Shown here: positions 1 through 64,000 of the stretch, one piece after another
How the letters are laid out: every line of letters starts with the position of its first letter
Position numbering within the stretch: position 1 is the stretch's first letter
Virus record (IMG/VR): IMGVR_UViG_3300035180_001680
Strand: one strand, 5' to 3'
DNA: 64,000 bases
Source: a virus
Taxonomy: Duplodnaviria; Caudoviricetes
The notes under the pieces: generated by a model
What the model was told of the DNA's origin: nothing
What the model saw: only the letters and a program-made list of their open reading frames with translations
The model's database searches: none
Position numbers and translations under genes: made by a program

Positions 1-317
1 CTATTAATCTTTTGGAACTATCGTAACATTCGTAATCCTAAATTCTTCTTTAATTATTCCAGATGATTGTCCTGTTGGGCCATCAACGATATACCCAACT
101 CCGGTTGGTTGACATTCAGTGGGTACATTCTCAATCAGTGTTTTGACTTTAATTCCTTCTGGTGTATCCAAAGTTTCAAGCGTTGCGATTAATTCATCAC
201 CAATAAGTTCAAGACCAACTATTTGATGAGACACCTTTTCTGAAAACAAATCTTTAATTGAAGACGCTAGTATCGATAAATTTATAGATATGGAAGGTTT
301 AGTTATTTTTGTGTAGG

Positions 318-392
318 TGCCACATCGGGGACTTGAACCCAACGTATCTCCTGATTACGAAACAGGCGCATTACCAGTTATGCTTATGTGGC
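318..392 (-). tRNA. tRNA-Thr(CGT)
   Basis: GCCACAT/ATGTGGC acceptor stem; anticodon arm CCTGT-TTCGTAA-TCAGG; T-loop TTCAAGT. Confidence 0.85.
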
Positions 393-418
393 TTTTAAGA
401 TAGAAACAGTTTTTGTAA

Positions 419-787
419 TTAATGTTTTGACTTACGTGCTAGACGTTTTTCTAAATTTTCAGTAGGAGTAAGCCACTGAAGATTTTTTGATTTGTTATTT
501 CTGGTGTTATTATCTTTATGGTCTACGTGCATATTATGATCTGGTGGTGGTCCAACAAAAGCATGTGCAACTAACCTGTTCACTCTAAAGTGTTTTTTGA
601 CTCCATTTTGTGACAAGTAAACTCTCATATACGGAGATTTTTTGTCGTTACCGTAGTGTTCTTCTTGGGCCAAAACTTTATTTGTTTTAGTCGAACGAAC
701 TTGTCCTGTGTTAGAAACTTCATAGTTTGACCAACCGTCAATTGGCTTCCAAACAACCGAACCTTCCATTAACTCTTCAAGCTTCAT
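419..787 (-). CDS. NUMOD4-HNH homing endonuclease
   Basis: WKPIDGWSNYEVSNTGQVRS (NUMOD4); VNRLVAHAF...VDHKDNNTRNNKSKNLQW (HNH). Confidence 0.85.
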   Translation of the reverse strand: MKLEELMEGSVVWKPIDGWSNYEVSNTGQVRSTKTNKVLAQEEHYGNDKKSPYMRVYLSQNGVKKHFRVNRLVAHAFVGPPPDHNMHVDHKDNNTRNNKSKNLQWLTPTENLEKRLARKSKH

Positions 788-821
788 AGTTCTTTAATCT
801 CATCATAATTAATTCAATTAA

Positions 822-1868
822 TTATACATTAGAAAATAATTTTTTCCACACGCTTAAACTATTTTCTGAATAAGAATGCAATTTCAAGAAGTTGAGATAT
901 CTATTCGTTCTTGGACAATGATATGCTCTACTTAACCCACGTTCGATGGAATCTTGGTCTACTGGACTTGCACCAAAAAATCCTACTGCCCATGGAATTT
1001 CACTTGAAGAAACAACTGGAATCCCTTGATTTATAAGGTCCGCCCCAACAATATTAAACGTTTCACTAAAAGACACCTGCATTCCAATATCCATTTGCCC
1101 ACACAATTCCAAAAATTCTTCTCTTGGTTGCCATGCGTGTTCGACTAATTTATGACCATGTTTTTTCTGACGGTCAAACATTCTTCGTAAATTGTGGAGA
1201 ATTGGTTCCCCTTTCATTTCAAGTCTGTTAGCGTTAATGTGAAAATTAAGTTTTTTGTTTTCTTTGTCAGCAAAGTGAATTGCTGCTAGTGCTTGGTGTA
1301 TATGATTTTTCAATGGTCTAACAGCCCCAAAGCATCCAATGTTGAGTTCCTCTGATTTATAATCAGGAACTTTTGTTTTTGTGTTTAAAATTGGATAATA
1401 GTTTGGCATAAACAAAAACTTATCTTCAGCCCCCTCACTATTCAAATGAAGGTTTATTAAACTTTTAACCATTCTTAGTGAATTGACACCAACGTAAACG
1501 TTTTTATATTTTAAATAGTCAGTAATCCAAGCGAATGCAATTCCTTCTTGAGCCATAAACGGAACTTCACTGTGAAGTCTTACAATCCAACGAATATTAG
1601 GATGAAGTTTTTGAAGAATTTCAAATTTTTCTGGAACAACCCACAAAGCTTCTATAATCACAACGGAAGGTTTGTGTTGTGTTACAATCCTATCAATACA
1701 ATTATTATCGACAGCAATTTCAATCTCTGATGAAATTCCAATACTGTTTAACATATCACTTACATATGACGCTGAATTTAGTAAACCCGTTGACAATCCT
1801 CTTGGTTCATGGAAATTAGCCACACCGTAATTTTCTTTTCGCTTCAATATAAATAGAACCTTTGACAT
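822..1868 (-). CDS. glycosyltransferase-like protein (GT-B/GT4-like)
   Basis: 348 aa; GCFGAVRPLKN and SFSETFNIVGAD resemble GT4 C-terminal motifs. Confidence 0.55.
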   Translation of the reverse strand: MSKVLFILKRKENYGVANFHEPRGLSTGLLNSASYVSDMLNSIGISSEIEIAVDNNCIDRIVTQHKPSVVIIEALWVVPEKFEILQKLHPNIRWIVRLHSEVPFMAQEGIAFAWITDYLKYKNVYVGVNSLRMVKSLINLHLNSEGAEDKFLFMPNYYPILNTKTKVPDYKSEELNIGCFGAVRPLKNHIHQALAAIHFADKENKKLNFHINANRLEMKGEPILHNLRRMFDRQKKHGHKLVEHAWQPREEFLELCGQMDIGMQVSFSETFNIVGADLINQGIPVVSSSEIPWAVGFFGASPVDQDSIERGLSRAYHCPRTNRYLNFLKLHSYSENSLSVWKKLFSNV

Positions 1869-1960
1869 TTGATTTCCTTTGGGTCGATATTGTAGTACTA
1901 TTTATCAAACCTGTTTATATTTATCAAACCAGTTTAGAGGAAATTTGAATTTAATGTTCC

Positions 1961-2200
1961 TTACCAATTGAAAGCGATTAGTTGTTTTAACCTTGAAATT
2001 ACTTCGTTTGCATACACCTTATCGTACACATCAACGAGAGCATATTCAATTTTTGTTATTGTTGATTTTATGTTCCACCCGTGCTCAATCGACACAGTTA
2101 AAAACTCCAACCAATTTACAACACAGTTGTTTTCTTTAATATGGTCAATTATAAGTTCGAGGGGGATACCAAGAGTTTCTGTGTGTTTGAATACATCCAA
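1961..2200 (-). CDS. small protein resembling an alanyl-tRNA synthetase segment; probably frameshifted near its true start (~2290)
   Basis: VFKHTETLGIPLELI resembles AlaRS FKLYDTYGFPLDL; the reading frame stays open upstream to a strong AAGGAGG RBS whose ATG is one base out of frame. Confidence 0.45.
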   Translation of the reverse strand: MDVFKHTETLGIPLELIIDHIKENNCVVNWLEFLTVSIEHGWNIKSTITKIEYALVDVYDKVYANEVISRLKQLIAFNW

Positions 2201-2325
2201 ACCACTGATAACTGGTTTGTTGTCGGTAGTTATTCCTACTTGTCTTAGACCGAAGTGTTTCTTCCATTTTTGTTTGCGTTTAGCATTTCCCTACCCTCCT
2301 TATTTTAGTTACTATTTTTGTGAAC

Positions 2326-2380
2326 AAGACACGTTTAGTTTCATTAGCATAGAAAGTTTTTGAGTTGCTGTTAGTGTCTT
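2326..2380 (-). ncRNA. structured RNA motif copy 1 (AAGACAC-TAACAGCAA...GTGTCTT)
   Basis: 7-bp closing stem plus conserved ACAGCAA; recurs at 16516-16577 and 17055-17206. Confidence 0.55.
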
Positions 2381-2424
2381 AAAACTAATTTTACAGATTT
2401 ATTATAAAAAGTCAACGATTGAAT

Positions 2425-2500
2425 TGGGGTGACCAGTGGGAAATTGAACCCACTCCTCCTCGTTCACAGCAAGGAATGCTACCTTTACACTATGGTCACC
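2425..2500 (-). tRNA. tRNA-His(GTG)
   Basis: G-1 present, CCTTG-CTGTGAA-CGAGG, C73, encoded CCA. Confidence 0.9.
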
Positions 2501-2594
2501 ATTGTTAATTGATTGATACGGAACCGAACCGTCTACCAGAGTCACTCCAGCTATTCCAACTCGGTTGCTTGCAAGTCAAATTTTACAATCAATT

Positions 2595-2668
2595 TGGAGC
2601 CGCCTGTCAGAATCGAACTGACGTATCAACGTTACAAAGGTTGTGTAATACCATTATACGAAGGCGGC
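2595..2668 (-). tRNA. tRNA-Thr(TGT)
   Basis: GCCGCCT acceptor; CAACC-TTTGTAA-CGTTG; CCA. Confidence 0.85.
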
Positions 2669-2673
2669 GTTTG

Positions 2674-3318
2674 TTACCAGTTGGATGTTAACATAAAATG
2701 TTTATCTGTTGTCAAACCCAGTTCTTCAGCAGTTCTTGCGATTGGTGTCCCACAAGAATCAGAACCACACAATTTTCCAAAATCATTTTTGCTAAAAATC
2801 AACAATTCGTTGTGGTCTATCATTTTATTAAAAACAAAAGAAAATAACTGCTTGTCATACTTTGAACCAAGTCTTTTTTCAACATACTTATTAAAGAGTT
2901 GACTTAGATGGGGGTTTATCTTGTTTGTGTCATATGAATATACAGAATGGAGTCCAATTATACCATAAGATATTCTATCTGTTCCGGCTAAAAACATAAT
3001 TACGCAGGAACTTTCACAAAACCCAGAAACAATATGAGCTCTCGGTCTTGCTTCAAATAATGGAAGCAACTCTAAAGTCGTTCCAGCATCTCCTCCAGTT
3101 ACACCATCAAACACAACTGTATCTATTTGATTTGTCAGATATTTTGGCATTTCGGTTAAATCTTTTTTCGTGATATCACCCGACAATATCAGTCTCTGAT
3201 TTACAATGGAATAACTAAGAGCGTAAACATGTGTTGAAACAACCAGCATCATTAAAAACATAAAATTTTTGATCATGTTAATTTTTCCAATAGGTGGTAT
3301 ATTTATTCGAAAACGCAA
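2674..3318 (-). CDS. exported hypothetical protein, possible ClpP/crotonase-like fold
   Basis: signal-peptide-like N-terminus; GGD...CESSCVIMFLAG...IGLH pattern. Confidence 0.45.
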   Translation of the reverse strand: MRFRINIPPIGKINMIKNFMFLMMLVVSTHVYALSYSIVNQRLILSGDITKKDLTEMPKYLTNQIDTVVFDGVTGGDAGTTLELLPLFEARPRAHIVSGFCESSCVIMFLAGTDRISYGIIGLHSVYSYDTNKINPHLSQLFNKYVEKRLGSKYDKQLFSFVFNKMIDHNELLIFSKNDFGKLCGSDSCGTPIARTAEELGLTTDKHFMLTSNW

Positions 3319-3403
3319 ATATAATGTTAATTATACTCTTAGTATACTAGAAAATCAAGATTTAATTCAGTGGACACTATGTCAAATGTCTAGTATCCGT
3401 TGT

Positions 3404-3479
3404 TGGTTACTCGTAGGGAATCGAACCCTGTCTAGAATTTTCACCGTTTTGTAAAACTCAATGAAACCTCAGCCGAGAT
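3404..3479 (-). pseudogene. degenerate tRNA-like element
   Basis: T-arm AGGG-TTCGATT-CCCT and ACCA end; poor acceptor and anticodon pairing. Confidence 0.4.
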
Positions 3480-3534
3480 TTCAATCTTGTTTTTTAACGA
3501 TAGGCTTACCCACAGCACTTGTTGGAGCGTTGTT

Positions 3535-3610
3535 TGGTGCCGCCACTCCGTAACGATCGGAGATCCTCGGATTTTCAGTCCGTCGCATAGACCATCTTTG
3601 CTATAGCGGC
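3535..3610 (-). tRNA. tRNA-Phe(GAA)
   Basis: ACGGA-CTGAAAA-TCCGA; GCCGCTA acceptor; CCA. Confidence 0.9.
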
Positions 3611-3639
3611 ATTATAACGAATTTGTAAGTAAATTCGTT

Positions 3640-3717
3640 TGGTGTAACCAGCAGGATTCGTACCCGCAACACTTTGCTTTTCAGATAAATGCTCTGCACG
3701 ATTGGAGATACAGTTAC
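3640..3717 (-). tRNA. tRNA-Phe(GAA), divergent
   Basis: GTAACTG/TGGTTAC acceptor; loop CTGAAAA; imperfect anticodon stem; CCA. Confidence 0.6.
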
Positions 3718-3788
3718 GTTAATCGTTTCACTTGTCATCTTAGTTGATCAGACCATTAATGAAAGAGTAGCTTGCTCTCTAGTTGTCG

Positions 3789-3860
3789 TATTCAGGTGGG
3801 AATCGAACCACACTCTAACCCACCAACGCGGGTCGTGCTAACCATTACACTATACTGAAA
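3789..3860 (-). pseudogene. degenerate tRNA, anticodon unclear (possibly TTG)
   Basis: D-arm GTGT-AATGGTTA-GCAC and TTCGATT T-loop; atypical anticodon loop; no CCA. Confidence 0.4.
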
Positions 3861-3880
3861 GTTGTCTTACTTGTGAAATT

Positions 3881-3967
3881 TGGAGCACGGAACGGGACTC
3901 GAACCCGCAAACGGTTTTCACCTGCCACCTTGAAAGGGTGGTGTCCAATCCATCTGACTTCCCGTGC
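3881..3967 (-). tRNA. tRNA-Glu(TTC) with long variable arm
   Basis: CCACC-CTTTCAA-GGTGG; variable arm GGT-GAAA-ACC; CCA. Confidence 0.8.
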
Positions 3968-4002
3968 ATTTTTTAGTTTTAGCACACTCTAATTACAAAC
4001 TT

Positions 4003-4060
4003 TGGTGGACGATACGAGAATCGAACTCGTATTGCCCGTCAGCAGCAACCATCATGCCCC
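4003..4060 (-). ncRNA. D-armless tRNA-like RNA ending in CCA
   Basis: bulged acceptor, GTTGCT/GGCAAT arm, T-arm ACGAG-TTCGATT-CTCGT, ACCA; about 58 nt. Confidence 0.45.
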
Positions 4061-4092
4061 ATTAAAAGAACTTCAACATTTAAAAGTTCTTT

Positions 4093-4172
4093 TGGTGGAG
4101 CTACTCGGATTTGAACCGAGCTGTTTTTCCGCATTGCAAGTGCGGCGACCACGCCAAGCAGTCCCTAACCCC
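4093..4172 (-). tRNA. tRNA-Ala(TGC)
   Basis: GGGGTTA acceptor; CCGCA-CTTGCAA-TGCGG; CCA. Confidence 0.9.
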
Positions 4173-4179
4173 ATTCGTT

Positions 4180-4255
4180 TGGTCTCCATGCAAGGATTTG
4201 AACCTTGATCGCCTGGCTCCGGACCAGCTATGCTACCAGATTGCACCACACAGAG
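4180..4255 (-). tRNA. tRNA-Pro(CGG)
   Basis: CTCTGTG/CATGGAG acceptor; loop TCCGGAG; CCA. Confidence 0.75.
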
Positions 4256-4283
4256 ATAATATTTTTTGTTTAGAATTCGTTTG

Positions 4284-4357
4284 TCAGGATGACTGGATTT
4301 GAACCAGTGGTCTCGAGTTTCCAAAACTCGCGGATTACCAAACTTTCCCACACCCTG
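4284..4357 (-). tRNA. tRNA-Pro(TGG)
   Basis: CAGGGTG/CATCCTG acceptor; CGAGT-TTTGGAA-ACTCG; no encoded CCA. Confidence 0.85.
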
Positions 4358-4419
4358 ACAAACGAATCCAAATTGTTAATGAACAGTTTAAAACATTTAC
4401 TACAAAATCAACAAACAAT

Positions 4420-4451
4420 AAAAAAGGGCGCTTTTTCGGAGCGCCCTTTTT
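4420..4451 (-). terminator. intrinsic terminator of attenuator 1
   Basis: AAAAAGGGCGCT-CCGAAAA-AGCGCCCTTTTTT just upstream of the tRNA cluster. Confidence 0.85.
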
Positions 4452-4469
4452 AGAATTTCTGGAAACTTT

Positions 4470-4568
4470 TTAGTTTTTCCAACCTTCCTCAAGAGCGCAC
4501 ACAGCCATCTCTGGGGCATGCCATGCCTCAGGGGTTGTAAACGCTGTAAAGAAAGTCGTAAAAATCAT
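4470..4568 (-). CDS. putative attenuator leader peptide 1: MIFTTFFTAFTTPEAWHAPEMAVCALEEGWKN
   Basis: GGAG RBS, 32 codons; 21/32 residues are F,T,A,P,E,H, the isotypes of the downstream tRNAs; followed by a terminator. Confidence 0.75.
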   Translation of the reverse strand: MIFTTFFTAFTTPEAWHAPEMAVCALEEGWKN

Positions 4569-4622
4569 TTGTAAATCTCCATTAATTAAATTTATTGAGT
4601 ACTTTGCTCAACTGTTGATACA

Positions 4623-4652
4623 AGTATATATGACTTATTTATAAAAGTCAAC
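4623..4652 (-). promoter_or_regulatory. sigma70-like promoter of tRNA operon 1
   Basis: TTGACT-TTTATAAATAAGTCATA(17)-TATACT, identical to 28373-28402. Confidence 0.8.
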
Positions 4653-4656
4653 AAAA

Positions 4657-4908
4657 AAGTTTAAATTTGGAAGCTTTCCACTTCCTTGCCAGGTTTGAGC
4701 CCGTCTTCGTCGGCTTCACACTATCGCATCCTTGGCAACAGGTTCTTAACCCACAATATCCAAGGTTTCCTGTTACTTCAGGAGGTCCTTACGGCTAGTG
4801 TATGTATCAACGTTTAGCGCCTACCACTACACATACACCGTTTCTGAGGTCCACTGGACTATTTTCGTGGTGTCTTTACCATAAAGGGATTCGGGCACCA
4901 CGAATCAA
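4657..4908 (-). ncRNA. candidate structured ncRNA (~250 nt)
   Basis: own TTGACT-17-TATAAT promoter (4915-4943); helices TTCGTGGTG/CACCACGAA, GTGTATGT/ACATACAC, CCTTGG/CCAAGG; no ORF of 60 aa or more. Confidence 0.5.
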
Positions 4909-4986
4909 TAAAATATTATATATCTTTTTAATCAAAGAGTCAACTTGATACATCCGTTGATATCCAGTTCACTATAATAATATAAG

Positions 4987-5538
4987 TTACAGGTTGTACT
5001 TCTTTATAAATGTAGGATAAGTCATACTGTCCAAATCTTTTTTAACTTGAGCTTCTAATTTTTTATCTGTTCCAACAAGATCTCTCAGTCTCTTAGTATC
5101 ATACACACATTCTTCAGGAAAATTCTTCATGGCTCCTCTTGCAGTCTCGTCATTAATACTAGCTCCTAATTTCCATCCACTAACCCGTTTTGGATTTTCT
5201 TTTAGGGCACGTTCGAACATTCCTGATGGTAAACGTGATGGCCCTGTGATTGAATCTGGATCTTTTGAACGAAGATCGTTTCGTTCCATAAAAGCTTCAT
5301 ATTCGTTATCAAAAATTTCCATCTCTTTAAATTTGCAATTATCAATTCCACCTGCTGCGTTCACATATTTTGCTTCTGTTCTATCGGCAGCGTTCCGATT
5401 AGCACCAGCTAAGAACGTCTGTCTTAAATTACCCTTTCCATACCCATAATAAGTGCTGTGGTTGTTAGAGTTGGTAACTTTATACACAACCCAGTCTGTA
5501 GTATTTTCTGTTAGAGGAATTAGGTCTTTTAATTTCAT
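4987..5538 (-). CDS. hypothetical protein with GIY-YIG-like N-terminal motif
   Basis: MKLKDL start; VVYKVTNSNNHSTYYGYG. Confidence 0.5.
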   Translation of the reverse strand: MKLKDLIPLTENTTDWVVYKVTNSNNHSTYYGYGKGNLRQTFLAGANRNAADRTEAKYVNAAGGIDNCKFKEMEIFDNEYEAFMERNDLRSKDPDSITGPSRLPSGMFERALKENPKRVSGWKLGASINDETARGAMKNFPEECVYDTKRLRDLVGTDKKLEAQVKKDLDSMTYPTFIKKYNL

Positions 5539-5810
5539 TTGATTGTTCCTTTTAAGTTTGTTGTTTATACCTTTATATTTATTATTAAGTTTTAAGAAAA
5601 ATACATCATGCCAGCAATAAACACAACCCCACTCCAAACATTTGGTACTATTCCAACATATACATCCGTATCCAGATATTATGTTAATGGGACACCATCG
5701 GTCGTTTTTGCTGTGTACCGTAGGGTCAATTACCACATCTGGATTTAGGGTATTGCATTATGAAAATCAAGTAACAACCGACGCCGGTCCAAGGTCTTCA
5801 TTCTTGGTGT

Positions 5811-6188
5811 TCAGTTAACATTAAATTGTTGTAACGCTCTTTCAGTTCCCACACCAATAAGATATTTTGTATCTCTATAGTGTGGGTTCTTTTCGAGTAA
5901 TTCTGTTGTTTCTTCACGCGCCGTATTTAATACAGCCACAATATCATCAATAAGGTATTGCGCGTGAACTTCACCGTTTTCATTTAAAATATCAAAAGCC
6001 CAAATTGTGTTATCAAATTTGGTGTCTGCTAATGAACACCTTGCAGACCAGTTTTCTGGATACAGATATACTATAGCCGTTAAAATAACGGTTCGTGCTT
6101 TGTTAAATGCTTGTATAAAACGTTGAATGTTTAAATCTATATCTTCGACGTTTTCGGTATTCAAATTTTGTTCAAGAATATCAGACAC
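5811..6188 (-). CDS. hypothetical protein
   Basis: 125-aa ORF. Confidence 0.6.
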   Translation of the reverse strand: MSDILEQNLNTENVEDIDLNIQRFIQAFNKARTVILTAIVYLYPENWSARCSLADTKFDNTIWAFDILNENGEVHAQYLIDDIVAVLNTAREETTELLEKNPHYRDTKYLIGVGTERALQQFNVN

Positions 6189-6248
6189 ATCAATTCGGTC
6201 CTATAAAATTTTTAATATTGTACTCGTTTTATAGTTATCTGTCAACGA

Positions 6249-6884
6249 TTAATTTTTGGAAGGTCCAAGAACTTGTCTCTTGAATTCTGTCAAATGTTGT
6301 TTATCTTTTGGAGAGTTGGTTTTTACATGGTGTCCGGTTTTAAAATCTCTCCATGCGTATCCGTATTTTTTTCCAAGAAATTTAAAATCTCCTTCTCGAG
6401 CCATCAACGCAAAAAGATATTGTTCTGTACGAAATTCTAACCCACGTTCTAAATATTCGTCTTTCACTTTATCGAACACAGAACGTCTCATTATGCATAA
6501 TTGATGAACAGGGATTGGTGTTTGAATGTGATACTCTCTTGTCCACTCTGTTGTTTCACTGTAAAATTGTCTTCTTATGTTTTTATACGGATTGACTATA
6601 AAAGAGTTAGTATATACACCTGAAAGTGTTTTATCTTTTTCCATTTCTTCCAAACACGCATGAAATGCTTCTGGAAACACATAATCGTCGTGGTCTACGT
6701 GACAAATGTATTCAGCCGAACCTGTACCATAGCCTACGCATCGGGCTTTTTTGAGAGGTGATATATCATCAACGAAATGTATGTTTATTAAATGTGAAGC
6801 AGGTTCTATAGATTTTAGACACTGTTCATATAGTTTTTTATCATAATCACCAAACCTACATATGTGAACGTCTATTTTATTCAT
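6249..6884 (-). CDS. glycosyltransferase family 2
   Basis: ARCVGYGTGSAEYICHVDHDDYV (DxD motif). Confidence 0.75.
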   Translation of the reverse strand: MNKIDVHICRFGDYDKKLYEQCLKSIEPASHLINIHFVDDISPLKKARCVGYGTGSAEYICHVDHDDYVFPEAFHACLEEMEKDKTLSGVYTNSFIVNPYKNIRRQFYSETTEWTREYHIQTPIPVHQLCIMRRSVFDKVKDEYLERGLEFRTEQYLFALMAREGDFKFLGKKYGYAWRDFKTGHHVKTNSPKDKQHLTEFKRQVLGPSKN

Positions 6885-6885
6885 T

Positions 6886-7206
6886 TTATTTTTTACCTTT
6901 TAAATAAGAACATGTTTGGCAGTATGGAGGAATAACATTAACGTTAAATGTGCTCGTATGAGTTTCATAATTAACATATTGGGTTCTATCTTTCATAAAT
7001 GGACAAGGATATTTATGTCCGTTTCCGTATGCAATAGAACTATATGTACTTGCAACAGGTAACCCAGATTGTGTCCAATTTATTCCATCAGGACTTACAG
7101 CTGAAACTTTTGTTGCTCCATAACCAACAGTTACAAATTTTCCATTTCCATAAACAATAGAAAACTTTGTTCCAAAGTTCACCACATGTTCCTGATTTTC
7201 CCCCAA
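6886..7206 (-). CDS. short protein with tail-fibre-type SIxYGNG repeats (possible fragment)
   Basis: SIVYGNGKFVTVG, DGINWTQSGLP, SIAYGNG. Confidence 0.5.
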   Translation of the reverse strand: MGENQEHVVNFGTKFSIVYGNGKFVTVGYGATKVSAVSPDGINWTQSGLPVASTYSSIAYGNGHKYPCPFMKDRTQYVNYETHTSTFNVNVIPPYCQTCSYLKGKK

Positions 7207-7228
7207 AGTGATACAAAAATTCCAGGTA

Positions 7229-8071
7229 TCATTTTATATCATTCAGAATTTGACAAATTGCAAAATTTCCTGATGGACTTACCATATAACTCAACACATC
7301 AACTGCGTTTGCTGTTGGTGTTAACGTTGGAGCAATACCACCAGCAAACTTCCAGTATGAATTAAAGGTTAAAGTTCTCGGAGTTGTTCCATTTTGAATT
7401 ACGATTATTCCACCCTGACCAGCACTAGAATTAACAGGAGAGTTGAGTGTTGAATTTTCTGTCATAACAACGGAGAAGTTGTTTCCTGAATCCATATCTA
7501 GACCGATAATTCCTCCAGAAGAAAACAAATAAACATATTGTCCACGTTGGCCTGCTGTCCATATATTAGATTGAGACGTTATCAAACTACTTGGATTTGC
7601 CCAATATTGATGTCCACCTGAATCAGATATTATAACTGTGTTTGGAGGACTTGTTGTATTTGTTCCAAAATTAATACCAGTAGTAACATTCAATTTATTA
7701 GTGCTTATAATTCCTGAATTGGTTATATTAGTAGATGTTATATTATCAGAAGTTAAAGTTCCATTAACAATAGTTGAAGAGTTAATTGTATCAACGGTTA
7801 ATGTATAAACCGTTGAAGAGAAAGGTAAAGTGTCAATCTCTAATGTGCTATATTGAGAAGAATCAATTGAATATGAGACTGCTGAAGGAGTTACAAAGGT
7901 TGTAGGTCCCGATGCTACAGCTGTTAATAACCACTCTTCACCCGATATTAATGAATTTATGTTATTGGAAAGTAGTGTATCTACACTTGTTTCAATAAAA
8001 TCATCTGGTAAAATGTGAAAAGAGCAAAAATTAAAAGATCCTACTATTGTACTTGTTGTTGGTGTTGGCAC
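7229..8071 (-). CDS. tail-fibre-related structural protein
   Basis: T/S-rich; C-terminal WKFAGGIAPTLTPTANAVDVLSY. Confidence 0.6.
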   Translation of the reverse strand: MPTPTTSTIVGSFNFCSFHILPDDFIETSVDTLLSNNINSLISGEEWLLTAVASGPTTFVTPSAVSYSIDSSQYSTLEIDTLPFSSTVYTLTVDTINSSTIVNGTLTSDNITSTNITNSGIISTNKLNVTTGINFGTNTTSPPNTVIISDSGGHQYWANPSSLITSQSNIWTAGQRGQYVYLFSSGGIIGLDMDSGNNFSVVMTENSTLNSPVNSSAGQGGIIVIQNGTTPRTLTFNSYWKFAGGIAPTLTPTANAVDVLSYMVSPSGNFAICQILNDIK

Positions 8072-8085
8072 TTGTCATTCTCCTT

Positions 8086-11000
8086 TTATAGATATCCACC
8101 GCCACCAACCGCACAATTCCCCACAGAAAATAGTACGTTGGCAACCGGTATTTTTACAGTCATCATTTGGCTAGTATTTGTTCCTGCTCCATTTTGGTGC
8201 GTGTATCCTGTAACTGCTATTTGATTATTACGAACATCCAAACAACGATTTGAGAAATTCCACAACAAACCTTCTGGACTTGCAAAACCTATATCGGAAG
8301 ACCAATCAAGAGTTAGACTTGGAAGACTTATTTTTAGTATTGACCAGTCACTACCAAATGTATTCGTTTGAGGATTTCCAACAGCTATTAATTCAGTTGG
8401 AGTTGCCACAATTTCATAGAGTTGACTATAATTTCCATGAGAATTGTCATATGTTCGAGATGTCACCAACTCACCTATCGTAGCTGTTATTCCTGCACCT
8501 TGTGTGGCAATATATTCACATATACAGAAGTTGGTCGATCTTTGAGTGAAAGCTTGTCCACACACATAAATTGAAGTTCCCCCAGAGTTGTGTAATGTAC
8601 TTCCAATCCCAAGAGTTATACCCGAAAATGTCTTATAGTTAACTAAGTTACCAGCCGCATCATACGCTTGATCATTTATGTGAGTAGCGTCTCCAGATAC
8701 ATCACTTAAGCTAATCCACTGTCTATTTCCTGCCGAATCATAAGCTGCAACAAAACCGTTGTTACTGGAATTGGACAATGAATCCTTAGTAAATAAATTT
8801 CCACACACATATATCTGATTCAGAGAAGGATTATATGTTATTCCTGTTAAACGACAATCACCCCTCGATGATGTTGAATCTTGAATCAACTGTTGCCATA
8901 TAACGGAACCATCGACACCCGACAGTTTTACAATTAAACCAGCGTTCATTTGAAGTCCTGTATTGTCTGGATTTTTAATTATTAAAAATCCACCAGCGTA
9001 AACGTCATTTACGGAATCGACTACAATGTCTGTGATTTGGGGTTGATACGTTCCTGGAGAAGAATTTATATCAATGTTTTGAGTAATACCCACCTGCCAC
9101 AAGACGTCACCATTTGAATTTAATTTGAGTATGGGTTGCGTATTCGATGTACCATAAGAATTAACATTTACTGCCATAATTATGTTATCTTGAGAGTCAA
9201 TCGCACTAGCATCTGCTGTTGCTGTTGATCCAGATGTCCCATTATTATCACTTATAAGTTGTTGCCATACAGTATTTCCTGCAGAATCGACCTTAATTAC
9301 CAATACACTTGTAAGAAAACCTTGATTTACAGAACCAAGAGTTATAATGTTTCCCAAACTGTCAATTTTTACAGTTGAACCTTCAGTTCCGTACGATGTC
9401 AATGCTCCACTTTCAACAACAGATACCCAAGAATCTGGTGTTCCACTGAAAAACCGAATATGTCTTGTATCAGTTGTCATAACGAGTCTACCATCAACAA
9501 CGTATGACATAGTTCCATTAGTTCCAGAATCTGTAATCGTTAATGATGTATCCTCTTGAAAAATCATGTTACTTGCACCGGATGAAAGTGTCCAAGTTCC
9601 TGGTCCGGTTTTTGTTAATACACCTGTTGTTCCAGTTGCGAGATTGGAAATTGCTGTTAAATTAACGTTGAGTGGTTGACCGTCGGTTATCCCATAACCA
9701 GCAAGAGTTGTAGGTTTCCATAATACAGAAGTCCAATCAGGAGTAATTGTAATAGGGGTTCCAGTTGCTGTTACACGTCCTTTCGCGTCGACGGTAAATG
9801 GGGTAGAAGTTAGAGCACTGTTGTTATATGTTCCAGCTGCAACTCCGCTGTTTGAAAGAGTAGTTGTAATACCACTTGTACCCGAACCACTAATATCACC
9901 CGACAAGGTAATTGTTTGATTAGCAGCACTATCGACGTACTGTTTTGTAGCAGCTTGTAGATTAGCAACTGGGTTTGCATTCAAAGTCAAGAAACCCGTC
10001 ATCGTGTCGCCAGATTTAGAGACCTTATCAGAGAGGTCTGACATAATTAGAGTTAACGTTGTATCTAAGGGGGTTCCTTGATAGAAAACATCAGTTGATT
10101 GGTGTGTGTGAGCCAGTGGTGTTCTCGCATCCGACATTCTTGGGTCATTATCTCCAACAGCGATTGGAGTGTTTAAATTAAGTGGATCTAGAGATAATTC
10201 AGTGATACCAATAACAGAACCAGAAGCTTTTTGAGTTACGACAGTATTGGTTACAGCACCCGCATCATTGAAATATCCTTGACCAAATATAATTGAGGTT
10301 GGTGATATCACTCTGGCAATTGGCTGTTGAAAACCTCTCGTAGGGGTGGCTATCCCGGGATTTACGTCAGTTAGTTGACCGTTAGAGTCAATCCATATTT
10401 TTGCATTTGGTGTTTGCCAATCCCAAGCAGGATTAGTAATCATTCCTTGGATTGTAACAAATAAACTTTCTCCGTATGTTGCACTATCAATAGCCATACC
10501 TATAAACCCAGCTGTTGTGTCTTCATAGTTAGCCAAATAATAATCATTGAAATATTCTAACTTCACTGCTGAATAAGAAGGAATACTTTCTCTTGCAATC
10601 CCGACAACAATAGAAGTTTCAAGTTCTGCCGTCCGAACATCAGAATTTTCTATAAAAAACCTATCTTCTGATGTGACGAAAGTCTTGTTAGCTTTTTTAA
10701 TTGGAGTTCCAGTACCGTCTCGTAAAATGCGTCCTGATTTAATAGGAGACGCAACCCCCACTTGTGTTCCAGTAGGATATGGAACAATGATAGAACCATT
10801 TTCAATTTTTGCAGCAAATACTCTAATCTTTGGAGTCCAAGACGAACCACTCCATACCTTCATTGTCATTGAAGAAGTATCAAACCAATGTTGTCCAGTT
10901 GCTGGAATTGTTGGGAACGGGATAGTGGTTTGAAATGGGTCAATAGGACCGAACACGGGAGCTACTGTCGTGAAACCATACGTTACGAGAGCTGTAAGAT

Positions 11001-11238
11001 TATCTATGTCCCAAAAAATCCAAAAATCGGAACTGTTTGAAACAGGAAGACCAGTCCAACGTACAGTCGCATTCTGGCCCAACGGTTCAACGAGAAAATA
11101 TTCTGAACTTTGTTGAGAAAATGTTACGGTTACAGGTTTGTTCGTTGTCGAAAGAGAGATACTATCACTTCCAACAGATGACCAAGATAAAAAATTTGAT
11201 TGATATTGAACCAACCCCTGTCTAAAAGATAACTGCAT
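8086..11238 (-). CDS. large tail fibre / virion structural protein
   Basis: 1050 aa; ATKQYVD and TTLAGYGITDG fibre motifs; C-terminal beta-propeller-like repeats; TATAAATA late motif upstream (~11272). Confidence 0.7.
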   Translation of the reverse strand: MQLSFRQGLVQYQSNFLSWSSVGSDSISLSTTNKPVTVTFSQQSSEYFLVEPLGQNATVRWTGLPVSNSSDFWIFWDIDNLTALVTYGFTTVAPVFGPIDPFQTTIPFPTIPATGQHWFDTSSMTMKVWSGSSWTPKIRVFAAKIENGSIIVPYPTGTQVGVASPIKSGRILRDGTGTPIKKANKTFVTSEDRFFIENSDVRTAELETSIVVGIARESIPSYSAVKLEYFNDYYLANYEDTTAGFIGMAIDSATYGESLFVTIQGMITNPAWDWQTPNAKIWIDSNGQLTDVNPGIATPTRGFQQPIARVISPTSIIFGQGYFNDAGAVTNTVVTQKASGSVIGITELSLDPLNLNTPIAVGDNDPRMSDARTPLAHTHQSTDVFYQGTPLDTTLTLIMSDLSDKVSKSGDTMTGFLTLNANPVANLQAATKQYVDSAANQTITLSGDISGSGTSGITTTLSNSGVAAGTYNNSALTSTPFTVDAKGRVTATGTPITITPDWTSVLWKPTTLAGYGITDGQPLNVNLTAISNLATGTTGVLTKTGPGTWTLSSGASNMIFQEDTSLTITDSGTNGTMSYVVDGRLVMTTDTRHIRFFSGTPDSWVSVVESGALTSYGTEGSTVKIDSLGNIITLGSVNQGFLTSVLVIKVDSAGNTVWQQLISDNNGTSGSTATADASAIDSQDNIIMAVNVNSYGTSNTQPILKLNSNGDVLWQVGITQNIDINSSPGTYQPQITDIVVDSVNDVYAGGFLIIKNPDNTGLQMNAGLIVKLSGVDGSVIWQQLIQDSTSSRGDCRLTGITYNPSLNQIYVCGNLFTKDSLSNSSNNGFVAAYDSAGNRQWISLSDVSGDATHINDQAYDAAGNLVNYKTFSGITLGIGSTLHNSGGTSIYVCGQAFTQRSTNFCICEYIATQGAGITATIGELVTSRTYDNSHGNYSQLYEIVATPTELIAVGNPQTNTFGSDWSILKISLPSLTLDWSSDIGFASPEGLLWNFSNRCLDVRNNQIAVTGYTHQNGAGTNTSQMMTVKIPVANVLFSVGNCAVGGGGYL

Positions 11239-11335
11239 ATACGGCTCCTAATCATTATACTTCACATAAGATATTTATAAAATTATGTTGACGTTTTAAT
11301 TTATATGTTTTATCATTTAATTTGACATTTAGGAG

Positions 11336-11692
11336 TTGTGTATGGCTAGACCAAAAGGTAGCAAGAACAGAAATAAAGAAAATGTTATCGAAGCAGTTCA
11401 AACAGAAAAACGTCCTCGGGGGCGTCCTCGTAAAATACCAACAGAGTTAGTTGAAGTTAAAGAAAAGCGTCCTCGAGGACGTCCTCGTAAGAATCAAATT
11501 AATTCAAAAGTTCAACCTAATACAAATTTAGAAGAATTCCCTGAAAAGAGTATATCAAAAAATTCTTTACCTGAAATAGAAGAAGATTATAGTTCCGTGA
11601 TGGATAGTTATTCAACAACTCGTTGGACGTCTGATGATTGGAGTGGAAGTAATTTTGATAATTTTTCGATTGGTTCTGATTACATGTATTAA
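11336..11692 (+). CDS. AT-hook DNA-binding protein
   Basis: two KRPRGRPRK motifs plus ARPKGSKN; acidic tail. Confidence 0.65.
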   Translation: MCMARPKGSKNRNKENVIEAVQTEKRPRGRPRKIPTELVEVKEKRPRGRPRKNQINSKVQPNTNLEEFPEKSISKNSLPEIEEDYSSVMDSYSTTRWTSDDWSGSNFDNFSIGSDYMY

Positions 11693-11877
11693 CCGTGTTT
11701 GGTTTTCATGTTATAACTATCAAGTAAAGCAATAGGGACTGGTGAAACCAGTCCCTTTCTATGTAAAAAACATATTTGGTTAAGAAAATCAGAGTAATAC
11801 GTTGGATGAAGAGCAATTCCCTTCGCGAGGTATAGCTGTAAAATATCACAACTTACCCTATCCCGCATATAAACTCC

Positions 11878-12114
11878 TTAATGAATAGAATCGTAGTATC
11901 GTTTCTTTATGTTAGAAATACATTTCTTTTGAGCAGATGTAGATAGGTGTTCGAATTTAGGATCATTGTCAAGCATTACGTCTATCGCTTCGTCGAAGGA
12001 CATTTTATCATTCTCGATCATGTCCGCTAATGTCTCGACCCATAACTTATAGTCTGCTTCTGATACATTTGAGTATTCATCTTTGGTGGTTTCGAGGAGT
12101 TGGTTTAATTTCAT
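11878..12114 (-). CDS. hypothetical protein (MKLNQLLE start)
   Basis: 79 codons. Confidence 0.55.
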   Translation of the reverse strand: MKLNQLLETTKDEYSNVSEADYKLWVETLADMIENDKMSFDEAIDVMLDNDPKFEHLSTSAQKKCISNIKKRYYDSIH

Positions 12115-12200
12115 TTTGTTTCCAGTATAGAGAGTGAACGTATTTATACTAAAGTCAAACAGTTGTTTAAAATAAATCCACTCTCCAACATAACGCTTGG

Positions 12201-12686
12201 TTACGTTTGTGTTTCGGGTGTTGGATCCACGCTGCGCCAAACCATTAAAACACCTTCCTGTTTTCGAACGTTTACGTGCCCTGGAAGTCCTGTTTTATCA
12301 AACCGTTTGAATTGGCGAAGAACAGGCATCGAAATTCCATATTTTTCGATGAATTGTTCTGCAGGAACAGGAGTTTCGGTGATGGCTAAGAACGCTGTTT
12401 GAATTTTATCACCCTTACGCCCGCGCTTTTTTTCGGTAGTCGTGGAAGCTATGTTTTTGATTTTTGGTTTATTGGAACTTACACGCCCAAACAAAACTCC
12501 ATAAGGTTCAACGTTTAAAGTTGTATCTACTTGAAAAACGCCCTTTGAAATTAGTGCTTTTGCAGTATTAAGTTCTTGAGAAGTAACCCCAAGAACCGTA
12601 CACGCTTGATCGTCAGATGGATGGTATGCGTTAATTAGGGCAAAACGCTGACCCCAAGAGAGATTTGTAATTGAAATGTTCGTCAT
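12201..12686 (-). CDS. hypothetical protein
   Basis: 161-aa ORF; sigma70-like promoter upstream. Confidence 0.65.
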   Translation of the reverse strand: MTNISITNLSWGQRFALINAYHPSDDQACTVLGVTSQELNTAKALISKGVFQVDTTLNVEPYGVLFGRVSSNKPKIKNIASTTTEKKRGRKGDKIQTAFLAITETPVPAEQFIEKYGISMPVLRQFKRFDKTGLPGHVNVRKQEGVLMVWRSVDPTPETQT

Positions 12687-12778
12687 AATTTGTTTTCCTT
12701 TCGTTGCTGGTTAAATGAGGTTAGTTCTCATTGTTAATATAATATATCAAAAAATATTTAAGGTCAACACAGTGATCA

Positions 12779-12806
12779 ACAAAAAAGGCGCCAAAGCGCC
12801 TTTTTT
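12779..12806. terminator. bidirectional intrinsic terminator
   Basis: AAAAAAGGCGC-CAAA-GCGCCTTTTTT. Confidence 0.75.
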
Positions 12807-12825
12807 GTGTGAGTAATGTTATATT

Positions 12826-13420
12826 TTATTTGGTTATTGTCCACAAATCGCTTGCTAAATTTCGATCTACCACGTATTGATATGGCATTGTAAAGTATCC
12901 ACCCTGCCCCCCAACTTGCCCCCCAAAAAATTGCGGACGATTACTCGTTGAGTAGTATTATCATATCCCACCATAAGAACAGCGTGTCCTCCTTGACATT
13001 GTTCACCATCAACAGGCATTATTCAGTATTCCCGTTTGGGCTACTTGATCACTTTCAAAACTACCGAAAACTGTAAACCCGAATATGATAGGATAACCTG
13101 AAGTCAAAACTTGTTTAATACCGTTTACACCGTTTGAACGATCTACACGAGCATAAGCTGAAATTTTTTCTTGAGAGTGCATCAGAATAAGCGGAATCAA
13201 CAGGTTTAATGGCGAAACGATAAGTTAAGTATGGACAAACATCTTCTGAACACACACCAAATGTTGCTAACGTTTGGATTCCACCACAAATTCTTGCACC
13301 AGCATCTTTAGTAATTGTTCCTTCCATGTTGCGTTCATTGTAATAAACAAATAACCTACTTAAGTCAGCAAATTTATTATTTAATTCAAATTCGTTTGTC
13401 TTATTTTCAAGAAACTCCAT
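12826..13420 (-). pseudogene. papain-like (C1) cysteine peptidase, frameshifted and N-terminally truncated
   Basis: LSRLFVYYNER, GVCSE..CPY, GGHAVLMVGYD and GYFTMPY split over several frames; catalytic-Cys region absent. Confidence 0.75.
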
Positions 13421-13455
13421 AAAAAATTACATTTTAAACTAACACCGCAAACCTT

Positions 13456-14244
13456 TCAACGATTGATTGAGTAATCATATAAGGCTGAAAATATTTTTGA
13501 TACGTTATGATTGTAAAAACCTGATGAGTTAATACAGTTAAATTCTATAACCTTTATTTTGTCATCGACAAGAGCTGTGTCCATAACACAACACGGACTT
13601 GGTACCCACTTATCGGCGAATTTTTGTGCTTCTTTTATAACGCCAGTTTCCGTTTCATGATTTTTAATTAATCGTCCATTTGCACGGTACATGGAACCGT
13701 CAACAATTTCCCCTCCAACAACAAACCAACGCCATTCAGCTTGAATCGTCTGTGGTTCAGCAAGAACAATCATCGTTTCCGGTTCCATTTTATAAGTACC
13801 AGACATGTCACATTCCATTGCATCTTTGAGCCATTCTCTACATTCTTTCGCTTCAATAATTTGTCCAGAAAATTGTTTCAGATCTTCTGAAGGACGAATA
13901 AACCAAAGTTCGTTATCTGGTCTCGTGTGTAAAAACTCAATCGTCACGTTCAATGGTTTAATGAACTGTGCATTCATCATATCGTCACGGTTGGATGCAG
14001 CAGCTTCGTAATTGAATTTAGCTAAATCAAAATAGAGACCTTCCCATTTTAATTCATAATCAAGGTTTGTTAATAGTGTTGAACCATAAGGAATGTATTT
14101 GGTTCCTGTTAATGGTTCGGTTGAAGTTATTTCTCGAGAGAAAGGAATTAATCCAACAAATTCATGTGGGTAGTGTTCAACAGCAGCTTTTGTTAACTGA
14201 AGTTGTTCTTTATCCATTAAATTGTGTTGAATAAGAAATTTCAT
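13456..14244 (-). CDS. ATP-grasp domain protein (DUF4343-like)
   Basis: FIRPSEDLKQFSG, EWRWFVVGGEIV, KVIEFNCINSSGFY. Confidence 0.75.
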   Translation of the reverse strand: MKFLIQHNLMDKEQLQLTKAAVEHYPHEFVGLIPFSREITSTEPLTGTKYIPYGSTLLTNLDYELKWEGLYFDLAKFNYEAAASNRDDMMNAQFIKPLNVTIEFLHTRPDNELWFIRPSEDLKQFSGQIIEAKECREWLKDAMECDMSGTYKMEPETMIVLAEPQTIQAEWRWFVVGGEIVDGSMYRANGRLIKNHETETGVIKEAQKFADKWVPSPCCVMDTALVDDKIKVIEFNCINSSGFYNHNVSKIFSALYDYSINR

Positions 14245-14450
14245 TTATTTAACTCCTCTCACTATAATATAACCAATCGCGCCGTCCGCACACATCACAT
14301 TTATACCCTTCTGTGTCCATGTCTTTATCTTTTGGGTCTCTTTTCATATTTGGACAATCGTGAATTTCGTATCCAGGGCGAATTTTGTCTTTGTTGATAC
14401 ATCAAGGACGACAATCTTGATTTATTTGCACGATTTACTTCTATTGTGTT

Positions 14451-14538
14451 TGGCGGAAGTAGTAGGATTTGAACCCACGTGCCCTTTCGGACCATCTGCT
14501 TTCAAGGCAGCGCCAATAAACCGCTCTGGCATACTTCC
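14451..14538 (-). tRNA. tRNA-Ser(TGA)
   Basis: GCTGC-CTTGAAA-GCAGA; long variable arm; G73; CCA. Confidence 0.92.
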
Positions 14539-14626
14539 AATACTATTTACTCGAACAACTTTGTCCCCAATAACAAATTCTTTCTCCAACACACCGACCA
14601 GTTTCTTTCCAAACCAATCTCCCTCT

Positions 14627-14992
14627 TTAACTCGTTACAACATCGCTGTCTCCTGTTACAGGAATAATTTCCATTAAAGTTTTGTTCGTTGAGTTTTGTT
14701 CATTTGCTTCTCGAATCTGTTCCGCAAATGACGCATACACACTACCCATTAAACCACTCATACGTTCAGACCCCTTATAACAAACATACACGGAACCAGA
14801 AGAATTTGTAAATTCATAACGGTCATCGAATTCTTCTTGTTGTGTAATACCTGAACTTAACTTCCAACTGTCACCATTAAGGTATCCACCATACCAACCT
14901 GCAAAAATCTTTTCTATTTCTCCAAATTCATCATTTGTGAATTTGACCTTAACCCAACAATCTGGTGTATATTTACTCATATTATATTCCAA
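14627..14992 (-). CDS. hypothetical phage protein
   Basis: YTPDCW...GWYGGYLNGDSWKLSSGIT. Confidence 0.7.
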   Translation of the reverse strand: MEYNMSKYTPDCWVKVKFTNDEFGEIEKIFAGWYGGYLNGDSWKLSSGITQQEEFDDRYEFTNSSGSVYVCYKGSERMSGLMGSVYASFAEQIREANEQNSTNKTLMEIIPVTGDSDVVTS

Positions 14993-14995
14993 AAG

Positions 14996-16498
14996 TTAAA
15001 TTGTAACGAGTTGATAACGTTCACTGTTAATAACATCAAGCATCAAATCATAAGCAGACAAAAATTCTCCACCTATTGTATGCTTAAAGATAGACGGACT
15101 ACATCCACTAACCATTTGAAAACCACGCTCATCCATACTCATTGGAAACTGTTGGTTCTGAGCATCAACATTCCAAAACACCAAATTGGGCATTGTATAT
15201 CCACACTCACCAAATTCTTTAGAAATTGTTTGGAATAATTTTTCGTCAACCATACCCCGACCTTGATGCTCATAAGAATATCTAGCGTTGCTTGTAGCGG
15301 CATCAAATTCCATGTCAGAAATGATATACAACTTCTGTGGTAATTCAGATTGTGCTAACTTGTTTTGTTTGGCAACAGTAAGAATCAAACGGAACACAGC
15401 TTGAATATCTGTATTCATTTCCCATGCAGAACTATTCATATTGGCTATTTTTTCAACAAGGTCAGCTCCCTGAATTTTAAGTAGTTGAGGTGTAGAGCTA
15501 AAAGTAATGAACTTGTTATGATAAGCTTCACAAGTGTTACGTTCAGCCAAATACATTCCAACCGAAATGGCAACTTCCAATGGAAGACCAGCCATAGAAC
15601 CAGACACATCAACTACAGCAAGAGCATTTTCTTGTTTATCTCCAATATAGTTTGGAAGAGCGTCCCACAACGCATCCATGAGTTGGCGTTCGTGTTGTGG
15701 TGTGTTCCTGCCCATCGTAAATGCTTTGCGGACGATTTCATATGGAAAAAGAACACTCGCATTGATTTTCTTTTCGCCAGTCTTTAAAGAATCCAAGAAT
15801 TTCTTACGGCGTTCAGCATCGTGCGCGAAAAAAGCTTTCCCATATAACAAGTTAGCTTGAGAGGGAACGGCACTGTATTCAATACTATCCCACTGATTGG
15901 CAGACACCAACCGTTCAACAATGTTAATTTTCTTACGAAGAGTGCTCAACATCAAGCGATATGCTTTGGATCTTAATTTAAGACCCTTACGAGTTTTTGT
16001 TGCAAGTCGTTTCGTTTCTTTTGAAGAAGCGTTTTCACTTTTCAACCATTTTGCAAGCAACGAGGGATGTTCAGATGCCACGTCTTCGGTAATCTGTGTA
16101 AAGATTAGTGCAATCGCATCTGTTTCAAGTTCTGTATCAAATAACACATACAAATCATCCCAACGTCCAAAGTATGGAATAAGTTTAATGTTTTTACGGA
16201 CAGCGTCAGGGTTAACGTTAATCAACCACTTTAATTGCTTTCTAAACGTATCACGTTCACCTTGACCACCACGAGCGTCCCTGAAATAGAACATAGCACG
16301 AGTGGCTAACAATGCATTTTCTGCATAAGCTTTTGAAAACAAATGAAGAATTTCATCATCATCACGATTGCGGAGTGCACCACCCTGTGCAAACAAATCC
16401 AACATAGCTGATTTGGTTGTATCAAATGCAACAGCACCATTTTCCGTGTGTGCTACATTGGTTGTAATAGAAAGGGCATCCACAAATTCTTTGCTCAC
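14996..16498 (-). CDS. DUF2828 / TROVE-VWA (Ro60-like) protein
   Basis: TENGA, FYFRDARGGQGER, FGRWDDL, AKWL; VWA motif VVDVSGSM; ISDMEFD. Confidence 0.85.
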   Translation of the reverse strand: MSKEFVDALSITTNVAHTENGAVAFDTTKSAMLDLFAQGGALRNRDDDEILHLFSKAYAENALLATRAMFYFRDARGGQGERDTFRKQLKWLINVNPDAVRKNIKLIPYFGRWDDLYVLFDTELETDAIALIFTQITEDVASEHPSLLAKWLKSENASSKETKRLATKTRKGLKLRSKAYRLMLSTLRKKINIVERLVSANQWDSIEYSAVPSQANLLYGKAFFAHDAERRKKFLDSLKTGEKKINASVLFPYEIVRKAFTMGRNTPQHERQLMDALWDALPNYIGDKQENALAVVDVSGSMAGLPLEVAISVGMYLAERNTCEAYHNKFITFSSTPQLLKIQGADLVEKIANMNSSAWEMNTDIQAVFRLILTVAKQNKLAQSELPQKLYIISDMEFDAATSNARYSYEHQGRGMVDEKLFQTISKEFGECGYTMPNLVFWNVDAQNQQFPMSMDERGFQMVSGCSPSIFKHTIGGEFLSAYDLMLDVINSERYQLVTI

Positions 16499-16515
16499 TT
16501 GTTTCTCCTTTTATC

Positions 16516-16577
16516 AAGACACATTTTACTGGTTAGATTAAATGTCTAGTGTATTATGCGATTGCTGTTAGTGTCTT
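16516..16577 (-). ncRNA. structured RNA motif copy 2, directly upstream of the TROVE gene RBS
   Basis: AAGACAC-TAACAGCAA...GTGTCTT. Confidence 0.55.
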
Positions 16578-16584
16578 TAAACTA

Positions 16585-16809
16585 TTAAAGATTTCTTATA
16601 ACTTGAAATTCATATTGTGGTGGAACTATAACTGCTTTTACGTCTTTAGGCAACGCTTTGTCAAGTGCGTTCGAAATTTCTATTATTTTACTCTTCTTAA
16701 ATAGAGAATCGTCATGAACTTTTATGACTAAAACATCACCTGGATTAAGTTCCAGTTTTGAAATTTCCACCAATACGGTGTTAAAATTAATAACTGGTTG
16801 AGAATCCAT
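16585..16809 (-). CDS. hypothetical protein
   Basis: 74 aa; LELNPGDVLVIK. Confidence 0.6.
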   Translation of the reverse strand: MDSQPVINFNTVLVEISKLELNPGDVLVIKVHDDSLFKKSKIIEISNALDKALPKDVKAVIVPPQYEFQVIRNL

Positions 16810-17030
16810 TATTCGTCTTTACTAGTATCAGTTCGTTCAACACGCTTCTTTTTGTTTGCTTGGTATGTCAATTCAGCTGAAATCATAGCACGTTTGTATG
16901 CATCACGTGCATGCTTATCTTCAATTGAAGCCATCATACGCTTAATTGATCCCGGTAACTTAAAATGCCGGTTGGGTTTTCCAATAATCACTGCAACCGC
17001 TTGATCTTTCTTTGCTTTTTTGGTAGTCAT
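16809..17030 (-). CDS. small basic hypothetical protein
   Basis: 73 aa; RBS present. Confidence 0.6.
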   Translation of the reverse strand: MTTKKAKKDQAVAVIIGKPNRHFKLPGSIKRMMASIEDKHARDAYKRAMISAELTYQANKKKRVERTDTSKDE

Positions 17031-17054
17031 TTTGGTCCTTTTCGTTAATTTAAC

Positions 17055-17206
17055 AAGACGCCAACCGAAGCTCGGTCAACACCTACCGTATTGAAACACG
17101 GTAGCACGTTTTTGTTGTAGTCTCCATTGGGAAGCTTCACAAGAGCAATCTCCTCCACTTCCCAGATTCTCCACAACTCAAGTCAAAAGATTGCTGTGTG
17201 CGTCTT
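17055..17206 (-). ncRNA. structured RNA motif copy 3 (expanded interior)
   Basis: AAGACGC-ACACAGCAA...GCGTCTT, compensatory change in the stem. Confidence 0.55.
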
Positions 17207-17289
17207 AAACTTCAATAAAGACATTTTACGGTGATTAAAATCAAAAATCAACGATATTATTCGCAGTTATCGGAAAATTTTTCCCAATG

Positions 17290-18375
17290 GTCTGGCCCAT
17301 TGACACGATTTATCAAGAGCGTGTACTCTCTTTTTTCAAAGTGACAGTTCACAAGTATGCTTTAAACAATCTGCATTACCAACTCTCTAACCCCTTTTAC
17401 AAGGGAGGTTCTACACAGATTGTTTAAAGCAGACACCTCAATCGAGGCATTTACTTTGTATAAGGTTGAGATTAAACCTATACTATTGATACCTTCGAGA
17501 CATTATCTCATCACCTGCTACAGCTAGAGTTCTTCTCTTATCCACATAATCAGCTTTCGCACAACTATGTCTATCAACATGACTGCATTTTTTAAGTGGT
17601 TGCTTTTCCACCAACATGTAAAGCTACTCGATTATCTGTCTACCGCCAACCTTGCGAGCTGTACAAGAGCGCTAACTCTCTGCGTGCGACTTTCTTTCAA
17701 CATCCTCGACCTTGCGAGTTTTGGACGCCTTCATTACCTTGCGGCTGAAGGATTAAGCCATTTTCACTTTACACTGGAAACGTCTTTGCGTTTTATGTAA
17801 TATAATCCAAATTTATATGGGCTGTTAACCCTAACATTGTTAAACCTACCAAGAAGTGCGTTTCCAGTGGATTTCATACCTTTTGAGTATAAAAATACCA
17901 CACTCCTCATGTTTTTCATCTGCCGACTACTCAACCAGTTTTCAGGAATCGTGACACCCTATTACAGGTACCAAAACCCCCTCAACTTGCACAACAGCCC
18001 TTACTTGCGGGTTCGGACCACTGTACTACCCTTTACCTTTTGAGATGGCTAGTTTGTGTAGGCGTGAGGTCGGCACAACCCGTTACTCTCCAAATGCCCA
18101 AGTTCCCTGCAGAGCAGGCTTGTAAACATTCGTTCTTTCCACACCCCTAACTTCCCTCATATGACTACCGTTGGCGATAATCAGCTCCTTTCGGAGTAGG
18201 TCAGGCTTGCTTGTTTGTACCCCTTACAGGGCGCGGTAGTTGTAGGACCTACCGCTTTCACAACATCGCTGTTGGTTACTTTGCACAAGCGCGTAATTCT
18301 TTATCTTTTAAATTGTTTCTGATGAAACGTTCTGAATTCACAGAACTAATTAAAAGAGTGACTTTCTTAATACTA
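17290..18375 (-). ncRNA. large ornate ncRNA, GOLLD-like candidate
   Basis: ~1 kb with no credible CDS; many GCAA/GAAA-capped helices; long inverted repeats; own TTGACT-17-TAAAGT promoter; next to tRNAs. Confidence 0.55.
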
Positions 18376-18657
18376 TCTGTATACTTTATACTAACTTCTT
18401 CATTAAGTCAACAGATATTTAAATTATTTTTGTTGTATTGTTTACTCCTCATGTAACCACCTTGCCTTCTCCTGGTTGATTTCGAAGAACAATCCAAACC
18501 AACCTGGGTGAGCTCCTTGCGAGAGCACAACACAACAAAAACAACTCAAAGTCTATTTTACTACTTTTATTTCGTATCGTCAACAACTAATTTTGTACTA
18601 ACTTCAAAATCACATTCAGTACAAAACACCTTCTTTGACCGCCTAACAATATAATCT

Positions 18658-18733
18658 TGGTAGCGGGGGTCAGACTTGCACTGACCTATTTCGGCTTATG
18701 AGACCGGTGATGAACTACCTCCTCTACCCCGCA
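18658..18733 (-). tRNA. tRNA-Met(CAT), 1:72 mismatch (initiator-like)
   Basis: CCGGT-CTCATAA-GCCGA; T1:T72; CCA. Confidence 0.75.
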
Positions 18734-18907
18734 ATTAATACAAAAGTGTAGACGGTCTGTTTTTCACTAAAGAATGGCGTACCAGTCCTGATCATTGATG
18801 TTATCTCCAATTTACTACACTTTTAATCATCGTTAGAAACGCTCGGTCCTTTATAGAGCTTCGGATCCCTTCCTGTGGAATTGAACCACACCCTTTTCTA
18901 ACTTCTC

Positions 18908-18981
18908 GGTGCCCAATGTCGGAATCGAACCGACGGTCAAGTGTTTTAGAAGCACCTGCTTTACCATTAAGCCAATTGAGC
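18908..18981 (-). tRNA. amber suppressor tRNA(CTA)
   Basis: GCTCAAT-TG-GCTT..AAGC-A-GGTGC-TT-CTA-AA-ACACT-TGACC-GTCGG-TTCGATT-CCGAC-ATTGGGC-A-CC. Confidence 0.75.
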
Positions 18982-19072
18982 AATCATTTGCTAATATTAC
19001 TTGTTCTTTTAAATAATGTCAACAAATGTTTCTCATTGAATTTATTTACTATAAACAAGGAGTTCGCTGACT

Positions 19073-19327
19073 TTAAATACCAATTCCCGCATGAATAGTG
19101 GGTTCATTTTTGGAAAAATTAAACTCGTTTTTCATGTAATAGTCAGCCAATTTTTCTGTAATCATGCGGATTACATCCGAATAGGAACGTTCCAACACAA
19201 AACGAACATTTGTGTGCCGCCAGGATTTCGTTCGTAAAAATTCATAAACAATTGTCCTATGTTCACGATTAGAAGGGTCGAATATGGTATATTGAGCCGC
19301 AAATTTAAAAATTTCTGTATTCATCAT
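19073..19327 (-). CDS. hypothetical phage protein
   Basis: FDPSNREHR..VYEFLRTKSW. Confidence 0.6.
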   Translation of the reverse strand: MMNTEIFKFAAQYTIFDPSNREHRTIVYEFLRTKSWRHTNVRFVLERSYSDVIRMITEKLADYYMKNEFNFSKNEPTIHAGIGI

Positions 19328-19328
19328 A

Positions 19329-19835
19329 TTAGACCCTATTAAAAGCAATACAACTGTTAGTGTATTGGTGGTCGTTCGTAACTTCTTCACCGACCCAATC
19401 TGGTAAAATTAAACTATCAATTTCTAGCTGAGATTTGTTTTGATTAAACTCGATTTCGGCTACGATAAGCCCCTCGTGTTTTCCCCCAAACACATCAACT
19501 TCCCACAAGTGATAATTATTTTTAACAATGTAACGAACCTTCTCTATGGAATTATGTTCAAAAGCTGAAAATAACTCTTTAGCTAACGTTGGTTCGATAT
19601 CAAATTCGAATTCCTCCCGCCTCAACATATCACCAGTGTCTTTTTTAATAGTCATTCTGTACCAAGACAGGACCTGGGGAACAGATTCAGTCTTTATCCG
19701 AACTCGAGTATTCGGAGCAATGTATGCTTGTTTAATATGAAAAGTTCGAACGATATTGTTCCTCCAATTATCGTTTTTTACTAGAAACTTTCGTTCGATT
19801 TCAAGATTCATTTTTGTTTCTTTGTTTATAATCAA
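19329..19835 (-). CDS. CYTH-domain protein (triphosphate tunnel metalloenzyme)
   Basis: EIERKFLV; WEVDVF...LIVAEIE. Confidence 0.9.
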   Translation of the reverse strand: MIINKETKMNLEIERKFLVKNDNWRNNIVRTFHIKQAYIAPNTRVRIKTESVPQVLSWYRMTIKKDTGDMLRREEFEFDIEPTLAKELFSAFEHNSIEKVRYIVKNNYHLWEVDVFGGKHEGLIVAEIEFNQNKSQLEIDSLILPDWVGEEVTNDHQYTNSCIAFNRV

Positions 19836-20262
19836 TCGTTAACACTACTTCATCTTTTCCAGTCCAAACTTCACAAAGTCCGTGTTCACCCCATTCACTC
19901 AACACACTCATTTCACCATCACGCCAAAGCTCAGGACTAGCACAAACATAACCTCTTGGAGTAGTAACGCTAGTTTTGTTTGTCCAGGGGTGACCATAAT
20001 CTGTCCATCGCCAGAAACAGTTACAACAACAGCGATCGTGCCACTCTTCTTTCATACATTTGTGATTAATCATCATTAGTTCATCATTCATTAAATGAAA
20101 TTTGTCGTCAGGACAAATTGCTTCAACGGGAACAACCTCGACGTTTGTATACCACTGGGGGTGTTGTTGAATAATACCTAACTTTGTCGTTAGCGAGTTT
20201 GGAGTTTGTGTAAAGGTGAGCATCTTGGCGGTTCTCTGATGAACCCTTACCAATAGACTCAT
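19801..20262 (-). CDS. hypothetical Cys-rich protein
   Basis: 153-aa ORF; start uncertain. Confidence 0.45.
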   Translation of the reverse strand: MSLLVRVHQRTAKMLTFTQTPNSLTTKLGIIQQHPQWYTNVEVVPVEAICPDDKFHLMNDELMMINHKCMKEEWHDRCCCNCFWRWTDYGHPWTNKTSVTTPRGYVCASPELWRDGEMSVLSEWGEHGLCEVWTGKDEVVLTIDYKQRNKNES

Positions 20263-20453
20263 AACAAATCTTATTTGAGGAAGTGTGCGTATATTGAACG
20301 GCGTAACGAATCATCAGATTATCTCTGTAATTTTGAACATAACTGAATTTTACACTTAAATTACTGTGATGTCAACAGATAACAAAAAACGGACCGAAGC
20401 CCGTTTAAAGTCAACCCACCACTTAATGTTTATCTCCATTAAGAAAGAATTTT

Positions 20454-20530
20454 TGGAGCGGGAAAAGAGACTTGAACTCTCGACCTCAACTTTGGCAAAG
20501 TTGCGCTCTAACCAACTGAGCTACTCCCGC
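20454..20530 (-). tRNA. tRNA-Gly(GCC)
   Basis: GCGGGAG acceptor; CAACT-TTGCCAA-AGTTG; U73; CCA. Confidence 0.95.
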
Positions 20531-20696
20531 ATGTTAGTGTATTTATAAACCCACTCAAACAATCTAACAATCAACACCAAGGGTAATAGAATCGTTCGAA
20601 TCGTTTGTCCCCAAATCCAATATAACCAAGGCGGCCAGTTATACATTGAAACTGTTATATTACTTTGTACGAAATATCAAAAATATTGCTTTTTAT

Positions 20697-22033
20697 CAAT
20701 CTCTCAACTAAGAAAACCCCAGATGCTTCAACATCGGGGATGAATTAGTTGATCTCTCTTCTAACTTCCCCCATAAATACTCTTATACAAAGGGAGAACA
20801 CCACTTGCATAAAGCATACACGTTCCGATTAAATCCGACAACAGATCAGGAAACCGCGCTGAAACAGACAGGTGGATCAGTTCGTTGGTTGTGGAACCAA
20901 ATGTTAAAAGCAAATATTGACAAATATGCTGCTGAGGGGAAGTTTAATTTTCAGTTCGATATGAACCGGATGACAACGAAGTTGAGGGCCGAGATTCCGT
21001 GGCTTGAAGAGGTGAATAGCCAGGTTTTGCAGCAGAAAAACAGGGATTTAGATAAATCAATCAAAGCAAAAATCGCAAGGAAAACCAAACAGACTGGATT
21101 TCCTAAATTTAAGAAAAAGACAGAAAACAATGATTCATTTCGAGTTCCTGGTGGTTTTAAGTTATCGAATAAAGGCGTAAAATTGCCTAAAATCGGATGG
21201 ATTTCGTGGAAAATCAATAGAAAACTTCAGGGGAAAGCGAAAAATATTACATTTAAACAAGTAGGTGATAAGTGGAACGCAGTTGTTTTGTGCGAGATTG
21301 CTGATGTAGAACCAAGAACATTGTTTTCTGATGCCGAAGTTATCGGAATTGATGTTGGAATTAAAGATTTTGCTGTGTTGAGCAATGGAAAGAAGATTGC
21401 TAATCCCAAGGACCTTGAGAAGAGTTCTCGGTTGTTAAAGAGAAAACAACAATCACTCTCTAAGAAGGTTAAAGGATCTTCCAATCGAATCAAAGCAAGA
21501 AAATCTGTTGCTAAGTTGCACAGATCTGTAGCAAATAAAAGAAAAGACTTCCAGTGGAAACTAGTTGATTTGATAACCAAAAATCACTCAGTTGTTTGCA
21601 TGGAAGACCTGAATATTAGCGGAATGGTCAAGAACAGAAAGTTGGCTAAATCAATCGAATCTGCTGGATGGAGAATGTTTAAAGAAAAACTTAAACATAA
21701 ACTAGCAGAGACAGGTGGTTTGGTTGTCAATATCCCTAGATTTGCTCCATCTTCTAAAATGTGCTCATCGTGTGGAGCATTAAATCATTCTCTGACTCTA
21801 AAAGATAGAGAGTGGAAATGTGATTGCAATGCTGAACACGATAGAGACATTAACGCTGCGATTAATATTCGGAATATTGGTTTAAATACGCTGGGAACTA
21901 GCGGAATTTACGCCTGTGGAGTTGCCTCTGATGGGGATATAGCATATGATATATCTAGTTATGCAATGATGAAGCAGGAAAATCTGGGCGTTGGCCTGGA
22001 AGCCCCAAATGCTTTAGCATTGGGGTAGTTCAC
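20697..22033 (+). mobile_element. IS200/IS605-family (TnpB-only) insertion element
   Basis: preceded by TTTAT; left-end hairpin; right end ...GGGGTAGTTCAC; removing it restores the flanking gene frame; no target duplication. Confidence 0.85.
20805..22028 (+). CDS. tnpB: TnpB RNA-guided endonuclease
   Basis: HKAYTFRLNP HTH; RuvC GIDVG, MEDL, DRDINAA; Zn ribbon SKMCSSCG. Confidence 0.93.
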   Translation: MHKAYTFRLNPTTDQETALKQTGGSVRWLWNQMLKANIDKYAAEGKFNFQFDMNRMTTKLRAEIPWLEEVNSQVLQQKNRDLDKSIKAKIARKTKQTGFPKFKKKTENNDSFRVPGGFKLSNKGVKLPKIGWISWKINRKLQGKAKNITFKQVGDKWNAVVLCEIADVEPRTLFSDAEVIGIDVGIKDFAVLSNGKKIANPKDLEKSSRLLKRKQQSLSKKVKGSSNRIKARKSVAKLHRSVANKRKDFQWKLVDLITKNHSVVCMEDLNISGMVKNRKLAKSIESAGWRMFKEKLKHKLAETGGLVVNIPRFAPSSKMCSSCGALNHSLTLKDREWKCDCNAEHDRDINAAINIRNIGLNTLGTSGIYACGVASDGDIAYDISSYAMMKQENLGVGLEAPNALALG

Positions 22034-22456
22034 AACTCGGTAGTCTTCATTGCTTACATTTGCAACCAGATAATCACCTGGAATACTTTCCAAAACACTA
22101 CCATTCCAAATAGAACACCTAAATGTGTCTTCTTTGAATTGTTTGGAAAGATAAATCGCAGTATCTCTTTTTGTTGCTGTTCCAGGGTTTGTTCCATTCG
22201 AATCGTTCATAATTTCATATTTGTCAAAAGAGCTTTGGCCAACAGGATAACCGGTCATCGTATTAAAATCGTCAAACATAACGACACAATCATCAACAAC
22301 TGTTTGAACACCTTCAAGTGAAATTACTGTAGTTCCGTATAGGCGAATATAATCACGACCCCGCATGAACTGTCGAACAATGGGGAGTGCTTCGGTTAAT
22401 TTAAAGCCGTTTGATATTGAAACTTCGATTGGTGAGCCATCTTTCATTTCAAGCAT
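21959..22456 (-). pseudogene. PGDYG-like protein interrupted by the TnpB element
   Basis: PGDYLVANVSNEDYRV joins IKSNIFDISYKVI* on the far side of the element (ending ~20658). Confidence 0.7.
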
Positions 22457-22465
22457 GATTTTCCT

Positions 22466-22798
22466 TTACTGTTTTGTGTTGTCAACAACAATCCTTAATC
22501 TTGACTGTTCTACATTGGAGCGAATTTCCCCACTAAACACTTGCAGCTCATACTGAAACGCATAGAATTGGGTCCAAAATATAGATTGAACCTTATTGAA
22601 CCGTTCTGTTGAATCATGAATACGGTCTAATCGGAGGTTCATGTTGAATATTTTAGCTTCCATTTGTTTCTGTTTATCGGGGTCTTCTTGCCACCTCATA
22701 ACAGCATCATGAATTGCTTCATTACGTTGTTTGTTGAACTCTGTTGGATTATCCTTGAATAGATTCATCCAATAGTCAAAGGTTTTTTCTTCATTCAT
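22466..22798 (-). CDS. hypothetical protein (DUF3135-like)
   Basis: FDYWMNLFKDNPTEFNKQR. Confidence 0.55.
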   Translation of the reverse strand: MNEEKTFDYWMNLFKDNPTEFNKQRNEAIHDAVMRWQEDPDKQKQMEAKIFNMNLRLDRIHDSTERFNKVQSIFWTQFYAFQYELQVFSGEIRSNVEQSRLRIVVDNTKQ

Positions 22799-22804
22799 CA
22801 GAAT

Positions 22805-23074
22805 TCAGTGTGAAAGCCACTGGAGTGCCATATCAATATCGTTATCTAATATATCAACAAGACGTTTTTCCCAGTCATAAGTTGAACTAATATTTACCAT
22901 TCCTGGGACGTTTATATCCATTGGTTCAAATAACACAATAGCCATTTCACAATCAGAAACAAAATCAACGAAACCGACGATTTTATCATCAGAATCGTCT
23001 AGGACGAAACATCCAGGATATCCATGCTCAATATTCTCTTGAGTTGCTTTTATTTTGTAATATTGAGTTATCAT
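22805..23074 (-). CDS. hypothetical protein
   Basis: ATGA overlap with neighbouring gene. Confidence 0.6.
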   Translation of the reverse strand: MITQYYKIKATQENIEHGYPGCFVLDDSDDKIVGFVDFVSDCEMAIVLFEPMDINVPGMVNISSTYDWEKRLVDILDNDIDMALQWLSH

Positions 23075-23520
23075 TGTTTTAGTAATCCTTTAATAATATC
23101 AGATGCAACTTTCCCGTCATACATGCCCCCGTGTGTATTTTTTAGATATTGCATAATAAGACCTGTTCCGTTTGATGTTGCAATCCCACCATTTAAAATA
23201 AATTTAGTAATAACAGAAGTCAATTCTTCAACGGAAAGTTGTTTCGGAAGGTAATATTCCAAAATTTCTCGTTCAATTTCTAACGCGTCACGCCAGTCAG
23301 CATCCTGTCGGTCACCAGCGTAAGATATATTTTCGTTGACACCTTTAAGGAATTTTTTAATTGTGTTTATAACTTCTGCATCGGTTGGGTCTCTAGGTGG
23401 TGTAGCATTTTTTCCAACCATCAACGCTTCACTGTAAAGTGTGGTCAACAAACTTACAGCGTCGGATTTAGATTTACGTGCAACAATTTGGTCAGTTTTA
23501 ATTTGTTCAATAAGAGACAT
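23071..23520 (-). CDS. YqeY/GatB-domain protein
   Basis: TDAEVINTIKK, EREILEYYLPKQLS, MYDGKVAS. Confidence 0.88.
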   Translation of the reverse strand: MSLIEQIKTDQIVARKSKSDAVSLLTTLYSEALMVGKNATPPRDPTDAEVINTIKKFLKGVNENISYAGDRQDADWRDALEIEREILEYYLPKQLSVEELTSVITKFILNGGIATSNGTGLIMQYLKNTHGGMYDGKVASDIIKGLLKQ

Positions 23521-23631
23521 TTATTTTTACCTTTAAAGTTAAGAATTCTTGCTCGTGGTTTGGTGAACCTTTGTGTTTTGTGAACACATGGAACAAAAGA
23601 TATCCCATTATCTATTAAACATCAGTTGGTG

Positions 23632-23876
23632 TCAACATTTATTATTAATTTTCACTTTAGCCGTTTCAGCATCAGTGTCGATAATAATAGTTAAATATTC
23701 TCCATATCTAACCCACTGTGATATGATATCATAAAGTTCTTCACTTCGGTCATCACGTATTGATTCAATTTCTTGTGACGAAAGACCTGTTACGTCTACC
23801 ATACTCTGTTTAACAGCGTTAGCAATACTTTCAGATACACCATCGGGGGGTCTTTAAATGTTAAATTAAATTTCAT
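23632..23876 (-). pseudogene. small phage protein frameshifted in a G6 tract (23845-23850)
   Basis: MKFNLTFKDP then DGVSESIA...YGEYLTIIIDTD in a shifted frame. Confidence 0.6.
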
Positions 23877-23994
23877 GATTATTCCCCATTAGTTGGAGTC
23901 TTCAAATTGCCCACAGCAGACTGATATATACGTTCATACACCTGCCTGAACACTGTGTGGTCAGATTAACTTAAAAGTGAATAAACGTCAATAA

Positions 23995-24624
23995 CTATTT
24001 AAATAAAGAGGGTAATGCAACTGAACCACGTTGAACAACAACTGCGTCATCATTATTATCAGCATAAAAAAAGTATTGAGAGTTATCAGCATACACAATT
24101 TTCCAATATCCAGACGGAATTGGAAGACCATTAATTGTTTGTTTGTTTTCGTATACTGCTATCGTTACAACATAAACATCTGTTTTTGAAGAATCAAAAA
24201 TACTTCTTACTTTTTCTTCTAGTAACTTCCACTCAACTCTATTTAAAGTTGGAGATTGTGGAGTCATATTTGTCAATAAAAAAGTTTCTTTCATTTCTTC
24301 TAAAGAAGATGCATCATCAGCAGGTGCCATATGACCTTTGTCATAATGTGTTTTTAAATATTGGCGGTTGTTAGGAACAAAACCAACCCTATCATCAGAA
24401 TGAAAATTGTTTGTTCGTTTTACTGACCCTACTGGGGAATTGTGTTTCAATAATTCTGATACAGCAATTACCTTGTGGTTGATAGTGTCATAATCCGATA
24501 CGTAAAAACTATTACAAAGTTCAGTAGTATTAGGAATGTTAAACGGTTTATGATCTGGGTATAGTTGAGGACAGTCTGCAAACGCGAAAGAAGAAACTAA
24601 AAGAAGCCCAAATAGAAATTTCAT
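23995..24624 (-). CDS. DNA/RNA non-specific endonuclease (NucA-like), exported
   Basis: signal peptide; YDKGHMAPA, TFLLTNMTPQ, LNRVEWKLLE. Confidence 0.9.
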   Translation of the reverse strand: MKFLFGLLLVSSFAFADCPQLYPDHKPFNIPNTTELCNSFYVSDYDTINHKVIAVSELLKHNSPVGSVKRTNNFHSDDRVGFVPNNRQYLKTHYDKGHMAPADDASSLEEMKETFLLTNMTPQSPTLNRVEWKLLEEKVRSIFDSSKTDVYVVTIAVYENKQTINGLPIPSGYWKIVYADNSQYFFYADNNDDAVVVQRGSVALPSLFK

Positions 24625-24983
24625 ACAATAACTCCAAAAAGGGTATTTATATTTTTGGCTTTATTGAGTTGGTCCTGTGTAATTAATTTGCCCAATATTT
24701 GTTTTTTGTGTTGTTGAACTGATTTAACTAGTCTATGAACCCCATCTAATACTACCAATTTACCTTTCGATTTGATAACAATTATAGGATGTGAAGTATC
24801 TGCCTTGATTGTTCGCTGTTTTTCTGTTTTAGTGTATGGGGGAATCCAAATTAAATCAGATACTTCAAACTCTTGGGGCTTGACGTTTTTAATTATTCAT
24901 AATAATTTATTAACGCTATAATCATTTCCTTCAGAGCGAATAATGCTCGAATCTTCTTCTTGATATTGTTCCCATAATAACAT
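24621..24983 (-). pseudogene. ParB/Srx-like protein with in-frame TGA at 24897-24899
   Basis: ADTSHPIIV...VLDGVHRL; single open frame except for one TGA. Confidence 0.6.
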
Positions 24984-24984
24984 A

Positions 24985-25236
24985 TTATTCCATTGAACTT
25001 ATTACACGTTGAAGTGCAGAACGGATTTTATTCATATTAGATAGAACAGCAGAGGCGTGTTTCTTCTTATCTACGGGGTTTTTCATCTTGTTAACAATTC
25101 CCAAACCACGTTTTGCAGCATCCATCATTGATGCAATTTGGTCCAAAGAAACGTTATCAGGAATCTCGACTGCTTCAATAAGCATTTCCGATTGACCAAT
25201 TCCAGCGAGTTCCATGAGTCTTGATGTTGTTGTCAT
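24985..25236 (-). CDS. hypothetical, possible virion head protein
   Basis: RLMELAGI motif. Confidence 0.55.
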   Translation of the reverse strand: MTTTSRLMELAGIGQSEMLIEAVEIPDNVSLDQIASMMDAAKRGLGIVNKMKNPVDKKKHASAVLSNMNKIRSALQRVISSME

Positions 25237-25240
25237 AATA

Positions 25241-25516
25241 TTATCCTTTAATTGTTGTAGTATTTATCCAAAGACTGTACGGATGTTCATATTTACAACT
25301 AAACATTACAGAATTAAAGGATTTTCCGGGGAACTCTTCAAGAAAGATATTTGTATGATAATCACTTATAATCATATATGATAGTGTATACTCTCCACCT
25401 TCAACCAATCCAAGTTTTCTAGCTTGAATGCGATTATAATCAAGACCGTGTTCATCAAGAAACCTTACTTTCGTTCCTGGTGGAGCATATAATAAATCAG
25501 TATGAGTCATATTCAA
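25241..25516 (-). CDS. hypothetical protein
   Basis: 91 aa; GKSFNSVMF. Confidence 0.6.
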   Translation of the reverse strand: MNMTHTDLLYAPPGTKVRFLDEHGLDYNRIQARKLGLVEGGEYTLSYMIISDYHTNIFLEEFPGKSFNSVMFSCKYEHPYSLWINTTTIKG

Positions 25517-25730
25517 TCCTGTTTTTAATTTAAGTCCAAAAGAACGGGGTTTCCCCCTGTCCTATTACTTATAGCTGCAAGTTCTGCGCAACACTGTATT
25601 AGGTTGTAATCAACAAACTGGTTTGCGATTTTTCGAAGTTCTTTATAATCACGTTCCGACACAGTTCACCTTATCAACAAACATTTAAAGTAAAGATACT
25701 TTACACTAATGGAGAGTAAAAGTCAACAAT

Positions 25731-25853
25731 TGGTTGTTGTGGTAGGACTCGAACCTACACAAGCTGCTGGAAGGGTTACTATTTTAGTCTGTCTTCACAG
25801 AGCTCCCCACTATGATTCCACCGCCGGGGTATACCAATCCCCCTCACACAACA
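25731..25853 (-). ncRNA. tRNA-like RNA with expanded anticodon domain
   Basis: TGTTGTG/CACAACA acceptor, Leu-like D-arm, T-arm GTAGG-TTCGAGT-CCTAC, ACCA; 123 nt. Confidence 0.5.
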
Positions 25854-25856
25854 ATT

Positions 25857-25905
25857 TGGTAGTCCTGGTGGGTAACGCTCCCACTACTTGCCCTCATCTA
25901 GGACC
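25857..25905 (-). ncRNA. minimal tRNA-like RNA (acceptor + T-arm + CCA only)
   Basis: GGTCCT/AGGACT stem, GTGGG-AGCGTTA-CCCAC, ACCA. Confidence 0.4.
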
Positions 25906-25957
25906 TTGGATGTTTATAAATCATCTTGTTTTCTTTAAACTACAGGACCAATTTGTT

Positions 25958-26042
25958 TGGTGTCTCGAGGGAGACTCGAACTCCCACCTTTCGGTCAATT
26001 GTTTTTGAAACAATTCAGTCTACCAATTCCCTGCACCGAGAC
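25958..26042 (-). tRNA. tRNA-Leu(CAA)
   Basis: ATTGT-TTCAAAA-ACAAT; variable arm CC-GAAA-GG; CCA. Confidence 0.85.
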
Positions 26043-26061
26043 AAATTTAAAACTTTAAAAC

Positions 26062-26152
26062 TGGCGGAAGGTACAGGAATCGAACCAGCGGCTCTACTTA
26101 GATGCCGGCGACTGCTTTCAAAACAGTTTGTCTGCCATAGACACTACCTTCC
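26062..26152 (-). tRNA. tRNA-Ser(TGA)
   Basis: ACTGT-TTTGAAA-GCAGT; long variable arm; G73; CCA. Confidence 0.88.
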
Positions 26153-26157
26153 ATATA

Positions 26158-26661
26158 TCACTTTCTGTGTTTAATACACCGAGTTGAAATCCAACCCCGG
26201 CCACCCACAGTTCCTCGTGCACCACACACTTCACAAATCATTTTACTTTGATATTCAGCAAACTGAATTGCTGAATATTGTTCTTCGGTTGCGTTAGAAA
26301 CATAAAACCGAAGAGTTCCAAATTTTTCTTTCACTTGCCGAGCAACAGGAATCGAAAGTTCTGCATCATCCATCCTTACTTTGGTTGCGGCAATCAACTC
26401 AGTTGTGATAATAGGGTTAAAATCACTTTCAGGACTACCTGGATACAAAAGTTGACCAAGGTTAGGCACCATACGATCGTATGTGTATTTCTCATAGATC
26501 CAATCGCTGCACAAAAATTCAGACAATTGATTAATAAGATTAAACCAACCATCTCCACAAGTAACCCCCCAACACATACAAGTTTCACTCATCGGAAGAG
26601 TGTGTTCTTTATATAGAGCAGGATACTTCTTAAAAAGATAATTTTGATAATGTCTGTTCAT
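26158..26661 (-). CDS. hypothetical phage protein inside tRNA cluster
   Basis: CGDGWFNLI, QVKEKFGTLRFY, CEVCG. Confidence 0.75.
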   Translation of the reverse strand: MNRHYQNYLFKKYPALYKEHTLPMSETCMCWGVTCGDGWFNLINQLSEFLCSDWIYEKYTYDRMVPNLGQLLYPGSPESDFNPIITTELIAATKVRMDDAELSIPVARQVKEKFGTLRFYVSNATEEQYSAIQFAEYQSKMICEVCGARGTVGGRGWISTRCIKHRK

Positions 26662-26718
26662 TTTTAGTCTCTCATCATATATTAAATGATATTTTAAAAT
26701 GACGAAAATGTCAACACA

Positions 26719-26805
26719 GGTCCGAGTGACCGGATTCGAACCGGTACGACCTTTCGGCCGGCAGGGTTTAAGCCTGCTGCATCTACCTAATTACACCACA
26801 CTCGT
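26719..26805 (-). tRNA. tRNA-Leu(TAA)
   Basis: GCAGG-CTTAAAC-CCTGC; long variable arm. Confidence 0.8.
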
Positions 26806-26810
26806 AATTT

Positions 26811-26894
26811 TGGTGCCCCAGACGGGAGTCAAACCCGTAAAAACCTGCGTTCTTAGCGCAGTATCTGTACCAATTTGCATTTGTCACCGGGGGC
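26811..26894 (-). tRNA. tRNA-Leu(AAG), copy 2
   Basis: CTGCG-CTAAGAA-CGCAG; near-duplicate of 27545-27627. Confidence 0.75.
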
Positions 26895-26906
26895 AATTTA
26901 ACTGTC

Positions 26907-26990
26907 TGGTCCGCAGGGAGGGATTCGAACCCACAAAAGCACTACCGTTTGAAGATAGGGGCTGTACCAATTTACCTAAGCCACCTGCGG
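26907..26990 (-). tRNA. tRNA-Leu(CAA)
   Basis: CTATC-TTCAAAC-GGTAG; CCA. Confidence 0.75.
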
Positions 26991-26995
26991 AAATA

Positions 26996-27086
26996 TGGCG
27001 GAGAGTACAGGAATCGAACCAGCGGCTCTACTTAGATGCCGGCGACTGCTTTCTAGGCAGTTTGTCCACCATGGACGCTACTCTCC
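26996..27086 (-). tRNA. tRNA-Ser(AGA)
   Basis: ACTGC-CTAGAAA-GCAGT; paralog of 26062-26152; G73; CCA. Confidence 0.85.
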
Positions 27087-27092
27087 AATATT

Positions 27093-27178
27093 TGGTCGGC
27101 AAGGGGGGATTCGAACCCAACCAAGAGCACTGGAACTTAAATCCAGGGGCTGTACCAATTTACCTAAGCCACTTGCCG
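27093..27178 (-). tRNA. tRNA-Leu(TAA)
   Basis: CTGGA-TTTAAGT-TCCAG; CCA. Confidence 0.75.
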
Positions 27179-27246
27179 AATAGTACCTAATGAGGGATTC
27201 AAACCCTCGCTCACCTTGTCATATAGATTAATGAGACAAACGTGGT

Positions 27247-27348
27247 TGGTGGCCACAGGATGGGAATTTAACCCACTTATCCAGAGGAATGGGAGCTACG
27301 CCTCGAGGAATCTCCCACAGTGCTGTTTCAACTACACCTATCTGCGCC
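27247..27348 (-). ncRNA. Tyr-like tRNA mimic with enlarged anticodon loop
   Basis: GTGGGAG/CTCCCAT arm enclosing 16 nt including CCTCGAGG; T-arm and ACCA. Confidence 0.45.
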
Positions 27349-27357
27349 ATAATATTT

Positions 27358-27430
27358 TGGAGCGGGCTATGAGATTCGAACTCACCTCTTTCGGCTTGGA
27401 AGGCCAAACGTACACCACTTGACAACCCGC
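27358..27430 (-). tRNA. tRNA-Gly(TCC)
   Basis: TTGGC-CTTCCAA-GCCGA; U73; CCA. Confidence 0.85.
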
Positions 27431-27439
27431 ATTAAATTT

Positions 27440-27535
27440 TGGAACCGTATTGCAGTCACGCTCTGCCTGTGTTGCACCTGGACTCCAAGTACAACTCTTA
27501 TTGATTCTTACCAGCACCTACTGGAATGATACGGT
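27440..27535 (-). ncRNA. tRNA mimic with CCA end and no usable anticodon loop
   Basis: ACCGTAT/ATACGGT-T-CCA; 11-bp arm with a 3-nt loop; GCAG-AGCGTGA-CTGC T-arm variant. Confidence 0.45.
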
Positions 27536-27544
27536 AATATTTTT

Positions 27545-27627
27545 TGGTGCCCCAGACGGGAGTCGAACCCGTAAAAACCTGCGTTCTTAGCGCAGTAGCT
27601 GTACCAATTTGCATTTGTCACCAGGGC
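27545..27627 (-). tRNA. tRNA-Leu(AAG), copy 1
   Basis: CTGCG-CTAAGAA-CGCAG; T-arm ACGGG-TTCGACT-CCCGT; CCA. Confidence 0.78.
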
Positions 27628-27760
27628 AATATATCATGTTTTAATCTTTATAAATGTTCACGTTCTAACTGTTTTCTTGTGTATCGAATTGTGGTTCGTT
27701 TAAATAACCAGATACCACCAACAAAGCGATTGTTCCAAATAACACACAACAGGACAAACT

Positions 27761-27837
27761 TGGTACCCAACCTCAGATTCGAACTGAGAACCACAACGTT
27801 CTAAGCGTTGCCGCGTTACCAATTAGCGTAGAAGGGT
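27761..27837 (-). tRNA. tRNA-Leu(TAG) with short variable loop
   Basis: CAACG-CTTAGAA-CGTTG; CCA. Confidence 0.75.
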
Positions 27838-27846
27838 ATTAAATTT

Positions 27847-27936
27847 TGGTGGGGAGAGGACAGAATCGAACTTCTTGCCACGAGGGACAGGGGCTACAAC
27901 CCTGCGCCAGGACCACCTAGCCTTATTTCACTCCCC
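27847..27936 (-). tRNA. tRNA-Tyr(GTA), divergent D-arm
   Basis: CAGGG-TTGTAGC-CCCTG; Tyr-type variable arm; CCA. Confidence 0.65.
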
Positions 27937-27943
27937 TTTATTT

Positions 27944-28029
27944 TGGAACGCTAGGTAGGATTTGCACCCACGTGGGCTTTCACCATCTGCTTTGCAGGCA
28001 GTTCCGTTCGTCTACTCCGGCACTAGCGC
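27944..28029 (-). tRNA. tRNA-Cys(GCA) with long variable arm
   Basis: ACTGC-CTGCAAA-GCAGA; U73; CCA. Confidence 0.8.
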
Positions 28030-28035
28030 ATAAAT

Positions 28036-28154
28036 TGGTGGGCATGGTAGGAATCGAACCTACTCACCACGAGGGAACGGATTTAGTCGAGAACACTGGA
28101 AAACCAATGCTCTCTAGTCAGTCCGCCGCGACTCTCCAACTTCGCCGCATGCCC
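28036..28154 (-). tRNA. tRNA-Tyr body with 33-nt hairpin insertion in the anticodon loop
   Basis: GCGGA/TCCGT stem encloses 40 nt; GAGAGCATTGG-TTTT-CCAGTGTTCTC hairpin; removing 28086-28118 gives CT-GTA-AA. Confidence 0.7.
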
Positions 28155-28190
28155 CAAAATATTTCAAATTTTTAAATAACAGTTTACAAC

Positions 28191-28222
28191 AAAAAAGCCT
28201 GGGTCTTTCGAGCCAGGCTTTC
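28191..28222 (-). terminator. intrinsic terminator of attenuator 2
   Basis: AAAGCCTGG-CTCGAAAGAC-CCAGGCTTTTTT. Confidence 0.85.
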
Positions 28223-28240
28223 TTTTGGGATTTTTTCTCT

Positions 28241-28336
28241 TTACATCTTGGTAATTCCCCAAACGGCGACCTGGCTCTTATCCAATATGGATAAAGACCC
28301 GAGTGATAGACAATAACCTAATCCGTTTGTGTTCAT
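28241..28336 (-). CDS. putative attenuator leader peptide 2: MNTNGLGYCLSLGSLSILDKSQVAVWGITKM
   Basis: AAAGGA RBS; residues 5-18 are 13/14 G,L,Y,C,S, the isotypes of the downstream tRNAs. Confidence 0.78.
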   Translation of the reverse strand: MNTNGLGYCLSLGSLSILDKSQVAVWGITKM

Positions 28337-28372
28337 TTTGTAAATCCTTTAAGTAATTAATTCAGTGTTATA

Positions 28373-28402
28373 AGTATATATGACTTATTTATAAAAGTCA
28401 AC
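28373..28402 (-). promoter_or_regulatory. sigma70-like promoter of tRNA operon 2
   Basis: TTGACT-TTTATAAATAAGTCATA-TATACT, identical to 4623-4652. Confidence 0.8.
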
Positions 28403-28485
28403 GAATCATTCTATTCCATCAGAAATACCACCAACAAATTTCTGACATTCCGTGTTATTATCGATTAATTGTTCAATGATATCAT

Positions 28486-28567
28486 GTGAACTACCCAATT
28501 GTTTTAGCAATCGGGTAGTTCACCCCCGGTGCTGAAGCATCTGAGGGTTTTCTTAGTTGAGAGATTG
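28486..28567 (-). mobile_element. miniature non-autonomous derivative of the TnpB element (both ends, no ORF)
   Basis: TTTAT then CAATCTCTCAACTAAGAAAACCC...GAAGCATC matches the element left end, fused to GGGTAGTTCAC right end. Confidence 0.75.
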
Positions 28568-28574
28568 ATAAATG

Positions 28575-28862
28575 TCATTCGTCTTCCTCCGCGTCTGATA
28601 AACCCAAATCATACTTTTCGATATCAAAAGTTGCTCCACAGTGGGCACAATAATACCAAGTTGTTCCCAACCCATTATCCCAAAACTTCCCACGAACATG
28701 TCCAAGTTTTCCACATTCTTCTTGGAGAGATTTCATATCCTGTTGATATTGTTTATATTCAGGTGTATTGTGATATTGGTACATCCACCCTTTTCGTAAT
28801 TCTCTTTCATGTGTATCAAGGTTCGTACGACGTTTCCAAATTGTGTTTTCTTCACTCATCAT
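28575..28862 (-). CDS. hypothetical Zn-ribbon protein
   Basis: CGKLGH...YCAHCG. Confidence 0.6.
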   Translation of the reverse strand: MMSEENTIWKRRTNLDTHERELRKGWMYQYHNTPEYKQYQQDMKSLQEECGKLGHVRGKFWDNGLGTTWYYCAHCGATFDIEKYDLGLSDAEEDE

Positions 28863-29193
28863 TTACCACCTTTATTAATTTATAGTTGTACGCATCAACA
28901 TATCCAGTTTCCCAGTCATGACTTTCGTTACAAATAACTACTTCGTAAATTCCATCAGAACAACTGTTAAGGTTTGTGATATCAGAAACAACGAACTCAG
29001 GTCCAATATTACTAACATCTTCTTCTAAAATATTAAAACCAAAACTTTTTCTTCGGAGATACGTGATATCTTTTTTAATATGAATACCACGACTATCGTT
29101 CCATACAGATGTCTTTAAACGCACAACACACTTAGACGTTGGTTCAGATGATTGTGGATTCAGATTAAAATCAAACATTCTCGCCAACACCAA
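28852..29193 (-). CDS. hypothetical phage protein
   Basis: DGIYEV...SHDWETGYVD. Confidence 0.65.
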   Translation of the reverse strand: MVLARMFDFNLNPQSSEPTSKCVVRLKTSVWNDSRGIHIKKDITYLRRKSFGFNILEEDVSNIGPEFVVSDITNLNSCSDGIYEVVICNESHDWETGYVDAYNYKLIKVVNDE

Positions 29194-29352
29194 TTCGTTC
29201 CAACGTGTTTTTCATGTCTGTCATTACTGTACCCAACATATGTTTCCACATAAACAAACCTGGTTGTGGGTCTTTGGTTAAATTATAAAGTTTGAAACTA
29301 AGTTCAGACAATATTTTCATATCTTCATCAAATGGGGTCATTTGTATCTTTT

Positions 29353-29856
29353 TTATCGGTTTTTTTCATTAACAAGTTCAGTAATTATTTGTTGTTGCGT
29401 CTGAAGCAATTTGAGTATTTTATCGTGCGAAGACACTGGGTTAGACTTAACAGGCTCCACTTTAATAGGTTCAGTGGAATCTATCTTCATGGGGTGTTCA
29501 GCTTGTTTTCCGAGAACTTCAATATCTGTCAAAAAGTGATTGTCGGAATCAGAACGACACAAAGTCATAGCTTCAGTTCGGTATGTGATTTTGACTTCTT
29601 GTTGAGAATCCATAAGTTCAGCAACTTTTTTAACCAGTTCAGGATTATTTTCGACAGTAAATTCGAATGGAGCTCCCATTACACCAGAACCATTACTAAA
29701 TCCACCACGAATGAGTTGACCTTCCCATGTTTTACAGAAAACTCCTTCCTGGGCTAACTTTGTGACTGAACCAACCTTATTGCCATTACCAGTATCAACA
29801 CAACCAGACAACATAACACCAACGGTTAAACCTATCACAACAGAATGTATTTTCAT
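29353..29856 (-). CDS. putative lipoprotein
   Basis: lipobox-like LSGC; GSVTKLAQEGVFCKTWEGQL. Confidence 0.65.
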   Translation of the reverse strand: MKIHSVVIGLTVGVMLSGCVDTGNGNKVGSVTKLAQEGVFCKTWEGQLIRGGFSNGSGVMGAPFEFTVENNPELVKKVAELMDSQQEVKITYRTEAMTLCRSDSDNHFLTDIEVLGKQAEHPMKIDSTEPIKVEPVKSNPVSSHDKILKLLQTQQQIITELVNEKNR

Positions 29857-30066
29857 TGTGTGTTTCCTTTAAAATATTCAGAGTGAAATTATTATAAAAG
29901 TATTCAATGCTTTTAACAACTACTTTTTGATTATAATACCACTGTGATCCTCTACTATTTCGTATTCTTCAAGTTGAAACCATATGTGTCTGTTGACTCT
30001 ACCCATATGATCAATGGGAATATAGCAGACAAACAAAAAATCAAAATCACTGTTCCAACTAAAACA

Positions 30067-30492
30067 TCATTGCTGCTTATCACTTCTGTTGCTCCTTTTT
30101 TGTTGTGCTTCCATTTTTACCTGTTTGATTTGATTTAGAGACGCTTGAAGAGCATCAATGTAATCTTGGATAGCTTCTTCACCATTAAAAATAAAATCAT
30201 AAGACAATTTATTATATCCCTTGAATACACACTCCAATCGGAATTTAACACTTGCCCAAACGTCCTTAAACCAACCAAAAAATCCTGTTTGGTGGTTCCA
30301 ATAATTTGGAGTCCATGTTTTAAAATACAACGTCAAAGACAACAAATCAAACTCGTCATCATAATCGATAATCAATTCGTGTTGGTGTTCATCGCTATGA
30401 CATTGACACTGTGCATTCAGTGCTACCCAGTCGTGCATCCGTCCATTTCTAAAACGATGTGTGTAACTAATATTATTTGCTGGTAATGTCAT
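30067..30492 (-). CDS. hypothetical protein
   Basis: 141 aa; CQCHSDEH. Confidence 0.55.
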   Translation of the reverse strand: MTLPANNISYTHRFRNGRMHDWVALNAQCQCHSDEHQHELIIDYDDEFDLLSLTLYFKTWTPNYWNHQTGFFGWFKDVWASVKFRLECVFKGYNKLSYDFIFNGEEAIQDYIDALQASLNQIKQVKMEAQQKRSNRSDKQQ

Positions 30493-30496
30493 TGTG

Positions 30497-30805
30497 TTAT
30501 TCCTCTAATTCAAAAAAGCCTTTGGGGTAAAAATCATCATACTTCCACTTTGTAAGTTCCCATATCATTTTATCAGCCGAATAACTACGAAACTTATCCC
30601 ACCTTTTATTCATACGGAGTTCCAACTCCCGAATGTCTCTTTGTGTATAACCAACATTAGCGTAAGTATTGTCAACGTCTTCGTGGTTCATCTCACTGAC
30701 TTTATCTATCGCTTGATCTCGATAACGATAAGCAACATTCAACCGATAATTATTAAAGAAAAAGAACCCATTAATTAAAATAACAATGGGAATAATATAA
30801 CACAT
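30497..30805 (-). CDS. hypothetical membrane-anchored protein
   Basis: hydrophobic N-terminus. Confidence 0.55.
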   Translation of the reverse strand: MCYIIPIVILINGFFFFNNYRLNVAYRYRDQAIDKVSEMNHEDVDNTYANVGYTQRDIRELELRMNKRWDKFRSYSADKMIWELTKWKYDDFYPKGFFELEE

Positions 30806-30892
30806 TTGTTTCTCCAGTATGTTGTAAAGATAATTTAAGTTACGTATAGTATAATTAATAATTACATAAAAGACAACACAAAAGGGGATAAA

Positions 30893-33151
30893 ATGAGAAT
30901 AGTAGAGGATGTTAAATTGGATTTTGGTGATGTGCTACTTATTCCAAAAAGGTCATCACTAACTTCACGCAAAGACGTGTCTCTTGAAAGGTCGTTCACA
31001 TTCAAATACTCTCACCAACAATGGACTGGTATTCCAATTATAGCGTCAAATATGGATGGAGTTGGAACTTTTGAAATGGCGGAACGATTTGCTGAATTTA
31101 AAATGATGGTAGCATTACATAAACATTATCCAGTAGTTCAACTTGTAGATTTTTATAAAAACAATCCCTCAATTGAACAATATATTTTTTATTCAGTTGG
31201 AACGTCTCAAAGTGACCTCGATAAGCTTGAACACTTCATCAAAATGTTTGGCAGACCTCCTTTAAATGTGTGTGTTGACGTTGCTAATGGGTATACAGAA
31301 ACTTTTGTGTCTACTGTAACTAAATTACGAGACAAATATCCAAACACAACTCTTCTTGTTGGTAACGTTGTTACACCTGAAATGGCAGAACAATTAGTAT
31401 TATCTGGTGCAGATATCATCAAGGTTGGAGTAGGCAGTGGGTGTTTAACGGGTGATGCTCGAATTTTAATGTCCAGTGGTGTTTATAAAAATATCAAAGA
31501 TGTTCGACCTGGGGATCGTATAATTACGAGTACTGGAGAACCAGCAACTGTGTTATCCGCTTATACCACAGGATATAAGAAAACAACACAGATAAAACAC
31601 GATCACTTCAACCTTCCGTTGAGACTAACTCCTGACCATCATTGTTACGTAGGTGATCTAAATTCTATTAGTATTACAACACTACAAAGCAAAGGGTATA
31701 AAAAGGCGCTGGAGGTTCCTACTCGTTTGGGAGAGGAAAAAATAAAATGGAAACCGGTGAGTGAAATACGACAAGATGTAGCTTTACTTCCCATCAATAT
31801 TAATTGGGAAACACCAGATAGTTTTCATATCGATATTTCAAGTTATTTTATACGAGAAGAGCATTTGGATAATTATAACACTATTGTTAAATCTGATTAC
31901 AACACTGGTTATGTGTTTGGTTTTTTTCTTGGAGATGGTACTTCAAGAAAAACAAAAGGAACCAACAGCAGAGGATTTTCAAGTTTTTCTGGAGGTGTTG
32001 AGTGGTATATAAACTCAAGAGATCAACATCATGTAGTTAAATTAATGTCTGCTATTGAGATGGTTACGGGTAAAATCCCAGTATGTTCTAATAAACGGAA
32101 AACGTTGACCACGATCACCTTGTATAGTAAACAGTGGGGAGAATTTTTCCAACAGTTTGGAAAGTTCCATGAAAAACATCTTCCAGACCAATTCATGTGC
32201 ACCAACACAGAATATTTGCAGGGATTGTATGATGGATTAGTTGATAGTGACGGCCACATTACAAAAGAAGGCCAGGTTAATTTTAACAACACGTCACAAC
32301 AACTCATGGAACTATTCAGCTGGATTACGTTTAACATATATGGGAGTTTCCCAAATATGTCAAACAACGGGAAACGGTCTTCATATCCTGTGCAACACCC
32401 CCGAAAAGATGGATATCGAAGTTTTCTGGCGACCTCTCACAAAAAAAGACATCTTTCACATTATCAGGTTATAAAAATACTTGAAATTGAAAACCCAACA
32501 GAGTGTGAGGTTCCCGTCTACGATTTAGAAATTGATCACCCAACCCATAGTTTCATTGCAAACAACATGATTGTTCACAATTCAGTTTGTACCACAAGGT
32601 TAGTGTCTGGAATTGGTTTTCCCCAGTTAAGTGCAATTATAGAATGTGCTGATGCTGTTCATGGATTAGGCGGAAGGTTGTGTTCCGATGGGGGATGTAA
32701 TACTCCTGGAGACTTTGCAAAAGCATTTGCAGGTGGCGCTGATTTTGTAATGAGTGGTGGAATGTTCGCTGGACACGACGAAGGTGGAGGTGAAGTAAGT
32801 TCGAAGTGGTATAAAACTAACGAAGTTGTAAAAGATATTGATGGTTCTTCTCTTGAGTGTTTAGAAGTAGAGCGTAAGTTTGTCCAATTCTATGGGATGA
32901 GTTCATCTACAGCAATGGAAGCTCACAGTGGAGGTTTGGCTGAATATCGCTCAAGTGAAGGACGAACAATCGAACTTCCATATCGAGGACCAGTTAAAGA
33001 TACAATTAACCATATTCTTGGTGGGGTTCGGAGTACGTGTACATATACAGGAAGTAAAACACTAAAGGAACTTTCAAAACGTGCAACGTTTATTAGAGTG
33101 AATAGCACTCACAATCGGGTGTATGAAGACATAACAACAAAGGTGAGATAA
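30893..33151 (+). CDS. guaC: GMP reductase containing an intein
   Basis: LDFGDVLLIPKRS, PIIASNMDGVG, CVDVANGY, KVGVGSG|SVCTTR, FYGMSS, LGGVRSTCTYTG. Confidence 0.9.
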   Translation: MRIVEDVKLDFGDVLLIPKRSSLTSRKDVSLERSFTFKYSHQQWTGIPIIASNMDGVGTFEMAERFAEFKMMVALHKHYPVVQLVDFYKNNPSIEQYIFYSVGTSQSDLDKLEHFIKMFGRPPLNVCVDVANGYTETFVSTVTKLRDKYPNTTLLVGNVVTPEMAEQLVLSGADIIKVGVGSGCLTGDARILMSSGVYKNIKDVRPGDRIITSTGEPATVLSAYTTGYKKTTQIKHDHFNLPLRLTPDHHCYVGDLNSISITTLQSKGYKKALEVPTRLGEEKIKWKPVSEIRQDVALLPININWETPDSFHIDISSYFIREEHLDNYNTIVKSDYNTGYVFGFFLGDGTSRKTKGTNSRGFSSFSGGVEWYINSRDQHHVVKLMSAIEMVTGKIPVCSNKRKTLTTITLYSKQWGEFFQQFGKFHEKHLPDQFMCTNTEYLQGLYDGLVDSDGHITKEGQVNFNNTSQQLMELFSWITFNIYGSFPNMSNNGKRSSYPVQHPRKDGYRSFLATSHKKRHLSHYQVIKILEIENPTECEVPVYDLEIDHPTHSFIANNMIVHNSVCTTRLVSGIGFPQLSAIIECADAVHGLGGRLCSDGGCNTPGDFAKAFAGGADFVMSGGMFAGHDEGGGEVSSKWYKTNEVVKDIDGSSLECLEVERKFVQFYGMSSSTAMEAHSGGLAEYRSSEGRTIELPYRGPVKDTINHILGGVRSTCTYTGSKTLKELSKRATFIRVNSTHNRVYEDITTKVR
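31442..32581 (+). mobile_element. intein with LAGLIDADG homing endonuclease (380 aa)
   Basis: starts CLTGDARILM, ends IVHN before Ser; LAGLIDADG-like FGFFLGDG and YDGLVDSDG. Confidence 0.92.
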
Positions 33152-33174
33152 CGGAAAACAATTTTGGACCATCA

Positions 33175-33363
33175 ATGACAATTACATATCACTGTAAAGG
33201 ATGTACTTAATTAATAACTGAGTACTACTGTAATACGCCAGAAGAATATGACCGAGGAATACAAGTAGTCTGTGGAGTTAACAATAAAATAATTTCAAAT
33301 TGTTGGTATGAAAGAGATAGAGCACCTGAGTGGTGCCCTGCTCTTCTAGCAGTTTCAAATTAA
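33175..33363 (+). pseudogene. small Cys-rich ORF with internal TAA (33208-33210)
   Basis: MTITYHCKGCT*LITEYYC...RAPEWCPAL. Confidence 0.45.
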
Positions 33364-33368
33364 ATATT

Positions 33369-33866
33369 TTAAACTTTAATAATTTCCGCAAAACCTTCAC
33401 TTTTTGTTGGCTCTTGGTATGCTTCTCTCATACTCTTGATTACGGAAGAAGGAATACGTTTTCCAGTTTCTTTTTCTCTATTATCCAATCGACGCTGAAG
33501 TTCTGCTGAATCCACACTAAACACCACAGCAATCTTCGTATAACTGTTCGGAACAAGTCCTAACTTCCGACTACGAGACCCAACTGTCATGTTCGTTTGG
33601 TCAATAATAATATTCTGTTTTTTGTTGATAGCTTGTCTCAAATGTATAAACATTTTCTTTTCTGATTCTTTGTAATAACTGTTGAAAGCATCCGAATAAC
33701 TAATACCAGAGTCTTTCGCAATTTGTTCCAAAATATCATCTGTTGAGATAACAACATAATTCTTATGTTTTTTTAACTGAGCGATATATGTGGATTTGCC
33801 TGAACCAGGAAGTCCTACCAACATAACCATCTCAGGTTGAGTTTCTGTGATTTCATTCAATTTCAT
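33369..33866 (-). CDS. P-loop kinase (AAA_33 / polynucleotide-kinase-like)
   Basis: LVGLPGSGKST, IIIDQTN. Confidence 0.8.
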   Translation of the reverse strand: MKLNEITETQPEMVMLVGLPGSGKSTYIAQLKKHKNYVVISTDDILEQIAKDSGISYSDAFNSYYKESEKKMFIHLRQAINKKQNIIIDQTNMTVGSRSRKLGLVPNSYTKIAVVFSVDSAELQRRLDNREKETGKRIPSSVIKSMREAYQEPTKSEGFAEIIKV

Positions 33867-34070
33867 TTTATTTTCCTTGTTTTAAACGGTGTCTTATTTT
33901 ATCTGGCAATCCACCATATGAAAAATAATCTTCCCCTGTGAATCCATCCAATATCCACGCTTCATCACTCCAACAAAAGATTAACTCGTGAGGGTTAAGC
34001 AACAATTTTAACCTCCACTAGAACGTAGGACGAACTATAACGGTTGTCCATTTGTTAGTTGTTTGGATAT

Positions 34071-34541
34071 TCATTCGGTGACATTTACTAATTCCTCAAT
34101 CTTTTCAACAGCATCCCGAACTACAACAGAATGTAATTGTCTACCGTCACTTAAATATTGTTCCAGTGTCATCCAAACAGTTGCTTTTGTTTCTGTTGAA
34201 TCAAAATCATCAAAGTCAGTTGGATCTTTAATTTGCCCAATATAAAACATAATTGTAGAATACTGACCAATCGGTTCAATGCGTGATAAATTAGAACGTT
34301 TAAGTCCTAATTCTTCAGATGCTTCACGAATTGCTGAAAGTAAGACCATTTCACCTGGCTCAATCCGACCCTTACTAATTTGAGGGATACTTTCTACCCA
34401 CTCATTTTCAATTGGAATCATGAACATCATTTGTATATTGTTTTTGTCATCCACATAAAACGGAATGAGACCCGCTCTATTGAGAATACTTGGGTTGTCT
34501 GTGCGTTGCATTATTGTGTTCCTTAGAAATATTATAGGCAT
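34071..34541 (-). CDS. NUDIX hydrolase
   Basis: KGRIEPGEMVLLSAIREASEELGL. Confidence 0.85.
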   Translation of the reverse strand: MPIIFLRNTIMQRTDNPSILNRAGLIPFYVDDKNNIQMMFMIPIENEWVESIPQISKGRIEPGEMVLLSAIREASEELGLKRSNLSRIEPIGQYSTIMFYIGQIKDPTDFDDFDSTETKATVWMTLEQYLSDGRQLHSVVVRDAVEKIEELVNVTE

Positions 34542-34587
34542 TTAACCTTTGTGGATAATTATCCTACATTCTAAAGTTTATGTCAAC

Positions 34588-35082
34588 TCAAGCGGTTTTA
34601 TTATATGTGTTGTAATTATTAACAAACTCTTGAATTGTTCCAGCACCTTTTGGTGTGTTATACCATTGTTTCCAATATGCCGCCAAACCATTAACATCGT
34701 TGTTCGGTAATGCTGCTGGAACACGCATATATCGTACTCTACACATTGCTGTGGCATAGTATAAGTTTCCAATCATTTCATTTGCTGAAATAGAGTTGAT
34801 TGTGTTTGGATGAACAGAACTAATAGACATTGTTAACCCATGAAGAAGTCGAGCTAAATCAGGGTGGTAATTGATATAATTGGACCATGTATCGTCGTGT
34901 GTAAATGGTTCCATTTGAAATATTCCAACTGCTGGACCACCACCAACTTGTTTTAAGTATGTGGCGTGGGACTCTTGAATGGCTGTCCCAATCACCAAAT
35001 TTTCAGCCACATCACTCCACATATTAAGATATGTAAGGACTGGACGGACTACATAAACACGAAGTTGTCCTATATCAATCAT
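34588..35082 (-). CDS. lysozyme-like/transglycosylase-fold protein
   Basis: GTAIQES, GPAVGIFQMEP, YWKQWYNT. Confidence 0.6.
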   Translation of the reverse strand: MIDIGQLRVYVVRPVLTYLNMWSDVAENLVIGTAIQESHATYLKQVGGGPAVGIFQMEPFTHDDTWSNYINYHPDLARLLHGLTMSISSVHPNTINSISANEMIGNLYYATAMCRVRYMRVPAALPNNDVNGLAAYWKQWYNTPKGAGTIQEFVNNYNTYNKTA

Positions 35083-35453
35083 TTGGAATCTTTTTTATAT
35101 AATTTAATTTCGCCAACAAATTCTTGTTCATATTCGGAATATTTTCCACCTGAAGGTTTCTTCGCTAAATGAATTTCGGTACGAAATTTGTTTTTAAATT
35201 CTGTGTTAATAGAATTTAAAACATTGTTGGCTTGTGTAATACTGGATGCAAAATGAGTCCACGCTTGAGATGGTGTCATTCTACGATATGTTAAATCGAA
35301 CCCTACACCAATGAAATCATTAGTTCCAAACACTTGCCAAACAACTGGTCCAACTTCTTTATCCTGATATTTGCTTTTTAATTTATATCTTACGGAGTCA
35401 AAAGAATCGTCCAATGACTCCGTAATTTGAGAGAGTAAACTAAATTTTGACAT
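35079..35453 (-). CDS. hypothetical protein
   Basis: 124 aa. Confidence 0.6.
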   Translation of the reverse strand: MSKFSLLSQITESLDDSFDSVRYKLKSKYQDKEVGPVVWQVFGTNDFIGVGFDLTYRRMTPSQAWTHFASSITQANNVLNSINTEFKNKFRTEIHLAKKPSGGKYSEYEQEFVGEIKLYKKDSK

Positions 35454-36088
35454 TATTTTGATTTGTATCCACGTGAAACTGCTTTTTTGTATTTTTTCAT
35501 AATCTGTTTTGCGTCTTCTGCTTTATGAAAAACACCAATGACAGTTGGAGACTTTTTGGATTCAAAAACGATGAAAGTATCAGACTCTTCTTCCATAGAT
35601 TCAATGATTGGGTCGATTTCAATTCCAGCAGCTCGACGGATGTCAGACATAAAACTTTCTTCTACGTCATCTTTATCATCTTTATCTTCATCTTCATCTT
35701 CATCTTCATCTTCATCTTCTTTTTTGTCTTTCTTTTCTTCGTCCTTATTTTCTTCTTTTTTGTCTTTTTTATCATCCTTGTCTGTATCTTCAGCATCTGC
35801 TTCTTCAGCGGCTTCTAAAATTCGAACAATGTCTTCATCGGAGTAATCAATACCCTCTTTAGCCATTTTCTTCCACATAACGGCTGCAGCAACTTTCTTA
35901 CCCGCTTCTTCAGAGCCATAACGAGCAGCAGCTTTCTTTTCGATTTTCTTAAAGTTTTTTCCTTTAGAACCAAGGTCTTCACCTTTCTTTGCTTTGCTTA
36001 CAACTTCTGACTTTTCTCCCTTAGACATACCAGAAGAAGGTGCTGATTCCATTATACCTGCAAGATTTTTTAAACGTCCGATGTCCAT
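35453..36088 (-). CDS. acidic low-complexity probable head/internal virion protein
   Basis: RLKNLAGIMES; D/E/K tract encoded by a (TCA/TCT)n run at ~35670-35790. Confidence 0.6.
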   Translation of the reverse strand: MDIGRLKNLAGIMESAPSSGMSKGEKSEVVSKAKKGEDLGSKGKNFKKIEKKAAARYGSEEAGKKVAAAVMWKKMAKEGIDYSDEDIVRILEAAEEADAEDTDKDDKKDKKEENKDEEKKDKKEDEDEDEDEDEDKDDKDDVEESFMSDIRRAAGIEIDPIIESMEEESDTFIVFESKKSPTVIGVFHKAEDAKQIMKKYKKAVSRGYKSK

Positions 36089-36187
36089 AATAAACTCCTA
36101 TAAAATGTATATTATGAATCTATTTATGTAAAATAAGACAAACGTTGGTTTTCCAGGATAAATATTATCAACTTTCACATTTTAATT

Positions 36188-37144
36188 ATGTCAGAAAACA
36201 AAGAACCATTTGATTTTATGAAAGTAAGAAACAATAATGGACAACCCAAAAAAGATTTTATACCATATCAAGACGCAAAAGTGTGGGTAAATCGTTTGGG
36301 ATTTGAGAACTATCGTCAGTGGTTAAAATTTGCAAAACTACGATATAAGAAGGGTCCACTTAAAGGACGTTTGATTCGTCCAAAGTTTATTCCAGCCAAT
36401 CCCCAGTGTTCATATGCAATACGCGGAGAGTGGAAATCTGATACTGACTTTTTGGGAACAAGACCCATTCCATACCTATCTTATGAAGACGCGAAACAGT
36501 TTGCTTTGAAATTAGAACTTGGTTCTAGTCATCAATGGAGGGCTTGGCACAAAGAGACAAATACCTGTTTTATTCCACGATATCCAGAATTCGTTTATCC
36601 GGAATGGACGATATGGAAAGATTTTTTAGGTTCAAAGTATATCCACTATTCTAAACAAACAAAACCAAGACTTTCATTAGAAGAAACAATGAAGTTTGTT
36701 CATTCTTTAAACTTGTCTTCGCCAGAGGAATATAAGTTATGGGTCCGAGAACATCCACAGTTGAATATTCCTCTTTCTCCAGAAGGTGTGTTTGAGAATT
36801 GGCCTGGGTGGAGAATGTTCCTTGGAAAATCTATCTCCGATAAAATAGAAGTGGTTCAGAATATAGACGTGTCTGTTTTGTATATCGCTCACTATAATCA
36901 CGACCCATCTAATGTTTTTGAAATTAGACTAGAACAAGGAGGAAAGTTGGCTGTAAACGAAAAACGTCAACGAACCAACTTTAAAATTGTTAAAATGTTT
37001 TTTGTTAATTCATCGGAAATATCCGCAGCGAATCAAATAGTTACATCGAATTGTTCACCGTGGTGGGAAGATTCAAGTAAACAACTTGTGACTAATATTC
37101 ACGAACTGACGTTTCAATTAAGCGTGTTACTATTAATTGCTTAA
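36188..37144 (+). CDS. protein with three tandem integrase-repeat-like units (possible DNA-binding/nuclease)
   Basis: repeated YEDAK.F..L...W...IP..PE.VY.EW..W.DFLG. Confidence 0.55.
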   Translation: MSENKEPFDFMKVRNNNGQPKKDFIPYQDAKVWVNRLGFENYRQWLKFAKLRYKKGPLKGRLIRPKFIPANPQCSYAIRGEWKSDTDFLGTRPIPYLSYEDAKQFALKLELGSSHQWRAWHKETNTCFIPRYPEFVYPEWTIWKDFLGSKYIHYSKQTKPRLSLEETMKFVHSLNLSSPEEYKLWVREHPQLNIPLSPEGVFENWPGWRMFLGKSISDKIEVVQNIDVSVLYIAHYNHDPSNVFEIRLEQGGKLAVNEKRQRTNFKIVKMFFVNSSEISAANQIVTSNCSPWWEDSSKQLVTNIHELTFQLSVLLLIA

Positions 37145-37951
37145 TTGTAGAGTTAAACATTTACACCCACCACCACTTTTAATGAACTCACTCATTGGTG
37201 TTGTGATGACTTCAAATCCTCGTGTGATTAACTTCATCCTTAACTCATCACTTACATAATTAGTAATTACTTGTTTGTCAACGTTAACTGCATTACAAGC
37301 GAAGTTTAAAGCATCTTCTTCACTAACTTCAATGATATTGTCTTTACCGAATATTGTTTCTATGTGTTTGAAACTGTTATCTCCCAACGCAGGACGATAT
37401 AACATAACACTTCCATCATTCAAAGGACAGAAACACGTATCAAGATGGTAAAATCTGTCGTCTACCAACTCAATGGGCACGACTTGTTTATTATACCACC
37501 ACGTTAAAACATTTTGAAGGTGGACGGCAGCACCTCTTGATGTTCTAAACCCATACCCACACCAATATATTTTATTCCCTAACAGACAATCCCCAGCACC
37601 CTCGAACACAATTTGATTATTAATTGGAACAACTTCAAAGTTGTTACATTTAAACCACTTACGGAAATGAGGTGTTTCCCCTTTTCGTTCTTTATTTTTA
37701 AATTGAGACACAACTACACTGTTTCCTACAACCAAACCAGCATTAGCAGTAAACACCATATCTGGTAATCCTTGTTGACCAGATATAACTTGAACTGTCG
37801 CATGTTGTTCAAGTATTCGTTTAAAGTCTGTCCATTGTTTGTGTGCTAAATCAGTATCTACGCAATCAACATTCCCATTCATCCAACAATTAATCTCATA
37901 ATCAACTGAATAGTGAGTTGGTTCACACATTAAGATGTTTGCCTTATTCAC
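37133..37951 (-). CDS. amidinotransferase-superfamily hydrolase (DDAH/arginine deiminase-like)
   Basis: PDMVFTANAG, FEGAGD, FYHLDTCF, KSGGGCKCLTL. Confidence 0.85.
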   Translation of the reverse strand: MNKANILMCEPTHYSVDYEINCWMNGNVDCVDTDLAHKQWTDFKRILEQHATVQVISGQQGLPDMVFTANAGLVVGNSVVVSQFKNKERKGETPHFRKWFKCNNFEVVPINNQIVFEGAGDCLLGNKIYWCGYGFRTSRGAAVHLQNVLTWWYNKQVVPIELVDDRFYHLDTCFCPLNDGSVMLYRPALGDNSFKHIETIFGKDNIIEVSEEDALNFACNAVNVDKQVITNYVSDELRMKLITRGFEVITTPMSEFIKSGGGCKCLTLQLSN

Positions 37952-38038
37952 AACAGAACCCCTTTAAATTTACTATATTTATCAAACATAGAAAAGGGGG
38001 AAGATTATCTTCCCCCTTTTTCGTGTTAAAACAAAGAG

Positions 38039-38698
38039 TTAGAAGTTGTACTTGGCACCAACTGTCCACCTCTTACCAGGCGTAAGAGTTAGGTTGTTAC
38101 TGTCAACCCAAGCAAGCTCTCCAACGATATTCTTGGTGAACTGCTTATTAAGTCCAAGTTTGTAGTCATTTGCTTTGTTGGAAGTACCATCAAGGTCAAG
38201 ATGTCCAACGTGACCAACACCAATCAACCCATAAGGAAGTTGATATGTTCCATTAACTTCTGTATAAAAAGAATGTTTTCCAGAACCAAAATAGTCAGAA
38301 GAATAAGACGTTTTCAACTGTGTTGTGACATTATCAAACTTCAAATTTCCAGCAACACTATACTCTGTGGTTTGGAGAGATGAAACACCAGGAAAGTTGT
38401 AACTAATAGCACCCACATCAACTGAAACATCTTTGGTTACAGGAATGTTATAGTTAATCATGGCGTCCAGTTCAACGTCGTCGCCTGAATTCTTTACAGA
38501 AGTTGCGGTTGCGCCAACTGTCAAATTATTAAGAGTGTATTTAACGTTACCCTGAATACTCGGGTCGTTGTTTGAAAGTGAAGCACCACGGAAAACATAG
38601 TCAGATGCAACACCAACACTACCTGATAAACCACCCGCAAAAGCGGACGACGCAACAACAGAACCCAAAAGTAAAGCAATAAGCATTGAATTTTTCAT
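38039..38698 (-). CDS. TorF-like outer-membrane beta-barrel protein
   Basis: signal peptide; SDYVFRGASLSNNDPSIQG; C-terminal GAKYNF. Confidence 0.75.
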   Translation of the reverse strand: MKNSMLIALLLGSVVASSAFAGGLSGSVGVASDYVFRGASLSNNDPSIQGNVKYTLNNLTVGATATSVKNSGDDVELDAMINYNIPVTKDVSVDVGAISYNFPGVSSLQTTEYSVAGNLKFDNVTTQLKTSYSSDYFGSGKHSFYTEVNGTYQLPYGLIGVGHVGHLDLDGTSNKANDYKLGLNKQFTKNIVGELAWVDSNNLTLTPGKRWTVGAKYNF

Positions 38699-38860
38699 AT
38701 TTTTAAATCTCCTTAGGTTATGTGATTTCTTTATCACCATTCTATATTACTATAGAAGAACACTATTTAGCAACGAAACACAACAGGGTTATTTAAATTA
38801 TTTTTCAAAGTATGGCTTTTCAGCAAATATCTAAATAAGTTAAACGATGGAGTATTAATT

Positions 38861-39082
38861 ATGAATATAACAGGTCAGGTAAAAGATGTACTAAATCTTT
38901 TGATTGATAAAACATTGTATCTTTCATTAATAGATGGGACATCACTGGTGGGAACAATTGAATTATATGATGAAGTTTTTGTGGCTATTAAAACAGAGGA
39001 ACGTCAAAGGTTTACGACAAACCCAATAGAACAAACGATTATCGTTCCTATTAATTCTATCGTGAAGATTAAGTTAGTTTAA
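38861..39082 (+). CDS. Sm/Hfq-like small protein
   Basis: LIDGTSLVGTIELYDEVFVAI...IVPINSIVKI. Confidence 0.5.
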   Translation: MNITGQVKDVLNLLIDKTLYLSLIDGTSLVGTIELYDEVFVAIKTEERQRFTTNPIEQTIIVPINSIVKIKLV

Positions 39083-39303
39083 TCTATATCGCGTTGCCAA
39101 ATCATTCTTGCCCCATACACTTTACCTGTTTTCGTATTTTTGACAAGTAGTTTTTCTCTTTTGGGTTTAGTATCTTTCCCATAGTCATGTTTATCGTAAA
39201 CAGAAGGGAATGTCATCTCTTTAGCTTTGTGGTCAATTGAATTTTGAGCATCAAAATCGTTATCTTTTTCAAACAAGTCTGCTAATTTCATTATCATTTC
39301 CAT
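39079..39303 (-). CDS. hypothetical protein (MKLADLFE)
   Basis: 74 aa. Confidence 0.5.
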   Translation of the reverse strand: MEMIMKLADLFEKDNDFDAQNSIDHKAKEMTFPSVYDKHDYGKDTKPKREKLLVKNTKTGKVYGARMIWQRDID

Positions 39304-39563
39304 TTGGATTTAATATTTATGAAAAATGATTTCCACCATGAAGTTAGTTTCTGTGTTAAAGTGGATTCAACTTTGGTGTCAGGTGTTGGTGTTTTTGGTT
39401 CGAATAACTGCCCCTTCAGTCCACATTCTCCAAAACTCAACCGCATTACTGAACATGACGTATCAGGCTTACCATTAACCAACGACAGACGTAGGTCACA
39501 ATATGATATAACCCAAATTTTAAATTCATGTTTACAATTAATACACAATGGAGCATCATTCAT
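39294..39563 (-). CDS. hypothetical Cys-rich protein
   Basis: LCINCKH...CG. Confidence 0.55.
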   Translation of the reverse strand: MNDAPLCINCKHEFKIWVISYCDLRLSLVNGKPDTSCSVMRLSFGECGLKGQLFEPKTPTPDTKVESTLTQKLTSWWKSFFINIKSKWK

Positions 39564-39925
39564 TTTTCATTTACATTTGATTCAGCAAGCGCCAACAACA
39601 TAGTCCACATTTCATCAACAGTAAATTCTTCACACCTCAACATTATCTCTCTCATCTTTGGTGTCATCTGTCTTGAAACTCTTGAAGTTTTACCATCTAC
39701 TGGATAGAGTTCGTATTCAACCATTTCAACGTCTATACATCCATAATGGTACTTTTTTATATCTTTTACTCTGTTCTCTGCTACACCTTTTTTTGTATAC
39801 ATAAACGCTGAATCTTCCTTTTCAGACGTTCCACCATTGAGAGTAACCCATTTAGTTGTCTGTGTGTTAGCATTAGTGTATTTTACTACCCATCGTTTCA
39901 TAATATATCGCCCCTCAAAAAACAC
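39560..39925 (-). CDS. hypothetical protein
   Basis: 121 aa. Confidence 0.55.
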   Translation of the reverse strand: MFFEGRYIMKRWVVKYTNANTQTTKWVTLNGGTSEKEDSAFMYTKKGVAENRVKDIKKYHYGCIDVEMVEYELYPVDGKTSRVSRQMTPKMREIMLRCEEFTVDEMWTMLLALAESNVNEK

Positions 39926-40026
39926 ATTTTATACTATTTTAATAAAAATACAACATTGCCTGTTGATAAATTTTGGTGAAGCATGTGTAATATCTTTTAG
40001 TTTAAATTTATTTTAGGGAATTATAT

Positions 40027-40773
40027 ATGAAAATTAAACAATTGTCAGACCTCCACCTTGAAGGATATGACATGAAGTATTCTTACGACGGAGAAGATGT
40101 ACTCATTCTGTCTGGTGATATACATACTAGGAACCGACTTGATAAGTTTTTAATTCAAATTCCTTCTAGTGTTAAAATTTTGTATGTAATAGGGAACCAT
40201 GAATTTTACCATTCATTGGTAGATGATGTTATTTCTTATCACACAGAATTAGAAACCAAATTTCCGAACTTTCATTTTCTCAATAACTCTTCAACGAAGA
40301 TTGATGATATTAACTTCTTTGGCGGAACAATGTTTACTCAATTCACATTGTATGGAACCACAAACGTATTGGCCCAACATCATGCGGAACGGGGAATCAA
40401 TGATTTTATTTTAATTCGGGTATCGGATGACCCTCGTATTCTTTGGAAAACACAAAACCATATCGAACAACATGAAATCTTTCGTCGGGAATTGGCTCGT
40501 TGGATTAAAGAAACTGAAGGGCAGAAACGAGTTGTAATTTCTCATTTTGCTCCTCACCCCATAACCGTGGACCCGAAATATGGTTCGAGTGTTTTAAATT
40601 CGTATTTCACTGAAAACATGGAGGAGTTTATGGGTTGGGAAGGTATATGGTTCTATGGACACACTCACAGCAATTTTGATGGAATGATTGGGAAAACGCG
40701 AATTATTTCAAACCAAAAGGGATATGGAAATGAAAGTGTATTGTTTAATCCAAACTTCATAGTGGAGGTTTGA
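40027..40773 (+). CDS. calcineurin-like metallophosphoesterase
   Basis: SDLHLE, SGDI, GNHEFY, SHFAP, GHTH. Confidence 0.9.
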   Translation: MKIKQLSDLHLEGYDMKYSYDGEDVLILSGDIHTRNRLDKFLIQIPSSVKILYVIGNHEFYHSLVDDVISYHTELETKFPNFHFLNNSSTKIDDINFFGGTMFTQFTLYGTTNVLAQHHAERGINDFILIRVSDDPRILWKTQNHIEQHEIFRRELARWIKETEGQKRVVISHFAPHPITVDPKYGSSVLNSYFTENMEEFMGWEGIWFYGHTHSNFDGMIGKTRIISNQKGYGNESVLFNPNFIVEV

Positions 40774-40774
40774 T

Positions 40775-41107
40775 ATGATTGTGTACACGAAGTCTTCATT
40801 TAAACGGAAAAAGAAATCATCAGCGAAACAAAAGGCCGATAAGGCGATGACGGATTACATTAACCAGAAATGGAAATATAATCCAGATTCTCCTCCTCCA
40901 AAATCAACATATAAATTAGGAATCCCTGAAGACAGACTACCACCTCCAATTAATAGTCACAAACCAACGATTGGAGATACAGCAAAAATTCCATCACCCG
41001 TCTATACAGGTGATAAGATTGTAGGGATTAGTACAATGCACAAGAGTAACGCTATTCCAGTTTTCTCTCAAGAAGAAGCAGAAGACATTGCAAAAATGAG
41101 GAGATAG
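40775..41107 (+). CDS. hypothetical phage protein
   Basis: YTGDKIVGISTMHKSNAIPVF. Confidence 0.7.
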   Translation: MIVYTKSSFKRKKKSSAKQKADKAMTDYINQKWKYNPDSPPPKSTYKLGIPEDRLPPPINSHKPTIGDTAKIPSPVYTGDKIVGISTMHKSNAIPVFSQEEAEDIAKMRR

Positions 41108-41419
41108 TTATTCTTCATTTCAGACCATTTATTAGAACACCCACACCTCAAAATAAAAAGAGGTGATTGTTCTGTATATACGATAATCTACACAAAACGT
41201 TCCCCAGTTAAATTTCTGTTAATACTTTATCGTCTTTTGTATATAATTACCTATATTTTACACAATAAGTAAACATCACAATAAGTTGCACTCTTCACGT
41301 TAAAGTTCTAAACAATATAAACAAAACCAAAAATTGAGTTTTGTGGAGAATATCCCATACCCAACATCAAACGACACGAGAAACTGACCGTTTAATACGA
41401 AACCATCAATATTATTTTA

Positions 41420-41974
41420 TCATGATGTTGCATTTGCGACGTTCAATGTAAAATTGTCACCTGAATATGTTGCTGCCCCTGGATTAACTGTTCGTTTGAT
41501 CCAAAACATTCTATAATACGCAGGTTGAAGTGTTCCAAGCAACAGTGAATTTGTTATGGTTCCGGTATAATTTGCAAATGTTACACCAGATGGTGTAACG
41601 AAACGACTTGCAATTCTCGGTTCTATAATAGTAGTATTGTTTCCAGTAGACCACGTAACTATTCCACTGGTTCCAATTCCCAGTTGAATAGATGTGTCGG
41701 GTGATGTTGAATCAGCAGATAACCATACTCTTGTATTATCGGAAATTGACGCTGCGTTGGTGTTTATCACCCCTACGCAAAAATAGTCTATTTGTCCATT
41801 AGCAGCTTGAGTAAGTGTAACTTCTGGGAACACAGCGTTAAGAGTAGAGCTTAACAGAGATCTATAAGTTCCTGAAGACGCTCCATAGAAACAATTCCCA
41901 CCTAACATATCACCAAGAGTTGAACTATTACTTCCAGTCGTTATAATTTTTAGATCGGTTCCAATTAATGCCAT
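41420..41974 (-). CDS. probable virion structural protein
   Basis: T/S/G-rich; FWIKRTVNPGA. Confidence 0.55.
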   Translation of the reverse strand: MALIGTDLKIITTGSNSSTLGDMLGGNCFYGASSGTYRSLLSSTLNAVFPEVTLTQAANGQIDYFCVGVINTNAASISDNTRVWLSADSTSPDTSIQLGIGTSGIVTWSTGNNTTIIEPRIASRFVTPSGVTFANYTGTITNSLLLGTLQPAYYRMFWIKRTVNPGAATYSGDNFTLNVANATS

Positions 41975-41991
41975 AAGTGTTTTCCTTTATA

Positions 41992-42219
41992 TTAATCTAC
42001 GTTCCATATTAAATTAACAGAGTTCGTTTGTTGAGTTGCTGAAACATCCCAGCTTAAATTAACAGAGTTCGTTTGTTGAGTTGCTGAAACATCCCATATT
42101 AAATTAACAGTGTTCTTTTGTTGAGTTGCTGAAACATCCCATTTTAAATTAACAGAGTTTGTTACAATAGCATGAATTGAAACACCTTTAAAAAAGGAAA
42201 CATATCCACCTGGAATCAT
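41992..42219 (-). CDS. small repeat protein (VNLxWDVSATQQ x3)
   Basis: 42-bp tandem repeats at ~42003-42165. Confidence 0.55.
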   Translation of the reverse strand: MIPGGYVSFFKGVSIHAIVTNSVNLKWDVSATQQKNTVNLIWDVSATQQTNSVNLSWDVSATQQTNSVNLIWNVD

Positions 42220-42509
42220 TAGTTGGTTACTCCATTAATATATTGTATTTATTAATGAGGTGATTACAACATGTTTACATATCTAAACCTACATATATGT
42301 CTTCAACTGAAGCATCGTCCCAATCATACTCCGAAAGACCCAAAATACTCAAATCAAAATCATCTGGGAACGTTAGTGTTGTAATCTGAACCCCATCACC
42401 CGAACCCCAATATTTATTCGTAGTCACCAGACACTCCATCCAAGTTTTTAACTTTCAATCGGAGTGTCTTTAAATCAATGTAACGAACTAGAACCATCTA
42501 TAAACTTCT

Positions 42510-42977
42510 TTAGTCATCTTTGTTCTCCTTTGATTTCCAATCATCACTGATTCCATTGTCAACAATAAAGTCAACAAAATCGTGCAACATCTTTCTTGTA
42601 GTTTCACGACCCATACATTCCGTGTCAAACGTTAGTGGTTCGTTGACCCCAATTTTTTCAAAAGACATTTGACCGAACCCTATTCCTAAACAGTTCCAAT
42701 CAAAATGCGCTGTTAAATAGTGGATGTCTTGTGTATCAAATTCAAATTTCATAGGAATTGCTATACTCTTAACGTTAGGATATAGTTTAAGGACATCCTT
42801 AAATTCCATTCCAACAACTGTCCAATCAGCTGACGTCCACTCACATTCGTGTATAAGTTGATTTTCCACAAGGAGCAAATCATCTTTAGTTACAAGATAT
42901 GTTGCAGTTTCTTTCCGTGGGTTGAAGAACATTGATTCTCCAACATATCCATCTGGGGGTCGAATGCTTTCACTCAT
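42510..42977 (-). CDS. hypothetical protein
   Basis: 155 aa; IGFGQMSF...DTECMG. Confidence 0.6.
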   Translation of the reverse strand: MSESIRPPDGYVGESMFFNPRKETATYLVTKDDLLLVENQLIHECEWTSADWTVVGMEFKDVLKLYPNVKSIAIPMKFEFDTQDIHYLTAHFDWNCLGIGFGQMSFEKIGVNEPLTFDTECMGRETTRKMLHDFVDFIVDNGISDDWKSKENKDD

Positions 42978-43376
42978 TTAACTTCCTTTCCAATTTCTGC
43001 CGCAGCTCTAACAATTGCTCATCTGGTAGATGCAATGTTGTTATCACCAATCGTTTCTGAACATCCTGTCCATCTTTTAATATCCCACCACTCTCCTGAT
43101 ACGAGAACAACTTTACCCCAATAAGCCTGAGCATCTTGGTGTCCACAACCCTCCATATAAAATAAATTGTTTGTCTATGTAAGACCAGTAACCTATCTTA
43201 ATTCATCAATCACCTGGACAATCCATTTCACTCGAAAGTAAAATATTTGTACCGTTCAGAGGATCTGTACTAATCGGCTGCTATTCTTGTTCAACTCAAC
43301 TGCTGCTAATAAACGATCTGCAAATTCTATAAACACCAAATCCATCACAATAAAAGTAGCGATTTGTCTTTGTTGA

Positions 43377-43658
43377 TCATTCATTTGTATTTTCTCTAAA
43401 TTTATCAAGCCAACGTTCATACGTTTCTCTAGAACCCCAACATTCGGCAGGAAGTTCATTGTATACATACACAACAAGAGCTGGAAGATTATTTTGATTA
43501 TAGGAGTCGGCTCTACTGACTGCACTAACTAAATCATTAGACACGACTGCTTCTAAAAAGCCTCCCAACGGGACTCCATTAAACGCATATCGACGTAGTT
43601 CATCAATTGTGTTTTGGGGAACGTAATACCCAAGATGTCGATAACCAGTTTCAGTCAT
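43377..43658 (-). CDS. hypothetical phage protein
   Basis: GGFLEAVVSNDL...RAD...CWGS. Confidence 0.65.
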   Translation of the reverse strand: MTETGYRHLGYYVPQNTIDELRRYAFNGVPLGGFLEAVVSNDLVSAVSRADSYNQNNLPALVVYVYNELPAECWGSRETYERWLDKFRENTNE

Positions 43659-44445
43659 TTCGTGAACCCAACTCTTTGTTTAAATTAATATTCATTTCAC
43701 ATTTTCTCCTGTTATTAAATAAAGAAGGTTAATCAATGTATTATATCTCTGCTTTCCTGTGTGATGTTACAAAATACCTTATTGGTGGTGATACAGGAAC
43801 TAACACGGGCCACTACTAGTATCCCAAATCTTATCCCACTTTCGAATCAAGTCCATTCGCTATTGTTGCCTGATTAAAATACGAATTAGGCTTAATTGCT
43901 TCTTTGTTGATATCCATCTATTGTACCACGCTCATACCATTCATTGTAGACTTGTTGTTCTTTAGATGAATACTCTAATGTGATATAAGTTAAAATTTTT
44001 TCAAGCAGTTCACCAATTAAAAATTATTTAAAGGGTTATCTACTTTTTACAAAAGTTCATGATGTCACAAATGAATGAAGTATTTGTTTTATACTTTTTG
44101 TTATGATATCAATATATTATTAACGTTATTGTATATTAGTGTGGGGAATATGTCAACACACAGATAATCTGTTGTTTTAACAGAAGAAATAACCCGCGGC
44201 AATACAGGGGTTTGATGGATTGAAAACCCGCATGAATACACGGTTGGTACAATGTAACTAGGTTTTTGTGACTTTAATGGTAGTTGGGACAATTTTATAT
44301 CCTCGAATAAACAAAGAGTTAAAAGGAAATTGGAGAAAATACTTATTTGTTTACTAGTAAACTTATCTTAACAAAGAAGAAAACAATAATTTGACATATT
44401 TTTTGAAATGATTTATTGTTTACTAGTAAACAATAAGAGAACAAA

Positions 44446-44790
44446 ATGGATTATTCTTTGAAAAGTTTGATTGGTATACCAATAATGATGAACTATGATA
44501 CAAACAACGATAATAGTATTCAATGTGTTGGTATTATCCACGATATTACAGATGGTTTGATAGTGTTCCAACCTATTGAAGTTGTTAATGTTGTAATATC
44601 CAATGATCCTCACACTTCTGTTGTTACTGTATGTGATTCATATTCAACAGTATCTGCTTATAGTGTATATCGTATCATCTCTATACATAAAGTTACATAT
44701 GATTATCTTGTTAACCCTGGTGAAACGGTTATTCTTACTGATGTTTATCGCTATAGTACATCTCATACTAATAATCATCCTGTTAAATAG
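44446..44790 (+). CDS. hypothetical protein
   Basis: 114 aa in a low-complexity AT-rich region. Confidence 0.35.
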   Translation: MDYSLKSLIGIPIMMNYDTNNDNSIQCVGIIHDITDGLIVFQPIEVVNVVISNDPHTSVVTVCDSYSTVSAYSVYRIISIHKVTYDYLVNPGETVILTDVYRYSTSHTNNHPVK

Positions 44791-44996
44791 TATTTGATTT
44801 TGGTTTTGATTTTGGTTTTGGTTTGAAAAGGAGAGGGGGTATTAGGGTAAAGTCAACAAACGACTCGGTTACCCTTTTTATAGTTTGTAATAGGGTCGTC
44901 CAGTTCCAAACTATAACCTATCATTATCCCACATTTTTCCAAGGAAATCAACGTTTGGTTCGGATCAACGTTGTTCCAAAACGGTTTTGGACGATC

Positions 44997-45230
44997 GTCA
45001 AACCCCACTGTTCATGCGGGGTTTGAGTGTGTCTGAACCCACGATTCATGCGGGGTTTGAAGCGCATCAAACCCCACTGTTCATGCGGTGTTTGAAGCGC
45101 GTCAAACCCCACTATTCATGCGGTGTTTGAAGCGCGTCAAACCCCACTATTCATGCGGTGTTTTGGTGTGTCTGAACCCACTATTGATGCGCGATTTGAA
45201 GCGCGTCAAACCCCACTATTCATGCGAAGG
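44997..45230. repeat. tandem array of 7 x 34-35 bp quasi-palindromic units
   Basis: consensus GTCAAACCCCACTATTCATGCGGTGTTTGAAGCGC. Confidence 0.9.
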
Positions 45231-45706
45231 TTGACACAAAGAACCACCCCGTCAATAGTGGGTTGACGAGTGCCCATTATACTGTGGAACACCTTGTTGT
45301 GAGCATTGAATGTTTTGATGTGCTGATAGAAAGAATTTTGTTGACTGCTGAATTGCTCTAAAATAAGAGTTGTATACCTCCCTACTGACCCCTGATGTCA
45401 TGTAAGTATTATCTCATATCGTTACCCTAAAGTCAACAAAAAGTTCACCAAAGGTATACCTTTGGTTTCCCGTTGTAACTCTTTGATTATAAACAATATT
45501 TATTTTTAGTAAGAATTGAAGGAAAAATAATTTGGTGTTTTTCCATGAAAAAATGAAATCATAACTCTTTGATTATAAAGAGATTGTTGAAAAAATTGGA
45601 ACGTAGTTAGTTGATTATACAGGAGATTTTTTTACGAACTTTTTGTAATAGGGTAAAAGATATGTTGTTAAGTTGTGACCCTATTAGGATTTTGAATTTT
45701 TCAATT

Positions 45707-45751
45707 CCGCATGAATAGTGGAGTTTGTTTAGTTTGAGACCGGTGTAGAGT
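45707..45751 (+). repeat. 45-bp direct repeat, copy 1 (copy 2 at 46071-46115)
   Basis: CCGCATGAATAGTGGARTTTGTTTAGTTTGAGACCGGYGTAGAGT. Confidence 0.85.
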
Positions 45752-46070
45752 CGATTTTTACAAAAAGAAAGAGCCTGGGAAGGCGGACACCTGCCCCAAG
45801 CTCTATTCTCTGTCATACGGCTTCTCATGGACGTCCGCCCACTTACACCTCTATTTTCATAGCGCCGTCCAAAATTCTGGAACCGTCTCCCGGCCTCTCA
45901 ACACCACAAGCAACGCGGCCGAAATGTGTGCTTACTATTACACCACTTGGCATATTAACAAAGTGAGGACTCGAACTCCTTACCTATCAATGAATGCCCA
46001 TCACTCAACTCACTAAAGACTATTATACCCAATTACTGAAGAAAGTCGACTGATTTTCGTTTTTAATGAT

Positions 46071-46115
46071 CCGCATGAATAGTGGAATTTGTTTAGTTTG
46101 AGACCGGCGTAGAGT
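46071..46115 (+). repeat. 45-bp direct repeat, copy 2
   Basis: 43/45 identical to 45707-45751. Confidence 0.85.
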
Positions 46116-46119
46116 AAAA

Positions 46120-46416
46120 TTACATACTCCAAAATCGTTCCGTGGATGGGTCAACACATGAATCAACATCTGATGCTCTAATTTGAACAGGTGCCCCGGT
46201 CATTAAACTTTTAACTTCGACCATTGGTTCAATAGATCGGAAATGGTCATATGTAGTTACGGCCCAATGTTCTGGAATGAACCATTGATTCTCTTCTTGC
46301 TGTTTGATGAGCTTCGTTAGAGCCCCCTTTGCGCTACGTTCTGTTGAATACGTCTTTGCGGAATAATTGGGCCGATAAAGAGAAAAATTTGTTGTGTTGT
46401 AGATTATAAAAGACAT
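46120..46416 (-). CDS. hypothetical protein
   Basis: DPSTERFWSM C-terminus. Confidence 0.65.
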   Translation of the reverse strand: MSFIIYNTTNFSLYRPNYSAKTYSTERSAKGALTKLIKQQEENQWFIPEHWAVTTYDHFRSIEPMVEVKSLMTGAPVQIRASDVDSCVDPSTERFWSM

Positions 46417-46823
46417 TAGAGTTCCTCCGATGGGCTATCTTGGATTGTGAATTTGATCATACTGAATGTGTATAGCGGAACGTTCTCGTTGTTCATACAT
46501 GTAACAACAGGGAGTCCATTAACAGGACGTTGGTAGATGATAGTTGATTCTTCACTCGATTGTTGGAGAATTTCCTGTTGGAGAATTTCCATCGTACGAA
46601 TCATGAAGTTCAAACATTTGGTCTTATTGAAGAATATATTGTCACTGGCTTCTGATGAGAGAAGCGTTGAGGAAATATTGAAACCATACATATTGTGTTT
46701 TGTTTTCATGATCTTACAATTTCTTGTGAACAACCAAATTCGAATAAATCAAAATTCATAATATGAAATGACATCTGTGTTCTCCTTAACTTGATGTGAA
46801 CATTATCTCACAAATGTGACAGA

Positions 46824-46889
46824 AGATCAACCGTTGACCTGGTAGGTTGGCCTAATAAGATCAACTGTTGACCTGGTAGGTTGGCCTAA
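46824..46889. repeat. 2 x 34-bp tandem repeat
   Basis: AGATCAACYGTTGACCTGGTAGGTTGGCCTAA twice. Confidence 0.8.
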
Positions 46890-47097
46890 AACGTTAGTTC
46901 TATACCTCCCCACTGACCCCTGATGTCATGTAAGTATTATACCTTTTTGTTACCCTAAAGACAACAGATAAAAAGAGGGCCCCATTGCAGGGCCCTATAA
47001 AGGTTTGTGCTGCGGTACGAGCAACCCGATCGCTTCTACTGTGATGTTTCTAGTAGTCCTGACCTGTTATGTCGTCTGAACACAAACGGTAAAGAGA

Positions 47098-47382
47098 CTA
47101 TACATCCCTTACGTATTCTTCGGCAACGGATCCAATCGTTATTTTTGCAGTTTCAAGAAAATTCTTTGAATATACATCACGCAGTAAATCCTCTGCTTCG
47201 AGACACAGCTGGCTCGAATTTGATAACACCTTCCGATATATCATTTTTGTAGTATCGTCTGAAGAACTGATCATCTGCTTCGCAAAGGACTGCTCTTCAT
47301 TCAGGATAAACCACGCAAGCAATTCTGCCATTTCATCATATGATATCTCTTCAGCAAGCTCGATAAGGTTAATTGAATTCAT
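47098..47382 (-). CDS. hypothetical protein
   Basis: 94 aa. Confidence 0.55.
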   Translation of the reverse strand: MNSINLIELAEEISYDEMAELLAWFILNEEQSFAKQMISSSDDTTKMIYRKVLSNSSQLCLEAEDLLRDVYSKNFLETAKITIGSVAEEYVRDV

Positions 47383-48379
47383 TTGATTTTATCTGTTTGA
47401 GCAGTAAGTGTGAACACTATACCACATTTGACCCAAACATACAACAGAAAAAGAAAAAGCCTGGGAGTTCCAGGCTTTGTGTGTTGTATGTTTGGGTTGT
47501 TAACGAATACCGTCGTCAATCTTGTCGTATCGACCTGAAGGTAAATATCCGGGGTGGCGGCGTTTAGCTTCTTCAGCTACGTTACCGATACCTGAAGCTC
47601 GAATGTATTCAGTAATTTGAGTTGGTCCTTCTGTGCATGCCCCCATCTTAATCATCGTTACCTTGTAAAGGGGATACATATTGAGATTTACAAAAGAATT
47701 GTTCATTTTACTTCCTTTCCTTATACACATTGAAAAATAGTACCATCAGGAAGATTATAAACAGGCCATCCCCCGATGAAGAATAGATTCGCTGGATCTT
47801 TAATGAGACCCATTGTTCTAACAAGTTTGCAGTATTGGGTGTAATTGAGTTCGGCGTTCATTGATGGAATATACATCCGAACGTTGTATGGATTCGGTTT
47901 TTCCATATGAGCGTAATTGGTCATTTGCATTTTAGTGTATCACTTCTGTATCTTTAAAAAGGAATACCCCATCATCCCCGAATTTAGGGAAAAGTTCAAC
48001 GCTGGAGATTTCGAGTGGGGAAGTATAAGAGTCTATGAACTCAAACGTCGCATTAACATCGTATCCGAAATTGAGTGCAAATCTTGTCAAAGCATCCGTT
48101 GATGCGTCGTCGAAGGAATCAAAGGTCTTCTCTGACCCTTCGTATATTAATTTGGTCTTCTTATCGACGATGCTTACTTTGTACATCAGTTGACCCTATA
48201 TGAGAAGTTTGTCGGAGGTGCAACAAAGAAGTTGTAATCTTTGGTGGACCTTACGACGAGATCGTCATAGAAAGTTGTCAAAACTTCTGCTGCAAACATC
48301 AGTTGTTGAATTTCATCATTGGTTAATTCAGGTGTTGAATCACCATTGTCAAAAATCTGTTGAGTCATTTGTTGGTCCT

Positions 48380-48739
48380 TCATGATAGATCCTTTTTATA
48401 AACACTAAACATTTTGGAGTTGAAATTGTTGAATGAAATCCAATCAGCATCTTCCAATCCACGAAGTTTGAATATTAAATACAAACCACGATCTTCAGGG
48501 TCACATCTTGGATCAATGATGTCAGCTAGGCTGACTGCATCAACATATTCTGTCCCAAACATGATCACTGTATTCTGGTTGGGTTTGTAATGTTCCAACG
48601 TTTCATCAGAATTCGCGTACGCGCTTACGAAATGTAGATTCGATAATAACCGAATAATCGAATCACTAACAGCAAACTGTGTCATTTCAACTCCTTCAAC
48701 GGTATAATGTATTGTATACCAAAAGGGTGAAGAAGTCAA
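48380..48739 (-). CDS. hypothetical protein
   Basis: 119 aa; last of a run of tightly coupled small ORFs at 47500-48739. Confidence 0.55.
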   Translation of the reverse strand: MTSSPFWYTIHYTVEGVEMTQFAVSDSIIRLLSNLHFVSAYANSDETLEHYKPNQNTVIMFGTEYVDAVSLADIIDPRCDPEDRGLYLIFKLRGLEDADWISFNNFNSKMFSVYKKDLS

Positions 48740-48758
48740 CCCTCTTCACCCTTATTGT

Positions 48759-49871
48759 TTACTGCATTACACCATAAAAAGCTTGAGTTGGGTCCAAAAA
48801 TGCATTTGGAACACGAGTATCACGTTCAACATTCAACAGCCTCTTATTACGTTGTTCACCTTCAAGCAATAACGAATTTGCCATCCGTTGAAGACCAATG
48901 TCGGAAGAGTTGGTCGATGCGGTCGTGTGTGAATACATTTCAGTCACCAAATTCCAAGCATCAAAAGATGACAAGTGACCGACAACTCGTTGTGCAACTG
49001 AACGATCATCAAACACGTTTGGAAGATAGATATCAGCCAAATGGATCTGTGGATTAGCGATGTTACTGATTGTACGAAGACGATGAAGTTCATCTGGATG
49101 TATGTCGTGCATCTGTTTAATCCGAAGATTGGCGTGGTCAGTGATAGCAAGTAACTCACCAACTGTTGCACGTTCTTGACCCATTTCAAGAATCCGAGCT
49201 TTGACACGACTCTGGACTTTGTTTTGGATCTGGGTGTACGAGATGTCCATATGTTCTTCCCATCGATTGATCATAGGAATTTTTGCGTTAAAGAATTCAG
49301 TAAGACCAACCATACCGTTCGTGCAGATCTGGCGAATCAGTTCAAATACACCACGAATATGTTGACTGAACGGAGACCAGCTGTAACTCAACTGTGACGT
49401 GAATAATCCACCTTGTTGGTACTCGGTGATGTCGAGAGTTTGTTCACCCCATGGATTGGACAACAAAATATCACTTTGAGTGGTATCAACTTTGATCGCC
49501 CGAGCCAAAGGATTGACTTTAGCAACACCGATTGTATCGATCAGTTGCTGGATCGCAGTGTTATCTTGAATAAAACCGTTGTACGATCCATCACGGAAAT
49601 CAACGAGTGTGTTGTTGATGGTGAAGAACTTTCCACCGACCATTCGTTTAGCCAAAGCTTCTGGAGGAGTAAAAGAGAGTGATTGAGATACACGTGACGT
49701 TGGTTTGAATTGGTGAATGATTTCACCGTCATTGATGGAGATTATTGCAGAAGTCTTTTTTTCGGACTTCAGTTCAGAGATTTCAACTTTTTGGGCTTGA
49801 ACTACTGCCCAATCATTCACCTCGAGATGTTGATGTTGTTTGGGGGTAAGAACACGTTGTCCGAGTTGCAT
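48759..49871 (-). CDS. hypothetical protein (DUF932-like region possible)
   Basis: 370 aa; IRQICTNGMVG. Confidence 0.6.
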   Translation of the reverse strand: MQLGQRVLTPKQHQHLEVNDWAVVQAQKVEISELKSEKKTSAIISINDGEIIHQFKPTSRVSQSLSFTPPEALAKRMVGGKFFTINNTLVDFRDGSYNGFIQDNTAIQQLIDTIGVAKVNPLARAIKVDTTQSDILLSNPWGEQTLDITEYQQGGLFTSQLSYSWSPFSQHIRGVFELIRQICTNGMVGLTEFFNAKIPMINRWEEHMDISYTQIQNKVQSRVKARILEMGQERATVGELLAITDHANLRIKQMHDIHPDELHRLRTISNIANPQIHLADIYLPNVFDDRSVAQRVVGHLSSFDAWNLVTEMYSHTTASTNSSDIGLQRMANSLLLEGEQRNKRLLNVERDTRVPNAFLDPTQAFYGVMQ

Positions 49872-49925
49872 TTTGTGACCTTTCGTTTCAAAGGATTAGT
49901 AAAGTTTTGATGCGTTTGTTGTGAT

Positions 49926-51077
49926 CTACACAACAGAGACATTATCTACTATCTTTGGGGAACTCACAACGAAACTTTCATTATATCTCGTCTCCAATTC
50001 TTGAACTGACAGTAGGGGAATTGCAGTTTTGGATGTATCACGGATAATTGATTTCCGTTTTGTTTTGTCTTTCCAAAAATGACCTTTCGACATCAAGTAC
50101 TTAATAATCTGACGAAGAGCAAAGATTTGATTAGGAGTGGTAGCATTGTACTGCATTCCCAATAACCACGACAGTGCATGTGTGAATTTCAAACCAATAT
50201 CAGTTGTTGCCTTGACCTCTTTCGGAAGTCTTGGAATGTTCACTGTCTTCAGTTGAATCATCATTTTTGGGAGTTGGAGTGGTTGAATACTCTCGTAATC
50301 AAATTGATCAGTGAGTTCTTTTGCTGACCGAAGAGCAAAGTTCAAATTAACAGCAATTTGTTTGTCAACACCTTTCAGAGATGAAACCAAAGATGCTGGT
50401 TTTCCACTATCTGACTCCACGTCTGATGAATGCAAGATTCGTGCATTTTCAGTTCCAAGCGTCTTCCATATTGGAGCAGAGATACTGAATGTGTCCAAAT
50501 TCGGAAGAATTGCAACACACGCACGACTTTCTTGTTCTGCAGGTTTGAAATTCAGATAAGTGAAATGAATCGCTTCACAAGGAACTGAACGAAATAGTCC
50601 ATGTTCATCAATCTGTTTACTTGACTTTACCAAATCAAGCATTGTTTGGTTTTCCCAATGTACTCCAAAGTTATAGACGTATAGTCCATCAAAGAACCAA
50701 TCAACATTGGAATTATCAAAGAAAGTACTGACTGCATTACGAAAATGAATTTCCGCGTTTGAAGTCCAAACACGTTCAGTTCCATCAATAGATTCAATTA
50801 CCCGACTGTTTTCATTGGCTTTTTCGATCGTTATAACTTTGTCACCGTACCACATGATTAGACCTTCATGTGGGACGAAGAACTGGGACATTCCATATTT
50901 CACTTTGAACATACGAGCAAGAGATAAAGGAATATCAATTTTGATGAATTTCTCTTTGCCAGTATCAGCAAACACCTTTTCATCGAGTATGGACATTGAA
51001 CCACCAAGAGCTGTGGACACACGTTTGATTTTGACATTTTGGAACCGAACTTTTGAATGATCAAAAGGTAGAATCAT
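49926..51077 (-). CDS. hypothetical protein
   Basis: 383-aa ORF. Confidence 0.7.
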   Translation of the reverse strand: MILPFDHSKVRFQNVKIKRVSTALGGSMSILDEKVFADTGKEKFIKIDIPLSLARMFKVKYGMSQFFVPHEGLIMWYGDKVITIEKANENSRVIESIDGTERVWTSNAEIHFRNAVSTFFDNSNVDWFFDGLYVYNFGVHWENQTMLDLVKSSKQIDEHGLFRSVPCEAIHFTYLNFKPAEQESRACVAILPNLDTFSISAPIWKTLGTENARILHSSDVESDSGKPASLVSSLKGVDKQIAVNLNFALRSAKELTDQFDYESIQPLQLPKMMIQLKTVNIPRLPKEVKATTDIGLKFTHALSWLLGMQYNATTPNQIFALRQIIKYLMSKGHFWKDKTKRKSIIRDTSKTAIPLLSVQELETRYNESFVVSSPKIVDNVSVV

Positions 51078-51178
51078 TTACTTCTCCATGTGCTGATTGA
51101 CAGAACACAACCATTATAAATGAAAATGAGGGGAAAGTCAACTACTTTTCCCCTCAAAACATGGTCTTTGGTGGACCT

Positions 51179-51847
51179 TTAGTCGAAATTAATGTGCATC
51201 TTGATTGTTCGTTTTGCTTCGAATTTCACTGGATTTTTGAGAATTAGTTTATCAATCTGGTCAAGAACACCAACACGAAAATCTTCTATTATATCGTTTG
51301 CGTAGTCCTTTGCCATATTTGCCACATCTTGTGAGTTAGGGATTGATTGAGTTGGGTAATCTTCGTACATCAAAACAACAGACTCTGCCATCATTTCAAT
51401 CGCGAATTTTGCAAAAGCAGATTCAGTTTTGAATGTTCCAAACTCTTTTACAAAGTTCGAGAGGTCACTAGTTGTTTGCGTTGGTGTGACAGTAGGAGTG
51501 ACCACTGGAATATTTGGAGCATTTTTTGGAATTGCTGATGCAACACCACTGAATACAATTTTCAAGTGTCCACCAACCATATAGCTGGTATATGCTGGCT
51601 TGAGTTGTTTGGAAATGTAGACCTTTTCAACACCAGGAATCTTCATCAAATCAGGAATACATTTTTCCCGTTCTTTGTGAGTCAGTCCATCGGAATATCG
51701 TTCAATTTTGTATACAACATTCTTGGTTCGTGGGCGGGTACCTTTATGTCCACGCATGTTGGAAGATGGACCATCTGCATAATATGTGAAGTTGGGGTTA
51801 CCACCATGATCAACGATTACTGCACGGATATCACCAATTCGAGACAT
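51179..51847 (-). CDS. hypothetical protein
   Basis: 222 aa. Confidence 0.6.
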   Translation of the reverse strand: MSRIGDIRAVIVDHGGNPNFTYYADGPSSNMRGHKGTRPRTKNVVYKIERYSDGLTHKEREKCIPDLMKIPGVEKVYISKQLKPAYTSYMVGGHLKIVFSGVASAIPKNAPNIPVVTPTVTPTQTTSDLSNFVKEFGTFKTESAFAKFAIEMMAESVVLMYEDYPTQSIPNSQDVANMAKDYANDIIEDFRVGVLDQIDKLILKNPVKFEAKRTIKMHINFD

Positions 51848-51920
51848 TTATTACTCCTTACGTTTTAACAGAGACATTGTCTCATATTTTACCCTGAATG
51901 TCAACACGACTATTACCTTT

Positions 51921-52034
51921 TTAGCGGTTTTCCGTTCGAGGTATTATCCGTAAATTGGACATACAAAGTAAGCCGCACACTTCATTACTGTTTAGTGGTT
52001 CGATGTGGTCAACTCCATATCGCTCCATAAGCAT
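51921..52034 (-). pseudogene. HNH endonuclease C-terminal remnant
   Basis: VDHIEPLNSNEVCGLLCMSNLRIIPRTENR. Confidence 0.55.
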
Positions 52035-52068
52035 TATACCTACAGGAGTGTTTAATCCAGGTTTACTT

Positions 52069-53157
52069 TTACACAGTAGTGTAATCGAACTGCTCTTCAA
52101 ACCACTTGCCGTTTTTGCGGTAAGACAGAATATGGATTTCAGGTTCTCCAACAATCGCTGTTGTTTCCAAGTTATAACCCGATAGCGGATTGATAATTTC
52201 CCATACCCTGCAGTCACTGTCAGGTCTTGCTGCTCTTCCAATGACTTGATTTAGAAGGGGGTAACTTGCAAACGTTCGTCCTAGTAGGACACTCTCACAT
52301 TTTTTAACATCAACCCCCTCACTTATACGTGAACAGTTGACCACGAAGTTGTATTGACCTGCACTAAAGTCGTCGAGGATCTGGTCAAGCTCACGACTGG
52401 GTTGGCTGTCAACGAAAACAGACTTGTAACCGAGAGATTGGATATAATGATGAATCTCACTGGCTTCTTTCTTCGTTCTCATGAAAACCATTGTCTGACC
52501 CATCAGATGGATGTAGCCATCGAGAATGTCTTTGACCACACGAGTTTTATTCTTTTCAGGAGCGTCAACAAATGAATAGATTTTAGTCGGAGCAAGAAAA
52601 CCTTCTTCAACTGCCTGTTGACGAGAGATTGGTTCAATGATCTCTTCAAATTTGATCAAACAACCATCAGCTCGGTCAGGTGTAGCCGTCAAACCAATAA
52701 TCACTTTATCACCAACCTTTTCAAGTTGATACTGAATGGACATCATTGCTTCGTGGTGCGCTTCATCGAGACAAGCAATATCCCACTGTAAGTCTTTGGG
52801 AATATCAGAGAACGCTGATTGGGTTATGATTTCAACATTCTCTGCTGCAGCATATGTAAGTTCCGCTTGAGACAACAAACGACGTTTGTGAGCAATGAAT
52901 AACAACCGAAGTTTCCGACCATTTTCAATGTTTAGGACTTTACGAATTCGAGGTGACGTAAAAATCAAACCTGAAGTGACAGTCTTACCAGCACCAGTGG
53001 GAAGGACTACGAGAATCCTCTTTTTATTTTGTTCCATAGCCATCTCGACAGCATGCAGAGCGGCAAGTTGAAACCAACGACTTTTCTTTTCACCAAAGAA
53101 AATTTCTTCGTTAAACTCTTCTTCGTTTGTTACTTCATCATTTTCGAAGACAGACAT
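52069..53157 (-). CDS. superfamily 2 (DEAH-box) helicase
   Basis: LPTGAGKT, DEAHH, GLTATPDR, SEGVD, QVIGRAAR. Confidence 0.92.
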   Translation of the reverse strand: MSVFENDEVTNEEEFNEEIFFGEKKSRWFQLAALHAVEMAMEQNKKRILVVLPTGAGKTVTSGLIFTSPRIRKVLNIENGRKLRLLFIAHKRRLLSQAELTYAAAENVEIITQSAFSDIPKDLQWDIACLDEAHHEAMMSIQYQLEKVGDKVIIGLTATPDRADGCLIKFEEIIEPISRQQAVEEGFLAPTKIYSFVDAPEKNKTRVVKDILDGYIHLMGQTMVFMRTKKEASEIHHYIQSLGYKSVFVDSQPSRELDQILDDFSAGQYNFVVNCSRISEGVDVKKCESVLLGRTFASYPLLNQVIGRAARPDSDCRVWEIINPLSGYNLETTAIVGEPEIHILSYRKNGKWFEEQFDYTTV

Positions 53158-53278
53158 AAATTACTCCGTTGGTTGAACAGAAGACATTGTCCCATACATT
53201 GACGAAAAAATCAACTCATGAATCTTGGTTCCTTACAATCAGGGGAGGGCTACTAGTAGCCCTCCCCTTCAAGTTGCA

Positions 53279-53668
53279 TTACGCAGTCAGACCGAACAGG
53301 CCCATTACACGCTTGATACCAGCTTCACGGTTGGCAAACTTCTTGACAGGCTTTTCAGCTTTGCCGTTGTAGGTCGCGACCAGAGTCTTGGTGTCCATGG
53401 CGGCGATAGCTTCAGCAGTCATTGCGTTCTTCTTGGCACGAGGGGCCTTGGGCGTCTTGGGGGCCTTCACAGCCTTTTCCTTGACATCGGAACCGTCCAG
53501 CTTCCACTTACCACTTGCCACGTTGGACAGGTAGGTGGATGCACAAGCGACCGAAATACCCACTTCCTTGGCCAATTCAGCAACCACTTGACCACGCTTG
53601 GCATCCTTGAAAGCCGAATTGCTCTTCAGGGCCACATACTTTACAACGAAATCATTCTTCTTAGACAT
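53279..53668 (-). CDS. basic Lys/Ala-rich hypothetical (possible DNA-binding) protein
   Basis: KAVKAPKTPKAPRAKK. Confidence 0.6.
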   Translation of the reverse strand: MSKKNDFVVKYVALKSNSAFKDAKRGQVVAELAKEVGISVACASTYLSNVASGKWKLDGSDVKEKAVKAPKTPKAPRAKKNAMTAEAIAAMDTKTLVATYNGKAEKPVKKFANREAGIKRVMGLFGLTA

Positions 53669-53732
53669 TTGATTCTCCTTACGGTTTGGTTAACAACAAG
53701 AACATCTTACCCTATATCACAAACAACGTCAA

Positions 53733-54137
53733 CTACTTTTTACTACCTACTTCAAAATAATTCAGAACATCTTTCCAGGTGCCCGACACAACAGGGGCCT
53801 CAAAACCGTTGTCCCGACAATACACTTCGGACAGACCAATCTTCGAATTGTGACCATTCTTGGGACAGATGTTGTAGATCACATCACCAGTAATCACGTC
53901 ACTGATTCGAATATCGTCATATAACTTACCCATTACGGGACAGTTATTCTTGTACCACACATACATTGTATCAACATCAATTTTGGGTGACTTCGCAATC
54001 TTGCGAACCTTCGCATCAAGAGACTTCTGTTTTGCGACAAGGGCCTTGTCACTACAGAACCAATCGTAAAAATTGTTGCAGCGAGCGAAACTACTCGAAG
54101 AAGGATCTTCCAAATATTTTGCAAGTGTTGCAGTCAT
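53733..54137 (-). CDS. hypothetical phage protein
   Basis: FYDWFCSDKAL, FKNNCP-like motif, LYDDIRI. Confidence 0.7.
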   Translation of the reverse strand: MTATLAKYLEDPSSSSFARCNNFYDWFCSDKALVAKQKSLDAKVRKIAKSPKIDVDTMYVWYKNNCPVMGKLYDDIRISDVITGDVIYNICPKNGHNSKIGLSEVYCRDNGFEAPVVSGTWKDVLNYFEVGSKK

Positions 54138-54185
54138 TTTTGTTCCGTTTGTTTAGTCAGTAAGACTATTGTCTCACAATTGGGG

Positions 54186-54416
54186 TCATTTGTCAACATC
54201 TATACTACAATTGAGAAAAGAAACAAGAGCTTCCAAAATTTCAGTTACATGGAACACGGAACCGGCATCTGACCAGTTCAACTTATTCGGTTCTTCTTCA
54301 AGAGTAGCTTCAACTTGTTCCAATTCAATCTCGATTAACTGTATAGCTGCCCGAGATTCAGCAATACGAGTTCGAATCGCAGTTTCTAGTGAAACAGATT
54401 GGGGGAAATGTTTCAT
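54186..54416 (-). CDS. hypothetical protein
   Basis: LNWSDAGS. Confidence 0.55.
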   Translation of the reverse strand: MKHFPQSVSLETAIRTRIAESRAAIQLIEIELEQVEATLEEEPNKLNWSDAGSVFHVTEILEALVSFLNCSIDVDK

Positions 54417-54426
54417 TTTGGGTTCC

Positions 54427-54717
54427 TTAATCATTAAAGAGTAAAACAGTAACGCCCACCAGTTCTGGGTTTTGTCGAATTGAGTTTTCGGTTGGGACGA
54501 ATAACCAGTACAGTATATCGTTATCAACATCTCGAACTTCATCTTCTTCGACAAAGACAACTTGTTTGCCAGTCTTATCACTTACCATCGTGAACCCAAC
54601 ATCACAAGCGTCAGGGTAAACGCGTTCCATCCGGAAACCTTTACCCAAACTAGAGATTTCAGAGATAAATTGTTTATCACATTTGCGGTAGGTGAAACGA
54701 CTTGAGTTAACTAACAT
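54427..54717 (-). CDS. hypothetical protein
   Basis: YPDACDVGFTMVS. Confidence 0.65.
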   Translation of the reverse strand: MLVNSSRFTYRKCDKQFISEISSLGKGFRMERVYPDACDVGFTMVSDKTGKQVVFVEEDEVRDVDNDILYWLFVPTENSIRQNPELVGVTVLLFND

Positions 54718-54785
54718 TTTGATACCTTTGTTGATTTAGTGAGAACACTATACCACAAAAGGTAAAGGAATACAACAGAATAAAA

Positions 54786-54861
54786 TGGTGCTGTGTGTCG
54801 GATTTGAACTGACGACCTCATGCTTACAAGGCAAGTGCTCTACCAACTGAGCTAACACAGC
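54786..54861 (-). tRNA. tRNA-Thr(TGT)
   Basis: CTTGC-CTTGTAA-GCATG; canonical D and T arms; CCA. Confidence 0.92.
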
Positions 54862-54868
54862 ATAAATT

Positions 54869-54945
54869 TGGTCGGACATGTAGGATTCGAACCTACGACC
54901 CTTTGCTCCCAAAGCAAATGCGCTACCAGGCTGCGCTAATATCCG
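54869..54945 (-). tRNA. tRNA-Pro(TGG)
   Basis: TTTGC-TTTGGGA-GCAAA; CCA. Confidence 0.92.
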
Positions 54946-54964
54946 AATATCTAACTAATAAAAT

Positions 54965-55067
54965 ATAACTCAGAAATGATTGGCCTGTGTTTCCAATCCA
55001 CTATGGGTTTACCAGCGCTCTTTCGAGTTGGTTTCCACGTCTGCCAGCGCATGTCGTGCTGAGTTAT
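54965..55067 (-). ncRNA. candidate multibranch ncRNA
   Basis: closing stem ATAACTCAG/CTGAGTTAT; CTC-GAAA-GAG and GATTGG/CCAATC arms. Confidence 0.45.
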
Positions 55068-55233
55068 TAAAGCACCTTCATAGCGACCAGTCTGGAGGGT
55101 TCACCTCAACAAAAGGTTAGCCTCTTTCTCCTGCCAGAGCGAACGATTATTGAAATTCCATGGCAGTGGCTATATCGTTTATCGTTCCTTGTACTACTCT
55201 ATTATATCAGACCTTCGCTATAAAGGCACTTTA
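55068..55233 (-). ncRNA. candidate ncRNA with ~18-bp closing stem
   Basis: AAAGTGCCTTTATAGCGA pairs with TCGCTATGAAGGTGCTTT; inner GAACGAT/ATCGTTC; possible CTGCCA/TGGCAG pseudoknot. Confidence 0.5.
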
Positions 55234-55242
55234 ATTTTATTT

Positions 55243-55318
55243 TGGAGCGGTGTGTCGGTCTCGAACCGACGGCCTCGAACTTGGAAGGATCGCGCTCTAC
55301 CTACTGAGCTAACACCGC
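55243..55318 (-). tRNA. tRNA-Gly(TCC)
   Basis: CGATC-CTTCCAA-GTTCG; U73; CCA. Confidence 0.9.
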
Positions 55319-55332
55319 AATAATACTATTTA

Positions 55333-55405
55333 TGGAGCAGGAAAGTTGGGATTGAACCAACTTCTTTAAGGTGGACCCCTAACGCATTCAATATGCTATT
55401 CCCGC
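55333..55405 (-). tRNA. divergent tRNA-Gly-like (TCC?)
   Basis: GCGGGAA acceptor, U73, CCA; atypical anticodon loop GGTCCAC. Confidence 0.5.
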
Positions 55406-55482
55406 AAAAAGGTATTTCAGATTCGGGGCGATGTTCCCGATAAACGCCTCAAATGAGTTTCTGAAATACACAAAAATGTATT

Positions 55483-55618
55483 TAGTAAAGAATGTAAGAG
55501 GAATCGAAACCTCCAACAGCGACGGTGCGCTGCCTGTAGCCTTGGGTAATTCGACTGGCCAATCTTATTACCTCACATTAGTTCTGGATTGCAGCCCAAA
55601 ACCTAACATTCTTTACTA
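55483..55618 (-). ncRNA. tRNA-mimic / Y-RNA-like candidate
   Basis: 13-bp terminal stem TAGTAAAGAATGT/ACATTCTTTACTA next to a T-loop-like TTTCGATT arm; own TTGACT-17-TAAAAT promoter. Confidence 0.5.
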
Positions 55619-55687
55619 CATACACATTTTATAGCAATCTATTTATAAAGTCAACAAAAAGTTTTGGTCTCTATATCCGGTAATCTT

Positions 55688-55722
55688 GTGAACTACCCAA
55701 TTGTTCAATGGGGGTAGTTCAC
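55688..55722. mobile_element. palindromic IS-end remnant
   Basis: GTGAACTACCC-AATTGTTCAATGG-GGGTAGTTCAC, same ends as 28486-28523 and the TnpB right end. Confidence 0.65.
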
Positions 55723-55723
55723 C

Positions 55724-55828
55724 TTAGATCATATTAATGGAATAAATGATGATCATAGATTAGAGAACTTGAGAACAGTTTGTCCTAAATGTGATTCATT
55801 ATTACCAACTTTTTGTTGTAAAAACTAA
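55724..55828 (+). pseudogene. HNH endonuclease C-terminal remnant
   Basis: LDHINGINDDHRLENLRTVCPKCDSLLPTF*, with no 5-prime part. Confidence 0.7.
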
Positions 55829-55839
55829 AAGTTAAAAAA

Positions 55840-56159
55840 TGGTGCCCCGAGCCAGATTTGAACTGGCACGCTCGAAAGCGAGGGATTTTAAGCGGTTGTG
55901 TCTCGAAGTTTCCTTCAAGCCCGGACTATCTCTTTACCTTCAACATTATTTGGTCAGGTAATGGGCGTTCAAAGCTGGTTATTAAGAGGACTAAACCTCT
56001 CCAGTAGTCTCTACACCTTCAAGTGATGTATCACTTGCTTGGCTCGCGATTGCCATTTTAAAGGCTCTCCCGAATTAACCCATAGTTTACTCAAAGTTTC
56101 CAATTGAGGGGGACTAGCGTCATGCGATCCCTTGTGTCTACCAATTTCACCATCGGGGC
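55840..56159 (-). tRNA. tRNA-Leu(TAA) interrupted by a group I intron
   Basis: 5-prime exon GCCCCGATGGTGAAATTGGTAGACACAAGGGA; 3-prime exon CTTAAAATCCCTCGC...GGGGCACCA. Confidence 0.88.
55893..56127 (-). other. group I self-splicing intron (~235 nt, no ORF)
   Basis: core elements AATTCGGGAGAGCC (P), AATCGCGAGCCAAG (Q), GTAGAGACTA (R), AAGAGATAGTCC (S); P3 ATGGG/CCCAT; terminal G. Confidence 0.85.
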
Positions 56160-56275
56160 ATTAAATTATAAAAGAACAGTCACACCAAAAACATTTACTT
56201 CTGAGTCATTCTTCTAACTCCTTCTTTACTGGGAGACTATTATATATTAAGTATCCCATAAAGTCAACAAAAATT

Positions 56276-56351
56276 TGGTGGGCCTGGAGGATTACGATAC
56301 CTCGACCTTGGCGTTATGAGCACCCTGCTACTTCCTCTGAGCTACAGGCCC
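56276..56351 (-). tRNA. tRNA(CAT), Ile2- or Met-type
   Basis: GGGCCTG acceptor; GGGTG-CTCATAA-CGCCA; CCA. Confidence 0.75.
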
Positions 56352-56359
56352 AAACTTGT

Positions 56360-56590
56360 TTAGTGTTCCAAATAAGAACCTTCAGCTAGAGTACATATCT
56401 GATTGAACGGTTCCCTGTGAGTAGCTATATTGTCAGGTAACGCATACCTAAAGTTGTTCCAGAACTTACAAACTTCTTCCGGAGTTGTGGGTTCAGGTTC
56501 ACCTTTTTTACATACGTTGAACAAAGACACATAGTAATCATATGCATACACAGCTTCTACAGTTTCTTGATGAAGTTTCAAAACGTTCAT
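56360..56590 (-). CDS. hypothetical protein
   Basis: 76 aa; ATGA-coupled. Confidence 0.55.
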   Translation of the reverse strand: MNVLKLHQETVEAVYAYDYYVSLFNVCKKGEPEPTTPEEVCKFWNNFRYALPDNIATHREPFNQICTLAEGSYLEH

Positions 56591-56777
56591 TTGTTAAACC
56601 TTTCAAGTAAGTTTTGTGCCAATTCAACTCGGCCGACATCAACGCCACCACTGAAGGCATCATCGACGTTACCACCAGCATAATCATCAACAATGAAGTC
56701 TTCTTCATCTGTATCCCAGCATCCACCATCGATAATTTTTTGTAAAAAGTCCACTAATTCTTGTTGCATCATATGAT

Positions 56778-57158
56778 CTACTTGGTTTTGAAATTTTTGA
56801 TGTTCGCTTTAACGACACTGTGTTCCAACAATCCCTTCAAATACTTATACTCTTTTTTAGCAGCCTTAAAGTACCCCGGATCATCACCTTCGTCCGTGCT
56901 CATTACAGCTAAAGTGTAAGGAGTCCCTTCACAATACTGTTTCCCTGTATCAATACAGATAGGACAGTGTTTGCAATCATCAGAGCGATCCTGGCCTGTT
57001 GTCTGTGGAGAGTTAGAATATGTATTAAATTCTGCACACAAAGGACAGCTAGAAATTCCTCGGTCTAAATCTTGATTGCCGTTCTTAATCTTTTTCCATT
57101 TCTTGATAGATTTTTCGAGTGCTTTGTAAGTCTTCTTGTTCAACATAAACACTTTCAT
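56778..57158 (-). CDS. hypothetical Cys-rich protein
   Basis: SIKKWKKI, CPLC, CKHCPI. Confidence 0.6.
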   Translation of the reverse strand: MKVFMLNKKTYKALEKSIKKWKKIKNGNQDLDRGISSCPLCAEFNTYSNSPQTTGQDRSDDCKHCPICIDTGKQYCEGTPYTLAVMSTDEGDDPGYFKAAKKEYKYLKGLLEHSVVKANIKNFKTK

Positions 57159-57159
57159 T

Positions 57160-58167
57160 TTAACCTCTTCCGTATTTAAAAAGATATTCATTGCTGACAG
57201 CCTTCCAATGTTCTCGTCCATTAACTTGCTTGTATACTTCTCCTTCTCGGAGTTTACCAGTAAGTTTACTCGTTCCATCTGCCATTGACAACACATCTTG
57301 AACAGAAGTTTCAGGTGGAAACACATACTCTTCGTGAATTACAGGGACGTGCTTAAGTCCAAGGTCTTCACACAATTGACGCCGCTGGTTAGGGGAAAGA
57401 AAACATCCCAACTTAATGTCATATATCGCGAACACGTAGAAGTCTTGACCCTTCAACCCATAATGGTTACCCTGTATACCTTCTCCGATAATTTCACCCT
57501 GAATAATGATATCATCCAAGCCCGTTTCAATCAACCGCTGTTCGATGTTATACTTACGAGCTTGAGCCCACAAAGAGTTACCTTCAGTTTCTCTCAAGTT
57601 CAAGTTCCGAGAACATACGATGAACTCACCATCAATTCGACCGACAGACATCGAGCTACCCTCAAGCTTCTCAGTAACCTCATAAGTTAGTTGCTTCAAT
57701 TCTTCCCAGTTACTAGTGAGATTCTGAATTCGTTCTTCATCTGTCTTGGGAAATACAGATGGAAAAGCTCCCTTAACTACACCAGCCAGCTGAGCTGGGA
57801 TTGGAGGTTCGTACTTGACGATGCCAAGGAGGTCGGTGACATCTTCACCCTCATTGAACACCAACATGGATGTGGGGATGGGGAGAACAAGGCCCTGACT
57901 CAATTGCCCCCTCAATCGAACGGTGCGCAGACGTTCCCCAGAGATACCTTCGTATACAAAAGGAGTTTTATCACCTTTAGTCAGGAAAGGGGCAATGTCG
58001 TGTGGGATGAAGCTATCAACTTCACAGTATATTACAAGGTTACCAGGTTCAAATTCACCTTTTTTGACGACGACTTTCCATCCTCCAAGCAACGCAACTT
58101 CAATAGCGTCAGCATCAGGGATAGGTTGAATGTCATCGATTTTTCGAATAGTAGCAAGATGTCGCAT
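57160..58167 (-). CDS. RNA ligase, DRB0094-like family (N-terminal OB domain)
   Basis: IQPIPDADAIE, YCEVDSF, LRGQLSQGL, PKTDEERIQN, TEKLEGSS, REGEV. Confidence 0.9.
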   Translation of the reverse strand: MRHLATIRKIDDIQPIPDADAIEVALLGGWKVVVKKGEFEPGNLVIYCEVDSFIPHDIAPFLTKGDKTPFVYEGISGERLRTVRLRGQLSQGLVLPIPTSMLVFNEGEDVTDLLGIVKYEPPIPAQLAGVVKGAFPSVFPKTDEERIQNLTSNWEELKQLTYEVTEKLEGSSMSVGRIDGEFIVCSRNLNLRETEGNSLWAQARKYNIEQRLIETGLDDIIIQGEIIGEGIQGNHYGLKGQDFYVFAIYDIKLGCFLSPNQRRQLCEDLGLKHVPVIHEEYVFPPETSVQDVLSMADGTSKLTGKLREGEVYKQVNGREHWKAVSNEYLFKYGRG

Positions 58168-58280
58168 TAAAACTCTCTTCAGTTGAGTTAATGATTATCT
58201 ATCAACAGTAGATAATAGTCAACCCTCGTCTTCACTGTCGTCTTCAGGTAACCAGTCTTCGTCCGGGTGATATGACATAA

Positions 58281-58487
58281 TCATTTCACTGAAACGACGT
58301 AGCCGTCTTTAACGGTAGCTGTCGCATACCACTTGTGGGGTTCAGGGTAATGAGGACCTTCCAAAGAAACAGTCCCATTTTGGTTAACTGGAAAAGGACC
58401 AGGACTGAATACACCAATCTGCTTACCTGCAGCCAGTGCTTCTTTCAATGCTTTCTTCGTTTTGAAGTTAATAGTTGTGTATGCCAT
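58281..58487 (-). CDS. hypothetical phage protein
   Basis: NFKTKKALKEA...EGPHYPEPHKWYA. Confidence 0.7.
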   Translation of the reverse strand: MAYTTINFKTKKALKEALAAGKQIGVFSPGPFPVNQNGTVSLEGPHYPEPHKWYATATVKDGYVVSVK

Positions 58488-58734
58488 ATGTATCTCCTAG
58501 TAATCAAAAGTAATAACGACGAGTTCCATCAAACTCGGGATGAGAGGTATCTCGTGTATCCAAATATGCAAACCCTTTATAGTTTCCTGTTTGGAATAAG
58601 ACCTCCTCAAGAGCAAGCGATATCCCAAGGCGAACGTCTTTTGTGCCATTCCGATCCCCTTCAAGGTGACTATTCGCCCATGTTCGTACAAATTCTACTC
58701 CAATCGTTGAACGTGCCATAGTGTTTCCTAGTAG

Positions 58735-59364
58735 TTAACTTACAACTTTAGGTTTCCGACCTTTCTTGGTACCTTCAGTGATATCACCAGCAGCCTTTTT
58801 CATGTTATACAGATATGTGGTCGCACCTGCTTTGGACATATCAAGTTGACCAATGAACAAAGCAATGATTTCTTGATTGGACTTACCACGATTCGCTTCG
58901 TAGATCAGTTTGGCCGCTTCTTGTTTCAAACCTTTCTTTGGCTTGACCGTTTGGCCATTTACCTGTTTACGAGTAAGCAAAATCTCTTCAGTTGGAACGT
59001 TCAAGATCTCATCAGCAGTTGGAATGTCTTTGATCGTGCTCTCAACATTCGGGTCATACCAAGGAAAATTGATAAAGAATTCAACAACCTTTCGTTTGAC
59101 CACTTTCGTCAATTCTTCAGGGTCAACAACAAATCCATCAGCATGAAGTTTAACAGCTTCCGTGATCATATATCGAAGAGCAACATTGGCTTCTTCGTTG
59201 TTTTCCGTTGGAAATGTGACTCCAAACAATTTATGAATCTCTTTTTCAGCGATTTTTGGAGTTATGTGACGCTCTGTGTACTTGTCATTCACTTCACGAG
59301 CACACTTGAAGTATGAGTGGACATCATAACCAGCATCAATTAGATTCTGTATCACGGTTGACAT
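58735..59364 (-). CDS. hypothetical protein with HTH-like C-terminus
   Basis: LDMSKAGATTYLYNMKK. Confidence 0.65.
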   Translation of the reverse strand: MSTVIQNLIDAGYDVHSYFKCAREVNDKYTERHITPKIAEKEIHKLFGVTFPTENNEEANVALRYMITEAVKLHADGFVVDPEELTKVVKRKVVEFFINFPWYDPNVESTIKDIPTADEILNVPTEEILLTRKQVNGQTVKPKKGLKQEAAKLIYEANRGKSNQEIIALFIGQLDMSKAGATTYLYNMKKAAGDITEGTKKGRKPKVVS

Positions 59365-60056
59365 ATTGATTCCTTGTTTGAATTTCAGTAAACAATACCC
59401 TATTTTGAATTAGACGTCAACAGACTTAACTGCAATCTCCAACAATTCTTCAACGCGACGCATTTCACTTCCACTTCGTTTTGGAGGAGCTTCATAAGTT
59501 CGGTGTACCCGAAACCCCAAGCGACAAAACGTATCTTCAAACTGGTCTGTAAACGACCGACAACCCACAACCACTCTCACTACATTGGAAGTGTTTTTGG
59601 AATCCGATACATGGAGTACGTCCGTCTTTTGAATCATACACTATTCTTAAAAATCGTCACCGAAACAACCATAGTCTTCGTCCGTACCAAAGCCTGCTGA
59701 TGCCATCCCTGAATCAAAGTCGCCATCAAGGTCGTCATCAAATTCAGGTTCATGCTGCTCATCACAGCCCTCTTCATGATAGACATACCAATCGTTCATC
59801 AGTACACCATATTCATCGTCGACGAGATATTCTTCGTGTTCCATTTAGTGTTCCTTTCTTAAGTCAACAACAACATTATATAGTATTGTGGGGCAAAAGT
59901 CAACGAATCAATTAGGGTAATAAGAATTCCATACCCTTCCACTCCTGTCCCCCACCGGTAAGGCTATTATCTCACAAATAGGGTAAAAGAACAACAGTTG
60001 ATTTATTACACAAGATGAGAGACAATTGTTACATTGAATGAACAACAGAGAAAAAG

Positions 60057-60296
60057 ATGCCCAAACAACTCAACGATTATCTTGAACTCAATAGCATGTA
60101 TTCGTTTGAATCGGATTCGGGTGTCCGGCGATTCAAAAAGTTGATTCAAGAAGTGTGTGGTTATGGTTCTTTGGAAGAATTTCTTGCTGACAATCCAGGA
60201 GCTATTAATAGTTTGGTTGAGTTCATTGATGAATGGATTCCTCGGAACGACGAATGGCAAAACAATATAACGAATCTGACTACCTTCGAAGAATAG
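60057..60296 (+). CDS. hypothetical protein
   Basis: 79 aa; FLADNPGAI. Confidence 0.6.
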   Translation: MPKQLNDYLELNSMYSFESDSGVRRFKKLIQEVCGYGSLEEFLADNPGAINSLVEFIDEWIPRNDEWQNNITNLTTFEE

Positions 60297-60361
60297 TTGG
60301 TTGACTTTTGGGTTAAACGTAGTATAATTACTATATTGAAACGACAAACGGAGTAAACAAA

Positions 60362-60727
60362 ATGAACCTCTCTACTCTTAAAGTTGGTGATCGTGTCTCT
60401 GTTGCATACAACGGCAGTTGGTCAACTCGGTCTCAGGGGATTTATATCGTTACAAAGATCAACAAAGTTCGAATCACTCTTCAGCGTGAAGGTGATGGTC
60501 ATGAGCGTGAATTTAGTGTGAAGACTGGCACTGAGATAGGTTCTGACCGTTATCGTTCAGCATACATTGAGTCTATTCAGGACAAGGAAAATCGTGAAGC
60601 GGCAGTTCTTGCACGTAGTGAAGAACGACAAGCATGGGAGAATGCTGAATTGGCGGCAAAAAAGAAAGATATATCTGCTCTTCGTAAAGCACTTCGTGAT
60701 ATCGAAGAACGAGCTTGGTTGAAATAG
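60362..60727 (+). CDS. hypothetical protein
   Basis: LKVGDRV; TTGACT-17-TATAAT promoter upstream. Confidence 0.65.
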   Translation: MNLSTLKVGDRVSVAYNGSWSTRSQGIYIVTKINKVRITLQREGDGHEREFSVKTGTEIGSDRYRSAYIESIQDKENREAAVLARSEERQAWENAELAAKKKDISALRKALRDIEERAWLK

Positions 60728-60918
60728 GTTGACTCACCCCTCTAAAGGTATTAAATAATCGAACCAAGTGGGACCCAAACGATAACTTTGTAATCACTGT
60801 ACCTGAATTAAGGGTGAAGGGCACCGCAAGTTGTAGTTGACTTCTTTACTCTAATGTGTGATAATGTTCTTGTTGTAGAAGTACTTGAAGAACCCAATAA
60901 TCCTGAAAGGAAAATGAA

Positions 60919-61152
60919 ATGAAATTCAAAAACACCGCCAACAATTACGTCGAAGAAACAACTTTTCCGTTTGTGTGGACTCTTTTGTTTGGTTCGCTGT
61001 ATCTTTTGGTAAAGGGTCTTTGGGGTCACGCCATTATTAGTTTCATACTTGCACTGTTCACATTCGGTCTTTCTTGGTTGATTTATCCGTTTATTGCTCG
61101 TGGTCTCATTTACGAAAACTACCTGAAAAGGGGATGGGTACCAGTTGAGTAG
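60919..61152 (+). CDS. small membrane protein
   Basis: WTLLFGSLYLLVKGLWGHA...YLKRGW. Confidence 0.6.
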   Translation: MKFKNTANNYVEETTFPFVWTLLFGSLYLLVKGLWGHAIISFILALFTFGLSWLIYPFIARGLIYENYLKRGWVPVE

Positions 61153-61462
61153 ATTGAATACTCCGGATAACGTTCATACACTCGTCATCATCCAACACAA
61201 AGCATTCGCTATCCCCTCCGATCAACTCCAAGGGAACATACTTATACTGCTTCCATGTTCTCTTGATGTGTTGTTCAATCTTGAATGCTTCGTATAGTGT
61301 AGTAGCTCTCTCGTACCGGGAGGTAACTGAGTATACTTTTTTGGACTGAAACCTTTTAGTCACAGACCGCTTCGTAATCCCTATCTTCTGAAACCGCTCT
61401 GATCCTTTACTGAACTCAACGAAGTATACCAGCGCGCTGATGTCTTTGAGTTCGGGTTTCAT
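61106..61462 (-). CDS. GIY-YIG-like nuclease domain protein
   Basis: VYFVEF...FQKIGITKRSVTKRF, GGDSECF. Confidence 0.55.
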   Translation of the reverse strand: MKPELKDISALVYFVEFSKGSERFQKIGITKRSVTKRFQSKKVYSVTSRYERATTLYEAFKIEQHIKRTWKQYKYVPLELIGGDSECFVLDDDECMNVIRSIQSTQLVPIPFSGSFRK

Positions 61463-61535
61463 CTTGAACAGGTGTTCGGTGTACACCTCAACAACTTTTT
61501 GTAGTAATATAGCTAAAACTTCTAAGAGGATCACC

Positions 61536-62663
61536 ATGAACCAATACCAGACTCAGCTATTCACTGAACTGCAAGCGCTCATCGCTAGCAATGAAGCCTT
61601 TTACGCACAGACGTTCGAGTCGAATGGTCACATCTATAAGATATACAACTATCGGTTAGCCTCATATACCGACTTCCTCGCTCCTTCCGCTTTGGAATCA
61701 AGGGGTGTGATGTTTGAGGTTGACGCTTCCGACGACCCAGTTGAACTGAAAGTTCTCCCTCAACCCAAATTCTTTAACGCCTATGAGAATCCATTCACGA
61801 TGGATCTCGACTTCACTGCAGTTGATGCAATCTACGATAAGCTTGACGGCTCGTTGATGTCTACTTATATGGAAGACGGACAGTTGAAGTTGAAATCTAA
61901 AGGTTCAATCTCTTCTGAACAAGCACTTGCTGCGATGGATTGGTTGGATAATCCTGACCAGGCTATGCTGTATCATAACCTCGCGTCAGCCACAGAGAAG
62001 GGATGGACTATCAATTTGGAGTTCATGAGCCCCAACTATAGGATCGTATTGGGTTACATGAACACTCACTGTAAGGTGTTGAACGCTCGTAACCGTGAAG
62101 ATGGCTCGTTTGTTGAATACGACCTTCTCCAATCGACGTTCGGTGCTCATAACGTGGTCAGTCGAGTGATTGTGGATGATACCAAAACCTTCATTGATAA
62201 CATTCCTGGAATGCAGGATGACATTGAAGGCTATGTGGTTTGGTTGTCTGACGGTCGAGTGGTCAAAATTAAATTGACCAAATATTTAAGCCTGCACCAC
62301 GCGAAAGATTCTGTCAACAATCCTCGTCGATTGTTTGAGTGTATTCTTGATGAAGGTGTTGATGATCTTCGTGGAATGTTCTATACTGATGCTGTTGCAA
62401 TGATGATGATTGATCAAATGCAGGTGAAGGTTGATCATATGTTTAACAGCATGGTAAATGAAGTTGAGACGTTCTACGAAATGAACAAACACCTTGACCG
62501 AAAAGACTACGCTGTTAAAGGTCAGGCTGAAGTTTCACCGATGTATTTCTCTCGTGCAATGAATTTGTATCTTGGGAAGAGTCCTGACTACAAACAGTTC
62601 ATGAAGAGTAAGTGGAAAGAATTGGGATTTAAAGATATGAAAATTGAAGAGACTGGAGAATGA
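61536..62663 (+). CDS. T4 RnlA-like RNA ligase 1
   Basis: IYNYRLASYTDF, ESRGVMFE, PKFFN, DKLDGSL, IEGYVV...VKIK. Confidence 0.9.
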   Translation: MNQYQTQLFTELQALIASNEAFYAQTFESNGHIYKIYNYRLASYTDFLAPSALESRGVMFEVDASDDPVELKVLPQPKFFNAYENPFTMDLDFTAVDAIYDKLDGSLMSTYMEDGQLKLKSKGSISSEQALAAMDWLDNPDQAMLYHNLASATEKGWTINLEFMSPNYRIVLGYMNTHCKVLNARNREDGSFVEYDLLQSTFGAHNVVSRVIVDDTKTFIDNIPGMQDDIEGYVVWLSDGRVVKIKLTKYLSLHHAKDSVNNPRRLFECILDEGVDDLRGMFYTDAVAMMMIDQMQVKVDHMFNSMVNEVETFYEMNKHLDRKDYAVKGQAEVSPMYFSRAMNLYLGKSPDYKQFMKSKWKELGFKDMKIEETGE

Positions 62664-62664
62664 A

Positions 62665-63006
62665 ATGTTTATCGGATATGTAATTGTTGGAATTGACAAA
62701 AACTACGGAAATGATATATTTGCGTTGGTTGATCATGGTACAGGTGGACACCCTTATTGGTCGCCGCAAATGAACACCACCGGAATTCACAGTACATGTC
62801 CAAACATAGAAGAGATGTTTCAGGGTTGTGACTACATGTACGAAAAAGTTTCTGGAATTGGAATTGGAATTGCAGAAGTTGAATATAAAATAGACAAGTT
62901 TATTCCAGTCTCGGAACTTAAACAAGTGATCACAATTAACCAAAAGAAACGTCGAGCGATCCAAGTTCAAATAGAACAACTTCAGCGTGAGTTGGACGAA
63001 ATCTAA
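62665..63006 (+). CDS. hypothetical protein
   Basis: GGHPYWS. Confidence 0.55.
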   Translation: MFIGYVIVGIDKNYGNDIFALVDHGTGGHPYWSPQMNTTGIHSTCPNIEEMFQGCDYMYEKVSGIGIGIAEVEYKIDKFIPVSELKQVITINQKKRRAIQVQIEQLQRELDEI

Positions 63007-63007
63007 C

Positions 63008-63370
63008 ATGGTAGTAAAACTTCGTGACATTGAAGACTCAACAATGGCATACGAGAAGGGTAACAAACAAATCAAGGCAATCCAAGCTCAGAACCAAAGT
63101 TTAACCTTTAAAACTCTGTTCTCCGAACAAGAGATTGCGTTTGGAGATGTCGTTCGCGCTAAAGTGAAGCGTGTGTTCGGTAGCTGTAAAATATATCTTG
63201 ATTATCACAAGACTTATATTAAAATCAAGGTGGACAAACCTCGAACAGAAGATTTGAAGTCGGATAGGTATGAAGAGTTGAAAAACTTTTGTGAATTGAC
63301 TAATATAGCGATTCGTGAACGAACATCTTTGGATGAAGTTCGTTCTTTAATCTTCCGTATTGAGAAATAG
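63008..63370 (+). CDS. hypothetical protein
   Basis: 120 aa. Confidence 0.55.
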   Translation: MVVKLRDIEDSTMAYEKGNKQIKAIQAQNQSLTFKTLFSEQEIAFGDVVRAKVKRVFGSCKIYLDYHKTYIKIKVDKPRTEDLKSDRYEELKNFCELTNIAIRERTSLDEVRSLIFRIEK

Positions 63371-63626
63371 AGAACTGTTATGAATATGACTGAAATGCCC
63401 ATCGAGCAATGGAAAGATCTTGTTAAACTGAGTTCCCATGTTCTTCCTGGTGAGACTGTTCGATTTTCTGATGTAGCAGGGGATGGGGTAGTCCGTGCTA
63501 ACGTATCTATCAACAATCCAAAATTTGAAGGTCACTCAATCTTCATTGGAGCATATTTCACGAAACCTCTGACTAACCCTACTGTAAAAGCAGGTTGTGG
63601 TTGGTTCTACGATTAAAGAAAACAAA

Positions 63627-63800
63627 ATGCATTTTCATACGGACGAGGATGGATTTCTTGTAAAGTGTTATCACGAGACCAAAAGTCAACTGAAATCATT
63701 ATCCTTCTGGGTAGGAATCACAATTTCCTTCCCATTTGAGCATTTTTTGTGGGAAAAAGTTCCAGGTTTTAGTTATATCACTCACTTATTAGGATTATAA
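63627..63800 (+). CDS. small membrane-associated phage protein
   Basis: LVKCYH...SFPFEHFLWEKV. Confidence 0.6.
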   Translation: MHFHTDEDGFLVKCYHETKSQLKSLSFWVGITISFPFEHFLWEKVPGFSYITHLLGL

Positions 63801-64000
63801 TGAAACTTCTGTTTTGTCCACATTGTAATGATGTGTTTAGCCTTAACACTAAAGGGCGGCGTAGTTGTTCCTGTGGTCTAACGTACGGTGAGTACACTGA
63901 CGACATCAATGCAACAATCAGTTCAACTGGGGTTGCTTTAGGGTTTGCTAATGGAAGTTTCACAAATGCTCTCCGTGAACACATTCGTAACCCTAAAGGG
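63800..64000 (+). CDS. Zn-binding hypothetical protein (truncated by window end)
   Basis: MKLLFCPHCNDVF...SCSCG. Confidence 0.55.
   Translation, partial: MKLLFCPHCNDVFSLNTKGRRSCSCGLTYGEYTDDINATISSTGVALGFANGSFTNALREHIRNPKG

Follow-up and report, generated by a model that had tools for sequence, protein, structure and literature searches.

We report that the tRNA operon of this phage is preceded by a short cassette that most probably constitutes a ribosome-mediated (leader-peptide) transcription attenuator with the tRNA operon as its output. The initial annotation, prepared from the letters of the window (the whole 64,000-nucleotide stretch analysed here), had arrived at a leader-peptide attenuator, and our data support this reading: its sequence-level predictions, the role of the 1:2 hairpin apart, hold for the cassette under study (cassette A), again for three paralogous cassettes in the same phage and for five in two relatives. 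The anatomy of the cassettes, the codon/anticodon specificity of the leaders, the alternative helices with their covariation and the conservation of the design can be read directly from the genomes and are presented below.

The window lies within a 178,796-bp IMG/VR viral contig (the source phage, G000; ~52% complete by estimate), which carries jumbo myovirus genes (terminase, portal, tail sheath and DNA polymerase) and whose closest cultured relatives by terminase are the Xanthomonas phages Xoo-sp13 and XacN1 (~50% identity). The stretch is contained in six listed sequencing runs, all of DNA. The first relative, G001, is a 56-kb IMG/VR contig (IMGVR_UViG_3300020048_000168), and the second, G004, is a complete 350-kb phage that is more distant (terminase ~55% identical). 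Using the locus as query in blastn against GenBank phages the sole match was a 54-nt tRNA-Tyr, and the promoter pattern gave no match in metagenome contigs; a looser form of it searched in IMG/VR recovered G001, a true relative, together with L011, an unrelated match due to chance. No cassette-like site was detected in a boxA scan of five more terminase relatives, most of which are fragments.

Anatomy of the leader cassette

Cassette A lies on the minus strand. Its sigma-70-type promoter and ribosome-binding site precede an ORF of 31 codons; a strong intrinsic terminator follows, then an rrn-like boxA and finally the tRNAs. The features are as follows.

28372-28401, minus strand: promoter block TTGACT-17-TATACT within a 30-bp unit (10/12 matches to the sigma-70 consensus)
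28345-28349, minus strand: Shine-Dalgarno (SD) sequence AAGGA with the ATG 8 nt downstream, inside the conserved start context TTTACAAAATG
28241-28336, minus strand: leader ORF of 31 codons plus TAA, peptide MNTNGLGYCLSLGSLSILDKSQVAVWGITKM; the ORF is kept in the G001 orthologue
28283-28324, minus strand: control codons 5-18 (GGA TTA GGT TAT TGT CTA TCA CTC GGG TCT TTA TCC ATA TTG), 13/14 readable by the downstream tRNAs
28276-28304, minus strand: segment 1 and the 1:2 hairpin (small hairpin at ORF nt 40-61; nt 33-68 in the full-length fold)
28269-28277, minus strand: segment 2, the antiterminator strand GAGCCAGGU (codons 20-23), pairing with the 5' arm of the terminator
28191-28224, minus strand: intrinsic terminator with 5' arm core GCCUGGCUC (28218-28210), loop GAAA, 3' arm GACCCAGGC (28205-28197) and U6 (28196-28191)
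28166-28180, minus strand: boxA-spacer-like element GTTATTTAAAAATTT, located past the terminator and ahead of the first tRNA
25857-28154, minus strand: tRNA array, presumed to be controlled; the first tRNA starts at 28154

On direct reading the leader is located at 28336-28241 as initially annotated, and all other coordinates and sequences given there were likewise correct. Residues 5-18 of the leader include 13 that are G, L, Y, C or S, as claimed; the exception is an Ile residue encoded by ATA, for which a tRNA with anticodon TAT was called at a relaxed threshold. The codon-anticodon pairs that had been listed for the leader hold when compared with the ARAGORN calls and our manual reading.

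The array of cassette A comprises, in order, Tyr(GTA, with a 33-nt insert), Cys(GCA), Tyr(GTA), Leu(TAG), Leu(AAG), Gly(TCC), Leu(TAA), Ser(AGA), an 84-nt call 'Lys(CTT)', Leu(TAA), Ser(TGA), Leu(CAA) and Ile(TAT), with a 167-aa ORF and some unassigned tRNA-like stretches among them. These tRNAs were called with ARAGORN, except that the second Tyr(GTA) and the anticodon of Leu(AAG) were read manually; at the Leu(AAG) locus ARAGORN gave an unassigned call at a relaxed threshold, and Rfam a sub-threshold match. The relaxed ARAGORN setting also yielded Ile(TAT) and one of the two Leu(TAA). The 80% threshold was too noisy and was not used.

The terminator ends about 35-36 nt upstream of the first tRNA. 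A sigma-70 scan, which phage-specific promoters would escape, detected no promoter-like site between the terminator and the boxA/tRNAs, and hence the array would have to be fed by read-through from the leader promoter. The terminator would thus be a gate rather than an end, and we consider the absence of an internal promoter to be the strongest anatomical argument for this.

The boxA-like element was recognised by its match to rrn and lambda boxA-spacer sequences, and it lies promoter-proximally in an untranslated operon. The sequence GTTMTTTAAMAATTT is present after each G000 terminator, after those of cassettes B' and C' in G001 and after that of cassette b in G004, and G004 cassette c carries a form that is one base longer. 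In G000 and G004 the distance from terminator to boxA is ~10-70 nt; in cassette A' of G001 an inserted ORF separates the two. For comparison, the rrn boxA-spacer is CACugcucuuuaacaauuua and that of lambda nutL cgcucuuaaaaauuaa (PMC2724277, Table 1). GTTMTTTAAMAATTT is nearly identical to both, the B' copy is identical at 14 of 15 positions to rrn CTCTTTAACAATTTA, and the C' copy, CGCTCTTTAAAAATTA, resembles lambda nutL; the copy in cassette A, GTTATTTAAAAATTT, is the weakest. The phage elements differ from rrn and lambda nut in that they precede tRNA-only operons and are positioned downstream of an attenuator. The phage boxA probably recruits Nus factors for processive antitermination.

Four cassettes and the codon content of their leaders

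The 30-bp promoter block is present four times on the same strand of G000, with exact copies at genome positions 37148, 60898 and 74195 and a copy with one mismatch at 80155. Downstream of every copy there are an SD-led ORF (31-33 codons), a terminator of -18 kcal/mol with its U-run, an element resembling boxA and an array of tRNAs. A promoter-proximal, SD-led short ORF is thus found in cassette A and in eight further cassettes, with an SD-like motif upstream of 9/9 leader ATGs in G000, G001 and G004. The leaders and arrays of G000 are as follows.

Cassette A: leader MNTNGLGYCLSLGSLSILDKSQVAVWGITKM; tRNAs Tyr, Cys, Tyr, Leu x5, Gly, Ser x2, Ile(TAT)
Cassette B: leader MIFTTFFTAFTTPEAWHAPEMAVCALEEGWKN; tRNAs Pro x2, Ala, Glu, Phe, Thr, His, Thr, Trp, Met, Thr, Ser(CGA), Ala
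Cassette C: leader MFVTRQQQSISIIRRRQVRRDSDIIMSGGWV; tRNAs Gln x3, Asp x2, Arg x4, Val, Ile, Ser(GCT)
Cassette D: leader MFDSTKPIFINNVNVNNKRSHAEALTVEIKLII; tRNAs Val, Asn, Lys x3

None of the 20 amino acids is missing from the four arrays taken together, and we propose that the cassettes split the full tRNA set into independently sensed blocks.

The match between leaders and arrays was evaluated using wobble rules, against a background computed from codon usage in 76 long phage ORFs. In cassette A, 14 of the 30 leader codons are readable by its own array compared with 24% for the background (P = 0.0055), and the best window has 13/14 matching codons. The corresponding numbers are 20/31 for B (P = 4e-5), 23/30 for C (P = 9e-10) and, more weakly, 10/32 for D (P = 0.03). 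When each leader was compared with the other arrays in G000, all 12 off-diagonal comparisons were non-significant or depleted, and we rejected a composition artefact of phage codon usage as the cause of the match on these grounds. Moreover, leader A samples all ten distinct assigned anticodons of its array (random mean 5.4, P = 0.001), and the four leaders together sample 32 of the 36 distinct own-array anticodons (random expectation 19.0, P < 2e-4). Of 527 short ORFs in the genome, none matches B or C apart from B and C themselves.

Most of the codon-match signal resides at the level of the amino acids, and the codon-level excess beyond it is modest. With the peptides fixed and synonymous codons redrawn over all units, P was 0.02 for total matches and 0.09 for anticodon coverage; for cassette A alone the same procedure gave no significant excess (P = 0.08-0.24), and we therefore do not argue for selection on codon choice in this leader over and above the identity of the amino acids. 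Cassette C drives most of the excess through its Ser codons, which are AGT and match Ser-GCT, while those of cassette A are TCN and match Ser-TGA and Ser-AGA.

Alternative RNA helices and their conservation in related phages

The initial annotation had described a 9-bp pairing of leader codons 20-23 with the 5' arm of the terminator. This duplex, between segment 2 (GAGCCAGGU, 28277-28269) and GCCUGGCUC (28218-28210), is present with eight Watson-Crick pairs and one G.U pair at -17.5 kcal/mol, and only 2 of 1000 dinucleotide shuffles do as well. The competing terminator, GCCUGGCUC-GAAA-GACCCAGGC-U6, folds at -18.6 kcal/mol within a longer A/U-extended stem. Each of the seven G000 and G001 cassettes contains, distally within the ORF, a stretch that can pair with the 5' arm of its terminator (-13.5 to -19.1 kcal/mol). 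For G000 A, B, C and D the numbers of shuffles (of 1000) reaching the observed value are 2, 60, 0 and 1, and combining the approximate (add-one) P values of 0.003, 0.061, 0.001 and 0.002 by the Fisher method gives 7e-7. The two antiterminators of G004 were not significant in the strict shuffle test (101 and 164 of 1000).

Upstream of this pairing, the small hairpin UCUUUAUCCA-UAU-UGGAUAAGA in leader A has a predicted stability of -6.3 kcal/mol. In the fold of the full-length RNA it grows to nt 33-68 (~-12 kcal/mol), where segment 2 pairs with codons 11-15 and the whole antiterminator strand is covered, and the terminator forms as well. The A orthologue in G001 has a hairpin of different sequence at the 1:2 site. 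The hairpin may also act as a pause hairpin.

The transcript was also folded after being cut ahead of the 3' arm, and a 28-nt ribosome footprint was masked for each P-site codon. In these folds the antiterminator of cassette A forms with the P-site at codons 1-16 and 27-32 and is lost at codons 17-26. The run of cognate codons (5-18) hence ends where the ribosome would start to block the antiterminator, which applies to all seven G000 and G001 cassettes, and the distal leader codons are nearly devoid of cognate codons. The 2:3 pairing forms with or without the small 1:2 hairpin, and only a ribosome on codons 17-26 prevents it. Of the 1:2/2:3/3:4 layout put forward initially, all three helices therefore exist in cassette A, but the 1:2 helix is weak and 2:3 prevails in the truncated RNA without a ribosome; likewise, the proposed masking of segment 2 by the hairpin extends over the whole segment in the full-length fold but is no bar to 2:3 in the truncated RNA. 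According to these folds, whether a ribosome occupies segment 2 may matter more for the switch than a strong 1:2 anti-antiterminator does. Furthermore, the stop codon of the leader is located eight codons beyond segment 2, and a ribosome parked there leaves segment 2 unmasked. Considering that 2:3 forms in the ribosome-free RNA, termination would need tight timing of transcription and translation or the modest 1:2 helix, and termination upon fast decoding would have to rely on a ribosome that occupies segment 2 while the arms are being made.

The same promoter is present three times in G001, together with orthologues of cassettes B, C and A whose leader regions are ~70% identical to those in G000. 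The G001 orthologue of cassette A retains the ORF. Between A and A', one G-C pair of helix 2:3 is replaced by A-U in a compensatory manner, at a site left unpaired or mismatched in the 3:4 terminator, and two further pairs are altered on one side only and are still paired. In C and C' a three-way change (U to C in segment 2, A to G in the 5' arm and U to C in the 3' arm) keeps both helices. In B and B' the terminator has a compensatory G-C to A-U pair, and helix 2:3 gains one mismatch but is longer.

Between orthologues, 24 of 28 codon changes in the control regions are synonymous or stay within the amino-acid set of the array, compared with 5 of 18 in the distal regions (Fisher P = 1.2e-4). 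In a population variant from another sediment metagenome there are three nonsynonymous changes, at the distal codons 24, 27 and 31, and none in the control codons or the stems. A functional micropeptide was considered and rejected, as the distal residues drift and it is the composition rather than the sequence that is conserved.

Two cassettes are present in G004, with leaders that are unrelated to those of G000.

G004 cassette b: leader MFNHNVITVKAATNAIKNSQGVLRS; tRNAs Lys/Asn/Val/Ile/Thr/Ala; leader codons matching own array 15/24, other arrays 4-6
G004 cassette c: leader MQHFGQHHSEQLSLQWQGMSSLRSELCDYPRFDEPTTALCGGLAA; tRNAs His/Ser-GCT/Pro/Gln/Arg/Asp/Leu-GAG/Tyr/Glu/Cys/Phe/Gly; leader codons matching own array 32/44, others 4-9

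Since these leaders differ from those of G000 and match different arrays of their own, the content of the leader tracks the content of the array across lineages.

Proposed mechanism and relation to known attenuators

On the basis of the sequence we propose a mechanism in which leader translation, conditional read-through, the nature of the signal and the function of boxA are predicted steps. Host sigma-70 RNA polymerase would initiate at the conserved promoter and a ribosome would load on the 31-codon leader. Upon fast decoding of the Gly, Leu, Ser, Tyr, Cys and Ile(ATA) codons 5-18 the ribosome would be on or past segment 2 as the terminator arms emerge; with segment 2 occupied, the 3:4 hairpin and U6 would stop transcription ~35 nt upstream of the first tRNA. 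Should any control codon be decoded slowly, owing to scarcity of the matching aminoacyl-tRNA (caused by e.g. codon-usage mismatch with the host, host shut-off or tRNA-cleaving defences), the ribosome would stall on segment 1, and segment 2 would be free to pair with the 5' arm of the terminator and allow the polymerase to read through. The polymerase would then transcribe boxA, probably recruiting Nus factors, and subsequently the tRNA array. The new tRNAs would speed up decoding of the leader and turn the operon off again, resulting in a negative-feedback homeostat of tRNA supply.

On balance we favour the wider reading that giant phages run such a homeostat for their tRNA supply, with each tRNA block switched on only when ribosomes stall at a test peptide written in its codons. 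The phage would in this way answer codon mismatch, its own host shut-off or tRNA-cleaving defences block by block, and read-through would be made termination-resistant by the rrn-like boxA.

An alternative that we consider unlikely is that the attenuator is the same but the signal is amino-acid starvation, i.e. uncharged Gly, Leu, Ser, Tyr or Cys tRNA, and not the size of the tRNA pool. The phage would then step up its tRNA synthesis each time charging of these tRNAs falls. A stalled ribosome cannot distinguish a missing tRNA from an uncharged one, the anatomy of the switch fits equally well, and to our knowledge the leader-peptide attenuators described so far (trp, his, leu, thr, ilv, pheST) all respond to charging, which counts in favour of starvation. 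However, extra tRNA does not relieve a shortage of amino acids, and the signal would go uncorrected by the output. A product-feedback system would also predict the exact partition of the 20 amino acids into leader/array pairs. As the output corrects the signal only if the signal is scarcity of tRNA, a tRNA-pool homeostat would be the preferred interpretation.

It appears very unlikely that the leader is a small early gene or a short RNA that lacks regulation and ends at a terminator of its own, with constitutive leak or an unrecognised promoter supplying the tRNAs and the codon match being incidental. The strength of the terminator (-18.6 kcal/mol, U6) is compatible with such a gene, as are the ORF between the A' terminator and boxA in G001, the possibility that phage-specific promoters escaped the sigma-70 scan and the fact that the listed runs containing the stretch are all DNA. 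Yet each of the nine cassettes, from three phages, matches its own array and no other, the control codons stay within the set while the distal codons drift, and the antiterminator complementarity is far beyond that of shuffles and has compensatory changes. In addition, a boxA ~10-70 nt past the terminators in G000 and G004 requires an upstream start.

The least probable alternative, and in our opinion a highly improbable one, is that leader translation controls Rho-dependent termination/polarity or transcript stability, with stalling uncoupling the ribosome from the polymerase and altering Rho access before boxA: the downstream genes, being untranslated RNAs, are natural Rho targets and the boxA elements suggest that protection from Rho matters, but such control would not need segment 2 to be complementary to the terminator arm, a complementarity that is conserved and covaries, it has the opposite sign (stalling giving fewer tRNAs), and no C-rich rut-like stretch is evident in the 25 nt from the stop codon to the terminator.

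Functionally, the attenuator that we propose is a multivalent leader-peptide attenuator of the ilv/thr type. Like the amino-acid operon attenuators ilvGMEDA (Ile/Leu/Val) and thr (Thr/Ile), and trpL, hisL, leuL and pheL in general, it has a promoter of constitutive type, a short ORF led by an SD sequence, regulatory codons for several amino acids in a run, and an antiterminator (2:3) and terminator (3:4) that exclude each other; an upstream 1:2 hairpin is seen in the full-length fold. It differs from them in that the output is a tRNA array and not biosynthetic enzymes, such that the product would act directly on the sensor, and in that each phage leader would sense 5-9 amino acids through many synonymous codons. 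Moreover, the cassette A ORF runs through segment 2 and stops eight codons later, and the system is phage-borne, has a boxA after it and comes in four parallel copies covering all 20 amino acids. Weak, sub-threshold matches to the Rfam families Thr_leader (RF00506) or His_leader (RF00514) were obtained for three of the four units, with scores relative to the gathering threshold of 25.6/55 (A), 27.1/55 (C) and 29.8/49 (D) bits. There was no Rfam match at the gathering level, and the cassette thus does not belong to any curated leader family.

Regulation of a component of translation by the state of its cognate tRNA is also known for pheST (pheM) and for the T-box riboswitches of synthetase genes. 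However, pheM controls a synthetase and senses one amino acid while the phage cassettes would regulate the tRNAs themselves, and the T-box binds uncharged tRNA directly without a ribosome; no T-box structure was detected in the phage locus using Rfam. The points of difference from known attenuators are the tRNA output, the larger number of amino acids per leader, the four parallel copies that cover the code and the combination with boxA. A full-text search of the openly accessible literature returned no description of leader-peptide control of tRNA genes.

Why phages carry tRNA genes and how these are controlled is debated, with codon-usage compensation, replacement of degraded host tRNA and escape from anticodon nucleases among the suggestions. 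If our interpretation is correct, the phage would measure decoding speed directly and make tRNAs on demand, and attenuation would extend from genes for amino-acid biosynthesis and synthetases to the tRNAs themselves in a direct product-feedback loop. Sensors for separate tRNA blocks would support a tRNA supply that is limiting and variable during infection. The leaders would represent compact natural sensors of individual tRNA pools and, by predicting which tRNAs share a transcription unit, could aid the annotation of uncultured jumbo phages.

Finally, XacN1 and Xoo-sp13 resemble the phages studied here in having large one-strand tRNA clusters and a promoter and boxA-like element ahead of part of the array. 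At the sole boxA site found in the tRNA region of XacN1, read directly, leader ORF and terminator are absent and boxA directly follows the promoter; the same probably applies to Xoo-sp13, judging from the near-identical flank at its single boxA match. That these phages have no leader at this site suggests that the cassette is dispensable, and the attenuator appears to be an addition to a promoter-boxA arrangement in the G000/G001/G004 lineage.

Interrupted tRNA genes

Two tRNA genes carry insertions, as predicted by ARAGORN in intron mode, and a third contains a group I intron.

Window 28036-28154, minus strand: tRNA-Tyr(GTA) with insertion
Genome 66175-66290 (outside the window): tRNA-Ser(CGA) with insertion
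Window 55902-56183, minus strand: group I intron (RF00028, 61.5 bits) in tRNA-Leu(TAA)
Window 56351-54786: fifth tRNA group (Met, Leu, two Gly, Pro and Thr), including the intron-bearing tRNA-Leu(TAA)

The anticodon loop of tRNA-Tyr(GTA) is interrupted by 33 nt that fold as an 11-bp hairpin, and tRNA-Ser(CGA) likewise has a 31-nt insertion; both are far too short to be group I introns. The fifth tRNA group lacks the conserved cassette promoter and a leader, and a boxA-like sequence, GTTCTTTTATAATTT, is positioned ahead of its Leu gene.

Array A and the cassette A orthologue

Within array A, the tRNA block that follows cassette A (a promoter/leader ORF/terminator/boxA unit), several tRNA-like stretches ending in CCA received no assignment from ARAGORN or Rfam. 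The array also includes an 84-nt call, "Lys(CTT)", and an ORF is inserted among its tRNAs.

Window 25857-27540, minus strand: portion of array A with tRNA-like stretches
Window 27530-27440 and 27345-27245: examples of the CCA-ending stretches
Window 26661-26158: inserted 167-aa ORF
G001 reverse complement 55221-56271: cassette A orthologue (L008) in the relative IMGVR_UViG_3300020048_000168 (G001)

In the G001 orthologue an ORF insertion lies downstream of the terminator and ahead of an exact boxA (GTTCTTTAACAATTT), which itself stands upstream of the tRNAs. G001 also arranges its cassettes differently, as B, C, A compared to A, B, C, D in the phage under study.

Leader C stop codon, CTA-anticodon tRNA and GOLLD RNA

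Genome 74382-74477 (outside the window): leader C of cassette C (locus L003)
Window 18908-18981: tRNA with anticodon CTA, amber-suppressor type
Window 17463-17908, minus strand: GOLLD RNA (RF02032, 198.8 bits, full length)

Only leader C, among the nine leaders in three phages, stops at TAG; speculatively, read-through here would bring the ribosome into the terminator stem. The same phage has the CTA-anticodon tRNA, with the GOLLD RNA approximately 1 kb downstream, and both share the transcription direction of array A.

An ORF with GMP reductase matches at both ends

Window 30893-33151, plus strand: 752-aa ORF

Both ends of this ORF match the GMP reductase of the Xanthomonas jumbo phages XacN1 and Xoo-sp13, in two pieces with 49% coverage. 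Between the two ends lies an insert of approximately 400 aa, possibly an intein or a domain insertion, with weak similarity to polymerase or intein-bearing regions.

Follow-up and report, generated by a model that had tools for sequence, protein, structure and literature searches.

[quoted passage not shown] In a survey of 5292 bacterial tRNA introns, for which 21 tRNA/site classes are listed, 98.5% have a U as the last base of the 5' exon (position -1) and a G as the last base of the intron; the only real exception is a class with C at -1, and A at -1 was not reported (Williams 2020, bioRxiv 10.1101/2020.01.27.920355). [quoted passage not shown] For the Anabaena intron, the base at the splice site must be a pyrimidine, and swapping the U-G pair for G-U abolished activity (PMC12355055). 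A shifted cut has been described for BcISt1, a group B IStron of Bacillus cereus, where RT-PCR and sequencing of joined exons and circular introns placed the cut after the last G in AGGG/U (PMC4227781). The U that follows AGGG pairs with the guide G, yet it is the first base of the element, so that the cut precedes the U-G pair by one base (Tourasse, Stabell and Kolsto 2014, NAR; PMC4227781). The authors tie this shift to the loop that directly follows the U-G pair (PMC4227781).

The DNA analysed here, which we call the window, is a stretch of 64,000 nucleotides from a jumbo phage; it corresponds to the minus strand of part of a 178.8-kb IMG/VR virus record that stems from a metagenome assembly and is judged to be about half complete. 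The window contains at least 23 tRNA genes, an amber-suppressor-type tRNA with anticodon CUA (18908-18981, minus strand, labelled 'Pyl' by ARAGORN) and, about 1 kb from the latter, a full-length GOLLD RNA (17463-17908, minus strand, Rfam RF02032, 198.8 bits). The phage may read TAG as a sense codon. The gene of interest, at 56159-55840 on the minus strand, is a tRNA-Leu(UAA) with encoded CCA that is interrupted, as the original prediction had proposed, by a group I intron (Rfam RF00028, 61.5 bits). An RNA ligase gene (57160-58167, minus strand; Pfam RNA_ligase plus a PHA02142 OB-fold, E about 1e-30) is located about 1 kb upstream of the split gene and just upstream of the tRNA cluster, a position consistent with tRNA repair. 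Elsewhere in the window there is a second tRNA-Leu(UAA) gene (26719-26805, minus strand), which is intron-less, differs in sequence and has the loop CUUAAAC, so that the phage does not depend on the split gene alone for this tRNA.

The 5' exon (56128-56159, minus strand) covers positions 1-31 of the tRNA, as judged by direct reading, by the intron mode of ARAGORN and by conservation of the cloverleaf pairs. It is the 5' half of a type-II tRNA, with the acceptor strand GCCCCGA, the bases UG, a GUG/CAC D stem, A26 and the 5' strand of the anticodon stem, AGGGA (56132-56128). The 3' exon (55840-55892, minus strand), taken from direct reading and from the joined product given by ARAGORN, starts with the whole anticodon loop CUUAAAA and continues with the 3' strand of the stem (UCCCU), a variable arm capped by UUCG, a regular T arm, the 3' strand of the acceptor stem, the discriminator A and the encoded CCA, which ends at 55840. 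All four tRNA arms and the CCA are intact. The insertion site is 31/32, at the boundary between the 5' strand of the anticodon stem and the loop, which leaves the entire CUUAAAA in the 3' exon. This site is indeed unusual, as predicted. The accompanying placement of known tRNA-Leu(UAA) introns after position 34 is true of the classical type only; phage contigs that share the 5' half of this tRNA also have group I introns at 33/34 and 34/35, and one at 25/26 is present in another tRNA-Leu.

The difficulty at this locus concerns a single base, U56127, directly 3' of A31 on the minus strand. It can form a U-G pair with G56114 or a U-A pair with A56115, so that the pairing GGGAU/GUCCC with a terminal U-G is possible in the sequence, as had been claimed. 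The last base of the intron, the terminal or omega G (G55893), is directly followed by the complete CUUAAAA, again as described beforehand. If the textbook rules are applied, cutting after the U of the U-G pair and joining after the terminal G, U56127 counts as exon, the intron is 234 nt long (56126-55893) and the product has an 8-nt loop, AGGGA-UCUUAAAA-UCCCU. A normal 7-nt loop requires the cut to be after A31, with an intron of 235 nt (55893-56127, minus strand), and the intron mode of ARAGORN finds a tRNA-Leu(UAA) only when the intron is placed in this way. Exons joined after A31 make an 85-nt tRNA-Leu(UAA) that is accepted by the program, while exons joined after U56127 are reported as a tRNA with an odd-sized loop, not as a normal tRNA. 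The original prediction stated this paradox, and both ways out of it, correctly; its headline, however, leaned towards the 8-nt loop and a suppressor tRNA.

We favour the other way out, and put at around 0.7 the probability that the 235-nt intron (56127-55893) is cut after A31 to give a normal tRNA-Leu(UAA) from a working gene. The cut after A31 is preferred because the U is replaced in seven of the eleven copies of this intron, because intron-less alleles have only 7-nt loops and because, for the guide to match the joined exons, A31 has to be the last base of the 5' exon. On the same comparative grounds, the clade of introns to which this one belongs most likely works without a U-G pair at the splice site, at a tRNA position that has not been described in print.

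Relatives were collected by pattern scans of IMG/VR and of JGI metagenome contigs. Ten further contigs, nine from phages and one from a metagenome, have an orthologous intron at the same site (L014, L041, L135, L136+L141, L137, L139, L140, L142, L145 and L146; L136 and L141 are on one contig, the second continuing the first). Other matches to the patterns were dropped as chance hits: an intron-less tRNA-Leu (L012), an archaeal coding region (L015) and L133, L134, L138, L143, L144 and L147. The exact 24-mer of the 5' junction has no match in IMG/VR. Three of the ortholog phages have tmRNA genes of the permuted or two-piece type near large tRNA arrays (L140, 204-564, minus strand; L146, 11018-11285, plus strand; L137, 1952-2275, minus strand).

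All eleven copies have the same layout: the 5' exon ends with A31, a guide G-UCC(C/G) follows 13-16 bases further on, the intron ends with G and the 3' exon begins with CUUAAAA. No copy departs from the guide G, the terminal G or CUUAAAA; two search patterns fixed AAGGGA and GUCCCC, making the invariance of those bases partly a matter of ascertainment, while the base after A31 was always left free. This free base is U in the window, L041, L140 and L146 (4/11), A in L014, L139, L145 and L135 (4/11) and G in L137, L142 and L136+L141 (3/11); C occurs in none of the eleven, a count too weak to interpret. Where A31 is followed by A or G, as it is in seven copies, not a single U is found between the D arm and the guide, and the canonical U-G site is therefore absent from them. 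The tree of the eleven introns is poorly resolved, and the claim is confined to the presence of all three bases, U, A and G, within a set of introns that are about 85% identical. Among the 97 intron-less alleles in IMG/VR with the same 5' half, every anticodon loop has seven bases, with the sequence CUUAAAA in 82 and UUUAAAA in 15.

The internal guide of the window intron is AGUCCC (56110-56115, minus strand), of which UCCC (56113-56110) pairs with GGGA of the exon (56131-56128) in a P1 of four base pairs. In L145, the exon has ACGGA and the guide UCCG, a compensatory change that fixes the register of P1 with A31 paired to the guide U. As this change fits only an A31-U pair, a shifted register with an A-C wobble at A31 is ruled out. 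G56114, the first base of the guide GUCCC (56114-56110), and its 5' neighbour A56115 are the complements of C32 and U33 in the 3' exon, with which they would form P10. Across the copies, AG-UCCC is complementary to the joined exon sequence GGGA-CU, with the C32-G pair possible in all eleven and the U33-A pair in eight; in L041, the complementarity between guide and joined 3' exon extends to five pairs. If the 5' exon ended at the base after A31 instead, the 3' exon would be left without a P10 partner. The nucleotide that follows A31 covaries with the one 5' of the guide G, the two being U-A in four copies, G-C in three and A opposite A in the remaining four. Such a pattern fits an extension of P1 within the intron that begins with this pair and leaves the guide G unpaired.

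The ribozyme itself is well defined. The RF00028 match extends over 55902-56183, reaches 61.5 bits, above the gathering score of 50 (E = 3.5e-13), and is the only match to this family in the whole 178.8-kb record. The Rfam alignment puts P1 in the wrong place and runs no further than P9, and the splice sites cannot be taken from it; the helices of the intron were drawn by hand and then checked by covariation. On the minus strand, the P2 hairpin (56090-56108) has a GAAA-type loop and shows changes on both sides in all six of its counted pairs among the orthologs. The region from P3 to P7.1 (55961-56083), with covariation in its helices, is enclosed by P3 (56083-56078 with 55966-55961) and contains P4-P6a (56073-56015), the 5' strand of P7 (56009-56005) and a nested P7.1/P7.1a extension of 30 nt (56004-55975), between P7 and the 3' strand of P3. 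We take the P7.1 extension to be a feature of IA-type introns and not of the IC3 subgroup. P8 (55958-55937), J8/7 and the 3' strand of P7 (UAGUC, 55928-55924) follow within 55924-55958, as supported by covariation and by the Rfam alignment; P7 is formed by GACUA with UAGUC, and the P7/P7.1 stretch hardly varies in the wider family of introns. The P9 hairpin (55902-55919) is closed by a GAAA tetraloop, with changes on both sides in five of seven pairs, and a tail of nine nucleotides leads to the final G. The intron does not encode a protein of its own; the frames that overlap it are chance ORFs of 37-70 amino acids, none of which could be a transposase.

In the six complete intron copies compared, 96.9% of the 358 cells in 61 pairs are standard base pairs, and 34 of the 61 pairs show changes on both sides. 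None of 500 shuffles reached such a value, and controls in which the pairing was slid were 33-44% paired. The cloverleaf, compared in six orthologs, is 100% paired, with both-side changes in 10 of 24 pairs. The copies without U also keep a paired ribozyme and a paired tRNA through changes on both sides, and are therefore maintained as a folding ribozyme in a folding tRNA. Nine of the ten complete copies pass the Rfam gathering score, namely the window intron and eight orthologs (56-85 bits), L136+L141, in two loci, being left out of the scan. The window copy thus has a score above gathering, a covarying core from P3 to P9 and a terminal G, as expected of a group I intron. A U at -1 in a U-G wobble is possible in the window, but does not hold across the clade, where A, in an A-U pair, has to be at -1 for the tRNA to be regular.

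That the RNA is spliced, where exactly it is cut and what the unpaired G does are inferences, and the proposed sequence of events is as follows. GGGA of the anticodon stem and UCCC of the guide would form the 4-bp P1. Guanosine would attack 3' of A31, a residue in an ordinary A-U pair that adjoins the unpaired guide G, without a U-G wobble; U56127 would become the first base of the intron. The unpaired guide G may still serve the wobble receptor of the ribozyme. In the second step, the terminal G55893 would occupy the guanosine site, while C32 and U33 pair with the guide G and the neighbouring A as P10, stacked on P1. Ligation of A31 to C32 would then give the 7-nt loop CUUAAAA. In this mechanism, U56127 would be an intron base that allows a U-G pair by chance; it may go back to a canonical ancestor whose insertion site was after U32 of a tRNA with a UUUAAAA loop. 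We know of no tested example of a purine at -1 in a Watson-Crick pair.

The alternative that follows the textbook is a cut after U56127, opposite the guide G, and joining to C55892, with the 8-nt loop UCUUAAAA as the sole product or as a minor by-product. GGGAU/GUCCC with its U-G pair is a textbook P1 and the minimum-energy fold in the window and in L140, and a real U-G pair can be formed in the window and three relatives, in which part of the transcripts may be cut there. The guide G is at the same distance from P2 as the wobble G of a sister intron (L006, see below), and the U-1 rule is true of nearly all known introns. In seven of the eleven orthologs, though, the same cut would have to be made at an A-G or G-G opposition and would leave loops with a variable extra base, and none of the 97 intron-less alleles has an 8-nt loop. 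P10 is lost in this register, the product is not accepted as a normal tRNA by ARAGORN, and BcISt1, which does have a U-G pair, splices one base upstream of it. We therefore regard the canonical cut as unlikely. Suppressor tRNAs of the sufJ type, which cause +1 frameshifting, have an anticodon loop of eight nucleotides in which the additional base precedes the anticodon. A tRNA from the canonical cut would resemble them in having its extra base on the 5' side of the loop; if it is made, it would be a natural frameshift-suppressor tRNA produced by splicing.

It is similarly improbable that the gene is decaying or silenced, splicing being absent or too poor, with the phage relying on the tRNA-Leu(UAA) at 26719-26805 and the junction being the scar of a one-base slip. 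The presence of that second, intron-less gene in the same window is compatible with decay, as is the state of the neighbouring HNH endonuclease gene, of which only a remnant of 54 codons is left (55664-55828, plus strand; Pfam HNH_3 and HNH, E about 1e-3, below the curated cut-offs). The most divergent ortholog, L135 (2323-2625, plus strand), has lost P9, has an aberrant T loop (AGCAGAG) and scores below the Rfam gathering threshold; it may be a decaying copy. Against decay, the junction is kept in eleven contigs, with many compensatory changes in ribozyme and tRNA, nine of ten complete copies score above the gathering threshold, and the CCA and the four tRNA arms are intact in the window.

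The HNH remnant is oriented tail to tail with the split tRNA-Leu gene and has an open frame only with read-through of TAG; it may be what is left of a free-standing homing endonuclease. An intact HNH_3 gene is present directly downstream of the L135 copy (2715-3272), and ORFs next to the L041 and L137 copies have weak, sub-threshold matches to nuclease-associated motifs. From these neighbours, mobility of the intron by means of free-standing homing endonucleases is plausible.

A variant of the 8-nt reading extends it to the whole clade: the ribozyme would measure the cut from the guide G, whatever the base opposite, and all eleven copies would release a tRNA-Leu with the 8-nt loop N-CUUAAAA. 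We consider this a little less probable than the canonical cut and the decaying gene. If true, jumbo phages that also carry suppressor tRNAs would have a natural, splicing-made tRNA for +1 frameshifting or quadruplet reading.

Another way to obtain a 7-nt loop is to end the 5' exon at U56127, taken as U32, and to start the 3' exon at U33, with an intron ending in GC and the loop UUUAAAA. Such loops are present in 15% of the intron-less alleles, the product is accepted by ARAGORN, and this arrangement may be the ancestral state before a one-base shift. As it stands, a C at the end of the intron would have to occupy the guanosine site in all eleven copies, and position 32 would have to be A or G in seven, to which a non-wobble pair at the cut site is added in those same seven. 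Involving two breaks of the rules instead of one, it was rejected as very improbable. A one-base assembly or sequencing error at the junction, which had been named beforehand as a possible refutation and is conceivable in a metagenome assembly, is excluded by the same layout in ten independent contigs from other samples and by the position of the junction outside any homopolymer.

Should the cut after A31 be correct, the 5' splice site of a group I intron can be set by the geometry of P1 and an unpaired guide G alone. Current pipelines would then miss such introns or map them incorrectly, and the tRNA sets of phages would be under-counted. It would also ease a design constraint for engineered group I ribozymes, for example those for scarless RNA circularisation (PMC12355055).

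Among known introns, the classical Leu.3Ug intron of cyanobacteria and plastids is found in the same tRNA with the same anticodon. Like the window intron, it forms P1 with the 5' strand of the anticodon stem, has a terminal G, lacks an ORF and is of similar size. It is inserted at 34/35, between U34 and A35, with a U34-G wobble, whereas the window intron is at 31/32. Leu.3Ug belongs to the IC3 subgroup, which has no P7.1 extension; the nested 30-nt P7.1/P7.1a places the window intron outside it. Sequence similarity to the classical Leu intron was not detectable: blastn of phage records found only the shared core of introns from crAss-like phages. The crAss-like matches were in stretches without a tRNA match, and the same search also returned tRNA 3' halves at prophage att sites. 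The Leu.3Cg introns of Proteobacteria (Williams 2020, bioRxiv 10.1101/2020.01.27.920355) resemble our clade in being a sizeable natural class in tRNA-Leu without U at -1, the splice site being putative. They differ in that they have C at -1, in a C-G pair with the guide G, and are inserted at 34/35, while in the window clade the -1 base would be A, paired with U, and the guide G would be unpaired.

True 34/35 introns exist in the same phage tRNA type (L048, L051 and L087), and they look different from the 31/32 intron; others are inserted at 33/34 (L091 and L110). For all five, the usual rules give exact 7-nt loops. In the same tRNA-Leu type, L106 (about 7397-7560, plus strand) and L121 (1-150, plus strand) have a 55-nt insertion after CUU of the anticodon loop. 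Being much too short for a group I intron, this insertion may be a protein-spliced mini-intron.

Sister introns, which share the core and the P7.1/P7.1a extension with the window intron, are found in tRNA-Leu at 25/26 (L006), in tRNA-Asn at 35/36 (L013), in a tRNA(CAU) at 36/37 (L007), in a cyanophage psbA gene (L009) and in crAss-like phages (L002 and L003). Unlike in the window, the 5' exon ends with U, and the intron with G, in the four whose junctions were mapped (L006, L013, L007 and L009). This U pairs with the guide G in L006, L013 and L009 and with A in L007; a U paired with A is likewise present in a second intron of L137, at 34/35 of a tRNA-Lys. When the exons of the four are joined, the three tRNAs are regular according to ARAGORN and the psbA reading frame of L009 is restored. 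L006 (8114-8390, minus strand) interrupts a phage tRNA-Leu(UAA) outside the anticodon loop, with P1 GACAU/GUGUC, a terminal G and a clean tRNA-Leu product. The tRNA(CAU) of L007 (411-1393, plus strand) is split by an intron of 772 nt with a gene for an HNH endonuclease; upstream, the 5' half of the tRNA is present a second time, and downstream there is a further piece resembling a 3' half, an arrangement that could be nested, duplicated or the scar of homing. L004 (6326-6672, plus strand) has matching acceptor halves, a sister intron and about 50 extra bases between the D arm and P1. A consistent mature tRNA could not be derived from it and it was not used as evidence; its intron may end in A rather than G. 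Since the usual rules hold in the sister introns and in the other introns of the same tRNA, the anomaly is specific to the 31/32 clade.

The IStrons are alike in ribozyme type, the window intron being IA-like and of the phage type. As in BcISt1, the 5' exon would end in a purine, AGGG/U in BcISt1 and AGGGA/U in the window. In both, the base opposite the guide G would be intronic, as established by sequencing in BcISt1 and suggested by comparison here, and the pair would be followed by a loop, not by a continuous helix. IStrons are of class IA2, with P7.1 and P7.2 side by side, have a transposon of the IS607 or IS605 type as their 3' part and are found in many host genes; the window intron, on the other hand, has its two helices nested, is 235 nt long, has no ORF and is located at one tRNA site. 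IStrons also keep the U and its pair with the guide G, while in the 31/32 clade the base may be U, A or G. The clade would thus go one step beyond the BcISt1 precedent, in that the U itself appears to be dispensable.
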